From a virus (taxonomy: Duplodnaviria > Caudoviricetes): a stretch of DNA of 42,634 bases. Numbering within the stretch: the stretch's first letter is position 1; each line of letters begins with the position of its first letter. The notes under the pieces were generated by a model. That model had not been told where the DNA came from. It saw only the letters and a program-made list of their open reading frames with translations, and did not search any database. Below, piece by piece: positions 1 to 42,634 of the stretch. A program made the translations under genes and the position numbers. The stretch is from positions 1-42,634 of the IMG/VR virus record IMGVR_UViG_3300034945_000004. One strand, 5' to 3'.

Positions 1-272
1 CGGATCAAGCCACGTCTACTGGCGCGGGGGCTCTATTCTCGCGGAGCATCCGTCCGTTTCTGGAGCGGTCTGGAATTGCCTCTACTGACGAAATGAACTT
101 CATCGCCAAGAAACTGGATGACATTCAGAAATTGAACATCCCCGAACCGGAACGGCTTGGGATGGTTAGGCGCGTCGTTCTAAATTCCGCTGGCAGTTGG
201 GCGGCGAGCGCAACAGCAAGAGGTGGTCAGGAGGCTTACCAGTGGTCAAAAAGCAAGATGGTCCCCGAATGA
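1..272 (+). CDS. 3' end of a gene truncated by the window start, probably a DNA ejection/internal virion protein
   Basis: Open frame from nt 3 (DQATSTGAGALFSRSIRPFLERSG...SKMVPE) to TGA 270-272, ATGA-overlapping the next gene; not in the ORF track. Function inferred from gene order. Confidence 0.6.
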   Translation, partial: DQATSTGAGALFSRSIRPFLERSGIASTDEMNFIAKKLDDIQKLNIPEPERLGMVRRVVLNSAGSWAASATARGGQEAYQWSKSKMVPE

Positions 273-556
273 AAAAGCCCTCCGACCGCCGCATTCCCGA
301 CCCCCGGCTAGAGAAGCTAGTCAACGAGATGGATACCGTAAAGATTCATCTGAACGAGAACACAAGGCTTACCGCTGTTGCTGCTGAGAAGGCAGAACTC
401 GCTGCTTATAAAGCCGAGCAGATGGCAGGGGACGTGAGGGACATTAAGGACATTGTTAGATCGTTCAAGTTGCTCGGAGTCTTAGCTGGATGGGCGGGCG
501 GAATTGTAGCTGCGGCAGTTGCGATAAAGACGGGCTGGACGAATCTGGTCAAGTGA
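269..556 (+). CDS. small coiled-coil protein with C-terminal TM helix (holin/antiholin-like)
   Basis: ATG 269 overlaps the upstream stop; hydrophobic LLGVLAGWAGGIVAAAVAI near C-terminus; upstream of lysis genes. Confidence 0.55.
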   Translation: MKKPSDRRIPDPRLEKLVNEMDTVKIHLNENTRLTAVAAEKAELAAYKAEQMAGDVRDIKDIVRSFKLLGVLAGWAGGIVAAAVAIKTGWTNLVK

Positions 557-720
557 ACGAAGAAGCCGACGAGGTACTTAACTCTCTCAAGGCAGGCGTG
601 ATCGAGGGGGGAAGTCTGACCGACGAAGGTTTGCACATATTCCTTGAGGATGGTCGCGTCGTTATCTTCTACGGCCAGTTCATCCTTGGCGTTGTACGAC
701 CAGATAGGACACTTAACTAG
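553..720 (+). CDS. hypothetical protein (55 aa)
   Basis: GTGA overlap with previous stop; VNEEADEVLNSLKAG... Confidence 0.55.
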   Translation: MNEEADEVLNSLKAGVIEGGSLTDEGLHIFLEDGRVVIFYGQFILGVVRPDRTLN

Positions 721-753
721 TTATACAACGCGAGGGGAATACTTCGTATAACC

Positions 754-1116
754 ATGAGCCTTCCGCTGACTCCGCACATTCTGGAGGCTTCATACGAGTA
801 CCTAAGAGCGACACCCCCGTTCCGTTCGTGGCGATTGCCTAAAGGACGCGAAGTCAATTTCCGAGTTCTGAGAACCAAACAATTCGAGGGCGACCACACC
901 ACCTATGTTCGTGAGGGTGGGCACATTATCAGAGTTTCAAGTGGAAAGATCGGGCACACCGGAAGCCTGATGGCGGTGATGGCGCATGAAATGATCCATG
1001 CATACCAAGCCCGCAGGAAAACAGAAACAGCCAACACGGTTCACAACGCTGAGTTTCATCGTCTAGCCGCGAGGGTATGCAAGCTGCACGGCTTTGACCT
1101 GAAGCTATTCGTATAA
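754..1116 (+). CDS. SprT-like zinc metalloprotease
   Basis: VMAHEMIH (HExxH) plus downstream HNAEF motif typical of SprT-like domains. Confidence 0.75.
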   Translation: MSLPLTPHILEASYEYLRATPPFRSWRLPKGREVNFRVLRTKQFEGDHTTYVREGGHIIRVSSGKIGHTGSLMAVMAHEMIHAYQARRKTETANTVHNAEFHRLAARVCKLHGFDLKLFV

Positions 1117-1123
1117 GGAATCA

Positions 1124-2098
1124 ATGTCTCCGCGATGTTCGGATCAAGAGTTCATCAATATTTGGAAGCAATACAGGTCATGTGCTGCGGTTGCTAAGGC
1201 GCTGGATGTAGGCCCCACAAACGCAGCCGCTAGACGCAGGCGGATAGAACAGCGCCACGGAATAAGACTCGAAACCGTAGACCTTCGCAGACCGTCCTAC
1301 GACCAATCCATGCTGATTACGGCGGATAAGGTCGAGGTCAAACTGAAGATCAAGACGGGGGTGATTCTAGTTACTGGGGACCAGCACTTCCACCCCAACA
1401 ACATCCCCACCATGCACAGGGCGCTATGCAGTTTGGCGAAGAAGATTAAGCCCTACGCAATCGTCTGGAACGGGGATGCTTTTGACGGCTCCACGATCAG
1501 CAGGCACCCATCTATCGGTTGGGAGAACAAGCCCACAGTTAAGCAGGAACTAGACGAGGTTACGGACCGATCTAAAGAGATCATGGACGCATCGCCGGGA
1601 TCGAAGAAGATTTGGATTGCCGGGAACCATGACCTCAGAGCGGAATGCCGCCTTGCTGCCGTTGCCCCCGAGTTCAGGGGGGTAAAGGGGTTCCATCTTA
1701 AAGACTTCTTCCCCGAGTGGACTCCCGCCTGGTTCGTTACGGTCAACGAAGATACCCCGAGCCACACTGAGATTCGCCACCGCGAAAAAGGCGGCGCGCA
1801 CGCTAGTTATAACAACGTGAAGGAATCAGGAGTAACCCTCGTTACCGGGCACGACCACCGCGCGGACGTTGTTCCTTATGACGACCGGCGCGGCAGACGG
1901 TATGGTGTGAGACACGGTATGGGTGCGGACAGTTCACGGGATCTTCCATTTGTCCACTACCTAGAGGGGCGCAAACCATCATGGCAATCTGGGTTGGCGG
2001 TCCTAACCTATAAAAACGGGATGCTTCTAATGCCGGAATTGGCGCTGAGGTTGGACGAAAACAGCTTCCAATTCAGGGGGGAAATAATCCGTGTTTGA
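1124..2098 (+). CDS. calcineurin-like metallophosphoesterase with N-terminal HTH-like segment
   Basis: GDQH, NGDAFD, GNHD, H and GHDH motifs in the expected order. Confidence 0.85.
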   Translation: MSPRCSDQEFINIWKQYRSCAAVAKALDVGPTNAAARRRRIEQRHGIRLETVDLRRPSYDQSMLITADKVEVKLKIKTGVILVTGDQHFHPNNIPTMHRALCSLAKKIKPYAIVWNGDAFDGSTISRHPSIGWENKPTVKQELDEVTDRSKEIMDASPGSKKIWIAGNHDLRAECRLAAVAPEFRGVKGFHLKDFFPEWTPAWFVTVNEDTPSHTEIRHREKGGAHASYNNVKESGVTLVTGHDHRADVVPYDDRRGRRYGVRHGMGADSSRDLPFVHYLEGRKPSWQSGLAVLTYKNGMLLMPELALRLDENSFQFRGEIIRV

Positions 2099-2138
2099 TA
2101 TAATGCGGGGAGCACGGTGTTACTAGCACCGCGTCCCC
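2096..2138 (+). promoter_or_regulatory. extended -10 promoter plus leader hairpin for the HNH gene
   Basis: TG-A-TATAAT at 2096-2104, then GGGGA..CGGTG/CACCG..TCCCC stem at 2107-2138. Confidence 0.6.
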
Positions 2139-2167
2139 TAACCAACCAACCTATGCGAGAGGTCGGA

Positions 2168-2743
2168 ATGGCTGCTAAGCAGTGTACCAAATGCGGCAAA
2201 TCAAAGCCGCTATCCGAGTATCCAAGAATGCAGGGTGGCTATCGGCCTCGCTGCAAACCGTGTCATGTCCACGACTCACGTAGCTGGGCCGTCAAAAACC
2301 ACTCTGCGTATCTGGCAAGGATGCGTAAGTGGTATGACGAAAATAAACGTAGCTCAAGGGTTGTTCTCACAAAAGAGGAGAAGCTAGCCAGAAAGCGTGC
2401 CTACAACGCGATTTGGTCAGTCAAGAACAAAGATCGGTTCGTGCAGATGCGCAAGGATTGGTCCCAAAAGAACAAGCACATTGAAATGGAGCGCGTTCGC
2501 CGTCGTCAGGCAGCGAAACGCCAAGCCACCCCGAAGTGGGCTGACGTTCTCAAGATGCGCGAAATCTATAGGTTGGCGCTTCAGCGAAGTAAGGATACCG
2601 GCATACCGCACCACGTTGACCACATCGTCCCGCTGAAAAGCAAACTGGTATGTGGACTGCACGCGGAGACAAACCTGCGCGTTGTCCCGGCCATCGTGAA
2701 TCTAAAGAAGAACAACCGTACTTGGCCGGATATGCCCGTATGA
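2168..2743 (+). CDS. HNH endonuclease with N-terminal Cys4 zinc ribbon (freestanding, homing-type)
   Basis: CTKC...CKPC; HHVDHIVPL...CGLH..TNL...N.KKNN. Start moved to ATG 2168 after GAGAGG. Confidence 0.88.
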   Translation: MAAKQCTKCGKSKPLSEYPRMQGGYRPRCKPCHVHDSRSWAVKNHSAYLARMRKWYDENKRSSRVVLTKEEKLARKRAYNAIWSVKNKDRFVQMRKDWSQKNKHIEMERVRRRQAAKRQATPKWADVLKMREIYRLALQRSKDTGIPHHVDHIVPLKSKLVCGLHAETNLRVVPAIVNLKKNNRTWPDMPV

Positions 2744-2889
2744 AGCCCGGAGACTGGTTCCTGGCGGCGATGTCCGTGGGCTACATCGGTGCAGCCGTGG
2801 CGTATGGGCTACAGGGAAACACGGGGTATGCGGTGGCACTCGGATGCTACGCGGTCGCCAATGGAGGCTTGATTTATGCAGCCCACTGA
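2740..2889 (+). CDS. small two-TM membrane protein
   Basis: ATGA overlap; MKPGDWFLAAMSVGYIGAAVAYG...YAVALGCYAVANGGLIYAAH. Confidence 0.6.
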   Translation: MKPGDWFLAAMSVGYIGAAVAYGLQGNTGYAVALGCYAVANGGLIYAAH

Positions 2890-2978
2890 CATTGATCTGG
2901 AGGCGCTTGCAGAAGCGTACCGGGAAAGCGGTCTTGTATTGACAACGGAAGGCGACGTGTTCTTCGTGGAGGTTCTAG

Positions 2979-3317
2979 ATGGAACGGGAAGCGAGGATTG
3001 AAGATGGGAAGGTATTGGCGGCTGCACTGGCGATTGTTGCTTTCTGTGTCCTGCTTACATTCGCCACGGGCGCATTTGCAAAGCCGGTTCTGAGAACATC
3101 GAGCGGGCCGGTAACGATCACGCTCTACGACGACAAGAGGGTATGCCAGCAGGCAACCAATCTTCCCCGGAAGGCTGTTTGGATGGAAGCTGGGAAAGAG
3201 ATTCACGGCTGCTGGGGGCTTAATCCCTTCGGAATGGTGATGTTCTGGTTTGAGGATAGGACGGTCGCCAGTGCGCCGGGGCATGAGTTTGTGGAGATCA
3301 AGGAGGTTGAAGTTTGA
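2979..3317 (+). CDS. hypothetical exported/membrane-anchored protein
   Basis: Hydrophobic N-terminal stretch ending AFA (signal-peptidase-like site); coupled to lysozyme. Confidence 0.6.
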   Translation: MEREARIEDGKVLAAALAIVAFCVLLTFATGAFAKPVLRTSSGPVTITLYDDKRVCQQATNLPRKAVWMEAGKEIHGCWGLNPFGMVMFWFEDRTVASAPGHEFVEIKEVEV

Positions 3318-3754
3318 ATGCGTCTGACCGCTGCATCCAGTTAATCAAAGAGTTTGAAGGGTTTGAAGCCCTACCTTACAAGTGCGCTGCCGGGAAACTA
3401 ACTGTTGGCTATGGACACCTAATCAGGTCGGGAGAGGTGTTTCCAGTCACCGGATTAACTGAAGCAGAAGCCACTGAACTACTCTGCAAGGACCTAAAGG
3501 ATTGTGAGGCTTGCGTTGATGCGTATGTGGATGCTCCCCTGGAGTCTTATCAATTCGATGCCTTGTGTTCGTTCGTGTTCAACCTTGGATGCCAAAGACT
3601 CAAGACTTCGACGCTGCTGAAGAAACTAAACAAGGAAGATTACAAGGGCGCGACGGCTGAGTTCGACCGCTGGGTAATGGCAGGCGGGAAGAAACTGAAT
3701 GGCCTGGTCCGTAGAAGGGCTGCGGAGCGGGCACTATTTGAAGGGAAAGCATAA
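3314..3754 (+). CDS. endolysin, GH24 phage lysozyme
   Basis: IKEFEG...YKCAAGKLTVGYGH, QFDALCSFVFNLG, GLVRRRAAERALF. Confidence 0.95.
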   Translation: MNASDRCIQLIKEFEGFEALPYKCAAGKLTVGYGHLIRSGEVFPVTGLTEAEATELLCKDLKDCEACVDAYVDAPLESYQFDALCSFVFNLGCQRLKTSTLLKKLNKEDYKGATAEFDRWVMAGGKKLNGLVRRRAAERALFEGKA

Positions 3755-4152
3755 TGCTTACAGCAATTCTAGGAATCCTCTCCCCCATCTTCGGGCAGGT
3801 AGCCAAAAACCTGTTCCCCGATCCTGCCGATGAACTGAAGCGGATGCAGATGCAGGCCGACCTTCAGCGGGAACTGATTGCCAGGGCCAACGAGATTGAA
3901 CTGGCGGCGGCGTCCATTGTTAAGGCCGAGGCCGAAAGCGATAACTGGATTACATCCTCATGGCGTCCGATCCTGATGCTCTCCTTCGGGGCATTGATCG
4001 TTGCTAGGTGGCTGGGCTGGACCGCCCCCGGCATTACCGAGGCCGAACTTCTTAAACTGTGGGACATCATCCAGCTAGGGCTTGGGGGTTATGTGATCGG
4101 GCGGTCTGTCGAAAAGATAGCCCCCTCCATTGCCGAGGTACTGAGGAAATAA
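3754..4152 (+). CDS. holin (GTA-type 3-TM holin family)
   Basis: SSWRPILMLSFG...LGLGGYVIGRSVEK signature; adjacent to lysozyme. Confidence 0.85.
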   Translation: MLTAILGILSPIFGQVAKNLFPDPADELKRMQMQADLQRELIARANEIELAAASIVKAEAESDNWITSSWRPILMLSFGALIVARWLGWTAPGITEAELLKLWDIIQLGLGGYVIGRSVEKIAPSIAEVLRK

Positions 4153-4311
4153 CCGGTTCATAACTCACCCGCGTAGCCCCACAAGTTGCCGGATTTGATA
4201 TGAACCGATTTCCCCTATTTGATTGAATTTGAACGAATCTAGCTAAGTTTGCTAGGCTTAATACCGCCTTTGAAACTAAAGGGATTTCCTAGCCTAGATT
4301 AGCAACGGTTC
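4153..4311. other. putative attP region
   Basis: AT-rich gap between converging holin and integrase; inverted repeat AACCGGTTCATA (4151-4162)/TATGAACCGATT (4199-4210); clustered CTAG-containing repeats at about 4237-4302. Confidence 0.55.
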
Positions 4312-5286
4312 TTAATTCAGGGGGCCGACGAGGTTTCCTTTGAGCCTTCTATAGACGGTGGCGGTGATTTTTTCGTCCGCATGACCGGCCCGGTCGGAAG
4401 CCGTTTTCAGGTTCGGTTCGTCCGATACAGCCTTCGCCCGAAGATCCCGAATCTGCCAGTAGTCCGTGCCAGCCTCTTTCTGAGCCTTCCTGAAGGCCCG
4501 CTGGAGCGCGTAAGACCTTACCTGCTGTCCTTGGTCGTCCGACACGATAAAGAGGCTCTGGACGGCCCCTGAGCGCCCCAGGATGCGTTCTAGGACGGTA
4601 TTCAACCTTCCCTCAATCCTGATCCTCACTTTCCTGCCAGTCTTGCCTTGCGCGAACCACAGGCACCCCTCCCTTATATCCGCCCGTTTTAGTTTAAGAA
4701 CGTCCCCCTCGCGTTGAGACGTAAGCAAAGCCAAATCCATCGCGTCCTGCACTATCCGGGGGGCGACGGTGTAGACGGAATCAAATTCCTCCTGAGTGAC
4801 GTACCTATCTCTAGGTCTTTCCCTGAATCGTTTAACTCCCGCGCAGGGGTTGGCGAGGTTGGTTAATCCCCGCTCCCTAGACCAGTTCCAGATGATCGAC
4901 AGGACGGCTATTTCCCGGTTGCCTGAAATCTTCGCGGTTCGCCAATCAAGATACTGTCTGACGTACTGCGGGGTGATTTGGTCAAGCTGGAAATGCCCGA
5001 AGGCGTCTATCAGGCTGGACAGGTAGATGGTGTAAACCTGCTGAGTGCCTTTGGCTTTGTCCTTGAGGTACTCGCGCTCCCACCTTTCGGCGGCTTGCTT
5101 GAATGTGTTTGGGGTAGGCTCGCCGGATTCCAGTTCGGCCCACTTTTGGAGTGCTTTCGTGAGGTCGGAACCTAAAGGCAGTTTCTTCTGCCCGTAGTAG
5201 TAAAGGACGCGCTCCCCGACCTTCCTCCCGGTCATCCTTGGGGGCAGGCTTGGGAAGGCTGATTTAGGTCGGCCCATTTCGATCAT
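4312..5286 (-). CDS. int: tyrosine recombinase/integrase
   Basis: TSQREGD (R), QGKTG (K), IRDLRAKA, AGH and VY catalytic motifs; N-terminal arm-binding-type segment. Confidence 0.95.
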   Translation of the reverse strand: MIEMGRPKSAFPSLPPRMTGRKVGERVLYYYGQKKLPLGSDLTKALQKWAELESGEPTPNTFKQAAERWEREYLKDKAKGTQQVYTIYLSSLIDAFGHFQLDQITPQYVRQYLDWRTAKISGNREIAVLSIIWNWSRERGLTNLANPCAGVKRFRERPRDRYVTQEEFDSVYTVAPRIVQDAMDLALLTSQREGDVLKLKRADIREGCLWFAQGKTGRKVRIRIEGRLNTVLERILGRSGAVQSLFIVSDDQGQQVRSYALQRAFRKAQKEAGTDYWQIRDLRAKAVSDEPNLKTASDRAGHADEKITATVYRRLKGNLVGPLN

Positions 5287-5474
5287 CGTACAGGCCCCAA
5301 TTGAGGGGGGGGTACTGCTGATTTATCCATGTCTCGGCGGACGACGGGATAACCCTTGCTGTTCACCTGATGAGGAATACCCCTAGAGCGCAGGAAGGCG
5401 ATTTGCTTGGACGGCTTGACGTAGCCAGTCAACAAGCGAACGTCGCCAGGGTCCAGGAAGGCACTCGGGTTCAT
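5283..5474 (-). CDS. DUF4224-type excisionase-like protein
   Basis: FL...LLTGYVKPSKQIAFLRSRGIPHQVNSKGYPVV; immediately upstream of int. Confidence 0.8.
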   Translation of the reverse strand: MNPSAFLDPGDVRLLTGYVKPSKQIAFLRSRGIPHQVNSKGYPVVRRDMDKSAVPPPQLGPVR

Positions 5475-5496
5475 CCGGTTTCCGCTCGTCTGGCCG

Positions 5497-5673
5497 TTAA
5501 GCCCCGGCCCTCCGCCTTCGATCTTCTATTAGCGCCCTGGCAATATCGGCATCCTTTTGCGACTGCACCCCAAGGCGCTCCATAGGGGTCAGCCACCGCC
5601 AATCGCTGCCCGCAGGCAATTCGTCGTCGCGGATGCCGTCAAATCGGAATGCCTCTTTCAGCCACTTAAGCAT
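5497..5673 (-). CDS. hypothetical protein (58 aa)
   Basis: GGAG RBS + ATG; MLKWLKEAFRFDG...RRRRAGA; below the ORF-track size cutoff. Confidence 0.5.
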   Translation of the reverse strand: MLKWLKEAFRFDGIRDDELPAGSDWRWLTPMERLGVQSQKDADIARALIEDRRRRAGA

Positions 5674-5704
5674 GTTCGCTCCGTTGTTTCCGCTACAGTT
5701 GATC

Positions 5705-6637
5705 TCACAGGCGGTATTCCTTGTCGATGAATCCTAGATCCGGGTTCCCGACCAGTGTCCAGCGAACCCAGGTTTTGAAATCGGAGTAGTGCCGCCAGTG
5801 CCCGCGCCGGAAGTGCAGGCGCTTCTTGGTGGCTGTCCCACCGCCAGCGCCAAGCGGATTTGCTACTCTGCTCCGGTGCGCGAGGGTGACGACGTGGTAA
5901 CTGAAGAATGGAACCTTGCCTTCTCGCTCGCGGCGGCGGTTCGCCTTCTCAGAGGCGCGAACGACCTGATGGGTTGCTACCTCGGCGTCCAACGCCACGC
6001 AGATCGCCTTGACGACATCCAATGCGAGCATGAAAGGCGGGAATGTGTGCGCGTCCTTCTCGTCGGAAATCCACGCTTCGCCGCATTCGGCGTAATAGCG
6101 GTAGGCCGGTTCGCATCCCTCGTTCTGTTGGGCCATCACCGTGACGCTCTTACCGCTGATTCGCAACTCAAACGCGCACTGACCGAACGGGAGGTTGAAG
6201 TCGCCGCCAGCGTACTCCCCTGCATTTTTGAAGGCGGCGGCCCAATCGTGCTGAACAACGAATGGTTGAACGGCTTTCCAGTCGAAATCGGAGGGATCGC
6301 CTTTAATTAACTGCCCGTCGTACATTTTCTTGGCCCGCTTGAGCCACCGAACCATCTTGTGCAGGCGACTGCAATCGTTCTTCTGAAGGATCGGCTGTGG
6401 CGTAACGGACCACTTCAGGAAGTCCCGCAAGTTAGATTCCAGCACTTCAAGGGCGACCTTTGCCCGGTCACATTCAGCGGCCCTTTCGTGCAACTGATTG
6501 ACGAGCCGCCGCGCTACCATCTTCTTCTGAAATTGACTCAGCTTCGGGTCGGCAAGTTGCGGGTGCTGTGCGAATAGGCGCGAGATTTCCTCGGCCACCT
6601 TCCGCTCTTGGTCGGTCTTTAGTTCGACAGCCTCCAC
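5705..6637 (-). CDS. conserved phage protein with C-terminal H-x-RRGHWR motif
   Basis: 310 aa; LHFRRGHWRHY...WVRWTLVG. Confidence 0.65.
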   Translation of the reverse strand: MEAVELKTDQERKVAEEISRLFAQHPQLADPKLSQFQKKMVARRLVNQLHERAAECDRAKVALEVLESNLRDFLKWSVTPQPILQKNDCSRLHKMVRWLKRAKKMYDGQLIKGDPSDFDWKAVQPFVVQHDWAAAFKNAGEYAGGDFNLPFGQCAFELRISGKSVTVMAQQNEGCEPAYRYYAECGEAWISDEKDAHTFPPFMLALDVVKAICVALDAEVATHQVVRASEKANRRREREGKVPFFSYHVVTLAHRSRVANPLGAGGGTATKKRLHFRRGHWRHYSDFKTWVRWTLVGNPDLGFIDKEYRL

Positions 6638-6640
6638 TGA

Positions 6641-7201
6641 TTATCCCGTCGTCCTAGTGGAAGGACAGCGCCGGAACTCGACCACCCACACCCAAGGGTT
6701 CGACGCCCAGGGCGCGGTCTTGGTGTTGAGGCGGTCCCACAGGTCTCGATACCAGCCGCGCGCGTTGTCGCGCTCGCATACGTCGCTGCCGACCCGGACA
6801 TCCTTCGGGCGCTCGCACCCTTCGGCGTAGCAGTCGGAGGCGCTGATGTCTTGCAACCGCTCCACGCGCACGGCTACGATCTCCAGCACCAGGCGGCAGG
6901 CCCAGCGGGGCAGATGAATCGGCGGGCGCCACGGATGGCCTACGCCCATCGGCGGGCGCTTTGCGTCCGGGTGATCGGCGGCGTAGATGACCTGGCCTTC
7001 GCGTTCGCAGCCGCGCACGTTGGTGAAGTAGTGGCCCTCTCGCACCCACAGCCTGTCGCCTGGCTGGCCGTAGGGGCAGGTATTCACCATGCCAAGGTGG
7101 CCGCTGGTCTGCGGCTTCAGGACGCGCCGCGTCTGCGTCTTGCGGTCGGCCAGCAGGGCGCGGACCATCGGGCCGCTGAACAGGATGGGGCGTTCGGTCA
7201 T
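6641..7201 (-). CDS. ASCH/PUA-like phage protein
   Basis: ERPILFSGPMVRALL..RKTQTRR, PGDRLWVRE, RVERLQDIS, NPWVWVVEF. Confidence 0.85.
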   Translation of the reverse strand: MTERPILFSGPMVRALLADRKTQTRRVLKPQTSGHLGMVNTCPYGQPGDRLWVREGHYFTNVRGCEREGQVIYAADHPDAKRPPMGVGHPWRPPIHLPRWACRLVLEIVAVRVERLQDISASDCYAEGCERPKDVRVGSDVCERDNARGWYRDLWDRLNTKTAPWASNPWVWVVEFRRCPSTRTTG

Positions 7202-7398
7202 GGAGCTTTCCGAGTATCAATAGGGGAGCCTAGCGTGCAGTCCCGGTATCCGTGTTCCCACTGGCAGTTTTTCGTGCCGCAGTAGTGCCCCACGCTGTCG
7301 CGTTTCCTGCGAGCGCCGCAATATTTGCAGTTGGCAGGACACGGGCACGTCAGCTTGCGCTTCTTCGGCGCTGCCATGAATCCAGCGGGGCCGATCAT
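7198..7398 (-). CDS. small Cys-rich protein
   Basis: ATGA overlaps on both sides; CPCPANCKYC...HYC...C...C. Confidence 0.55.
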   Translation of the reverse strand: MIGPAGFMAAPKKRKLTCPCPANCKYCGARRKRDSVGHYCGTKNCQWEHGYRDCTLGSPIDTRKAP

Positions 7399-8357
7399 TT
7401 GGGCAATCCGGTTGCGGATAACGCGACGATGGCAGCGTCGATCTGCTGCTGCGCGAATCCCTTGATCCACTCGTCGGCGGCTGGATTGTCGCGGGTGTCT
7501 ATCCATGCGTCACGCTGGTCCTCCAACGCTTCCCGTAGTCCGGTGGTGGAGACTGCGTTTTCAGCGATGCAGGCCGGGCAGGTGCGATCGAAGTGTCGCA
7601 GCGGGTGATCCGTGTGAGCGAGTCCGGTGGCAGACACCGAATCGTTAATAAGCCCCGGCGTTATTAACGGCTTGGTGGATAAGGCGGACCCGGAAGGAAT
7701 CGAACCTTCCTTCGCGGGGCCACAGTCCTCCCCGCTACCCGGTTGCGCGGTCGGCCGACCGGCGAGTCCGTTGTTGTTTCCGCTGGCAGAGTGGACGACG
7801 GCAAGCCGCGCTTTGTGCGCGTCCCGGTCAAGCTCTGCGTTCACGCGGCGGTCGCGTTCGGCGGTCAACTCGCGTTCCGCAGTATGGGCACGGTCCATCC
7901 ATTTTCCGACGACTTCCTCTTTCTTCTTCAGGGCCTCGGCCAACTCGTGTTCGAGTTCGCGGATGCGGATCATTCCGAGCGCGTTCGCACCGGCCAACTC
8001 GCGCTCAAAATCGCGTGCGAACTTGCACATCAGTTCAGCAGCATCGAACCACGTAATCGTGTTCCCGCCCTGATCGTAAACCTCGCCCCATCGCGCATCC
8101 GACATCGGCGTGTCGCCGGTTAGGGGCGCAGCGGTAGGATTTACCCATGTGTCGTAGCTGGTCAGGTCGTTGTAGACCGATTGCGTAGGGGCTGGCGTCT
8201 CCTCCGTCTCGGGTAATGCTGTGCGGACGGCGGCCTCGGCTGCGAGGCAATGCCCGACTTCATGGCACCGGGAGCGCGGGCAGGTCTTGAGGCACTTCGC
8301 TCCGTCCAATTTTTCAGCGGACACCGGCTCAGACGAAGAGCCCTTGCTGTGCGTCAT
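7395..8357 (-). CDS. mosaic Ead-like hypothetical protein
   Basis: 320 aa; coiled-coil core plus short segments ending in SxxG; early left operon. Confidence 0.6.
   Translation of the reverse strand: MTHSKGSSSEPVSAEKLDGAKCLKTCPRSRCHEVGHCLAAEAAVRTALPETEETPAPTQSVYNDLTSYDTWVNPTAAPLTGDTPMSDARWGEVYDQGGNTITWFDAAELMCKFARDFERELAGANALGMIRIRELEHELAEALKKKEEVVGKWMDRAHTAERELTAERDRRVNAELDRDAHKARLAVVHSASGNNNGLAGRPTAQPGSGEDCGPAKEGSIPSGSALSTKPLITPGLINDSVSATGLAHTDHPLRHFDRTCPACIAENAVSTTGLREALEDQRDAWIDTRDNPAADEWIKGFAQQQIDAAIVALSATGLPK
7682..7769 (-). ncRNA. tRNA-like cloverleaf embedded in ORF 7395..8357
   Basis: Acceptor GGACTCG/CGGGTCC + G + CCT; T-arm GAAGG-TTCGATT-CCTTC; stems CCGGT/ACCGG and GCGGGG/CCCCGC (10-nt loop). 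Confidence 0.55.
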
Positions 8358-9273
8358 AGCATTCCTCCTCTTTTTCCTTGAAGTGCTGGTCGTAGTCCTC
8401 GAACGGGATGGATTTCCACAGCGCCGGCCGCGATCCCCACCGGCCGAATTTCTTGAGGCGCAGCGCGGTCCAGTCGTGCTTTACCCACTTGTCGCCCTTG
8501 TCCAGCGCGTTGAGCTTCATCACGGGCTGGACGTGGGGCTCGCAGCCAGCAGAGACAACTTCCTTGAACCGCGCCAAGCACTCGGCGTAGGGCTCGTTGC
8601 CGACCAGCACATAGACCCGCTTTCGCTTCGTGGGCTCGCCCGCCAGCATCTTCAGCACCTGGCGAACCTGCGGCCCCTCCTTTGTCTCGTCGTAGGCGAA
8701 GCGCCACGGCCCCCGCCCCTCGTTGATGAGCGGCTTCCAGCGGGCGTACACGTCCGGCGTGAAGGTGATGGGCTCGAACCCGCTGTTCGCGTCCGTGAGC
8801 TTCACCCCGGCCTCCTGGTAGCGCCGGATGATGTGGTCCTGATAGTCCGCAGGCAGGGCCGACAGGTTGTTGTCGCAAAGCACCGGGCGCGGCGTGAAGT
8901 CGGGAAGCAGGGTGAACTTGTCGCCCTCGATGACCGGCACGTTGCAAAAGGAGCAGTTCACCGGGCAGCCGCGCGAGGCAAAGGTCGCGTCCGGGTTGTG
9001 GTGCTGCGCCACCATGCCGTCCGGGTGATCGGCTGGCACATTGCGCCAGTGGCCCCGCGTGAATACCCGCTTCGTGGGAACCTCGGCCACTCCGGTCAGA
9101 ATGTCCCGGATTCCCTCGTCCATGAAGGCGGGACCGCCAGCTATCACGCGCTGGCCCATCGCCTTCTTGAACACGGCGCGCGACCACGCTTCCCGTACCT
9201 GCCACGAGAATGCGAGGGACAAGTAGGTGATGTCGCCAACGTCCCATTCGGCTATGTCGCCGCGCCATGCCAC
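8329..9273 (-). CDS. radical SAM protein
   Basis: FASRGCPVNCSFC (CxxxCxxC), AGGPA, LCDNN, RFAYD, VYVLVG. Confidence 0.9.
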   Translation of the reverse strand: MAWRGDIAEWDVGDITYLSLAFSWQVREAWSRAVFKKAMGQRVIAGGPAFMDEGIRDILTGVAEVPTKRVFTRGHWRNVPADHPDGMVAQHHNPDATFASRGCPVNCSFCNVPVIEGDKFTLLPDFTPRPVLCDNNLSALPADYQDHIIRRYQEAGVKLTDANSGFEPITFTPDVYARWKPLINEGRGPWRFAYDETKEGPQVRQVLKMLAGEPTKRKRVYVLVGNEPYAECLARFKEVVSAGCEPHVQPVMKLNALDKGDKWVKHDWTALRLKKFGRWGSRPALWKSIPFEDYDQHFKEKEEECYDAQQGLFV

Positions 9274-9875
9274 TAGCTTTCCGACCTCTCATTGGACGAA
9301 GGCGACAGGTGCGCTACCTGCCACACCGTCCAAAGCTGATGCTTGAGCGTGGTGTCGCGGCCAGCGTTTTCGCGGAACAGCGGATAGGTCATCTTGAACC
9401 ACTGTTCAAAGCGTTCCCGAAGCCGCTTCAGCGTCTCGCCGTAGACCTTCTGCGCCTCATCGAAGCTCTGCGGCGGTACTGTTCGTAGCTCCGACACAGC
9501 GATGGCGGCTTTATAGCCGTCATGGAACGCAGCAAGCTCGTCGCGTGTCGTGCTGCCATGCCCCTTGATGTAGTCAAGGCGAGCGGCTATGAAAGCGTCA
9601 TCCGAGCGCGATGCTGTCGTTGGCTCCGAGACAGCCGCATTGAGCCAGCCAATGTGCGCTTGGCACGGCGACACTACGTTGTCTTGCTCATCGAGCATGC
9701 AGCAGCAGCCAGACTTGTTTGTGCGGCGAACCGATTTTTGTCCGGCAGCAAACCCATCAGCCCACGTTCCGCTGTTGCGCGATGCGGAAGGCTTTGGAAT
9801 CTCCCTGGTGCAGTAGGCGGCACCCTCGCAAGGCGCGACCGGATAGCCGCATTTGCACGTCGTCAGATCAGCCAT
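9273..9875 (-). CDS. mosaic hypothetical protein
   Basis: GGAGG RBS before ATG 9875; Cys clusters. Confidence 0.6.
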   Translation of the reverse strand: MADLTTCKCGYPVAPCEGAAYCTREIPKPSASRNSGTWADGFAAGQKSVRRTNKSGCCCMLDEQDNVVSPCQAHIGWLNAAVSEPTTASRSDDAFIAARLDYIKGHGSTTRDELAAFHDGYKAAIAVSELRTVPPQSFDEAQKVYGETLKRLRERFEQWFKMTYPLFRENAGRDTTLKHQLWTVWQVAHLSPSSNERSES

Positions 9876-10494
9876 TCTTCCCTCCGTCCAATGTGGCACA
9901 CAGCGCATTCAGAAGCCCGTAATCGCGCATCCTGTCATCGTGAAATTTAACGGCGATGGACGTGCAGTTACCGGCGTTCACGATGTCGAGCTTGGCGTAG
10001 GGCGCAAGCGCCAGATCCTTCCAAAGCTCGGCTGACCTCAGCGCGGCGGCGAGCCTCAGCTTGATCGGAGTTTCTTCTGGTTCCGCTGGCCCATCCTGTT
10101 GTGCTTTCCCGGCCTCGAACGCGGTGTCGATGACCTTGCCGACCCATATCTCAAACTGGATGAAGTGCGCGCCGAACTGATCCTTGGCGAGCGCCATCAG
10201 TTCGGGCGGCATGGACTGAAGCTCCAGGCGCATTTCGTCGCCAACGCTAGACACCGTCTTGCGTTTATTCCATGCTTTCGCAGCCATCGCAGGACTGCCG
10301 TGGCCGACGATGCCCTTGTTGTCTAGGCCGCACGCGATACAGTTGACGCCGTGAAAGGTGTCCTGCTCCCACTGTTGCTCTGCGACGTGCTTTGCGGAGT
10401 ACCGGACGGTGTTCGCCGCAGCCGTACCGCCGCACATCGGGCACGGCAGCAGGCCAGTGTGGCTGTTCCTGTTGATCTCGCTCACGGTGCCCAT
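9868..10494 (-). CDS. Lar (restriction alleviation)-like zinc finger fused to an unknown domain
   Basis: LLPCPMCGG...VNCIACG...AAKAWNKR. Confidence 0.7.
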   Translation of the reverse strand: MGTVSEINRNSHTGLLPCPMCGGTAAANTVRYSAKHVAEQQWEQDTFHGVNCIACGLDNKGIVGHGSPAMAAKAWNKRKTVSSVGDEMRLELQSMPPELMALAKDQFGAHFIQFEIWVGKVIDTAFEAGKAQQDGPAEPEETPIKLRLAAALRSAELWKDLALAPYAKLDIVNAGNCTSIAVKFHDDRMRDYGLLNALCATLDGGKNG

Positions 10495-10709
10495 CCTTCC
10501 GGCGACCCGGCGACATAGCTCAGGTACTCACGGATTTTGATGTTGTGCGCTTCCACCTGCGCCAGGCGGTAGGCAAAAGTCGGCTCGGCAGAATCCTTCT
10601 TTGCTGGTGCATGGCGTTTAGATTTGTGTATCGCAACGCGCTGCATCAGGCGCTCTCTGGCGCGCTCGTATTTCTCCATCACCCTATTCGTGCTAGGACC
10701 AGTTTTCAA
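10482..10709 (-). CDS. hypothetical protein
   Basis: Packs into the left operon with short overlaps. Confidence 0.5.
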   Translation of the reverse strand: MKTGPSTNRVMEKYERARERLMQRVAIHKSKRHAPAKKDSAEPTFAYRLAQVEAHNIKIREYLSYVAGSPEGWAP

Positions 10710-10908
10710 CTTGCGCCTCCCTCAGTTTGATTCGGTAAAACGCCGCGTCCGTCGATTCCATCGCCCACTTGTTCAGTAGCCGCTCGATGATGGCGCGGTC
10801 GTAGCGGCTCAGATTCCCCTGGATGCGCCTGACACTCTTGGCGAACCGGCATGTTGCGCACCGGCACCGCTTCGGGCGCTGCGCGGGAAGGTGAGTCCGG
10901 TCAGTCAT
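10693..10908 (-). CDS. hypothetical protein
   Basis: ATGA overlap at 10905-10908; MTDRTHLPAQRPKRCRCATC... Confidence 0.55.
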   Translation of the reverse strand: MTDRTHLPAQRPKRCRCATCRFAKSVRRIQGNLSRYDRAIIERLLNKWAMESTDAAFYRIKLREAQVENWS

Positions 10909-11243
10909 CGGACTACTCTCAAAATCTTCTGCGCCGCCCACGCTTCCGGCGCGTACTTTGCGGCGAGCGCATCCGACATGTGAATAAAACCTAAAAGCCC
11001 GGTCAGACCAAGCGTGATACCCGTGAAAAAGGCGGCAGCGAGAACCGATTCGGACTCCTTCTTGACGCACCACACTGTCAGGATTGCGAACAGCACCGTC
11101 ATTACGAGGCCAAGGGCAATGCCCGCCACCCATGTCCAGAATGTGAACGGTGCGTAGGCAATCAAGCCCGCCCACAACTGCTGAACGGGAACATCGATCT
11201 TGTCCGCGATTTGCTTGAGAACCTGTGCGGTCTGTTCGTTCAT
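10905..11243 (-). CDS. membrane protein (2 TM)
   Basis: GGAG RBS; two hydrophobic helices. Confidence 0.7.
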   Translation of the reverse strand: MNEQTAQVLKQIADKIDVPVQQLWAGLIAYAPFTFWTWVAGIALGLVMTVLFAILTVWCVKKESESVLAAAFFTGITLGLTGLLGFIHMSDALAAKYAPEAWAAQKILRVVR

Positions 11244-11277
11244 TTCTGCACTCCCCTATCGAAGGTAACGCGAGGGT

Positions 11278-11523
11278 TCATTCCACAATCTCGTATTCAT
11301 CGCCCACGCATTCCATCTTCGCGGTTGGCCACGGCTTGCGGAGCAACGCATCTGGGCTGTAGGGCCAGTCTTTCGGTCCTTCACCGAACAGCGGCTGCGT
11401 CCCGTTGATCGCGTCAACGTCCACGGCAATCCTGCCGAACATGATCCCGTAGCCGTCTAGCCCGTGGTACACGACCGTCCCCTCGCGCCCGTCGGGGAGT
11501 CGAATAAATGTCCCTGGTTTCAT
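11278..11523 (-). CDS. hypothetical protein
   Basis: MKPGTFIRLPDGREGTVVYHGLDG... Confidence 0.6.
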   Translation of the reverse strand: MKPGTFIRLPDGREGTVVYHGLDGYGIMFGRIAVDVDAINGTQPLFGEGPKDWPYSPDALLRKPWPTAKMECVGDEYEIVE

Positions 11524-11545
11524 CGCCCGGTTCCTAATCCAGCGG

Positions 11546-11683
11546 TTAGCGGATGCCCCAGGCCGAGAGCCTGTAGGCGTCGCCGCGATTGTTGAACTCA
11601 TCGAGGACGATGACGCGGTTGCCATCCAGCATCTTCACTTCCCACTTGCGTGACTTCTCGTTGAAGTAAATCCATGTGTTCAT
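11546..11683 (-). CDS. hypothetical protein (45 aa)
   Basis: AAGGAG RBS; MNTWIYFNEKSRKWEVK... Confidence 0.55.
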   Translation of the reverse strand: MNTWIYFNEKSRKWEVKMLDGNRVIVLDEFNNRGDAYRLSAWGIR

Positions 11684-11723
11684 GTTCTCTCTCCTTATCA
11701 ACAGTCTTTGCACTAATGGCGTT

Positions 11724-12023
11724 TTACGCTGCCAGCCTTCTTCCGGTGTCCCACAGCAGCCGCTCAATCTGCTCGGCTGTCCACGCCAGCAGCTTCACGT
11801 CGTCCAGCTTGTGCGCCCGGTAGAATGAGCGGCGGTGCATGTGGTGCATCCCGTTGTGGCAGCGCTTGCAAAGTGGAATTGTGGCGAAATCCGAATGATC
11901 CCCTCGCGTAAATTCCAAGTGGTGGGCTTCCTCTGCGGGCACGTTTTCTCCGTACCGCATCAGGCATACCACGCAGGGCAGGCGGTGAATCAGCGAGAGA
12001 TAGCGTTTGCTGGCGGCGCTCAT
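11724..12023 (-). CDS. DUF968/Ref-like HNH-type nuclease
   Basis: LPCVVC...EAHH...DFATIPLCKRCH...H; next to SSB/ERF. Confidence 0.75.
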   Translation of the reverse strand: MSAASKRYLSLIHRLPCVVCLMRYGENVPAEEAHHLEFTRGDHSDFATIPLCKRCHNGMHHMHRRSFYRAHKLDDVKLLAWTAEQIERLLWDTGRRLAA

Positions 12024-12271
12024 CAGAAGGGTAAATCGTCCTTCATGTCCTCAAAACCATTGGGCTTGAGGGGCGGCGCTATCTTTTCCTCTTTCACCTT
12101 CACCGACAGGCTCATGTACATCGTCCCGGCCTTGGACTTCTTGATCCACGCCGAGAGCCAGTATTCCGTCCCCTCAACGTTGATCGTCCCCCGGTAGTCG
12201 GGGTGCTTGTCGGTCGCCTTTTCGTTGTTCTTGAAAAGCGCTCCGCTGTTCGTGTTGTCGTAGTCGGCCAT
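12023..12271 (-). CDS. single-stranded DNA-binding protein (short phage type)
   Basis: GALFKN..K..DKHPDYRGTINVEG.EYWLSAW; acidic C-terminal DDLPF. Confidence 0.8.
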   Translation of the reverse strand: MADYDNTNSGALFKNNEKATDKHPDYRGTINVEGTEYWLSAWIKKSKAGTMYMSLSVKVKEEKIAPPLKPNGFEDMKDDLPF

Positions 12272-12895
12272 TTACGCCACCTTCTTTTTCATGGCGGCGC
12301 GTTCCTTGGAATCGAATTTCGACCAGATGGCGACCTTGTGTTTTGCCTCCAGCCCCTGTTCCTCGAGCAGCGCCAGGGCAGCAGCACCGCCTTTAGAGGC
12401 GAGTTCCCGGCGCACGTTCTCGGCTATGTCGGTGAGCCACGTCTGTTCGTCGGTGGTCAGGTCGTTCCACTCGCCAACCGTGGTCGGCACCGCAGAGGCT
12501 TTCGGCTGCACAGCCGCATTCGCGTCGTCGTCCTCATCGGCAACAACGCCAGCGATGGACTGCAGGCCATAGCGCCGGGTGTACGTCAGGCAACTACCCG
12601 CAGCGTGGGCGGTTTCCTTGCCAACCGGCAGGAGACATTCTTCCTCCAGCCATTGCCCGGAAACGTGCATGAGGCGCGAGACGCATCCCGCGTACCCGTT
12701 CCCGTACTTCGGGAATTGGGTGATAGCGAGTCCGTGCTTGTTCAGTGCCGGGAGTACCGCCTCGCGCACCGAAACGAGGGAAGCGTACTTGCTGCCAAAA
12801 TGCGGGTTCTTGGCGTCAAAGTGAGGATTCTTCATTTCCTTCTGCGCGGCGACCAGGGCCGCTGCAAGCCTGTCGATCTCAGTGCTGCTGTTCAT
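12272..12895 (-). CDS. erf: ERF-family single-strand annealing protein
   Basis: KNPHFGSKYASL, LMHVSGQW, GSCLTYTRRYGLQSIAGV..DEDDDAN; start ATG 12895 after AAGGAG. Confidence 0.92.
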   Translation of the reverse strand: MNSSTEIDRLAAALVAAQKEMKNPHFDAKNPHFGSKYASLVSVREAVLPALNKHGLAITQFPKYGNGYAGCVSRLMHVSGQWLEEECLLPVGKETAHAAGSCLTYTRRYGLQSIAGVVADEDDDANAAVQPKASAVPTTVGEWNDLTTDEQTWLTDIAENVRRELASKGGAAALALLEEQGLEAKHKVAIWSKFDSKERAAMKKKVA

Positions 12896-12997
12896 CTTCC
12901 TGCTCCTTGTTGTGTTCGCGCCATTCCATATATTCTTCCCAGCGTTGGTACTCTGTTTCGTGCTGAAGGTTGTCAGCGTCCTCAAGTTCCTGTTCGG

Positions 12998-13171
12998 TCA
13001 TTTGGCTTTCCCCGGAATACCCCATTTGGGGCGCTGGCTACCCGAATCGAGTATGTAGAGATTGCGTTCGCGCAGCCAGCGGATCGCCTGCTCAAGTTTT
13101 GATTCGACCGGGCGAAGGCGGGGCTTGATCTCCATCGGCCGACCGGCAACGACTTTGAATCGCGGTTTCAC
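12998..13171 (-). CDS. hypothetical protein
   Basis: GGAGG RBS + GTG; ...LEQAIRWLRERNLYILD... Confidence 0.5.
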   Translation of the reverse strand: MKPRFKVVAGRPMEIKPRLRPVESKLEQAIRWLRERNLYILDSGSQRPKWGIPGKAK

Positions 13172-13292
13172 AGTCCCTCCAGAATCGCGGTCAGGATCAG
13201 CGCGACGATCAGCAGCCACGCGGCCAGTTCCGGTTCGATGAGTTGGAAAGCATCCTCGGAGGGGCGGTAGTGCTTCAGGTCGTGGGGGAGAT

Positions 13293-13682
13293 TCATTCGT
13301 CCTCCGCCAGTTCCTCGGCCAGTTCCTCGGCCCTGTCCCTTACCAAGTCCTCATGCTTGTCCAGCAGCCACGCCTTCATCCCTTCCTCGCAGTTGCGCTC
13401 AAGGCGGAACCGGGCCTCCTGCTGGTCGGTCTGCCGCCCGTAGATCATCGCGGTCAGCTTGTTGGCGAGTTCGTCCTCGTCAAACGTCGCCATCAGGTAA
13501 TCGCCAGCGGTGATGCGGCTTCCCCAATTCCTGTCGGGGTAGCTGCGGCCACAGGTCAGGTAGTCGTCGCAGATGTTGGCGGCGGCGGCGTCCAGTTCGG
13601 CGTCGGTGAACTCCCCGGCGCGGTCGGACAGGCGCTCGGCGGCTTCGGCACTCATGGCGGCGGGCTGCGGGAGGCGGTCCAT
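13293..13682 (-). CDS. acidic hypothetical protein
   Basis: TAATG coupling to upstream gene. Confidence 0.6.
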   Translation of the reverse strand: MDRLPQPAAMSAEAAERLSDRAGEFTDAELDAAAANICDDYLTCGRSYPDRNWGSRITAGDYLMATFDEDELANKLTAMIYGRQTDQQEARFRLERNCEEGMKAWLLDKHEDLVRDRAEELAEELAEDE

Positions 13683-13924
13683 TAGGCGGACTCACCGAGG
13701 GCGGCGCGGGCGGCACCAACGGCGGCGATAAGCGGGCTTCCGGTTGCAATCATTCCCGGCTCGATCAAGAGCGCGGCAGTCATAGTCAGCGCCTCGCGCA
13801 GCCTCGCGTTCTCGGCGCGGAGGGTTTCGAGTTCGGCCTTCGTCCGGAACGCTGCGGCGGTATCGCGCTCATGCTCAAGGCGCGGCATCGTGATCGTGTC
13901 GGCTGTTTCCTTCGTCGCTTCCAT
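13682..13924 (-). CDS. first gene of the PL operon, hypothetical
   Basis: AAGGAGG RBS + ATG 13924; LRAENARLREAL...AARAAL. Confidence 0.65.
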   Translation of the reverse strand: MEATKETADTITMPRLEHERDTAAAFRTKAELETLRAENARLREALTMTAALLIEPGMIATGSPLIAAVGAARAALGESA

Positions 13925-13958
13925 GTGCTGTCCCTCCTTGTTGGCTTGCATGGGAGAG

Positions 13959-14001
13959 ATTATCCGCAAAAGTTTGCGTAGTCGTCAAGCAAAACTTTGC
14001 G
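13959..14001 (-). promoter_or_regulatory. PL promoter with two operators
   Basis: TTGACG-18-GATAAT on minus strand; CGCAAAAGTTTGCG (13965-13978) and AGCAAAACTTTGCG (13988-14001). Confidence 0.8.
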
Positions 14002-14042
14002 CATCTATGGCGCAACGCAATAACCCCGCCTAATTCATGGGG

Positions 14043-14393
14043 TTACTGCTTCACCAGCTTTTCGGATCGGCTTGGGAGGGTCTTGAAACTGTGTTCTAGC
14101 CGCAAATACATCTCGCGTTCCCGGATGGACTTCTCAATATCGGGGTGCAGCAGTTCCCAGACCTCACAGGACAGTTTCAGGGCGACTTTCTCTAGGATGT
14201 CGAGGGTAGGGTAGCCCTCCGGCTTGGCGCTCGTTGTGGTGCGCCTGGACGGGTCGAGCAGGTTGCGGATCGTGTTCGGGGAGACCTTACATGCCACGCC
14301 CAGCGAATTAGGGTTCCTGTAGGCGCAAGTCTCCCGCTCCATGAAGAAACGAAGGTTCCGGGCGACCACGCGCCGCAAATCCTTAATTTGCAT
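14043..14393 (-). CDS. CI-like XRE/HTH repressor without S24 peptidase domain
   Basis: VARNLR...LGVACKVSPNTIRNL...PTLDILEKVALKLSCEVWELL; divergent from cro; likely start ATG 14393 (116 aa). Confidence 0.85.
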   Translation of the reverse strand: MQIKDLRRVVARNLRFFMERETCAYRNPNSLGVACKVSPNTIRNLLDPSRRTTTSAKPEGYPTLDILEKVALKLSCEVWELLHPDIEKSIREREMYLRLEHSFKTLPSRSEKLVKQ

Positions 14394-14410
14394 ACGGTTA
14401 ACGATACCGC

Positions 14411-14455
14411 TTGACGGGTTCAAACTTTTGCGCGCAAAATGCGCAAACTTTTGAA
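14411..14455 (+). promoter_or_regulatory. PR promoter with two operators
   Basis: TTGACG-18-CAAAAT; TTCAAACTTTTGCG (14419-14432) and CGCAAACTTTTGAA (14442-14455) match the PL operators. Confidence 0.8.
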
Positions 14456-14463
14456 GGGGCATT

Positions 14464-14664
14464 GTGGACGACGGACTGATCACGGAAGTTGTTGCGGGTT
14501 TAGCCGCCCGGAAAGGCGATTGGAAGCGAATCGCCAGGGACATTCCGGGCGTTTCGTATTCGTGGATTTCCCAGCTTGGGCGCGGCAAGTACAAATCCTC
14601 GCCATCCTACAAGCGCCTTCAGTCGGTCGCTGAGTATCTCCGCGCCGAACGGAGGGCCGCGTGA
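14464..14664 (+). CDS. Cro-like HTH protein
   Basis: WKRIARDIPGVSYSWISQLGRG...PSYKRLQSVAEYL. Confidence 0.85.
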   Translation: MDDGLITEVVAGLAARKGDWKRIARDIPGVSYSWISQLGRGKYKSSPSYKRLQSVAEYLRAERRAA

Positions 14665-14734
14665 TTTCCCCGGCCCGACGCCTTCTCCTCCCTCGCGCGT
14701 CGTTGCCATCCGGTTCTATGGGCGTTGTCGCCGG

Positions 14735-14965
14735 ATGGATCTTCTCTTGAGCCTGCGGGGCAAGGACTTTCGTTGCGAACTCGATCCCGAGTTGCACGAG
14801 CATCTGAGGACGATGGCTGAGTTTCACGACCTGGACCTCGCATCCCTGGGCGCGAAACTGCTCGAAAAAGCGATCTGCGGTGAATGGCATGAATTTACTT
14901 TACTGGCCGCGCGGTTGGAGCGCAGCGGAATCGTGCGGAAAGCGGCGGAAGGGGGCGGAAAATGA
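14735..14965 (+). CDS. CII-position small regulator (RHH-like)
   Basis: KDFRCELDPELHEHLRTMAE...; follows cro; start may be TTG 14747. Confidence 0.6.
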   Translation: MDLLLSLRGKDFRCELDPELHEHLRTMAEFHDLDLASLGAKLLEKAICGEWHEFTLLAARLERSGIVRKAAEGGGK

Positions 14966-15414
14966 TGGTCAGCACGCACGTCAGGCTCTCGGATGCTGGC
15001 AGCAAAGCCCTTGCAGAGTACGCACGCCGACACGGCATGACGAAAGCCAATGCCGCCGCGCAAATTCTTAACGAGTACATCTACGGCCACGACAGGACGC
15101 CGGGAAAGCCTGCGGCCCCACTCCTGCCAGATGTCGCCTCGGGGCAGGTTTACATCATCAAGGCCGGACGCTATTTCAAGATTGGCAAAGCGAAGAACGC
15201 GAAGGCGCGAATCAGAGTTCTGCGTTTGCCGTTTAAGCACAAAGCGGTCGCGGTGTTCGATGTACTAGATCGGCACGTCGCGGAGAAGTACCTGCATCGA
15301 AAGTTTGCCTCTCAGCGTGTGAATGGAGAGTGGTTCCGCCTTAGCGCCGATGACATCACGGGGATTTCAAGGGATTTGCCGGGAATGGACGACAAAAAAG
15401 GGGGCAAAGCTTGA
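14962..15414 (+). CDS. RHH-like N-terminus fused to GIY-YIG (T5orf172/MUG113-like) domain
   Basis: VYIIKAGRYFKIG...R...EKYLHRKF...NGEWF. Confidence 0.8.
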   Translation: MMVSTHVRLSDAGSKALAEYARRHGMTKANAAAQILNEYIYGHDRTPGKPAAPLLPDVASGQVYIIKAGRYFKIGKAKNAKARIRVLRLPFKHKAVAVFDVLDRHVAEKYLHRKFASQRVNGEWFRLSADDITGISRDLPGMDDKKGGKA

Positions 15415-15501
15415 CGCCTTTTTTTCCGCGCAAGGTTCGCGCCAAGTATTCGCAGTGTGTCGGTACGTTGGCGCGCTTGTCCGTACGGCGGCGCGCATAG
15501 C

Positions 15502-16218
15502 ATGTACAACAAACTGTTCACCAAGATTCTGGACTCGACCATTTGGCTTGAGTCCGACGCTACCCGGCTGGTCTGGATCACGTTCCTTGCCGTCATGGAC
15601 GAGGACGGCTTTGTCGCGCTGTCCTCCGCTGGCAACGTGGCTGCTAGGGCGCGGGTGCCCCTTGAGGCAGTAGATGGGGCGCTGAAGGCTCTTGAGTCCC
15701 CGGACAAGTCAGACCCATCCCAGGAACACGAAGGGCGGCGTATAGAGCGCGTCCCTTACGGCTGGATGGTGCTCAACGCTGGCAAGTACCGAGACATCGT
15801 TCAACGCGCTGAATCCATGCGGAAGAACCGGGAAAGGGTAGCTAAACACCGGGCCGGTAATGGTGGTGTAACGGTGCGTAATGTTTCGGTAATGCAATCA
15901 GAAGCAGTATCAGAAGCAGTATCAGAAACAAAAGCAGGTAAGTCAAAAACAAAGGTCGCGGCTGTGCCGCTCCCGGATTGGCTTGACTCAAAGACATGGA
16001 CCGAATGGCTCAAGGTCCGCAAGGCAAAGAGCAACACGCCAGGTTCCCTGCAAGCCGCCCTGAAGAAGCTGGAGGGGTTTCGGGCTGCGGGGTTCGACCC
16101 AAACGAAATCGTCGCCAACAGCCTAGCGAATGGCTGGCAGGGGTTATTCCCCCCGGCTAAGGCTCGGGCGAACGGGACGCCGGATTACTCAGGCGTCATT
16201 GCGAATCTGAGGGACTGA
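15502..16218 (+). CDS. replication initiator protein
   Basis: MYNKLFTKILDSTIW...; C-terminal LPDWLD..TWTEWLKVRK...SLANGWQGLF; internal repeats. Confidence 0.8.
   Translation: MYNKLFTKILDSTIWLESDATRLVWITFLAVMDEDGFVALSSAGNVAARARVPLEAVDGALKALESPDKSDPSQEHEGRRIERVPYGWMVLNAGKYRDIVQRAESMRKNRERVAKHRAGNGGVTVRNVSVMQSEAVSEAVSETKAGKSKTKVAAVPLPDWLDSKTWTEWLKVRKAKSNTPGSLQAALKKLEGFRAAGFDPNEIVANSLANGWQGLFPPAKARANGTPDYSGVIANLRD
15857..15930 (+). repeat. candidate origin iterons within the initiator gene
   Basis: Four GTAA(T/C)G units, then TCAGAAGCAGTA x2 + TCAGAAACA. Confidence 0.55.
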
Positions 16219-16730
16219 TGCTGAAAACTGACGCAACGATCCTTGCCAATCAACTGAATGCGCTGGCAGAGGTTTACGGCAAGGGAGCGGTAACGGCGAA
16301 GGCTTTGGAGGTTTGGTTCGACGCGCTGAAGGAATTTCCTACCGAGCGAGTCATGGGAATACTGCTCGGCTGGCCGAAGATGCACCAGCGGTTCCCTGCT
16401 CCGTCCGATGTTTGGAAGGCTTGCAACGAAGCGGCCACTGTGCAGCGCGAAAGCAAAGCGGCCTATGAGCGCGCACAGAACGCATCGCCACGACCTGAGC
16501 ATTACGTTACCGAGCGCGGCATGGAAATCATAGCTGGCATTAGGGCGATTCTTGCGGGCAAGACGCAGCCATCTCCGCGTGAGCATTGGGAGCGCGTTCT
16601 GTCATCCACGGAGTATGGCGAGAAGGCGAAGGCGATTGCGCGTGAGGCGCTGGCAAGACTTCCGGGCAGCAGGCATAGCACGGTTGAGCGCGAACCAGGA
16701 CAGGACGATGAAGAAAGGATGGCGGCATGA
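16218..16730 (+). CDS. putative helicase loader (lambda P position)
   Basis: Coupled to initiator; WFDALKEF...RFPAPSDV. Confidence 0.6.
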   Translation: MLKTDATILANQLNALAEVYGKGAVTAKALEVWFDALKEFPTERVMGILLGWPKMHQRFPAPSDVWKACNEAATVQRESKAAYERAQNASPRPEHYVTERGMEIIAGIRAILAGKTQPSPREHWERVLSSTEYGEKAKAIAREALARLPGSRHSTVEREPGQDDEERMAA

Positions 16731-16969
16731 ACATCGGAAATGGGTTGGACGACGAGATAAGCGTGGCGGCGGTGTGGCCTGATGGAACCGTTGTTGTCTT
16801 TGGGCCGCGCTACAAGGGTAGCGAGTTTCGAGAGCGCTTAAGTGCGCAAAAATTCAATAACTACGGACAAGGCTACTTGTGGGCTGCGGAGTTTGAGGAA
16901 CGTGAGCGGCGCGATCTAGCAATCCGCCAGTCTATGCGTGGTCGTCAGGGGATGAGGCTTGCCGCATGA
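16727..16969 (+). CDS. hypothetical protein
   Basis: ATGA-coupled. Confidence 0.55.
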   Translation: MNIGNGLDDEISVAAVWPDGTVVVFGPRYKGSEFRERLSAQKFNNYGQGYLWAAEFEERERRDLAIRQSMRGRQGMRLAA

Positions 16970-17141
16970 AGCCCCCGAAGAAGCGCGGCGGGAGAAGGCC
17001 GGGAACGCCGTGGAGGATTGCGCCAGTTGCAAGCACAGTCGTCCCGGCCCGCACGGGTTCCTTCGCTGCGAGTACCGGGCTAAGTGGTTCTGGAGAAGTC
17101 CGGGGATGAACTGCGCGTTCAATCCGTCGAGGTTCGGGTGA
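16959..17141 (+). CDS. small Cys-containing hypothetical protein
   Basis: CASCKH...C...C. Confidence 0.45.
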   Translation: MPHEAPEEARREKAGNAVEDCASCKHSRPGPHGFLRCEYRAKWFWRSPGMNCAFNPSRFG

Positions 17142-17389
17142 TACAGGCGGCGCTCGATTTCTCCGCACGCCCGGTAGAGGTTCCCTCTGCCGACTCGCAA
17201 TGCGGAAAGATTCTGCGCCACATTCAGGAGTTCGGTTCGATCACGACATTCGAGGCTTATGCCGCGTATGGAATCACGACCTGTGGGCAGCGGTGTACGG
17301 ACCTGAGGAAACTCGGCTGGCCGGTCTATTCAACGATGGTCGAGGTCAAGCCCGGAACGCGGGCTGCCAGATACAGGCTGGGCGAATGA
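17138..17389 (+). CDS. winged-helix HTH protein (HTH_39-like)
   Basis: ILRHIQEFGSITTFEA...RCTDLRKLGWPV...ARYRL. Confidence 0.75.
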   Translation: MIQAALDFSARPVEVPSADSQCGKILRHIQEFGSITTFEAYAAYGITTCGQRCTDLRKLGWPVYSTMVEVKPGTRAARYRLGE

Positions 17390-17742
17390 CCGTTATCACC
17401 ATAGATAAATGTCCACGCTGCGCTGCTGTCCTGCGGCAGAGGACGCATGAACAAAACAGCCTGCTGCACGCAACCCTAGGCGACATCGCCGCGCAAGTGG
17501 ACTGGCCTAGAGGCTCTGGGCAGAAGCTGGACATTGAAGCCTGGAAGCGCCTGTTTACCTACGCATGGGAGCGGAGCGAGGGCCGCAGCGTGGAAATCTA
17601 TCCGGCGCTTGACGGGCATGGAATGGACATCGTAGTCCGACATACCCACCGCATGAGCAAGGAACAGTTGTCGAGCCTGTGCGAGTACGTGATTGCGCAG
17701 GGCGTGGAGTGGGGCGTGCGGTGGTCGAGGGAGGCGGCGTGA
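17386..17742 (+). CDS. ninB: NinB (Orf) family recombination mediator
   Basis: RTHEQNSLLHATLGDIAAQVDW...WKRLF...THRMSKEQLSSLCEYVIA.G...GVRWS. Confidence 0.88.
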   Translation: MTVITIDKCPRCAAVLRQRTHEQNSLLHATLGDIAAQVDWPRGSGQKLDIEAWKRLFTYAWERSEGRSVEIYPALDGHGMDIVVRHTHRMSKEQLSSLCEYVIAQGVEWGVRWSREAA

Positions 17743-17948
17743 AACGCAGGCTAGAGAACGCGATTTGGTGTACGCGGCTTGACTTTACCCGCCCGTATCA
17801 GTCTGTGGCAGCGCGGGGCGAAACCTTGGTTGTTAGTTTCTTCCCCGGCAATAGGCAAGACGGATTCTGCCTGACGCTTACGCGCAAGGACGCCCGCCTG
17901 CTAGCGAGGCGCATCAATCAATGCTTGGATGGGACGGTAAAGAAATGA
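17739..17948 (+). CDS. hypothetical protein
   Basis: GTGA-coupled. Confidence 0.55.
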   Translation: MKRRLENAIWCTRLDFTRPYQSVAARGETLVVSFFPGNRQDGFCLTLTRKDARLLARRINQCLDGTVKK

Positions 17949-18208
17949 GACGCGCCGCCCGCACCGACGGAACGCAAGAGGCCATCGTCAAGGCTCTGCG
18001 CGGCATCGGCTGCACCGTCCACTACATCAAAGAACCCGTGGACCTGGTAGTCGCGCTGAAAGGCAGGAACGTGCTGCTAGAGGTCAAGAACCCTGAAGGC
18101 GCATGGCGTCTTACCGAGCAACAGAAGAAATTCTTCCGCGATTGGGCCGGGGAAGCGTACATCGTTGAGGACGAAGGCCAAGCGTTGCGGGCGATGCTGA
18201 AGAAATGA
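17945..18208 (+). CDS. VRR-NUC-like PD-(D/E)xK nuclease/resolvase
   Basis: RAARTDGTQEAIVKALR..G...VDLVV...LLEVK...LTEQQKKF. Confidence 0.85.
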   Translation: MRRAARTDGTQEAIVKALRGIGCTVHYIKEPVDLVVALKGRNVLLEVKNPEGAWRLTEQQKKFFRDWAGEAYIVEDEGQALRAMLKK

Positions 18209-18360
18209 ACGAAGCTCCCGCCCTCTTTATCCGCATCCAACAGTTAAAGGATTTGTGCTGGAAAGCGCACATAAATCGCAAGCCAGCCGAAGCTAAACGA
18301 CTAGCCGAGGAACTTAGAACAGCGGCGATGCAACTGGTGGAGGAACTGAATGCGCGATGA
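18205..18360 (+). CDS. hypothetical protein (51 aa)
   Basis: ATGA-coupled; MNEAPALFIRIQQLKDLCW... Confidence 0.5.
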   Translation: MNEAPALFIRIQQLKDLCWKAHINRKPAEAKRLAEELRTAAMQLVEELNAR

Positions 18361-18575
18361 CCTGGAAGAAGCGATCTACATTGGCGTGATAATTATCTGT
18401 TTGGGGATCGTTTTATGGGCGATTCTGTGAACGATCCCAAATTCCCTCACTGCCCGCGCTGCCACATCCCGCAGTCTGTTAAAGAGCGTGAACAGGTGTT
18501 GTGGTGCCGGATGAAGTGCCCATGGACGCTGGTGAGACAACCGACGCCGGAGATTCTGGCGAAGCTGGAGGAACG

Positions 18576-18746
18576 ATGAAGATCACGATAGAGCCGACGA
18601 GCGGCGACTACCCGGAGCAGCAGTCCGTAACGGTTGGGCACATTGCCGACGACTTAAACATTGATCAGATTGGCAAGTTAATCGAGGCGGCGCTTTTGGG
18701 GTATGGATTTCACCCCGAAAACGTAAAGAGACTGTTTGCAGAATGA
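18576..18746 (+). CDS. hypothetical protein
   Basis: GGAGG RBS; MKITIEP...AALLGYGFHPENV. Confidence 0.6.
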   Translation: MKITIEPTSGDYPEQQSVTVGHIADDLNIDQIGKLIEAALLGYGFHPENVKRLFAE

Positions 18747-18979
18747 AACCGGGCTGGTTACTGCCTTCGTTGCCCCCTGATTTACGGATGGAGGTCTCGC
18801 GGACGCATTTACTGGACAAGCCGCTAAAGAGGCCCCCGCCGCGAGAGAAAAGGCAATACAAGGCGGTGAAGATACGCGGTCGAGTTTACAAGTCAGTCAA
18901 CGCGGCGGCTAGGCAGTATCGTCGCCACCATTCTGTAATCGAGGGATGGATTAAATCGGGAAAGGCGGTGGTGCTATGA
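18743..18979 (+). CDS. NUMOD1-like small DNA-binding protein
   Basis: VKIRGRVYKSVNAAARQY......I..WIKSG. Confidence 0.6.
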   Translation: MKPGWLLPSLPPDLRMEVSRTHLLDKPLKRPPPREKRQYKAVKIRGRVYKSVNAAARQYRRHHSVIEGWIKSGKAVVL

Positions 18980-19200
18980 GTCGCAAAGAGGATGTTTTAG
19001 GAATGGTGAAAGACGGACCTGTAAGCACGCGGGACGTGGCGGGAAAACTCGGGATCACGCCAACGAACGCGGCTGTGCTGCTGGGCAGGCTGCACCGGGA
19101 GCGCGTGCTGGATAGGACCGGGGAGCCTAAAGGCTATCGGTACTTGGAACCTGTTGCGCAATCTGCAACAACTGAGCATGTTTCTACGCAATCGGCCTAA
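18976..19200 (+). CDS. winged-helix HTH protein
   Basis: GPVSTRDVAGKLGITPTNAAVLLGRL..E.VL...YRY. Confidence 0.7.
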   Translation: MSRKEDVLGMVKDGPVSTRDVAGKLGITPTNAAVLLGRLHRERVLDRTGEPKGYRYLEPVAQSATTEHVSTQSA

Positions 19201-19809
19201 ATGTCGAGAATCGCCCGCGCCTTAAATTCCTCAGACCTATCCCACCGGCACATAGATCGGGAAGCGGGGACAGTGGACATTGATATCGTCCGCTCCCTTG
19301 GGCTGACGGCGATTCACCGGCCTCTAGGTGTTCTGATAATTGAAGCAAAGGAGGCGTGCGCCGGGGACAGTCCGCACGACGCGGCGAGGGTGCGGGATTT
19401 GATTGCGGCGGTATTTAATTGCGTGAGGAAGCAGGAACGCAGGGACAAGGTAAAGGTTGCCACAAAAGCCGTCGCCAGCCTTTTAGTTAAAGAGATGCTG
19501 TTCCCCTGTTTGAGATGCGAGGGGCGGGGCAGGGTGCCTTTTATTTACGGGCCGGATAGTCCTGCGACGATTGAGGAAACGCCTGGGGCCGAATGTCCTA
19601 CTTGTTTCGGCTCAGGACGCGGCAGGCGCGATTATTCGGCGAGGGCCAAGGCATCGGGCTACCCCGACTACAGCCACGCTCTCAAGCGATTCTGGCAAGC
19701 CGTAGAGAGTCGTTTAATTGAGGCTGAGTGGTCGGCGGCGGATGAGCGATTCTTTAAGATGCATGGCCGAATCTACTGGAACAAGAAATGGAATAGGCGC
19801 GGGAACTAA
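19201..19809 (+). CDS. Q-like late antiterminator/regulator
   Basis: CLRCEGRG...CPTCFGSG zinc finger; last nin-region gene, followed by a promoter. Confidence 0.7.
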   Translation: MSRIARALNSSDLSHRHIDREAGTVDIDIVRSLGLTAIHRPLGVLIIEAKEACAGDSPHDAARVRDLIAAVFNCVRKQERRDKVKVATKAVASLLVKEMLFPCLRCEGRGRVPFIYGPDSPATIEETPGAECPTCFGSGRGRRDYSARAKASGYPDYSHALKRFWQAVESRLIEAEWSAADERFFKMHGRIYWNKKWNRRGN

Positions 19810-19816
19810 CGCGCAC

Positions 19817-19845
19817 TTGCACTGGACAAAATACCAGTGTATAAG
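19817..19845 (+). promoter_or_regulatory. PR'-like late promoter containing a CTG-N10-CAG palindrome
   Basis: TTGCAC-17-TATAAG; CTGGACAAAATACCAG at 19822-19837. Confidence 0.65.
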
Positions 19846-19952
19846 CAATCAGTGGCAATTTAGACAGTAATTGGTGTACAACTTGGGCATCGCGGCGCTG
19901 GGGTTGCGTACCACCAGCTCGTAAAATCTCCCGCAGGCACCACTATCTCTAA

Positions 19953-20026
19953 GGCAGGCTAGTAGAACGGCTCTACGCCGGGCTCATAACCCGGAGAAGA
20001 TGGTTCGACTCCATCGCTTGCAACCA
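19953..20026 (+). tRNA. tRNA-Met(CAT), initiator-like
   Basis: Acceptor GGCAGGC/GCTTGCA (1x72 mismatch), D stem GTAG/CTAC, CCGGG-CTCATAA-CCCGG, GATGG-TTCGACT-CCATC, A73, encoded CCA. Confidence 0.9.
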
Positions 20027-20097
20027 ACCTTGGCGCGCATGTATCCCTTGACGCCAAGTTACGGTTTGCAATCGATTTCAACGGGACCGTAAGGGCG

Positions 20098-20122
20098 AAA
20101 AAAAGCCGCCTGGGTGGGCGGC
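20098..20122 (-). terminator. intrinsic terminator of the reverse-strand module
   Basis: GCCGCC-CACCCA-GGCGGC + T7 on minus strand. Confidence 0.75.
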
Positions 20123-20138
20123 GCTATAATGTTGAAAA

Positions 20139-20206
20139 TGGAGTGCCGGGGAATCGAGCCCCGCGCCGGTGTCTTAGGAGGACCAGGCGGCTTACCTGCG
20201 CACCCC
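20139..20206 (-). ncRNA. tRNA-like RNA resembling the tmRNA tRNA-like domain
   Basis: Acceptor GGGGTGC/GCACTCC (G3-U70) + A; stemless 10-nt D-loop; CGCC-T-GGT/ACC-GGCG helix; T-arm CGGGG-CTCGATT-CCCCG; no CCA. Confidence 0.6.
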
Positions 20207-20218
20207 AAGGTTAGACGG

Positions 20219-20386
20219 TTAGATCGTGCGCTTTACGGTCGGCTCGATCTTCACCGGGAATCGGAAGGCCTTCTTGCCGTAGTTCTTGGCGAAGATGGTC
20301 CAGCCGGTCCGTGGGTTGGTGATGGAAGCCCGGAAGATGTACATCCATCCTTCGGGCAGCGGTATGTCCAGTGACAGTTGCTTTAT
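20219..20386 (-). CDS. small basic protein (55 aa), probable AUA start
   Basis: AAGGAGGTGA + 5 nt + in-frame ATA; KQLSLDIPLPEGWMYIFRASITNPRTGWTIFAKNYGKKAFRFPV. Confidence 0.65.
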   Translation of the reverse strand: MKQLSLDIPLPEGWMYIFRASITNPRTGWTIFAKNYGKKAFRFPVKIEPTVKRTI

Positions 20387-20446
20387 TTGCCTCACCTCCT
20401 TTCGGGGTGGTGATGTGAATAGGTTCCCTGCGAGGGGTGCCACTCC

Positions 20447-20497
20447 AGCCGGTGTTGAGCGTTTCCTGACAGGGGCGCGACTCAACACCGGCTTTTT
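20447..20497. terminator. 13-bp hairpin: plus-strand terminator and/or 5' leader of the reverse module
   Basis: AGCCGGTGTTGAG/CTCAACACCGGCT followed by TTTT on plus strand. Confidence 0.6.
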
Positions 20498-20685
20498 CAA
20501 TTATATAAGATGGATAACTAAACCCTGGGTGTAGTTTCCGAGCGGTCTATAAACTGCCCGGAATACTCAATCCAATTGAGTAAATTTACGCGGTGTGTTG
20601 AGTAAACCGAATTCGCCCCCACCGGAACGGCTCCGATAACCTCTTAACTAACGGGGAGCAGGCCGAGCGCGGGGCGGACCTACAA

Positions 20686-20868
20686 CTAGCTGTCCTTCGG
20701 GCGTCCTGGTGCCTTGGCGGGCCATCTGGCAGATGCCGGGATGATCCAGCCATTGCCATCGATCCGCTGCGCGCCTTTGATTCGGCCCTGAACTAAAAAC
20801 TGGTGAACGCGGGCTTTTGACTTGCCGTGCAGGGCGGCGAATCCGGCTGGGGTGAGGTATTTAGTCAT
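20686..20868 (-). CDS. excisionase/MerR-like HTH protein
   Basis: YLTPAGFAALHGKSKARVHQFLVQGRIKGAQRIDGNGWIIP...GRP. Confidence 0.8.
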   Translation of the reverse strand: MTKYLTPAGFAALHGKSKARVHQFLVQGRIKGAQRIDGNGWIIPASARWPAKAPGRPKDS

Positions 20869-21085
20869 TGGCGAGGGCTGCGCAGGGAATTCCGCTGCTC
20901 ATGTTGTAACAAGCGGCATCGCCGCAGCAGTTCTGCGTCAGTTCCCAAACGTGATCCTCTAGCGCCTTGCGGAACTCGGGGTTCGTGAAGTATTCGCGCA
21001 GAAGCTCCAGCTTTGCGACCCGATCGGGGTTGGATTCGGTGGCAATGACTGAGTTGAAAACGGCGCGGGCTTCGGTGGTGGTCAT
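20861..21085 (-). CDS. hypothetical protein
   Basis: AAGGAG RBS; LELLREYFTNPEFRKALEDHVW. Confidence 0.7.
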   Translation of the reverse strand: MTTTEARAVFNSVIATESNPDRVAKLELLREYFTNPEFRKALEDHVWELTQNCCGDAACYNMSSGIPCAALAND

Positions 21086-21096
21086 TTATCTGCTCC

Positions 21097-21366
21097 TTAG
21101 CGAGTGAGTGCGGCGCGGGCGGCTACAAGCGCCATTTGGTAGCCAGTTTTTTTACTGACCTTGCTACCGCTGTAAAGGGACGATTCGTGTTTAGAGCCGT
21201 TTAGGTTCTCGTCTAGCATGGCGGCGATTCTGTCCAGCGCATCCCGCAGTTTCGCGTTCTCAGCCTCAAGGCGCGGATAGTCTCGCGCTGCGGCGAGCGG
21301 ATCGAAACCGTTTACTTGCAGGGCGCGGAGTGCTGCGAGGTCTTGCTGGTCGTCGTCCATCTGCAT
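21097..21366 (-). CDS. hypothetical protein
   Basis: AAGGAG RBS; LEAENAKLRDAL...AARAAL. Confidence 0.65.
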   Translation of the reverse strand: MQMDDDQQDLAALRALQVNGFDPLAAARDYPRLEAENAKLRDALDRIAAMLDENLNGSKHESSLYSGSKVSKKTGYQMALVAARAALTR

Positions 21367-21419
21367 CTCCTTTGGTTAGTTAAGGCGCACTGGGCAGGCC
21401 GGAGCCTGCGCGCTGCGTC

Positions 21420-21593
21420 CTAGGCGGTGTATTGAGTATTGCCAAAAGCACCGCCCCGGATTGAGGCGATGAAGGCGCGTGTTTTAGCGTTCGCCGCCTT
21501 GAGTCCGTGGGCGCGGTTAAACCCGCGACTGGTCATGCCGTAGAGGAATATGCAGGAACGGCGGTAGGCGAAAAGATGTTTGCTGGCTTTCAT
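21420..21593 (-). CDS. small basic hypothetical protein, first gene of the SOS-box cassette
   Basis: GAGGAG RBS + ATG 21593. Confidence 0.6.
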   Translation of the reverse strand: MKASKHLFAYRRSCIFLYGMTSRGFNRAHGLKAANAKTRAFIASIRGGAFGNTQYTA

Positions 21594-21629
21594 TTGAATC
21601 TCCTCGTTGTGTGCGTTGAACATGACCAC

Positions 21630-21674
21630 ACAATAAACTAAGCCTAGACGTTCGGCAACTGATCTTTTATACAG
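21630..21674 (-). promoter_or_regulatory. leftward promoter abutted by a LexA (SOS) box
   Basis: Minus strand: CTGTATAAAAGATCAG (21659-21674) directly followed by TTGCCG-17-TATTGT. Confidence 0.75.
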
Positions 21675-21685
21675 TATCGGACCCT

Positions 21686-21901
21686 ATGGACTGCCCCTTT
21701 TGCGGCGCTGCATCATTTGTGGATGATTGGGACTGGCCGGGTAGAGAGATAGCCTGGTACTGCCACTGCCCCAGCTGCAAAGCCTCTGGGCCGGTAACTA
21801 AAACAAAAGACGATGCCCAAAGACTCTGGACTCAAGCCGGGAACCATAAGCACGGAAAGACTGGAACAAATGACGCTGGAATGCTTGCAAAAGCTATCTG
21901 A
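21686..21901 (+). CDS. Lar-like zinc-finger protein
   Basis: CPFCG...CPSCKASGP.....DA...W. Confidence 0.7.
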   Translation: MDCPFCGAASFVDDWDWPGREIAWYCHCPSCKASGPVTKTKDDAQRLWTQAGNHKHGKTGTNDAGMLAKAI

Positions 21902-22025
21902 AGGCGCCCTAGACCACGCAGGCCAGGTTAGGGCCACTCAGGTACTCGGCTACCGCATCGAGTTGCTAGAGAACACTATCCGAGCCCTGCAGGGGACGAT
22001 CCAGGCTTACAAAGGCAGAAGCTAA
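21870..22025 (+). CDS. hypothetical protein
   Basis: MTLECLQKLSEG...; fills the gap before terS. Confidence 0.4.
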   Translation: MTLECLQKLSEGALDHAGQVRATQVLGYRIELLENTIRALQGTIQAYKGRS

Positions 22026-22029
22026 ACGA

Positions 22030-22569
22030 ATGGCGCATGTAAGGATTGACGACGGAGTTAAACGCGGCCCGAAGCAGCAAAGGGCTTCCGTCCCAAGAAG
22101 GCGCGACCCAACCTCAGGTGAGGTGCAAGCTATCCCACCCCACCTAACCCCCACCGAAGTCCTAGAACGCTACATGTCCGAGCAGACCACAAGCCAGATC
22201 GCCAAGTCCTACGGCGTATCTCGCAAGTCCCTAGTAGCTTGGCTAAGGCAGGTAGCCCCCAAGGAATGGCTACACGTCCAACTCGTCCGCGCTCATGACA
22301 GAAAAGAAACCGGCAACGAAGAGCTAGAGGTTGCCGACGACCCCCTAAGCCTCGCGCGCGCACGCGAGAAACTAAAGTCCGCGCAATGGGAACTGCAGGC
22401 CATAGACCCCGACTACCAGCCGAAGCAGCACGTTACAGTCGAGCAGGTAGGGGACTTGGGTGAGCGTTTGAGACGCGCCAGGGAGCGCGTAATCGAGGCC
22501 GAACCCGTTGCTGAGCAGCCACAAACGCAGCGCAGCATAGAGGATTCTGCCTCAACGCCCAAAGAGTAG
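22030..22569 (+). CDS. terS: terminase small subunit
   Basis: HTH (TSQIAKSYGVSRKSLVAWL), ARAREKLKSAQWEL...P.Y..KQHVTV; upstream of terL. Confidence 0.8.
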   Translation: MAHVRIDDGVKRGPKQQRASVPRRRDPTSGEVQAIPPHLTPTEVLERYMSEQTTSQIAKSYGVSRKSLVAWLRQVAPKEWLHVQLVRAHDRKETGNEELEVADDPLSLARAREKLKSAQWELQAIDPDYQPKQHVTVEQVGDLGERLRRARERVIEAEPVAEQPQTQRSIEDSASTPKE

Positions 22570-22784
22570 CCGCGCAAGTCATTGATTCAATGTGTTTGGT
22601 GCGGCGCACATCGTCCAATGTTCATTATGTCAAGTCGGCCAGGCTTCGCCGGGGGACCCAATCGATCCCAGGGCCGCAGCGCTGGCGGGTCGGCTGCGCG
22701 GGTCCCATGCGGGGCGAGGTGGAACGGGAGAGGTAGGGAGTCCGAGCCTCAATTTTTCTATAAAAATTTCCAGTCTGGAGCCGA

Positions 22785-23057
22785 GTGAAGCCGCTGTGTG
22801 AGATTTGCGAGACGAGGCATGAGGGGTATCAGGGGCACGTCTTTGCGACTAACGCTGCGACTAACAGGAAAGAGGATGCGACTAACAGAGCCGGGTATTC
22901 CTCACAGCCATCGGGCCGGGATACCGAAAGCGTTGGGGCTGTGCATGCGGAGAAATCCGGCAAGCCAACGACCGGCACCACTTGTAATCGTCGTTCCAGA
23001 GAAGCATACAACGCCTACCAACGGGAATACATGAGAAAGCGGCGTTTAGTTAAATGA
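22785..23057 (+). CDS. hypothetical protein between terS and terL
   Basis: CEICETRH...REAYNAYQREYMRKRR; coupled to terL. Confidence 0.65.
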   Translation: MKPLCEICETRHEGYQGHVFATNAATNRKEDATNRAGYSSQPSGRDTESVGAVHAEKSGKPTTGTTCNRRSREAYNAYQREYMRKRRLVK

Positions 23058-24475
23058 GTCGTCAGGAGTTGGACAAGGAGTTGCAGGAGGCGTGTGTTGA
23101 GTATGCGAACGATCCTGGGCGATTTGACAGGTTTATGTACGACTGGGGTGTTGGGCAGTTAGCTGGGTGGGAGCCGCAGGACTGGTGGCACAAGGAGGTG
23201 GATGACGCGATCACGGGGTATTTGAATGGGCCCGAGACGATGCCGTTATGTATTGCGGTGTCGAGTGGTCACGGGGCGGCAAAGACCTCTTATGTAGCGC
23301 GGAGGATGCACTGGTTCATGAGTTGCCGGGACCATCCTCAAGTCGTCTGTACGGCGAACACCGAGAGTCAGTTAATAACTAAGACTTGGAGAGAGTTGGC
23401 GAAGTGGCACAAGTTGAGTGCCAACCGGGATTGGTTTGACTGGACGGCGACGAGTTACTACCTAAAGACTCATCCTGAGACGTGGAAGGCGCACGCGATT
23501 CCGTGGAGTGAGAACAACACTGAGGCCTTTGCGGGGACGCACGAAGAAAACGTGCTGGTGGTGTTTGATGAGGCATCGAAGATCAGCGACAAGATTTGGG
23601 AAGTGACGGACGGTGTTTTTACGACCAAGAAGAACATCTGGCTGGTGTTTGGGAACGGGACGAGGAACGTAGGGCGATTTTACGACTGCTTCCACAAGTT
23701 AAAGGGTAAGCCCTGGCTGACCTGGCAGATTGATTCACGGACCTGCAAGGCGGCGAATAAGCCGTATTTGGAAAGACTTGTAGAGCAGTACGGCGGTGCG
23801 GACACGGATCAGGCTCGGGTGCGGGTAAGGGGTCTATTCCCCAAGACTGCGACCCGGCAGTTGATCAGCACCGAGGCTGTTGAGACGTGTCAGGCGAACG
23901 AGGCTGAAGGCTGGGAGATGCTCCCGAAGGTCATGGGGGTGGACGTAGCGCGGTTTGGCGAGAACTCCTCCACGATTTGTATCAGGCAGGGGAGGAAGGT
24001 AAGCGAGATCGAGATTTTACCGAAACAGGATTTGATGATCACCGCTCACCATGTAGCGGAAGTGATTAAGAAGGAAAGACCTTTACAAGTGTTTGTTGAC
24101 GGCTCGGGGATTGGCGCTGGAGTAGTGGACAGGTTGAGGCAGTTAAATTTCCCCGTTGTCGATGTAAATGGGGGGAACGCCTCCCTGAATCCAAGGTTCC
24201 TGAATAAGCGCGCCGAGATGTGGTGGGAGATGAAGGAGTTTATTGAGGCGGGTTGTGAACTCCCGAAATCGCAAAGACTGAAAGAAGAACTGACCTGCGT
24301 TGAGTACGACTACACCGATAAAGGCCGCATCAGGCTGGATCGGAAGTCCGACATCATGGACAAGTACGGGTTTTCTCCCGACTTGGCCGATTCTCTGTCC
24401 CTGACTTTTGCTTACCCCGTGGCCGACTTCTCAGACGCGGGGATGCAGCTCGACCCTCCTTTATTCCAGGACTGA
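23054..24475 (+). CDS. terL: terminase large subunit
   Basis: VSSGHGAAKT (Walker A), VVFDEAS (Walker B), GVDVARFG, VDGSGIGAGVVD, SPDLADSL. Confidence 0.96.
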   Translation: MSRQELDKELQEACVEYANDPGRFDRFMYDWGVGQLAGWEPQDWWHKEVDDAITGYLNGPETMPLCIAVSSGHGAAKTSYVARRMHWFMSCRDHPQVVCTANTESQLITKTWRELAKWHKLSANRDWFDWTATSYYLKTHPETWKAHAIPWSENNTEAFAGTHEENVLVVFDEASKISDKIWEVTDGVFTTKKNIWLVFGNGTRNVGRFYDCFHKLKGKPWLTWQIDSRTCKAANKPYLERLVEQYGGADTDQARVRVRGLFPKTATRQLISTEAVETCQANEAEGWEMLPKVMGVDVARFGENSSTICIRQGRKVSEIEILPKQDLMITAHHVAEVIKKERPLQVFVDGSGIGAGVVDRLRQLNFPVVDVNGGNASLNPRFLNKRAEMWWEMKEFIEAGCELPKSQRLKEELTCVEYDYTDKGRIRLDRKSDIMDKYGFSPDLADSLSLTFAYPVADFSDAGMQLDPPLFQD

Positions 24476-24476
24476 C

Positions 24477-24653
24477 ATGAACAACGAAAACGACCCGACG
24501 TTCACGGAAATTAACTTGAGCGCGGAAATTAAACGCCTTTGGGGGCCGAAGTGGAACGCTCCCGAGCCTGCTTACGAGTTCTCCAATGGGCGCAAGTTTG
24601 AACTGAGGACCGGCGATGCCGCTATCTATGCGAGCAGCCCAGACTTTGACTAG
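24477..24653 (+). CDS. hypothetical protein
   Basis: MNNENDPTFTEINL...YEFSNGRKF. Confidence 0.55.
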   Translation: MNNENDPTFTEINLSAEIKRLWGPKWNAPEPAYEFSNGRKFELRTGDAAIYASSPDFD

Positions 24654-24773
24654 GTATCTGAACTCCATGAAGTGCAAGGGATGCAAGGGCAAGGGCTGTA
24701 AGAAGTGTCATGGCACGGGTGATTCAAAGCGGTTCCGCGACCTGATGACTGCCGCAACGCACGGGATCAAGTC

Positions 24774-25193
24774 TTGATCTTATACGAGGAAGGCGCGACC
24801 CCCACACAGCACGCCGAAGCCCACGACATCCTGAATGCTTTAACCGTCGCCTATCCGGGGCATCCGTGGGCGGTGAGAGTTTATGACGGCGGGTTCTTCA
24901 TCCGGCATCTGGACTTCCCCGCAAATTGGGGGATGAACTGCAAGCTGAAGAATATTTACTCAGCAAGTGAGATGTCCCGGCAGGTCATAAGGATGGCGGG
25001 GGAGTGGCTGGAAAGGGCCGGTCTTAAAAGAGGTATGTGGGACGGGGAATCCTCGAAGTGGGTTGAAGGGGTTCCAAAGAACTACCAACCACCTGAGTCC
25101 AAAGACCCGCTCCCGATGTCGATTGTGCTGGACACGAAGGTTGAGCCTCTACGCACAGAACCGAGGCCGCAAGCACTTAAACAGGAACCTTGA
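24774..25193 (+). CDS. hypothetical protein preceding portal
   Basis: YPGHPWAV...AGEWLERAGLKRG. Confidence 0.7.
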   Translation: MILYEEGATPTQHAEAHDILNALTVAYPGHPWAVRVYDGGFFIRHLDFPANWGMNCKLKNIYSASEMSRQVIRMAGEWLERAGLKRGMWDGESSKWVEGVPKNYQPPESKDPLPMSIVLDTKVEPLRTEPRPQALKQEP

Positions 25194-27559
25194 TGAATTT
25201 TCTCACTCTGGCACAAGAGGCGTATGAAAGCTCCAGTGCTTTCGTAGACGCCAATCACAGGTCGGATTGGGATTATTCCCTCAGAGCCTTTAGGAACGAA
25301 CACGCGCAAGGTTCTAAATACCTCTCCCCTGAGTTTGCTTCACGCTCCAGAATCTTCAGGCCCAAGACTCGCTCCATCATCCGTAAGAACGAGGCCGCTG
25401 CTGCGGTGGCCCTTTTTAGCAACATGGAAGTGGTGGACATTCAACCGGAAAATCCTGACGACGTGATGAACGTCGCGGGGGCGGCGGCGGATAAGGCTTT
25501 GCTTGAATACCGGCTAGGCAGAACGATCCCCGCCTTTCAGGTCTGCATGGGCGGCGTTCAGGACGCTCAGGCTACAGGGGCCGTTGTTTCCTACCAGTAT
25601 TGGGAATACGAGGTCAGGAACAGCAGGAAGATCAAAGACCAACCATGTGTTGAATTAAGGCCCATCGAGAACATCCGCATTGATGGCGGGGCTAATTGGC
25701 TCGACCCGATCAATACGAGTCCTTACTTGTGCGACATCATCCCGATGTACGTCTGCGACGTTCGGGCGATGATGCTGAATAAAGACACAAAGACCGGAAA
25801 ACCCAAGTGGAAGAAGTTCGATGATGCGGTGATTCTTCGTGCGAAACCCGACGTTATGGATTCCACGAAAAAGGCAAGGGACGGAAAGCAAGACCCCGCC
25901 CAGGAACACACCACAATCAAGTCCTTCGACATCGTTTGGGTCATGAGATGGTTCATGAAGGACGACCAGGGCGTAGACCACACCTTTTATACGCTCGGCA
26001 CCGAAGAAATGCTGACGGATGCCAAGCCGATTGAGGAAGTCTACTTCCACGGGAAAAGGCCGTATGTAATGGGTTGTGCGATTCTGGAGACGCACCGGGC
26101 ATACAAGTCCTCGATGCCCACCCTCATCAAGCCCCTCCAGATGGAAACGAACGACATTGCGAACCAGCGTATTGATAATGTCAAGTTCGTCCTGAATAAG
26201 CGATGGATCGTCGCAAGAGGCAGGCAGGTAGACGTACAAAGCCTTGTAAGAAACGTGCCCGGTGGCGTAACCCTTACCACAGACCCGAACACGGACATCA
26301 AGGAATCCAACTGGCCTGACGTTACCAGTTCTTCCTATGCCGAGCAGGACCGGATCAATGCGGATATGGACGATGTTGCGGGTAACTTCAGTCCCGGTAC
26401 GTCCTATGTGAATAAGGCGGTTAAAGACACGCTAGGCGGGGCGAAGTTGGCGACTCAAGGGGCCGGTCTGATGACCGACTATCTCCTGAGAACCATCATC
26501 GAGACGTGGTGGGAGCCGGTGCTTAGACAGCTTCTCCTGCTTGAAAGGCATTACGAAACAGACGAAGTGGTGCTGAGCGTCTGTGCCAAAAATGCAAAGT
26601 TGTTCCAGCGTTTTGGTATTTCGGCGATCAACGACCGGCTTTTGAATCAGGAAGTCAATGTCACCGTCAATGTGGGGATGGGGAGTTCCAATCCTAACGA
26701 GCGGTTCCAGAAGTTGATCGGTGGGACTCAAGCGGTGCTGGCGACGATTCAAAACGCTCCTCCTAACTTCAACGTGATGGAGTTCGTGAAAGAAGCCTAT
26801 TCCAACATGGGCTACCGCAATGGCACAAGGTTCTGGGGTGAAGGCGACCCCAGGCTTGTCAAAGCGATGCAGATGGTCCAGCAGCTTCAACAGGCTTTGC
26901 AAGGTAAGCAAATGGAGATGCAAGCCTCACAACAAGTGGACGCGGCAAAACTCCAAAGCACCGAACGGGTGAAGGCCGCTGAACTTCAGGTTGATTCGTT
27001 CCGGGTCCAAGGAGACTTGAGGATCAGGGAAGCGGAACTTGCTCTGGAGGCCCAAAGGCTTGAACTGGAGAAACTGAAAATACAGTTGGAAATGGCCCAA
27101 GGCCAGGGCGAAGCTGAACTTGCAAAGATGGAGGCTCCTTTCCGGGCGGCTGAGTTGAGGGTTTCGTTAGAGCAAGCGGAGATGAAGTTGGAAGGCGAGC
27201 GGACGAAGTTGATTGGTCTTGCTCAGAAAATCGCCCATGAGACTGAAAAGGCGAAGCTCGATCTTCAGAACACGGAGGTTGAATCCAGCAATGAGGCGCG
27301 GGTATCTCAGGTATCGGATTCCGTGCAAAGCCTGTTGAAAGAGGTTGAGCAGGTAAGGGATGGAATCGGCGGCGCGATGGGGGACATGAAAACGCAGATT
27401 GACTCCCTCAGAGGGGGATTGGGCGCGGTGGCCGGAGTTCTTGCGGCCCCGAAGAAAAAGCCCAAGGGGATCAGTCTGAAGCGCGGTGAGGACAAGAAAA
27501 CAAAAGCGGCGGTCATTGATTACGACGACGGCAGCAAAGAAGAAATCGCGGTGAGCTAA
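25190..27559 (+). CDS. portal protein (P22-like, long C-terminal coiled coil)
   Basis: 789 aa after terL; LIKPLQMETNDIANQRIDNV; Q/E/K-rich helical tail. Confidence 0.88.
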   Translation: MMNFLTLAQEAYESSSAFVDANHRSDWDYSLRAFRNEHAQGSKYLSPEFASRSRIFRPKTRSIIRKNEAAAAVALFSNMEVVDIQPENPDDVMNVAGAAADKALLEYRLGRTIPAFQVCMGGVQDAQATGAVVSYQYWEYEVRNSRKIKDQPCVELRPIENIRIDGGANWLDPINTSPYLCDIIPMYVCDVRAMMLNKDTKTGKPKWKKFDDAVILRAKPDVMDSTKKARDGKQDPAQEHTTIKSFDIVWVMRWFMKDDQGVDHTFYTLGTEEMLTDAKPIEEVYFHGKRPYVMGCAILETHRAYKSSMPTLIKPLQMETNDIANQRIDNVKFVLNKRWIVARGRQVDVQSLVRNVPGGVTLTTDPNTDIKESNWPDVTSSSYAEQDRINADMDDVAGNFSPGTSYVNKAVKDTLGGAKLATQGAGLMTDYLLRTIIETWWEPVLRQLLLLERHYETDEVVLSVCAKNAKLFQRFGISAINDRLLNQEVNVTVNVGMGSSNPNERFQKLIGGTQAVLATIQNAPPNFNVMEFVKEAYSNMGYRNGTRFWGEGDPRLVKAMQMVQQLQQALQGKQMEMQASQQVDAAKLQSTERVKAAELQVDSFRVQGDLRIREAELALEAQRLELEKLKIQLEMAQGQGEAELAKMEAPFRAAELRVSLEQAEMKLEGERTKLIGLAQKIAHETEKAKLDLQNTEVESSNEARVSQVSDSVQSLLKEVEQVRDGIGGAMGDMKTQIDSLRGGLGAVAGVLAAPKKKPKGISLKRGEDKKTKAAVIDYDDGSKEEIAVS

Positions 27560-28491
27560 TGGCTATCACGGTAAACGTAACCCCCCCAACCCTTGCTGAC
27601 GGGACGTTCTCCGCAGCCGGGGCAATTGCTTGGAATGCCGGAATGACCGGCGGCCTCTCCGGCCTGACCGCGAACGCTCTGCTATATGCGAGCGACGGGA
27701 CGACGCTGGAGCAGTCAAGTGGGCTGAAATGGGGGCCGACCGCAGGGCTTGGCTTGCAGATTGCCGCAGGCACCGCCACCACAGACGTAAACGCGCTCAG
27801 CCTGACGCAGACGTGGAACGCGGCAGGAGTGGCGTTCACCGGATTGAAGTTCACGATAACCGACACGGCATCGGCTGCTGGTGCTTTGGCGATGCAGATC
27901 CTCGGCGGGGCGGCGGGGACGACGAATCTGCTGAGTCTCGGGAAAACAGGAAGCCTTACCGCAGGCGCAGAACTGATCGTAGGAACGGCTTCATCGTCTG
28001 ACGGTTTCTTGCTCAAAGGCAGAACGTCATTCCGCTATGTAGCGGAACTGCTTAATGGTGACGGAACCGCAAGATCAGACCTGTACGTTTCATCTTTGCG
28101 GGCAATCGCAACGTCTGCTTCGTATTTGCCCGTGGCATACATCGGAGATGTAGGCTCATCAGTCGGGCGCTTCACGCTCACCGGAAATACAGGCTCGACC
28201 TTCGGCTGGAGCGGAGTGTCTAACGACGCAACGCAGGCGATAGATACCGCCTTCACACGCCTCTCCGCAGGTCTGATCGGCGTAGGCACTGGCGCTGCGG
28301 GGAGCTTCGCCGGCAGCCTCAAGCTCACCAACACGCAGAACGTCGGGTACATACAGGCCGACGAAATGACCGCCCCTGCTGGCGCTGCAAACTCTGCGCG
28401 CCTGTTCACTCAGGACAACGGCGCAGGGAAAACGCAGCTAATGGTCATCTTCGGCAGCGGCGTTGCCCAACAAATTGCAATCGAAGCGTAA
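27559..28491 (+). CDS. G/A/T/S-rich virion fibre-like protein
   Basis: Beta-rich low-charge composition; C-terminal ARLFTQDNGAGKTQLMVIFGSG. Confidence 0.6.
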   Translation: MAITVNVTPPTLADGTFSAAGAIAWNAGMTGGLSGLTANALLYASDGTTLEQSSGLKWGPTAGLGLQIAAGTATTDVNALSLTQTWNAAGVAFTGLKFTITDTASAAGALAMQILGGAAGTTNLLSLGKTGSLTAGAELIVGTASSSDGFLLKGRTSFRYVAELLNGDGTARSDLYVSSLRAIATSASYLPVAYIGDVGSSVGRFTLTGNTGSTFGWSGVSNDATQAIDTAFTRLSAGLIGVGTGAAGSFAGSLKLTNTQNVGYIQADEMTAPAGAANSARLFTQDNGAGKTQLMVIFGSGVAQQIAIEA

Positions 28492-28500
28492 GGATAAATC

Positions 28501-28737
28501 ATGCCCTCCCTCACCATTACCTACTCAACAGAAAACGCCCAGCGTTTCGCCGCCGCTCTCGGCAAGGCGCACGGACTCATGGACACGCGAGACCCTCCGC
28601 AGCCGCGAGCAGCGACCGGAGCGGAGTGCAAGGCGTGGCTGATCGGCCGCGCCCGCCAGTTGATCGTGGACGTTGAGGGCTCGCGGCTTGAACGCGAGCG
28701 TGGCCCGGTTGTTGTGCCTGACGTGGAGATGACATGA
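28501..28737 (+). CDS. hypothetical protein (fibre-associated?)
   Basis: AAGGA RBS; follows the fibre-like gene. Confidence 0.6.
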   Translation: MPSLTITYSTENAQRFAAALGKAHGLMDTRDPPQPRAATGAECKAWLIGRARQLIVDVEGSRLERERGPVVVPDVEMT

Positions 28738-28880
28738 CCGAGCCCGTGAACGAAGTCAACATCGCCCAAGTGCTGCAAATCCTCGGCGCGAAAGAGGTTG
28801 AGATTCAGGTGCAGCGGGCGCAGATCGCGCAGTTGCAGGCCCAAGTCGCCGCCCTCTCGCCCCCGGAGATGCCCGCGTAA
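28734..28880 (+). CDS. small coiled-coil protein (48 aa)
   Basis: Coupled at both ends; ILGAKEVEIQVQRAQIAQLQAQVAAL. Confidence 0.55.
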   Translation: MTEPVNEVNIAQVLQILGAKEVEIQVQRAQIAQLQAQVAALSPPEMPA

Positions 28881-29257
28881 TGGACGACCGCCGCCCCCTG
28901 ACGTGGCGCGACCATCTGGCCGATGATCGACTCTATCGGAGGCCCGCGCTGCTGCTGAGCGCGATCGTGGTCGTGCTGCTCATGGTGGGCTGCGCTGGGA
29001 CGCCATTCATTCAAGAGCCGCAGTCCGGGATTCTCTGCACCGACGTTCAGTTCGTACCGGAGTCGGAAATCCCGCTGCACTGCCCTCCCGGCACGCTGGC
29101 CTGCGCCACGGTTGGCGATGGCAAATCACTCCAGCGCATCTACACCACCAAGCCTCGCGGGTGGGACGACCACGAGCGCATCCTGCACCTGGGACACGAG
29201 GTGCTGCACAACCTGGGGGCCACGCACGGCTCCCCTGTGACGGGGGCGATGAGGTGA
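28880..29257 (+). CDS. putative lipoprotein with HExxH zincin motif
   Basis: Hydrophobic run ending LMVG-C (lipobox-like); LGHEVLHNLGATH. Confidence 0.65.
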   Translation: MDDRRPLTWRDHLADDRLYRRPALLLSAIVVVLLMVGCAGTPFIQEPQSGILCTDVQFVPESEIPLHCPPGTLACATVGDGKSLQRIYTTKPRGWDDHERILHLGHEVLHNLGATHGSPVTGAMR

Positions 29258-29258
29258 G

Positions 29259-29540
29259 ATGGGTAATTTCTTCGGTGGGACATTCTTCGGTGGCGGGTTC
29301 TTCGGAGAGATAAGCCAAGAGCAGGGAGGGGGTGGCGGCAGGAAGCGTCCCAGTTTAAAGAAACAGAAATCAAAGGTTATCCGCTGGGCTGACTTTGCCC
29401 ACCAGGAAGAACGGGCCGAAGCCTTGGCAAAGGTTCTGGCCGAAACCGCAATACCGATCAGGATTATTGATGAGGACCCGTTCTCAGATGAGGACGAGGC
29501 CATTATTCACGCGCTGCTTCTCTCAAGGGTCCTTCATTGA
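29259..29540 (+). CDS. hypothetical head-module protein
   Basis: FFGG repeats, poly-G, DEDEAIIHALLL. Confidence 0.6.
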   Translation: MGNFFGGTFFGGGFFGEISQEQGGGGGRKRPSLKKQKSKVIRWADFAHQEERAEALAKVLAETAIPIRIIDEDPFSDEDEAIIHALLLSRVLH

Positions 29541-29818
29541 AGCTGGATGAACTGGTAGCAGAAGCCGAACTAGGCGACGAAGCCAAGAGCTTCCTTGAGG
29601 GAAATTTGGGAAAGTTTCTTAAAGGCGTGGCGGATCAGGAAATCAGGATTGTGCAGGACTTGCTTCTAAAGGCGGACCCGGAGAACACAATCGCTATTCG
29701 GGAACTGCAAAACAGGGCCTTTCGCTGGCAGATGTTCGTTGAACTGCTGGAGGGTCTTGTAAATACCGGCAACCAGGCGATTGAGATATTCAAACAGCAG
29801 ACAGAACAGGAGAGCTAA
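29537..29818 (+). CDS. small helical protein preceding scaffold
   Basis: LGDEAKSFLEGNLGKFL...GNQA; typical position in P22-like head modules. Confidence 0.7.
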   Translation: MKLDELVAEAELGDEAKSFLEGNLGKFLKGVADQEIRIVQDLLLKADPENTIAIRELQNRAFRWQMFVELLEGLVNTGNQAIEIFKQQTEQES

Positions 29819-30894
29819 TGGGGCGTCGTAGCAATGCCGCGATTGCGGCTGCGGAGCAGGCCAGTGAAGCTGCCCGCGTACTTCAGGCAAGGGGTCAACA
29901 AGGCAAGGCCGAGGTTCAGACCGAATCCGAGCCGGAGGCGAAGAAGGAATCTCCAGACTTTCTCAAATCCATTCCTCGCGGGAATCAGGATCAGATCCGC
30001 ATCAGGGAGCAGATTCGAGAGAACCGTGGAGAGCCAAAAGACGAGGCCCCCAAAGAGCCTGAGAAGCCCGCAGAGAAGCCCGCCGAGGCCGATGCCCCCA
30101 AGGTAGAGGAAGCCGCCCCGGACGCGCCCAAAGCCCTAGAAACGGCTCCTGAAGCCCCTCCCGCGCCGAAGATGGTCAAGGCCAAGGTAGACGGGGAGGA
30201 ATTTGAGGTCTCGGAAACCGAAGTCGAGGAATACGGTGGGCTTAAAGCCTTCCAGATGACTAAGGCGGCGGAACGCAGGTTTAAGGAAGCTAAAGAGCAG
30301 ACGAAGCAAATGCAGGAGTTGATGGCGCAGATGGTCAAGCAACAGACCCCTGCCCAGCCCACACAGACCGAGGATCAATTCATCCAATCCAAGGTGGACA
30401 CGATCCGCTTTGGCACGCCGGAGGAATCCGCCGCAGCACTAAAGGAGGTTCTTTCCCGGCAGAGGATTGACCCCAATCAGATCATCGAACAGGCGACTGA
30501 AAAGATGCGGCACGACCAAGCCGTAGCCGAGTTCGATAAAGACTTTCCCGACATTGCCACGAACCAGATTCTCCTAAAGACCGCCCTTGTGCTGAGAAAC
30601 GAAGGCGTTCAGCTTGCCCGTCAAAAAGGCGAGCGGGTGAATTGGGTCGAGTTCTACCGTGGCATCGGAAACCAGATTCGCGGTGCGTTACCGAGGCAAC
30701 ACCAGCCCGTAACGTCCGCACCAGCCGAGGGCACTACCAGCCCACAGGCCGACAAGGAAGCGCGTAAGGCTTCCATCAGCGAGCCTCCCAAGGCAGCGGC
30801 GGCGAGAGCCGAAGCGCCAGCGGAGCCCAAAGAAGAAACGAGGGAAGAGAGCCTGCGTCGTATGAAGAAGGCACGGGGGCTTCCCACTGAATAG
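29818..30894 (+). CDS. capsid scaffolding protein
   Basis: E/P/K/A-rich; KAKVDGEEFEV; immediately before capsid gene. Confidence 0.8.
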   Translation: MGRRSNAAIAAAEQASEAARVLQARGQQGKAEVQTESEPEAKKESPDFLKSIPRGNQDQIRIREQIRENRGEPKDEAPKEPEKPAEKPAEADAPKVEEAAPDAPKALETAPEAPPAPKMVKAKVDGEEFEVSETEVEEYGGLKAFQMTKAAERRFKEAKEQTKQMQELMAQMVKQQTPAQPTQTEDQFIQSKVDTIRFGTPEESAAALKEVLSRQRIDPNQIIEQATEKMRHDQAVAEFDKDFPDIATNQILLKTALVLRNEGVQLARQKGERVNWVEFYRGIGNQIRGALPRQHQPVTSAPAEGTTSPQADKEARKASISEPPKAAAARAEAPAEPKEETREESLRRMKKARGLPTE

Positions 30895-30905
30895 AAAGAA
30901 TAACA

Positions 30906-31898
30906 ATGGCTGGACAAGTTTGGTTGACCAACAGCTTGGGGGGCTTTTACTACAGCCTTAACCTGAGCAAGGAACTCCGCATGGGCGTGCAAGCGACCTC
31001 GAAGTTCCGCCAATTCGCAGATGTGCGCGATGCGTTTGGCAAAGTTACCCGCGCAGGGCAGACCTTCACCTGGGATACCGTCCCGATGATGGCCCGTGCA
31101 AACCGTTCGCTTTCGGAGACGAACACCATCCCGCAAGGCAACCATACGGTTTATCAGGGCACTCTCACGATGAGCGAGCGTGGCTTTAGCGTTCCGTACA
31201 CGGAAATGCTGGAGTCGATGTCTCAGTTCGCCGTGAAGCAGCCGATCATGAAGGTGCTGAAGTACGACGCGATGTGCGACATTGACTGCTTGGTACACCA
31301 GCAGTTCAACAAGACGCCGCTGCGTGTTTCGGCAACCGCCAGTGCGGACGGCGTGAATCTCACGACCAACAGCACGGCGACCCTGACTGTTTCCGCGAAT
31401 ATGTCGAAGATTAACGTTCGTTCTATCGTTGACACGATGAAGGAACGCAACGTCCCGATGTATACCGAGAGCAGCTACTTTGCGATTGCCCGTCCCAACG
31501 GCCTTCGCGGGCTGAAGAACGACCTGGAATCCATCCACCAATACACCGAGACTGGTCTTGAGATGATCATGAACGGTGAAATCGGTCGGTATGAGGACAC
31601 CAGGTTCGTTGAGCAGACCGTGGTTCCGAAGGGTGGCGCTGCGAACTCGACCACGTTCGACCCGTTCACCGATACGGCGGATGCGTGGGATACGGCGGGT
31701 GACTGGGTGTTCTTCTTTGGCGCGGATACCGTGTGTGAAGCGGTCCATACCGAGGAAGAAATCCGGGCGAAGATTGCCGATGACTACGGGCGTTCCAAGG
31801 GTATTGCCTGGTACGGACTACTCGGCTACGGGATAACCCATAACGACAGCGGGAACGTCGGTCAAGGGCGCATCTTCAAGTTCGACTCGGCGGTTTAA
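30906..31898 (+). CDS. major capsid protein (N4 gp56-like HK97 fold)
   Basis: KFRQFA, LSETNTIP, NGEIGRYEDTRFVE, DYGRSKGIAWYGLLGYG. Confidence 0.9.
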   Translation: MAGQVWLTNSLGGFYYSLNLSKELRMGVQATSKFRQFADVRDAFGKVTRAGQTFTWDTVPMMARANRSLSETNTIPQGNHTVYQGTLTMSERGFSVPYTEMLESMSQFAVKQPIMKVLKYDAMCDIDCLVHQQFNKTPLRVSATASADGVNLTTNSTATLTVSANMSKINVRSIVDTMKERNVPMYTESSYFAIARPNGLRGLKNDLESIHQYTETGLEMIMNGEIGRYEDTRFVEQTVVPKGGAANSTTFDPFTDTADAWDTAGDWVFFFGADTVCEAVHTEEEIRAKIADDYGRSKGIAWYGLLGYGITHNDSGNVGQGRIFKFDSAV

Positions 31899-32034
31899 TC
31901 CGCGAGCGGGTCTGCTCCGCGAGTAGAGATTTACGTCCGGGAGAGACCCCAGGACGCTAACAACAATGGTGGCCTACCCCACTACAAGCAGTTATTGAAC
32001 GCGCTCGGGAGGCGGGCGCTTTTGGAGAATAGAA

Positions 32035-32451
32035 ATGGCATACGCAGCGAGTTTCCAGTACGACCATCCGAACTACACCTTGATCCGCCAATCCGTTCAC
32101 TCGGCGGCCACGACTACGGCGACGGCAAACCAACCTGGTTTGACGTTCCGTTCCCGCGTGGCCTGCGTGGTGACTGGCATTTCCGCGATCCTGGGCGGTA
32201 CGGTTTCGACCACAACCCTGGTTATCACTCTCCTGTTCAATGGCTCCGTTGCGGCGCTCTTGACTCTGGAGGAGTCGATCAATGAGTTTGTGGGCACGTT
32301 CACCATGGCCGCCAACCGCACGCTTACCAGCCTGACCGACCGCTACGAGGTCGGTGTGGGTGCTGGTGCGTCGGCCCCGCAGATCACGGTGGTCTATGAG
32401 TACCGGATTGTTCCGGGGGCGACCTTCAGCCTTGCGGCGCAACTGACCTAA
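32035..32451 (+). CDS. putative capsid decoration protein
   Basis: Thr-rich beta protein directly after capsid, before a strong terminator. Confidence 0.6.
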   Translation: MAYAASFQYDHPNYTLIRQSVHSAATTTATANQPGLTFRSRVACVVTGISAILGGTVSTTTLVITLLFNGSVAALLTLEESINEFVGTFTMAANRTLTSLTDRYEVGVGAGASAPQITVVYEYRIVPGATFSLAAQLT

Positions 32452-32474
32452 GCATCAATACTCTGGAGACAGAC

Positions 32475-32501
32475 AGGCGGGGGAAGCGCCCGCCTTTTTT
32501 T
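32475..32501 (+). terminator. intrinsic terminator after capsid/decoration genes
   Basis: AGGCGGG/CCCGCCT stem + T run. Confidence 0.8.
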
Positions 32502-32509
32502 ATGGAGGT

Positions 32510-34003
32510 TTGGTGGAGCAAGCGGGCGCAAGGGTGTACGCGCAGGTAACAAGGCCGGTGGACGAGCAGGAACTGGCCAAGTGGTATCAGGAACACGGTC
32601 TCACTCCGGACAAAGACGGAATGTTTGCAGAGATGCCCTACGGGGCGGCTCCGGTGACAAGGGACGATATTCTGAAGCAGGTTGCGGAGAACGCGCTACG
32701 GCGTGATGTCCCCAACCTTCACCCGAGGGAATACACACCGAAGATCATGGTCTATGTAGGCGGTGGGCCAACGATCCGGCATTTCCTTGAGGACATAAAA
32801 GCTAAGTGTGAGGATGATAAATACGACGTTTACACCTCCAACCAGACGTGCAGGTTTCTCCTTGCTAAAGGCATCAAGCCCAATTTCCACCTCATTCTTG
32901 ATCCGACCGAGAAGAAGGTGAAGGACTTGGATTATCAGGAGGACGTTCCCCTGATTCTCGGGCTTCAGTGCCACCCTAAACTCTTTGAGCGGGCGAAGGA
33001 AAAGGGCGTTCAGGTTCACAAGTTTCTCGCAGCTTCTATTACGGGCGAGAGCGGGAAGTCGGACAAGGACGCAGCTCAAGCCGCGATGACCCGAGAAGAC
33101 CCCATGCTGATGGGCATAGGCGGGGGGTCGATGTGCGGGACGAGGATGATTTACTACGCCGTCGCAATGGGATACAGGCGGCTTGAGTATTACGGCATGG
33201 ATGGCTCGGTGGAGATGAAGGACGGTGGGGTAGTTAATTGCTACGCCTACACCAAGCCCCGGGGCGAAAACATCCTTGAGACCGAAACCGGGAACGGCAG
33301 GAAGTTCTATACCACCATGTCTCTTGCGAGGCAGGGGGAAGAACTTGTAACCCTGCTCGACCTGATGCCCGGTCTGGGCGTTGAAATTTACGGTGATTCC
33401 CTGATGGCGAATCAGTTGGAGATTTACCGGGATCTGAGGAAGGGCGGGAACTACTGCATCACGCCGGCATACATGGCGATGCAGCAGCAGATGCACACGG
33501 ACCACGGGCAGAAGTACGGGAGTACGGGAAGCAAGCACGCCCCGAGAGTCTTCATGGGTGCGGCGCAGATCGTGAGGAAGTACGGGAAGTGCCGGGTGCT
33601 GGATTACGGGGCGGGTAAGGGCGTTTTGACCAGGGCGATTCTGGAAGCCTTCCCCGAAGTCTCGGGAATCACGTACCACGAATACGACCCCGGCATTCCG
33701 GGTCTGGACGCTCCTCCCGGCCCTGCTGAACTGGTGTTCTGCGGGGACGTGATGGAACACGTCGAGCCTGAATGTGTTGATACGGTCCTGAGACACATCC
33801 ACGACCTGACTGGGAAGATTGCGATATTCGTGATCTCGACCAGGGCGGCGGGTAAGACTCTACCGGATGGAAGAAACGCCCACATCAGCCTGCACGGGCC
33901 GGATTGGTGGCGGTCTTACCTGAAGAAGTATTTTGTGCTGGCAGAGAACTACTTTGATCCCGTCAATCAGGAATTGCTTGCGGTGTGCGCTCATTTCCCA
34001 TGA
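32510..34003 (+). CDS. Maf/DUF115 (MptE-like) putative glycosyltransferase fused to class I SAM methyltransferase
   Basis: VGGGPTI...N....L...GIKP......DP...GGGSMCGTR....AMGYRRLEYYGMDGS; C-terminal VLDYGAGKG, YDPG, DVMEHVEP, LPDGRNAHISL. Confidence 0.75.
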   Translation: MVEQAGARVYAQVTRPVDEQELAKWYQEHGLTPDKDGMFAEMPYGAAPVTRDDILKQVAENALRRDVPNLHPREYTPKIMVYVGGGPTIRHFLEDIKAKCEDDKYDVYTSNQTCRFLLAKGIKPNFHLILDPTEKKVKDLDYQEDVPLILGLQCHPKLFERAKEKGVQVHKFLAASITGESGKSDKDAAQAAMTREDPMLMGIGGGSMCGTRMIYYAVAMGYRRLEYYGMDGSVEMKDGGVVNCYAYTKPRGENILETETGNGRKFYTTMSLARQGEELVTLLDLMPGLGVEIYGDSLMANQLEIYRDLRKGGNYCITPAYMAMQQQMHTDHGQKYGSTGSKHAPRVFMGAAQIVRKYGKCRVLDYGAGKGVLTRAILEAFPEVSGITYHEYDPGIPGLDAPPGPAELVFCGDVMEHVEPECVDTVLRHIHDLTGKIAIFVISTRAAGKTLPDGRNAHISLHGPDWWRSYLKKYFVLAENYFDPVNQELLAVCAHFP

Positions 34004-34662
34004 GGGCAATCGCGTTTGCGTATTCGGAGTGCATCCCGAGGCTTGCCCCTATCTACAGGGGGATTGCCGAGGATTTGGTGAAGAACGTCAACGAGGTCAT
34101 GCCGGGAGTCCCGGTCTTTCACCTGACGGACGAAAAGACGGAGCCGGTAGCGGGAGCGGAAGCGGTGGTGGTACCGATGGACGCGCCGCTGATGACCTGG
34201 AGACTTAAAGCGCATAGGGCGGGGATGGATTTGGCAAGCGAAGTCCTCTTTACCGAGCCTGACGTGCGGTTCAAGTCGGAAGTACTTCATGTGTTCGATG
34301 AGGATTTTGATGTTGCGGTAACGGACAGGGAAGTTGATTCCGATTGGGAGTTGAACGGCGAGACGGTAAGACTCTCGAAGGTTGCCCACTACACGCTCGG
34401 CACGACGTTCTCCAGGTCAAAGATGTTTTGGGACGACTGCGTAACCAGTTGTGAGGTTTTGGGCAAGAGGGAGCAGAACTGGCTTGGGGATATGTTGGCC
34501 CTTGCAGGAGTGATTGGGACGGGGCTTTACAAGGTGAAGGTTCTGCCCGGCCCCATCTACAACCACGTCCCCTGTGATCGTGAAGACTCGTGCGAGTGCA
34601 AGGTTCTGCACTTCAAGGGAATGCGCAAGGAATGGCTGTTTCCGGGGTTGGTGGAAGCATGA
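34000..34662 (+). CDS. GT-A fold glycosyltransferase-like protein
   Basis: HLTD, VLFTEPDV (DxD position), FDVAVTDR, W.GD..AL, LPGPIYN, VLHFKG.RK. Confidence 0.7.
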   Translation: MRAIAFAYSECIPRLAPIYRGIAEDLVKNVNEVMPGVPVFHLTDEKTEPVAGAEAVVVPMDAPLMTWRLKAHRAGMDLASEVLFTEPDVRFKSEVLHVFDEDFDVAVTDREVDSDWELNGETVRLSKVAHYTLGTTFSRSKMFWDDCVTSCEVLGKREQNWLGDMLALAGVIGTGLYKVKVLPGPIYNHVPCDREDSCECKVLHFKGMRKEWLFPGLVEA

Positions 34663-35288
34663 AGAAGGTCAACGGAGGGATATTTCTCCCTGACGACGAA
34701 ACCGACCAGATCATGCTCTATGCGGGGATTCAGTACCAGAAGAACAAACTTCAAGCCGCCCTTAGATACGTCAAGAACGCGAGGCTCGCGGTTGACGTAG
34801 GGGCGCACTGTGGGATCTGGAGCATCGGACTCGGCCAATACTTTGACCGCGTTGAGTGCTTTGAACCCCTGCAAAGGCACATTGAGTGCTGGAAGAAAAA
34901 CGCGGGCTGGAAGCAAACGGTAAAACTCCACGAAGTGGCTCTAGGAGATATGCCCGGAACTTGTGGAATGACCGAAGTAGAAGGGCAGTCGGGAAAGAGT
35001 CATGTCAGCCCCAGAGGATTCGGGACCACGCCTGTTTCTACTCTTGATGAGTTCGGCTACACGGACCTTGATTTCCTGAAGGTGGATGTAGAGGGCTTTG
35101 AGTTGTTCGTCCTGAAGGGCGGGGAGGAAACGCTTAAAGCCTGTAAGCCTGTGATTATCGTTGAGCAGAAACCCGGCACCGCCAGCAAGTACGGAGTTGG
35201 CGAGACTGAAGCCGTGAAGTATCTCCAAAGCCTCGGGGCCGAACTGCAAGAGCAGATTACCGGCGACTACATCATGGCGTGGGAATGA
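34659..35288 (+). CDS. FkbM-family methyltransferase
   Basis: AVDVGAHCGIWS, FEP, VALGD, LDFLKVDVEGFELFVLKG...KPVIIVE. Confidence 0.92.
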   Translation: MKKVNGGIFLPDDETDQIMLYAGIQYQKNKLQAALRYVKNARLAVDVGAHCGIWSIGLGQYFDRVECFEPLQRHIECWKKNAGWKQTVKLHEVALGDMPGTCGMTEVEGQSGKSHVSPRGFGTTPVSTLDEFGYTDLDFLKVDVEGFELFVLKGGEETLKACKPVIIVEQKPGTASKYGVGETEAVKYLQSLGAELQEQITGDYIMAWE

Positions 35289-36979
35289 CCTGGAGCCTTG
35301 AGAACTCACAAGGAAACGAAACAGCAAAAGTAAGGTGGGAGTTGGTCCCCTATATGCGGGGGAAGTGTCTGGACTTGGGTTGTGGTCCCTCCAAAGCCTT
35401 CCCCCACTTCATCGGGATTGACTCAGGCAAAGACACGGAGTTATTCGGAATCCAGATGCGGCCCGATGTCAGGGCTGACATAACGGACCTGAGTATCTAC
35501 GCGACCGGAGCGATTGACCTAGTTTTCTCCAGCCATGCTCTGGAACACATACCCGACTGGAAGGCTGCTCTAAAGGAGTGGTGGCGGGTTGTGAAGGTTG
35601 GGGGTCATCTAGCCCTTTATCTCCCTCACGCTGACTTCTACCCCCGCTGTTCTGGCCGGGATGAGTGGAAGGCGTGGATCAAGGCAAACGCGCACAAGCA
35701 CCTGATGGTTGACAGCGCGATTGAGGAATACGCCGAGATTAGAAGGGCGAAGGGCGAGACAAGGGTGGGGGCGATTTACGAAGGAACTCCCTACGCCAAT
35801 CAGGACCACGACCACGATTTCTACCCGCAGGACATTATCAGCGAGTTGGACGGCTTCGACCTCGTTGTACGGGACGAGAGAAACGAAGGCGATGAATACA
35901 GTTTTTTGCTCATCTTTCAAAAGCTGGAAAGCGGAATCAAGGAAAGCTGGAAGGACAAGCCCACAAAGACCGCCGCAGTCGTTAGGTACGGAGCCATCGG
36001 GGACAACATACAGGCAAGTTCCGTTCTCCCGTGGCTGAAGGAGCAGGGCTATCACGTTACGTTCTACTGCCAGTCTGGGCAAGGGTATGAGGCAATCAAG
36101 CACGACCCCCATGTAGACCGATACGTGATTCAAGAGAAGGATGCGGTTCCTCCGCAGTTTCTTCTCCAGTTTTGGGACTACACGAAAAAGAAGTACGACA
36201 AATGGATCAACCTGTGCGAGTCGGTTGAAGGCTCTTTGCTAGCGATCCCCGGAAGAACTACGTGGGAGTGGCCTAACGAAGTAAGGTCAAAGATGCTGGA
36301 CCGTAACTACATGGAGTTTATCCATGAGTTAGCCGAAGTCCCTCCACCGTACAGGCCGAAGTTTTACTCCACGGAGCCTGAGCGGGAGTGGGCGCGAAAG
36401 ACTAAAGCAAGGATGGGTAAGCGAGTCGTCCTTTGGTCCCTGGCTGGTTCTTCGGGACACAAGGTATGGCCGCACTTGGATGCAGCGATAGCCGGGATCA
36501 TGTTGTCTTACCCGGATGTTCATGTGGTTCTGGTGGGGGATCAGTCCTGCCAGATCCTCGAAATGGGTTGGGAAAAAGAGCAACGGGTACATCGTCAGTC
36601 GGGCAAGTGGTCAATCCGCGAGTCGATGGCGTTTGCCGAAGTTGCCGATTTGATTATTGGGACGGAAACCGGACTCCTGAATGCTGCGGGGTCGATGGAC
36701 GTTCCGAAGATTGTGTGTCTGTCGCATTCCTCCAAGGAGATGCTGACAAAGCATTGGGTGAAAACCATTGCCTTGCAGCAGCCCCAAGGCGAGGGGTGTC
36801 CTAAAAGTCCTTGCAGACAGTTGCACGGGTCTAACGGGACGGACACATGGATGGACTGCCCGAAGCATGAGGAAACCGGGACTTCTCTTTGTCAATTCCA
36901 CATAAGCCCGCCGCAGATGTGGGCGGCGATCACTTGCGTTCTAGGGGTTCCTATGCAGATTCAAAAGAGGGCTAAGTGA
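35285..36979 (+). CDS. class I SAM methyltransferase fused to GT9 (ADP-heptosyltransferase-like) glycosyltransferase
   Basis: LDLGCG, FSSHALEH, EWWRVVKVGG; RYGAIGDNIQ, DPHVD, KVWP, ADLIIGTETGLLNAAGSMDVP, C-terminal Cys cluster. ATGA start at 35285. Confidence 0.88.
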   Translation: MTWSLENSQGNETAKVRWELVPYMRGKCLDLGCGPSKAFPHFIGIDSGKDTELFGIQMRPDVRADITDLSIYATGAIDLVFSSHALEHIPDWKAALKEWWRVVKVGGHLALYLPHADFYPRCSGRDEWKAWIKANAHKHLMVDSAIEEYAEIRRAKGETRVGAIYEGTPYANQDHDHDFYPQDIISELDGFDLVVRDERNEGDEYSFLLIFQKLESGIKESWKDKPTKTAAVVRYGAIGDNIQASSVLPWLKEQGYHVTFYCQSGQGYEAIKHDPHVDRYVIQEKDAVPPQFLLQFWDYTKKKYDKWINLCESVEGSLLAIPGRTTWEWPNEVRSKMLDRNYMEFIHELAEVPPPYRPKFYSTEPEREWARKTKARMGKRVVLWSLAGSSGHKVWPHLDAAIAGIMLSYPDVHVVLVGDQSCQILEMGWEKEQRVHRQSGKWSIRESMAFAEVADLIIGTETGLLNAAGSMDVPKIVCLSHSSKEMLTKHWVKTIALQQPQGEGCPKSPCRQLHGSNGTDTWMDCPKHEETGTSLCQFHISPPQMWAAITCVLGVPMQIQKRAK

Positions 36980-37959
36980 GTACGTCTAACAGCTACGACT
37001 TCGGCAGGACCGCAGCGCAAGTCATACAAAGTGCTTTGGAGAACCTGATCGTCATTTCCTCTGGCGGTACGGTTGCTTCGTCGGACTCCACGATGTTGCT
37101 TGCGCGGCTGAACATGATTGCCAAGCAGTATCAGGGGACCGCTGACGGCGCACCGGGCCTGAAGATTAACTCAAGGCAACGAGTGACCCTGTTCCCGCAG
37201 AAGGGGCAGCAGATGTACCTCGTTGGCCCCGCCTCCACGGACGCGAGGGCTACCACGGCTTACGGCAGGACGACGATTTCTGCTAACGAAGCTTTGGGGC
37301 AGACCACTCTAAGCATTACATCCAACACGGACACGACTACAAACCCCGGCACGACGGTAACGATGACGAGCGGGGACATTGTTGGAATTGAACTGGACGA
37401 CGGCTCGATCCAATGGACGACGATTTCAGGCACTCCCAGCACCACGATGGACGTAGCTGCTTCACTTACTGCGGCTGCGGCCTCTGGCAATTACGTTTAC
37501 TGGTTTACGAGCAGGGCGCAGAGATTCCCGGTCATTGAGTCTGCCGTTCTGAGGGATGAAAACCTGAACGATACGGAACTGACCATCTTCAGAACCGCCA
37601 GGGACTACGACGTTGGCGTAGCCGACAAGTACGCGGACGGCGACCCTACCTGCATCTTGATTGAGCCTCTGCGTATTACGACCCGCGTAACGCTGGATTC
37701 CCAGCCCACGGACGTAACGAAGCAGATTGTGTTGACAGTCCAGTATCCCTCAGAGGACTACGACGCCACGACGGATGACATTGCCTTCCCGCAGGAAGCA
37801 TTCAGGTTCCTCGCGTGGGAGTTGAGTTTTGAGGTTTGCGATGCGTTCGGCAAAGAGTGGACGCCGAGCATGGAAAAGAAGCGGCTGGAGGCAAGGAATA
37901 CCTACTTCAGCCTTAACCCCGAAGTGAGCAACCAGTATTTCCAGTCCGGCGGACTGTAG
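36976..37959 (+). CDS. head-tail adaptor with inserted Thr-rich domain
   Basis: TAAQVIQSALENL....G.......LARLN; DDIAFPQEAFRFLAWELS. Confidence 0.7.
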   Translation: MSTSNSYDFGRTAAQVIQSALENLIVISSGGTVASSDSTMLLARLNMIAKQYQGTADGAPGLKINSRQRVTLFPQKGQQMYLVGPASTDARATTAYGRTTISANEALGQTTLSITSNTDTTTNPGTTVTMTSGDIVGIELDDGSIQWTTISGTPSTTMDVAASLTAAAASGNYVYWFTSRAQRFPVIESAVLRDENLNDTELTIFRTARDYDVGVADKYADGDPTCILIEPLRITTRVTLDSQPTDVTKQIVLTVQYPSEDYDATTDDIAFPQEAFRFLAWELSFEVCDAFGKEWTPSMEKKRLEARNTYFSLNPEVSNQYFQSGGL

Positions 37960-37972
37960 CTAAGAGGCTCTA

Positions 37973-38515
37973 GTGGCGAATACAAAAGTTTCCGCACTAA
38001 CCGAACTGACTGGTGCGAACGTAGTAACAGCCGATGATGTTCTGCCCATTGTTGACACATCGGTAACGACCACGAAGAAGATCAAGGTTGACGAGCTGGC
38101 CGTAGCAACTCGTGCGACTCAGGCCGAGATGGAAGCGGGGTCTAGCGCCAACACGACCGTCGCTCCCTCGGTGCAGCATTACCACCCGAGCGCGGCTAAG
38201 GCGTGGTGCTACTTCACGGTATCCGGTGGGACGCCAGCCCTTGAGGAATCCTACAACGTAACGTCGATCACGGACAACGGGGTTGGGGACTACACGATCA
38301 ACTTCACGAATGCCCTTGAGACTGCGGAGTACGCGGCGGTTGTGACCGGGGTTCCTGTGTCGAACGGCACGGTTAATTGCATCTTGCAGGAGAAAGCAGG
38401 CGGGACACGAACCACGACTGCGTTGCAGATTTTCATGGTGGCGACTGGCGGCGCAACAGGTGGAGCGGTGGATACGACTCGCGGCAGTGTTGTCATCTAT
38501 GGAAACATGCCGTAA
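37973..38515 (+). CDS. short tail fibre-like protein
   Basis: KVSAL...DDVLPIVDTS..TTKKI; AKAWCYF...SYNVTSITDNGVGDYTINF. Confidence 0.7.
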   Translation: MANTKVSALTELTGANVVTADDVLPIVDTSVTTTKKIKVDELAVATRATQAEMEAGSSANTTVAPSVQHYHPSAAKAWCYFTVSGGTPALEESYNVTSITDNGVGDYTINFTNALETAEYAAVVTGVPVSNGTVNCILQEKAGGTRTTTALQIFMVATGGATGGAVDTTRGSVVIYGNMP

Positions 38516-40297
38516 ATGCAGACGGTCAGGCTCCCCCTCGTTGGCTCCATGAATCAACGAGGAATCGACGGAGAAGCATCCCTCAGTGTTCCAGAGGATC
38601 AACGCTTCCTGAATTGCGCCTTCACCGTTGTCCAGAATCCCGTAACCGGGAAGAACTCGGTTTACATGGAGCGCAGGCCGGGATGGGCTACGGACTCACT
38701 CGTTTCGGCTGGTAACGCCTCAACAGGTCTAGCCAAGCCCCAAGCCTTCAACGCGACACTCTCTGCATTCGGGGATACGAACTCGGAAGTCTTTGTTGGC
38801 ACGGTCAGCGTCGGGACGATTACCGGGAGAGCCTTACATTTCACCGAAACGCTGATTAGCAGTTCAGCCTACGTCATGCTTCGCAGCTCAGACGGGACTG
38901 GCTGGTACTACGTTGACGGGGCCAAAGACGTTACGGCCTACACCGCAGATGGCAATAACTCGACCACGATCACGGACATCAAGATAGCGGGAGCCACCAA
39001 CACGGCGGGTCTTTACCCCGGCCAGAAGCTAACGGCGGGGGCAAACATCCCCGCAGGGACGAGGGTTGTCAGTGTCAACGCCGGTGCATTTACGGCTGTT
39101 CTGGACACCGCTACCACGGGCGGGGCGTTCAATGATCTAGCAATCACGAAAGAGCCGATTGCGAAGATTCTGGATGCGGACTTCATTACCACGGGCACCT
39201 ATATCTCAGCCTTCGCGGAGATGGACGGATACCTCTTTTATCCAACCGATGACGGAAAGCTGAGAAACAGCGATCTCAATTCGGTTACTGCCTACACTTC
39301 GACTAACTTCATCTCCCCCGCGATGGCCCCTGACAAGCCTATCGCGGTGGCGAGGCAGAAGAACATCATCGTCTGCTTCGGACAGGGCTCAAGCGAGAAG
39401 TTCTACAACGCGGGGAATGCGACCGGCAGCCCATTGCAAAGGATGGCGCAGCATTTCGAGAAGATAGGGACGATAGACCAGCGAAGCGTAACGAGCATCG
39501 AGGATGACATTTTCTATGTGTCCGCGCCCCTTGAAGGCGATGTAGGGGTTTGGATGATGCGGGGGCTTCAGTCCAAGAAGATCAGCACCGCGACGATGGA
39601 CAAGCTGCTGGGGACGGTGGCGGTGGATGGGGCTATTTACGCTTCGTCCTTCCGTCTAGGCGGGCAGGCTTATGCCGCCTTCTATCTTTCCTCGGCCTCT
39701 GACGGTCCTGCATCGTCCCTGTTGCTTGAATCCGGGGATGTGTTGCTCTTGGAGAGCGGCGACGAAATACTCCTTGAGGACACGCCAGGGCAGGTTGCCT
39801 CCTTCGTTCGTCTGTACGTCTACAACATCGACCTCAACATTTGGGGCGAGTGGGACTGTGATGAAGCGACTTTCATTGATGCGGTGAGTTCGGGCACGGC
39901 GAATCAGCTTCTAGCGGCCTCCAGGTCGAATACGGGCGGGAAGATTTACACGATCAATCCTGTGGCGAATGGCGAGATTTATCAGGACGACGGCTCGACC
40001 TACGACTGCCAGATCAGGACTGCGAGGATTGACCACGGCACGGGTAAGAGGAAGTTTGTCTCCGAGTTGAAACTTGTCTGCGACCGTCAGGACGCCGGGA
40101 CTGTTTTGTGTGAGGCGAGTGATGACGACTACCGGACGTGGTTCACGCTCGGGACGTTCGACCTTACGGAGATGGAGCCGAAGATTACCCGGTGTGGGTC
40201 TTATAAGGGCGGCAGGGCTTACCGGCTGACTCACTCCTATAACGGTGCGTTCAGGGCAGAGGCTTTGGACATTACCTTCGACGTGGCGAAACAGTGA
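38516..40297 (+). CDS. tail hub / packaged DNA stabilization protein (P22 gp10-like)
   Basis: RLPLVGS, ERRPG, MDGYLF, PDKPIAV, FGQGSSE, SDDDYRTW, RCGS...RAYRL. Confidence 0.8.
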   Translation: MQTVRLPLVGSMNQRGIDGEASLSVPEDQRFLNCAFTVVQNPVTGKNSVYMERRPGWATDSLVSAGNASTGLAKPQAFNATLSAFGDTNSEVFVGTVSVGTITGRALHFTETLISSSAYVMLRSSDGTGWYYVDGAKDVTAYTADGNNSTTITDIKIAGATNTAGLYPGQKLTAGANIPAGTRVVSVNAGAFTAVLDTATTGGAFNDLAITKEPIAKILDADFITTGTYISAFAEMDGYLFYPTDDGKLRNSDLNSVTAYTSTNFISPAMAPDKPIAVARQKNIIVCFGQGSSEKFYNAGNATGSPLQRMAQHFEKIGTIDQRSVTSIEDDIFYVSAPLEGDVGVWMMRGLQSKKISTATMDKLLGTVAVDGAIYASSFRLGGQAYAAFYLSSASDGPASSLLLESGDVLLLESGDEILLEDTPGQVASFVRLYVYNIDLNIWGEWDCDEATFIDAVSSGTANQLLAASRSNTGGKIYTINPVANGEIYQDDGSTYDCQIRTARIDHGTGKRKFVSELKLVCDRQDAGTVLCEASDDDYRTWFTLGTFDLTEMEPKITRCGSYKGGRAYRLTHSYNGAFRAEALDITFDVAKQ

Positions 40298-40689
40298 ATG
40301 AGTTGGACGGGATTGAACTCAACAAGAACGGATTCTCCTTTCGGGACTTGATCGGTCAGGACAGGTGGACGGAATGGACGCCCACTTACTCCTTCGCCAC
40401 GGCGACCTCGCTGACCGTTGTCGGCAGGTTCAGGATTATCGGCAAGCAATGCTTCTTCCAAGTCCACGTTAGCGGGACTTCGATGGCGACGACGGCGGGG
40501 ACTTCCTACGTTGATCTGCCGATAGCCGCTACCGGGTATGCCGGGTCCGGGATGATGTCCAACGACTCTACGAACGTAGTTGTTGACACCGGGCACATAG
40601 ACGTAGCGACCTCACGCTTTTACCCGCCGACTCAATTAGCGAGCGGCGACACTTTTACGATGTCTGGCTGGTTCGAAATAGGTGCATAA
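40294..40689 (+). CDS. tail-associated protein
   Basis: WTEWTPT...GRFRIIGKQCFFQV...LP; coupled to the gp10-like gene. Confidence 0.6.
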   Translation: MNELDGIELNKNGFSFRDLIGQDRWTEWTPTYSFATATSLTVVGRFRIIGKQCFFQVHVSGTSMATTAGTSYVDLPIAATGYAGSGMMSNDSTNVVVDTGHIDVATSRFYPPTQLASGDTFTMSGWFEIGA

Positions 40690-41895
40690 ATGAGCGAAGC
40701 AGAGAACCTTGTAGCCGGAGATTTTGGCCTTCTACAACAGATGATGAATAAGTACGGGGCGCTTCACGCCAACGGTGGCCCTGTCCCTCTGGATTACTGG
40801 GAGGCGTGGCAGGGGAAGAAGCCGGTCAACCCGGACGGGACCATTCAGGGCTCCACGGGGAAGGTCAACCCTGCTACTGGGATGGTGGATTACGAACTGA
40901 AGAACGACGATGGGTTCTTCGGTGAGTTTGTGAACATGGCGAAGATTCCGCTGACCTTCGCGGCAATGGCTGCGGGTGCGGGTGGAATCACGAACTGGCT
41001 GAACGCGGGCGGATTTGGCGGCTTGGGTGGTGCTGGTGGCGCGATGGACATGGGCGCTGGTGGGGTACGCGAGGCGATGGGCCTCGGTAGCGGCTCGGGC
41101 GCTGGTGGGCTAGGTCTTGCAGAGGCACCGTGGGGTGTGAATCCATCTGGAGGCGGTATGGACTATTCGGACTTTCTGAGTGAGTTTGGTTTCCCGTCTG
41201 ATGCTGGCGGGAGTCTTTACAACGGACCGATGAGCCTCAGTGGTTCGGGCATTTTCAACGACCCATTCAAACTCGGAGGTCTGGAGTCCCTTGTTAAAGG
41301 CGGCGGTGGCCTGTTGAGCCAGCTTGCCGGAAAGTTGGACGCCGGGACCCTGACGAAACTCCTTCCCTCCCTGCTAGGCGTGCTTGGCTCCAATTCTCAG
41401 AACAACGCCCTCCAAGACCTCGCAGGGCTTCAGGGCGCGAACCGAGATCAATTGCTCGGCTTCGGTGCGCCGTATCTGGAAAGGCTTGCGGGGCTTTACA
41501 ACGACCCCTCCAGCTTCCTGAACAGCCAAGAAGTCCAAGTGCCGGTGCAGCAGGGGACTGATGCGATGGCGAGGGCGCTTTCTGTTGGCGGCAATCCTAT
41601 CGGCAACGGCACGATGTTGCAGGAACTCCAGAACTATTCCGCGAATCAACTGTTCGGGAAACTGGGACAGGAGAAAGACAGGCTGGCTGGCTTTGGAGGT
41701 CTTACCGCTTACAACCAAGCGGGCGCGCAGGCGTTCGGCAATACAAGCGCGCAACAGGCCGTTGCCCAAGGCGAAGGGAATATGTGGAACTCACTGGGAT
41801 ACGGACTGAATCAAGTCTTTAACCCCCAACCGACGCTTGCCGATCTACTCAAAGAGTTCAAGGGCTTTAGCCCCTCCAACTCTCTCCCCGCTTAA
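40690..41895 (+). CDS. DNA ejection (pilot) protein
   Basis: Gly-rich; APYLERL...DPSSFL...G.DAMARALS..GN...G..LQELQNY. Confidence 0.7.
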   Translation: MSEAENLVAGDFGLLQQMMNKYGALHANGGPVPLDYWEAWQGKKPVNPDGTIQGSTGKVNPATGMVDYELKNDDGFFGEFVNMAKIPLTFAAMAAGAGGITNWLNAGGFGGLGGAGGAMDMGAGGVREAMGLGSGSGAGGLGLAEAPWGVNPSGGGMDYSDFLSEFGFPSDAGGSLYNGPMSLSGSGIFNDPFKLGGLESLVKGGGGLLSQLAGKLDAGTLTKLLPSLLGVLGSNSQNNALQDLAGLQGANRDQLLGFGAPYLERLAGLYNDPSSFLNSQEVQVPVQQGTDAMARALSVGGNPIGNGTMLQELQNYSANQLFGKLGQEKDRLAGFGGLTAYNQAGAQAFGNTSAQQAVAQGEGNMWNSLGYGLNQVFNPQPTLADLLKEFKGFSPSNSLPA

Positions 41896-41904
41896 AGGAT
41901 AGCT

Positions 41905-42634
41905 ATGGCTGGACTTGCTGGAGTGCTGGCGAACATCCCCGGTCTTGCGGGATGGGAAGCCGGGAATCAGATGGGGCAGCAGAACCAGGCTAACCAACTG
42001 CGTCAGGTTCAGGGCGTTATGGGGCTGCAACAGGCATTGCAGGCGCAGCAGGAGAAGCAAAGGGCCTCGCAGATTGAGCAGCAGTTCCGCACTGAGATTG
42101 CCAACGCCAAAACCGAAGATGAGAAACTGGCCGTTGCCTCTAAATACATGGGGCCGGATGCGCTAGGCAAGATGGTTCAGGGAAGCCAAGACAAGCGGGC
42201 GCAAGTTGCCGCCACTAGAGAAGCGGCTATGGCGAGGCTTCAGCAGGCCGCACAGCAATTTGAGGCCAACTACCAACTTCAGATGCGTTCGGCCACGACG
42301 CAAGAGCAACGGCTTGTCCTTGAGCGGCAAAAGGCGGCGTTTACTCAACAGATCCAATCTGAGGCGGCGAGGGTTGGTGGGGCGACGGCGAATTACAACT
42401 TCGGCTTCCTGCCGAGCGCCCCTATCGCCCCCACCGTTCAGGCTCCAGGCTCGCCCCAATCCGCCCCCACCGGCCAAACGGTTCAGGGCGACTTCGGGAA
42501 TATGTCTGTCAACCTCCAGAACGCCTCTCCGGGGCTTATGGCAGCGGCTAGGGCGCAGCCCGAGGCCCAGGGCTTCCCCGAGTTGATGGCGGCGCTTGGC
42601 GGCGTTCCTGCGGCTCCTACGGCCCCAAGGCCCG
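41905..42634 (+). CDS. second DNA ejection protein, runs off the window end
   Basis: AAGGA RBS + ATG 41905; 243 open codons (MAGLAGVLANIPG...Q/A-rich); absent from the ORF track because it has no stop. Confidence 0.75.
   Translation, partial: MAGLAGVLANIPGLAGWEAGNQMGQQNQANQLRQVQGVMGLQQALQAQQEKQRASQIEQQFRTEIANAKTEDEKLAVASKYMGPDALGKMVQGSQDKRAQVAATREAAMARLQQAAQQFEANYQLQMRSATTQEQRLVLERQKAAFTQQIQSEAARVGGATANYNFGFLPSAPIAPTVQAPGSPQSAPTGQTVQGDFGNMSVNLQNASPGLMAAARAQPEAQGFPELMAALGGVPAAPTAPRP

Follow-up and report, generated by a model that had tools for sequence, protein, structure and literature searches.

A compact tRNA-like RNA gene with alanine identity bases in a soil phage belongs to a widespread family on mobile DNA

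The window, meaning the whole stretch of DNA analysed here (42,634 nt), is the linear virus record IMGVR_UViG_3300034945_000004 in full (positions 1–42,634), which is estimated to be 57% complete. It derives from a soil phage of temperate type that carries genes for an integrase, Erf, a replication O-like protein, NinB, a Q-like protein, terminase, portal and capsid proteins. Three successive methyltransferase-like genes lie within the virion gene region (nt 32510–36979). A canonical tRNA-Met(CAT) gene (nt 19953–20026, plus strand) provides context, and between it and some small leftward ORFs lies the minus-strand module described here.

Every feature that an earlier note, made from the sequence alone, had listed for this module was recovered in place. 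Read along the minus strand, the module begins with a TATAAT (nt 20500–20505) that has no −35 match and received no call in the promoter scan; it is not conserved, and sits at the junction where similarity to the relative L202 stops (nt 20502). A leader hairpin of 13 contiguous base pairs (nt 20447–20493) is kept in the relatives L202, L203, L108 and L192, and a T run after it on the plus strand makes it terminator-like in that direction. It is followed by a leader 13-mer (nt 20434–20446) and by a hairpin (nt 20393–20409) that contains the Shine–Dalgarno (SD) sequence AGGAGG (nt 20395–20400), and then by a 55-aa ORF (nt 20386–20219) whose ATA start lies 8 nt behind the SD. Beyond the ORF are a 68-nt compact tRNA-like RNA gene (nt 20139–20206) and an intrinsic terminator-like hairpin with a T run (nt 20098–20122, hairpin at nt 20105–20122), which is absent from L202. 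On the plus strand, a TATAAT (nt 20125–20130) just past the 3′ end of the element is a possible antisense promoter, also without a −35 match, and a TACAAT occurs at a similar spot in a contig of run X13. A motif of about 25 nt (nt 20035–20061, minus strand) recurs behind the RNA in all four close cassettes (L202, L203, L091 and L108), though not at a constant distance.

The 68-nt element is predicted to form a 7-bp alanine-type acceptor (G1-C72, G2-C71, G3.U70 and A73, with no encoded CCA), a mini D hairpin of 2 bp with the D-loop GG (nt 20190–20199), a bulged arm with an anticodon-type loop, and a T arm with a 5-bp stem. The T loop (nt 20152–20158) has C at position 54, as do the closest relatives L027, L060, L091 and L192. 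In established tRNA numbering, C32-U33-CCU-A37-A38 is the anticodon-loop form for AGG, and the 7-nt loop of the window (CU-CCU-AA, nt 20174–20180) is, in the modelled fold, of exactly this form and would read AGG (Arg). The whole module folds better than shuffled sequences (z −3.67). Taken by itself, the element gains nothing over its shuffles (z −0.77), and the case that it is real is a comparative one.

Relatives were collected with structural patterns. A first pattern, with the alanine acceptor ends, the loop and the T loop fixed, returned six viral loci, three of them D-reduced like the window; with the loop freed there were 67 viral loci (54 distinct), from which 24 were chosen by eye as belonging to the class of the window and the remainder left out. 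A similar pattern run on half of the GTDB collection gave at least 120 loci (115 distinct; about 240 estimated for the whole), all of which were kept. The working set comprises 141 distinct sequences including L202 and L203, or 142 with L011. Members come from phages and from Proteobacteria, Acidobacteria, Actinobacteria, Patescibacteria, Planctomycetes, Bacteroidetes, Chloroflexi and other taxa, and L084, L107, L120 and L122 are from cultured strains. A length of 67–69 nt was found in 100 of the 120 GTDB loci listed although the pattern permitted 61–75 nt, CCA is encoded in 50 of 141 members, and each of 10 genomes gave one strong match to the family model (R1), which scores the window element at 71.2 bits by construction.

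Existing resources largely pass this family over. The window element had no match in Rfam up to E 10, tmRNA and C4 families included, and scans of 12 and of 20 relatives found no dedicated Rfam family. Neither ARAGORN nor the Rfam tRNA model called the window element, i.e., it is not a canonical cloverleaf tRNA; among relatives ARAGORN called 12 of 104 and Rfam tRNA one of 20. Comparison of the element with annotated phages and plasmids (blastn) gave partial matches only, and the two inspected were an ordinary tRNA-Ala and an unrelated stretch. No description of the compact fold was found in the open-access literature. The family to which the 68-nt element belongs, made up of compact tRNA-like genes carried by mobile DNA, is widespread and uncatalogued.

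Pairing is conserved among the homologous loci. An ungapped alignment of 29 members of 68 nt showed 89.7% paired cells and a covariation of 0.616, a value not reached in any of 500 shuffles; these members had been pre-called as having the loop at a distance of 10 nt, a selection that favours the inner helix. Slid controls of the same alignment were 41–56% paired, and the outer arm helix was the weakest (64.7% paired). In the larger set, acceptor pairs 5–7, which the search patterns left free, were paired in 124, 123 and 134 of 141 members, and the free T-stem pairs in 132, 140 and 141. In 125 of 139 parsed members, base 8 and the base that follows the D-loop G form a Watson-Crick pair, where shuffles averaged 76 and never exceeded 90; because this pair covaries, the D region has a 2-bp stem and is not the stemless D-loop of the earlier description. 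The window and L202 elements differ at three positions, all in the internal loop, and the stems and anticodon loop are unchanged. Domain lengths are known to compensate for one another in odd mitochondrial tRNAs; by this rule, the two D pairs and about ten layers of the arm would together span as much as the D and anticodon domain does in a normal tRNA.

When the loop was called from pairing geometry only, 90 of 141 members had a 7-nt loop 10 nt ahead of the T stem, and the 141 showed a pyrimidine at position 32 in 124, U33 in 106 and A38 in 106, while positions 34–36 were free. Position 37 was A in 82, C in 33, G in 15 and U in 11 of the 141. A call that also used the loop letters gave 39 different triplets among 142 members, of which 11 are alanine anticodons, 18 are stop-reading and 113 are others; the triplet register is ambiguous for the 48 of 142 with a pyrimidine at position 37, a feature not seen in working tRNAs. 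The variability of the triplet position speaks against taking the apical CCUCCU of the window as an anti-SD, as had been suggested, since these letters sit in the anticodon-type loop. Clean stop-reading loops, with CUA (L127, L150, L164, L166 and L195) or UCA (L095, L142 and L168), are candidate natural amber and opal suppressors. Actinobacterial members of 71–72 nt have alanine anticodons (L113, L118, L143, L151, L049 and L199), and the first five of these lie inside tRNA arrays, after tRNA-Trp. Besides this family and the TLD-only class described below, a third group of 71–75 nt (L018, L019, L020, L022, L024, L048, L050 and L075) has a long hairpin with short closing loops, and a bulged acceptor.

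The alanine identity bases proposed for the tRNA-like RNA, G3-U70 and A73, are indeed present in the window element. In the family at large G3.U70 was imposed by the main search patterns, viral and GTDB alike. A first acceptor-free scan returned mostly ordinary tRNAs, with 100 of 102 distinct matches failing the architecture filter; the two that passed both have G3.U70 and were already known. In an acceptor-free scan with 106 distinct parsed matches, 12 were judged to share the compact architecture, and because seven of these have G3.U70 (five known, two new with C4-G69) and five do not, the pair is enriched but not universal. The five lacking it (L331, L398, L414, L359 and L418) possibly have other identities. 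The anticodon plays no part in recognition by alanyl-tRNA synthetase, which leaves the triplet free to vary. Arginine identity would depend on A20 and C3-G70 besides C35 and U36 (PMC9976931); in the window, A20 and C3-G70 are missing, with U after the D-loop GG and G3.U70 in place of C3-G70.

The relatives place the window module in a larger context. Locus L202 is 98% identical to the window over nt 20135–20502, and near copies of the cassette occur in contigs of runs X2, X3 and X13; run X20 covers the tRNA-Met only. Upstream of the point equivalent to nt 20502, relatives carry a gene of 230–270 aa, then a minigene of the form SD-ATG-AGR-stop, then a hairpin. The product of the upstream gene has DUF5343 in L108 and L203, and that of L108 matches the defence candidate PDC-M34A (E 2e-7). 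As judged from these arrangements, the complete cassette consists of a wHTH/DUF5343-like gene, an SD-AUG-AGR minigene with stem-loop, the leader hairpin, the peptide gene and the RNA, and the window copy is truncated, the upstream gene and minigene having been lost and the TATAAT standing at the break. The module reported earlier as self-contained is therefore present, but as the downstream part of a larger cassette.

Minigenes of the SD-ATG-AGR-short-stop form were found upstream of eight of 142 members, as against one in the opposite-strand control and none in the downstream control; within the flanks examined, none was found in the window or in 134 of the 142. Each of the eight precedes a predicted hairpin. 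They accompany four of the six confident CCU members, and the other four go with non-CCU loops; a doubtful seventh CCU call (L145) has no minigene. Two consecutive AGR codons occur in L091/L108, L192, L060, L185 and L158, and one in L203, L011 and L202, the codon of L202 being AGA, which CCU could not read. A codon–anticodon match at codon 2 was weak (four observed against 1.0 expected, p 0.015, in a test that counts related sequences apart and is one of eight variants tried, uncorrected), and no family-wide match at the ends of upstream ORFs was significant (p 0.30–0.46). SD-led short ORFs starting MRW lie directly before the UAU-type members L115, L172, L055 and L092, with an ATA codon at or next to the ORF end in the first three and not in L092.

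The sequences of these relatives combine four features of the CreT RNA toxin, namely an SD, AUG with rare arginine codons, a stop and a stem-loop; CreT is described with an SD, AUG, AGG/AGA codons, stop and stem-loop, and extra tRNA-Arg(CCU) cured its AGG toxicity (PMC8501985). CreT is repressed by the CRISPR Cascade with CreA, whereas here the candidate antidote is the tRNA-like RNA, and the window itself is without a minigene.

Mobile-element genes are recurrent neighbours. Of the 104 loci with long flanks, 15 have an IS1595 transposase gene nearby in the flank, against a background of 1–10 IS1595-type genes per 3–8.5 Mb in five genomes checked, four of which had been chosen for having one. 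No IS1595 transposase is present in the window, which is a linear record estimated at 57% completeness. A looser form of the 25-nt motif was found at seven of 15 IS1595 loci and 12 of 88 others, and the motif is probably, to judge by its distribution, a mobile-element end.

From the fold and its fixed arm length, the bases for alanine identity, the consensus of the anticodon loop and the genes nearby, we favour the reading that the element is an alanine-charged missense tRNA that decodes its triplet, likely as the antidote to a tRNA-sequestering minigene, and put its probability at roughly 0.45. By this account the processing would consist of RNase P excising the 68-nt RNA and of CCA addition; the RNA would be charged with alanine, and the ribosome would use it to read AGG as alanine. 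A CreT-like minigene would drain the host's rare arginine tRNA, the tRNA-like RNA would be the antidote, and its part in the CCU lineage would be to release ribosomes stalled on the AGG minigene. A tRNA without a D arm is accepted by the ribosome and EF-Tu of E. coli, with PNPase as a limit (PMC11551756), and allo-tRNAs that combine G3:U70 with a foreign anticodon act as suppressors in that species and lie near toxin–antitoxin genes (PMC5389517; PMC7609411). Against this, an abundant group, allo-tRNA(UAU), was inactive in translation (Mukai et al. 2017, PMC5389517). In long transcripts, the native acceptor stem had a predicted probability of 0.00–0.03 in five of six loci, the window included, which counts against a missense tRNA unless tertiary contacts or co-transcriptional folding, both ignored by the model, decide the fold. 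AGG is the commonest arginine codon of the phage (103 of 323 Arg codons in the 14 genes counted; one of 17 in the capsid gene), so strong reading of AGG as alanine would harm it, and the window copy may therefore be idle or a decoy.

Of the known systems, allo-tRNAs are the closest by analogy, and the window RNA would work most like one. Their identity is set by the acceptor (Ser, or Ala by G3:U70), and with diverse foreign anticodons they give missense or nonsense suppression (PMC5389517, PMC7609411). Shared features are the uncoupling of acceptor identity from diverse anticodons (here 39 triplets, 11 of 142 being alanine, with identity judged from bases only) and the transposon or toxin–antitoxin neighbours (here IS1595 in 15 of 104 and a minigene in 8 of 142). 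Allo-tRNAs are however defined by an 8/4 or 9/3 acceptor branch and form a cloverleaf, whereas the window RNA fails the branch rule and its family has a 7/5 branch and a length of 67–70 nt, lacks a variable arm, and joins a D hairpin of only 2 bp to a long, bulged anticodon arm. Adaptor-like RNAs without a normal D arm are also known in the form of mitochondrial D-armless tRNA-Ser and the engineered mini HisT (PMC11551756); the window family differs in keeping the D-loop GG and a standard T loop, and in that amino acid and anticodon are uncoupled.

A possible alternative, about which we are distinctly doubtful, is that the RNA does not decode and is a decoy soaking up host anticodon nucleases or tRNA-modifying toxins, its loop varying to match the tRNA under attack. 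The loop diversity, the pyrimidine at position 37 in a third of members (48 of 142), the placement on phages and beside IS1595 transposases, and the PDC-M34A match upstream in L108 would all suit such a role, and the heavy AGG use by the phage fits protection of tRNA-Arg(CCU). A decoy would leave unexplained the kept G3.U70 and A73, the stop-reading loops and the alanine-anticodon members in tRNA arrays.

The reading of the earlier note, a switch in which pairing between the leader 13-mer and the acceptor strands would control whether the peptide is translated, in the manner of P1 C4 or P4 CI, is unlikely. The complementarity to both acceptor strands is real in the window and an exact 13-mer is improbable by chance (an expectation of about 1e-5 per 300 nt, worked out post hoc). 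The predicted probability that the leader pairs with the 3′ acceptor strand is 0.96 in the window (acceptor stem 0.00) and 0.65 in L202, the SD is mostly paired (mean predicted probability of being unpaired 0.33), GGAGTGGC is kept in four of six leaders, and peptide and RNA are linked in four other distinct cassettes. As a conserved antisense switch, however, it did not hold up: the leader pairing has P 0.00–0.06 in L203, L108, L192 (0.06) and L060, only the first half of the 13-mer is conserved among relatives, L203 no longer has the half complementary to the 5′ strand, and acceptor changes occur without compensatory change in the leader. The leader motif occurs without the peptide in L192 and L060, and the peptide without an obvious element, by eye, in L001–L008. 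P1 C4 and P4 CI are reportedly phage-borne, cloverleaf-like antisense RNAs complementary to leader sequence, and share these traits with the window RNA, in which, by difference, the complementarity runs via the acceptor stem rather than the loops, without being conserved; neither icd nor an antirepressor was identified as a target, and neither the window RNA nor the 12 and 20 relatives scanned had a C4-type match in Rfam (up to E 10 for the window). On the predicted pairings, the 13-mer may tune RNA maturation in the window lineage, and is not what the family conserves.

We consider it quite unlikely that the RNA is a tmRNA mimic consisting of the tRNA-like domain (TLD) only, as in mycobacteriophage DS6A and in plastid forms of about 65 bp (PMC4131195, PMC11915505), which would bind SmpB and inhibit trans-translation. 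The likeness is considerable: both are short, phage-borne, with an alanine acceptor and T arm, a reduced D region and no tag frame. Sub-threshold matches to the tmRNA model occurred in three of 12 loci and one of 20 relatives (L101) exceeded the gathering threshold, but ordinary tRNA-sized matches reach 42.9 bits on the same model. The window RNA fails two defining features of the tmRNA-like domain, the stemless D loop and the absent anticodon stem-loop; it has a covarying mini D stem and an anticodon arm with a 7-nt loop at fixed distance, without the TCGA D-loop and the xAC linker (GAC), and the tmRNA-like reading offered earlier was accordingly dropped. Both the TCGA D-loop and an xAC/xAT linker are lacking in 103 of 115 distinct GTDB matches. 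In the tmRNA, SmpB stands in for the anticodon and D stems (PMC3968760), which makes its titration by this RNA unlikely. True TLD-only RNAs were present in the same viral scan: 18 of 54 distinct matches have the TCGA D-loop and xAC linker together and are read as a separate, DS6A-type class. This class (61–75 nt) includes L021, L025, L030, L034, L036, L047, L051, L054, L062, L069, L071 and L077, and its 18 RNAs far outnumber the single phage case, DS6A, in the available parts of PMC4131195 and PMC11915505.

RNase P needs the acceptor and T arm of its substrate. In many loci the element lies directly behind ORFs or minigenes, as would suit a t-element, a signal for RNase P cutting in cis by which the message upstream would be trimmed or made less stable. 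Such a signal is nevertheless improbable here: G3.U70 and a conserved anticodon loop at fixed distance would both be superfluous to it, and there are members in tRNA arrays or with promoter-like sites of their own. That the element is what integration left of a tRNA or tmRNA, now decayed, is very improbable and, for the family, the att-derived tmRNA remnant raised in the earlier note is ruled out by covariation. The neighbouring tRNA-Met, the truncated cassette, C54 and the lack of CCA would fit decay, and the window copy itself may be idle, but both ends of the RNA are present with compensatory changes across phyla, the L202 differences avoid all stems and the loop, and a full tmRNA was found elsewhere in three of three non-alphaproteobacterial hosts checked. 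Two alphaproteobacterial hosts gave no tmRNA match over the cut-off; alphaproteobacterial tmRNA is permuted.

The missense-tRNA reading can be extended to a broader proposal, which we advance as speculative: bacteria and phages may carry a class of non-cloverleaf tRNAs with an alanine chassis and a plug-in anticodon for sense or stop codons, distributed through prophages and elements of the IS1595 type, which would recode chosen codons as alanine and serve as antitoxins to minigene toxins, an all-RNA toxin–antitoxin pair in the ribosomal A site. All known bacterial tRNAs are described as cloverleaves, with natural armless tRNAs only in mitochondria, in a 2024 paper (PMC11551756). If these RNAs decode, the bacterial cloverleaf rule falls, mobile elements have a hidden means to mistranslate or read through chosen codons, and a ready 68-nt chassis exists for suppressor design. 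Should they prove to be decoys, they would still add a new family to the conflict over tRNAs between phage and host. Standard tRNA finders miss most members.

The 55-aa peptide belongs to an uncharacterised small-protein family with 1240 homologs (760 at the 50% cluster level). The ATA start of the window is ATG in L203 and L091. A single-sequence protein search found only a near-identical protein, Pfam, PHROGs (phrog_4533, E 0.013) and PADLOC returned no usable family, and the ESM Atlas gave only unnamed clusters below 0.9. The structure model (pLDDT 83) is a small beta fold with one match at Z 2.7 among 48,161 chains, too low a score to be informative. The proposed linkage of peptide and RNA was borne out once homologs were collected, the peptide lying directly upstream of the RNA in four other distinct cassettes (L202, L203, L091/L108 and, distantly, L114); a peptide homolog was found beside none of the 67 viral loci and beside three of the 120 GTDB loci listed, 40 of these 120 having short flanks. 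An N-terminal extension (QLSLDI, QLSLDL, QIPLDL or QLSFNF; nt 20360–20386 in the window, and in L091, L203 and L007), present in three of the best 120 peptide homologs, presumably resembles a sliding-clamp binding motif. The peptide also follows a winged-helix-looking gene in a Bordetella phage (L007:1688-2314) and a Zymomonas plasmid (L008:2015-2314), with no tRNA-like element visible by eye. Firmicutes-type homologs (L001, L004, L005 and L006) come with a −10 box and a terminator on the opposite strand, which hint at an antisense RNA, and the end of the gene before them (upstream of 1501; 679 in L004) looks like what we take to be an ImmA/IrrE peptidase. A second small ORF, ending HRRSTPN, follows the peptide in L001, L004 and L005.
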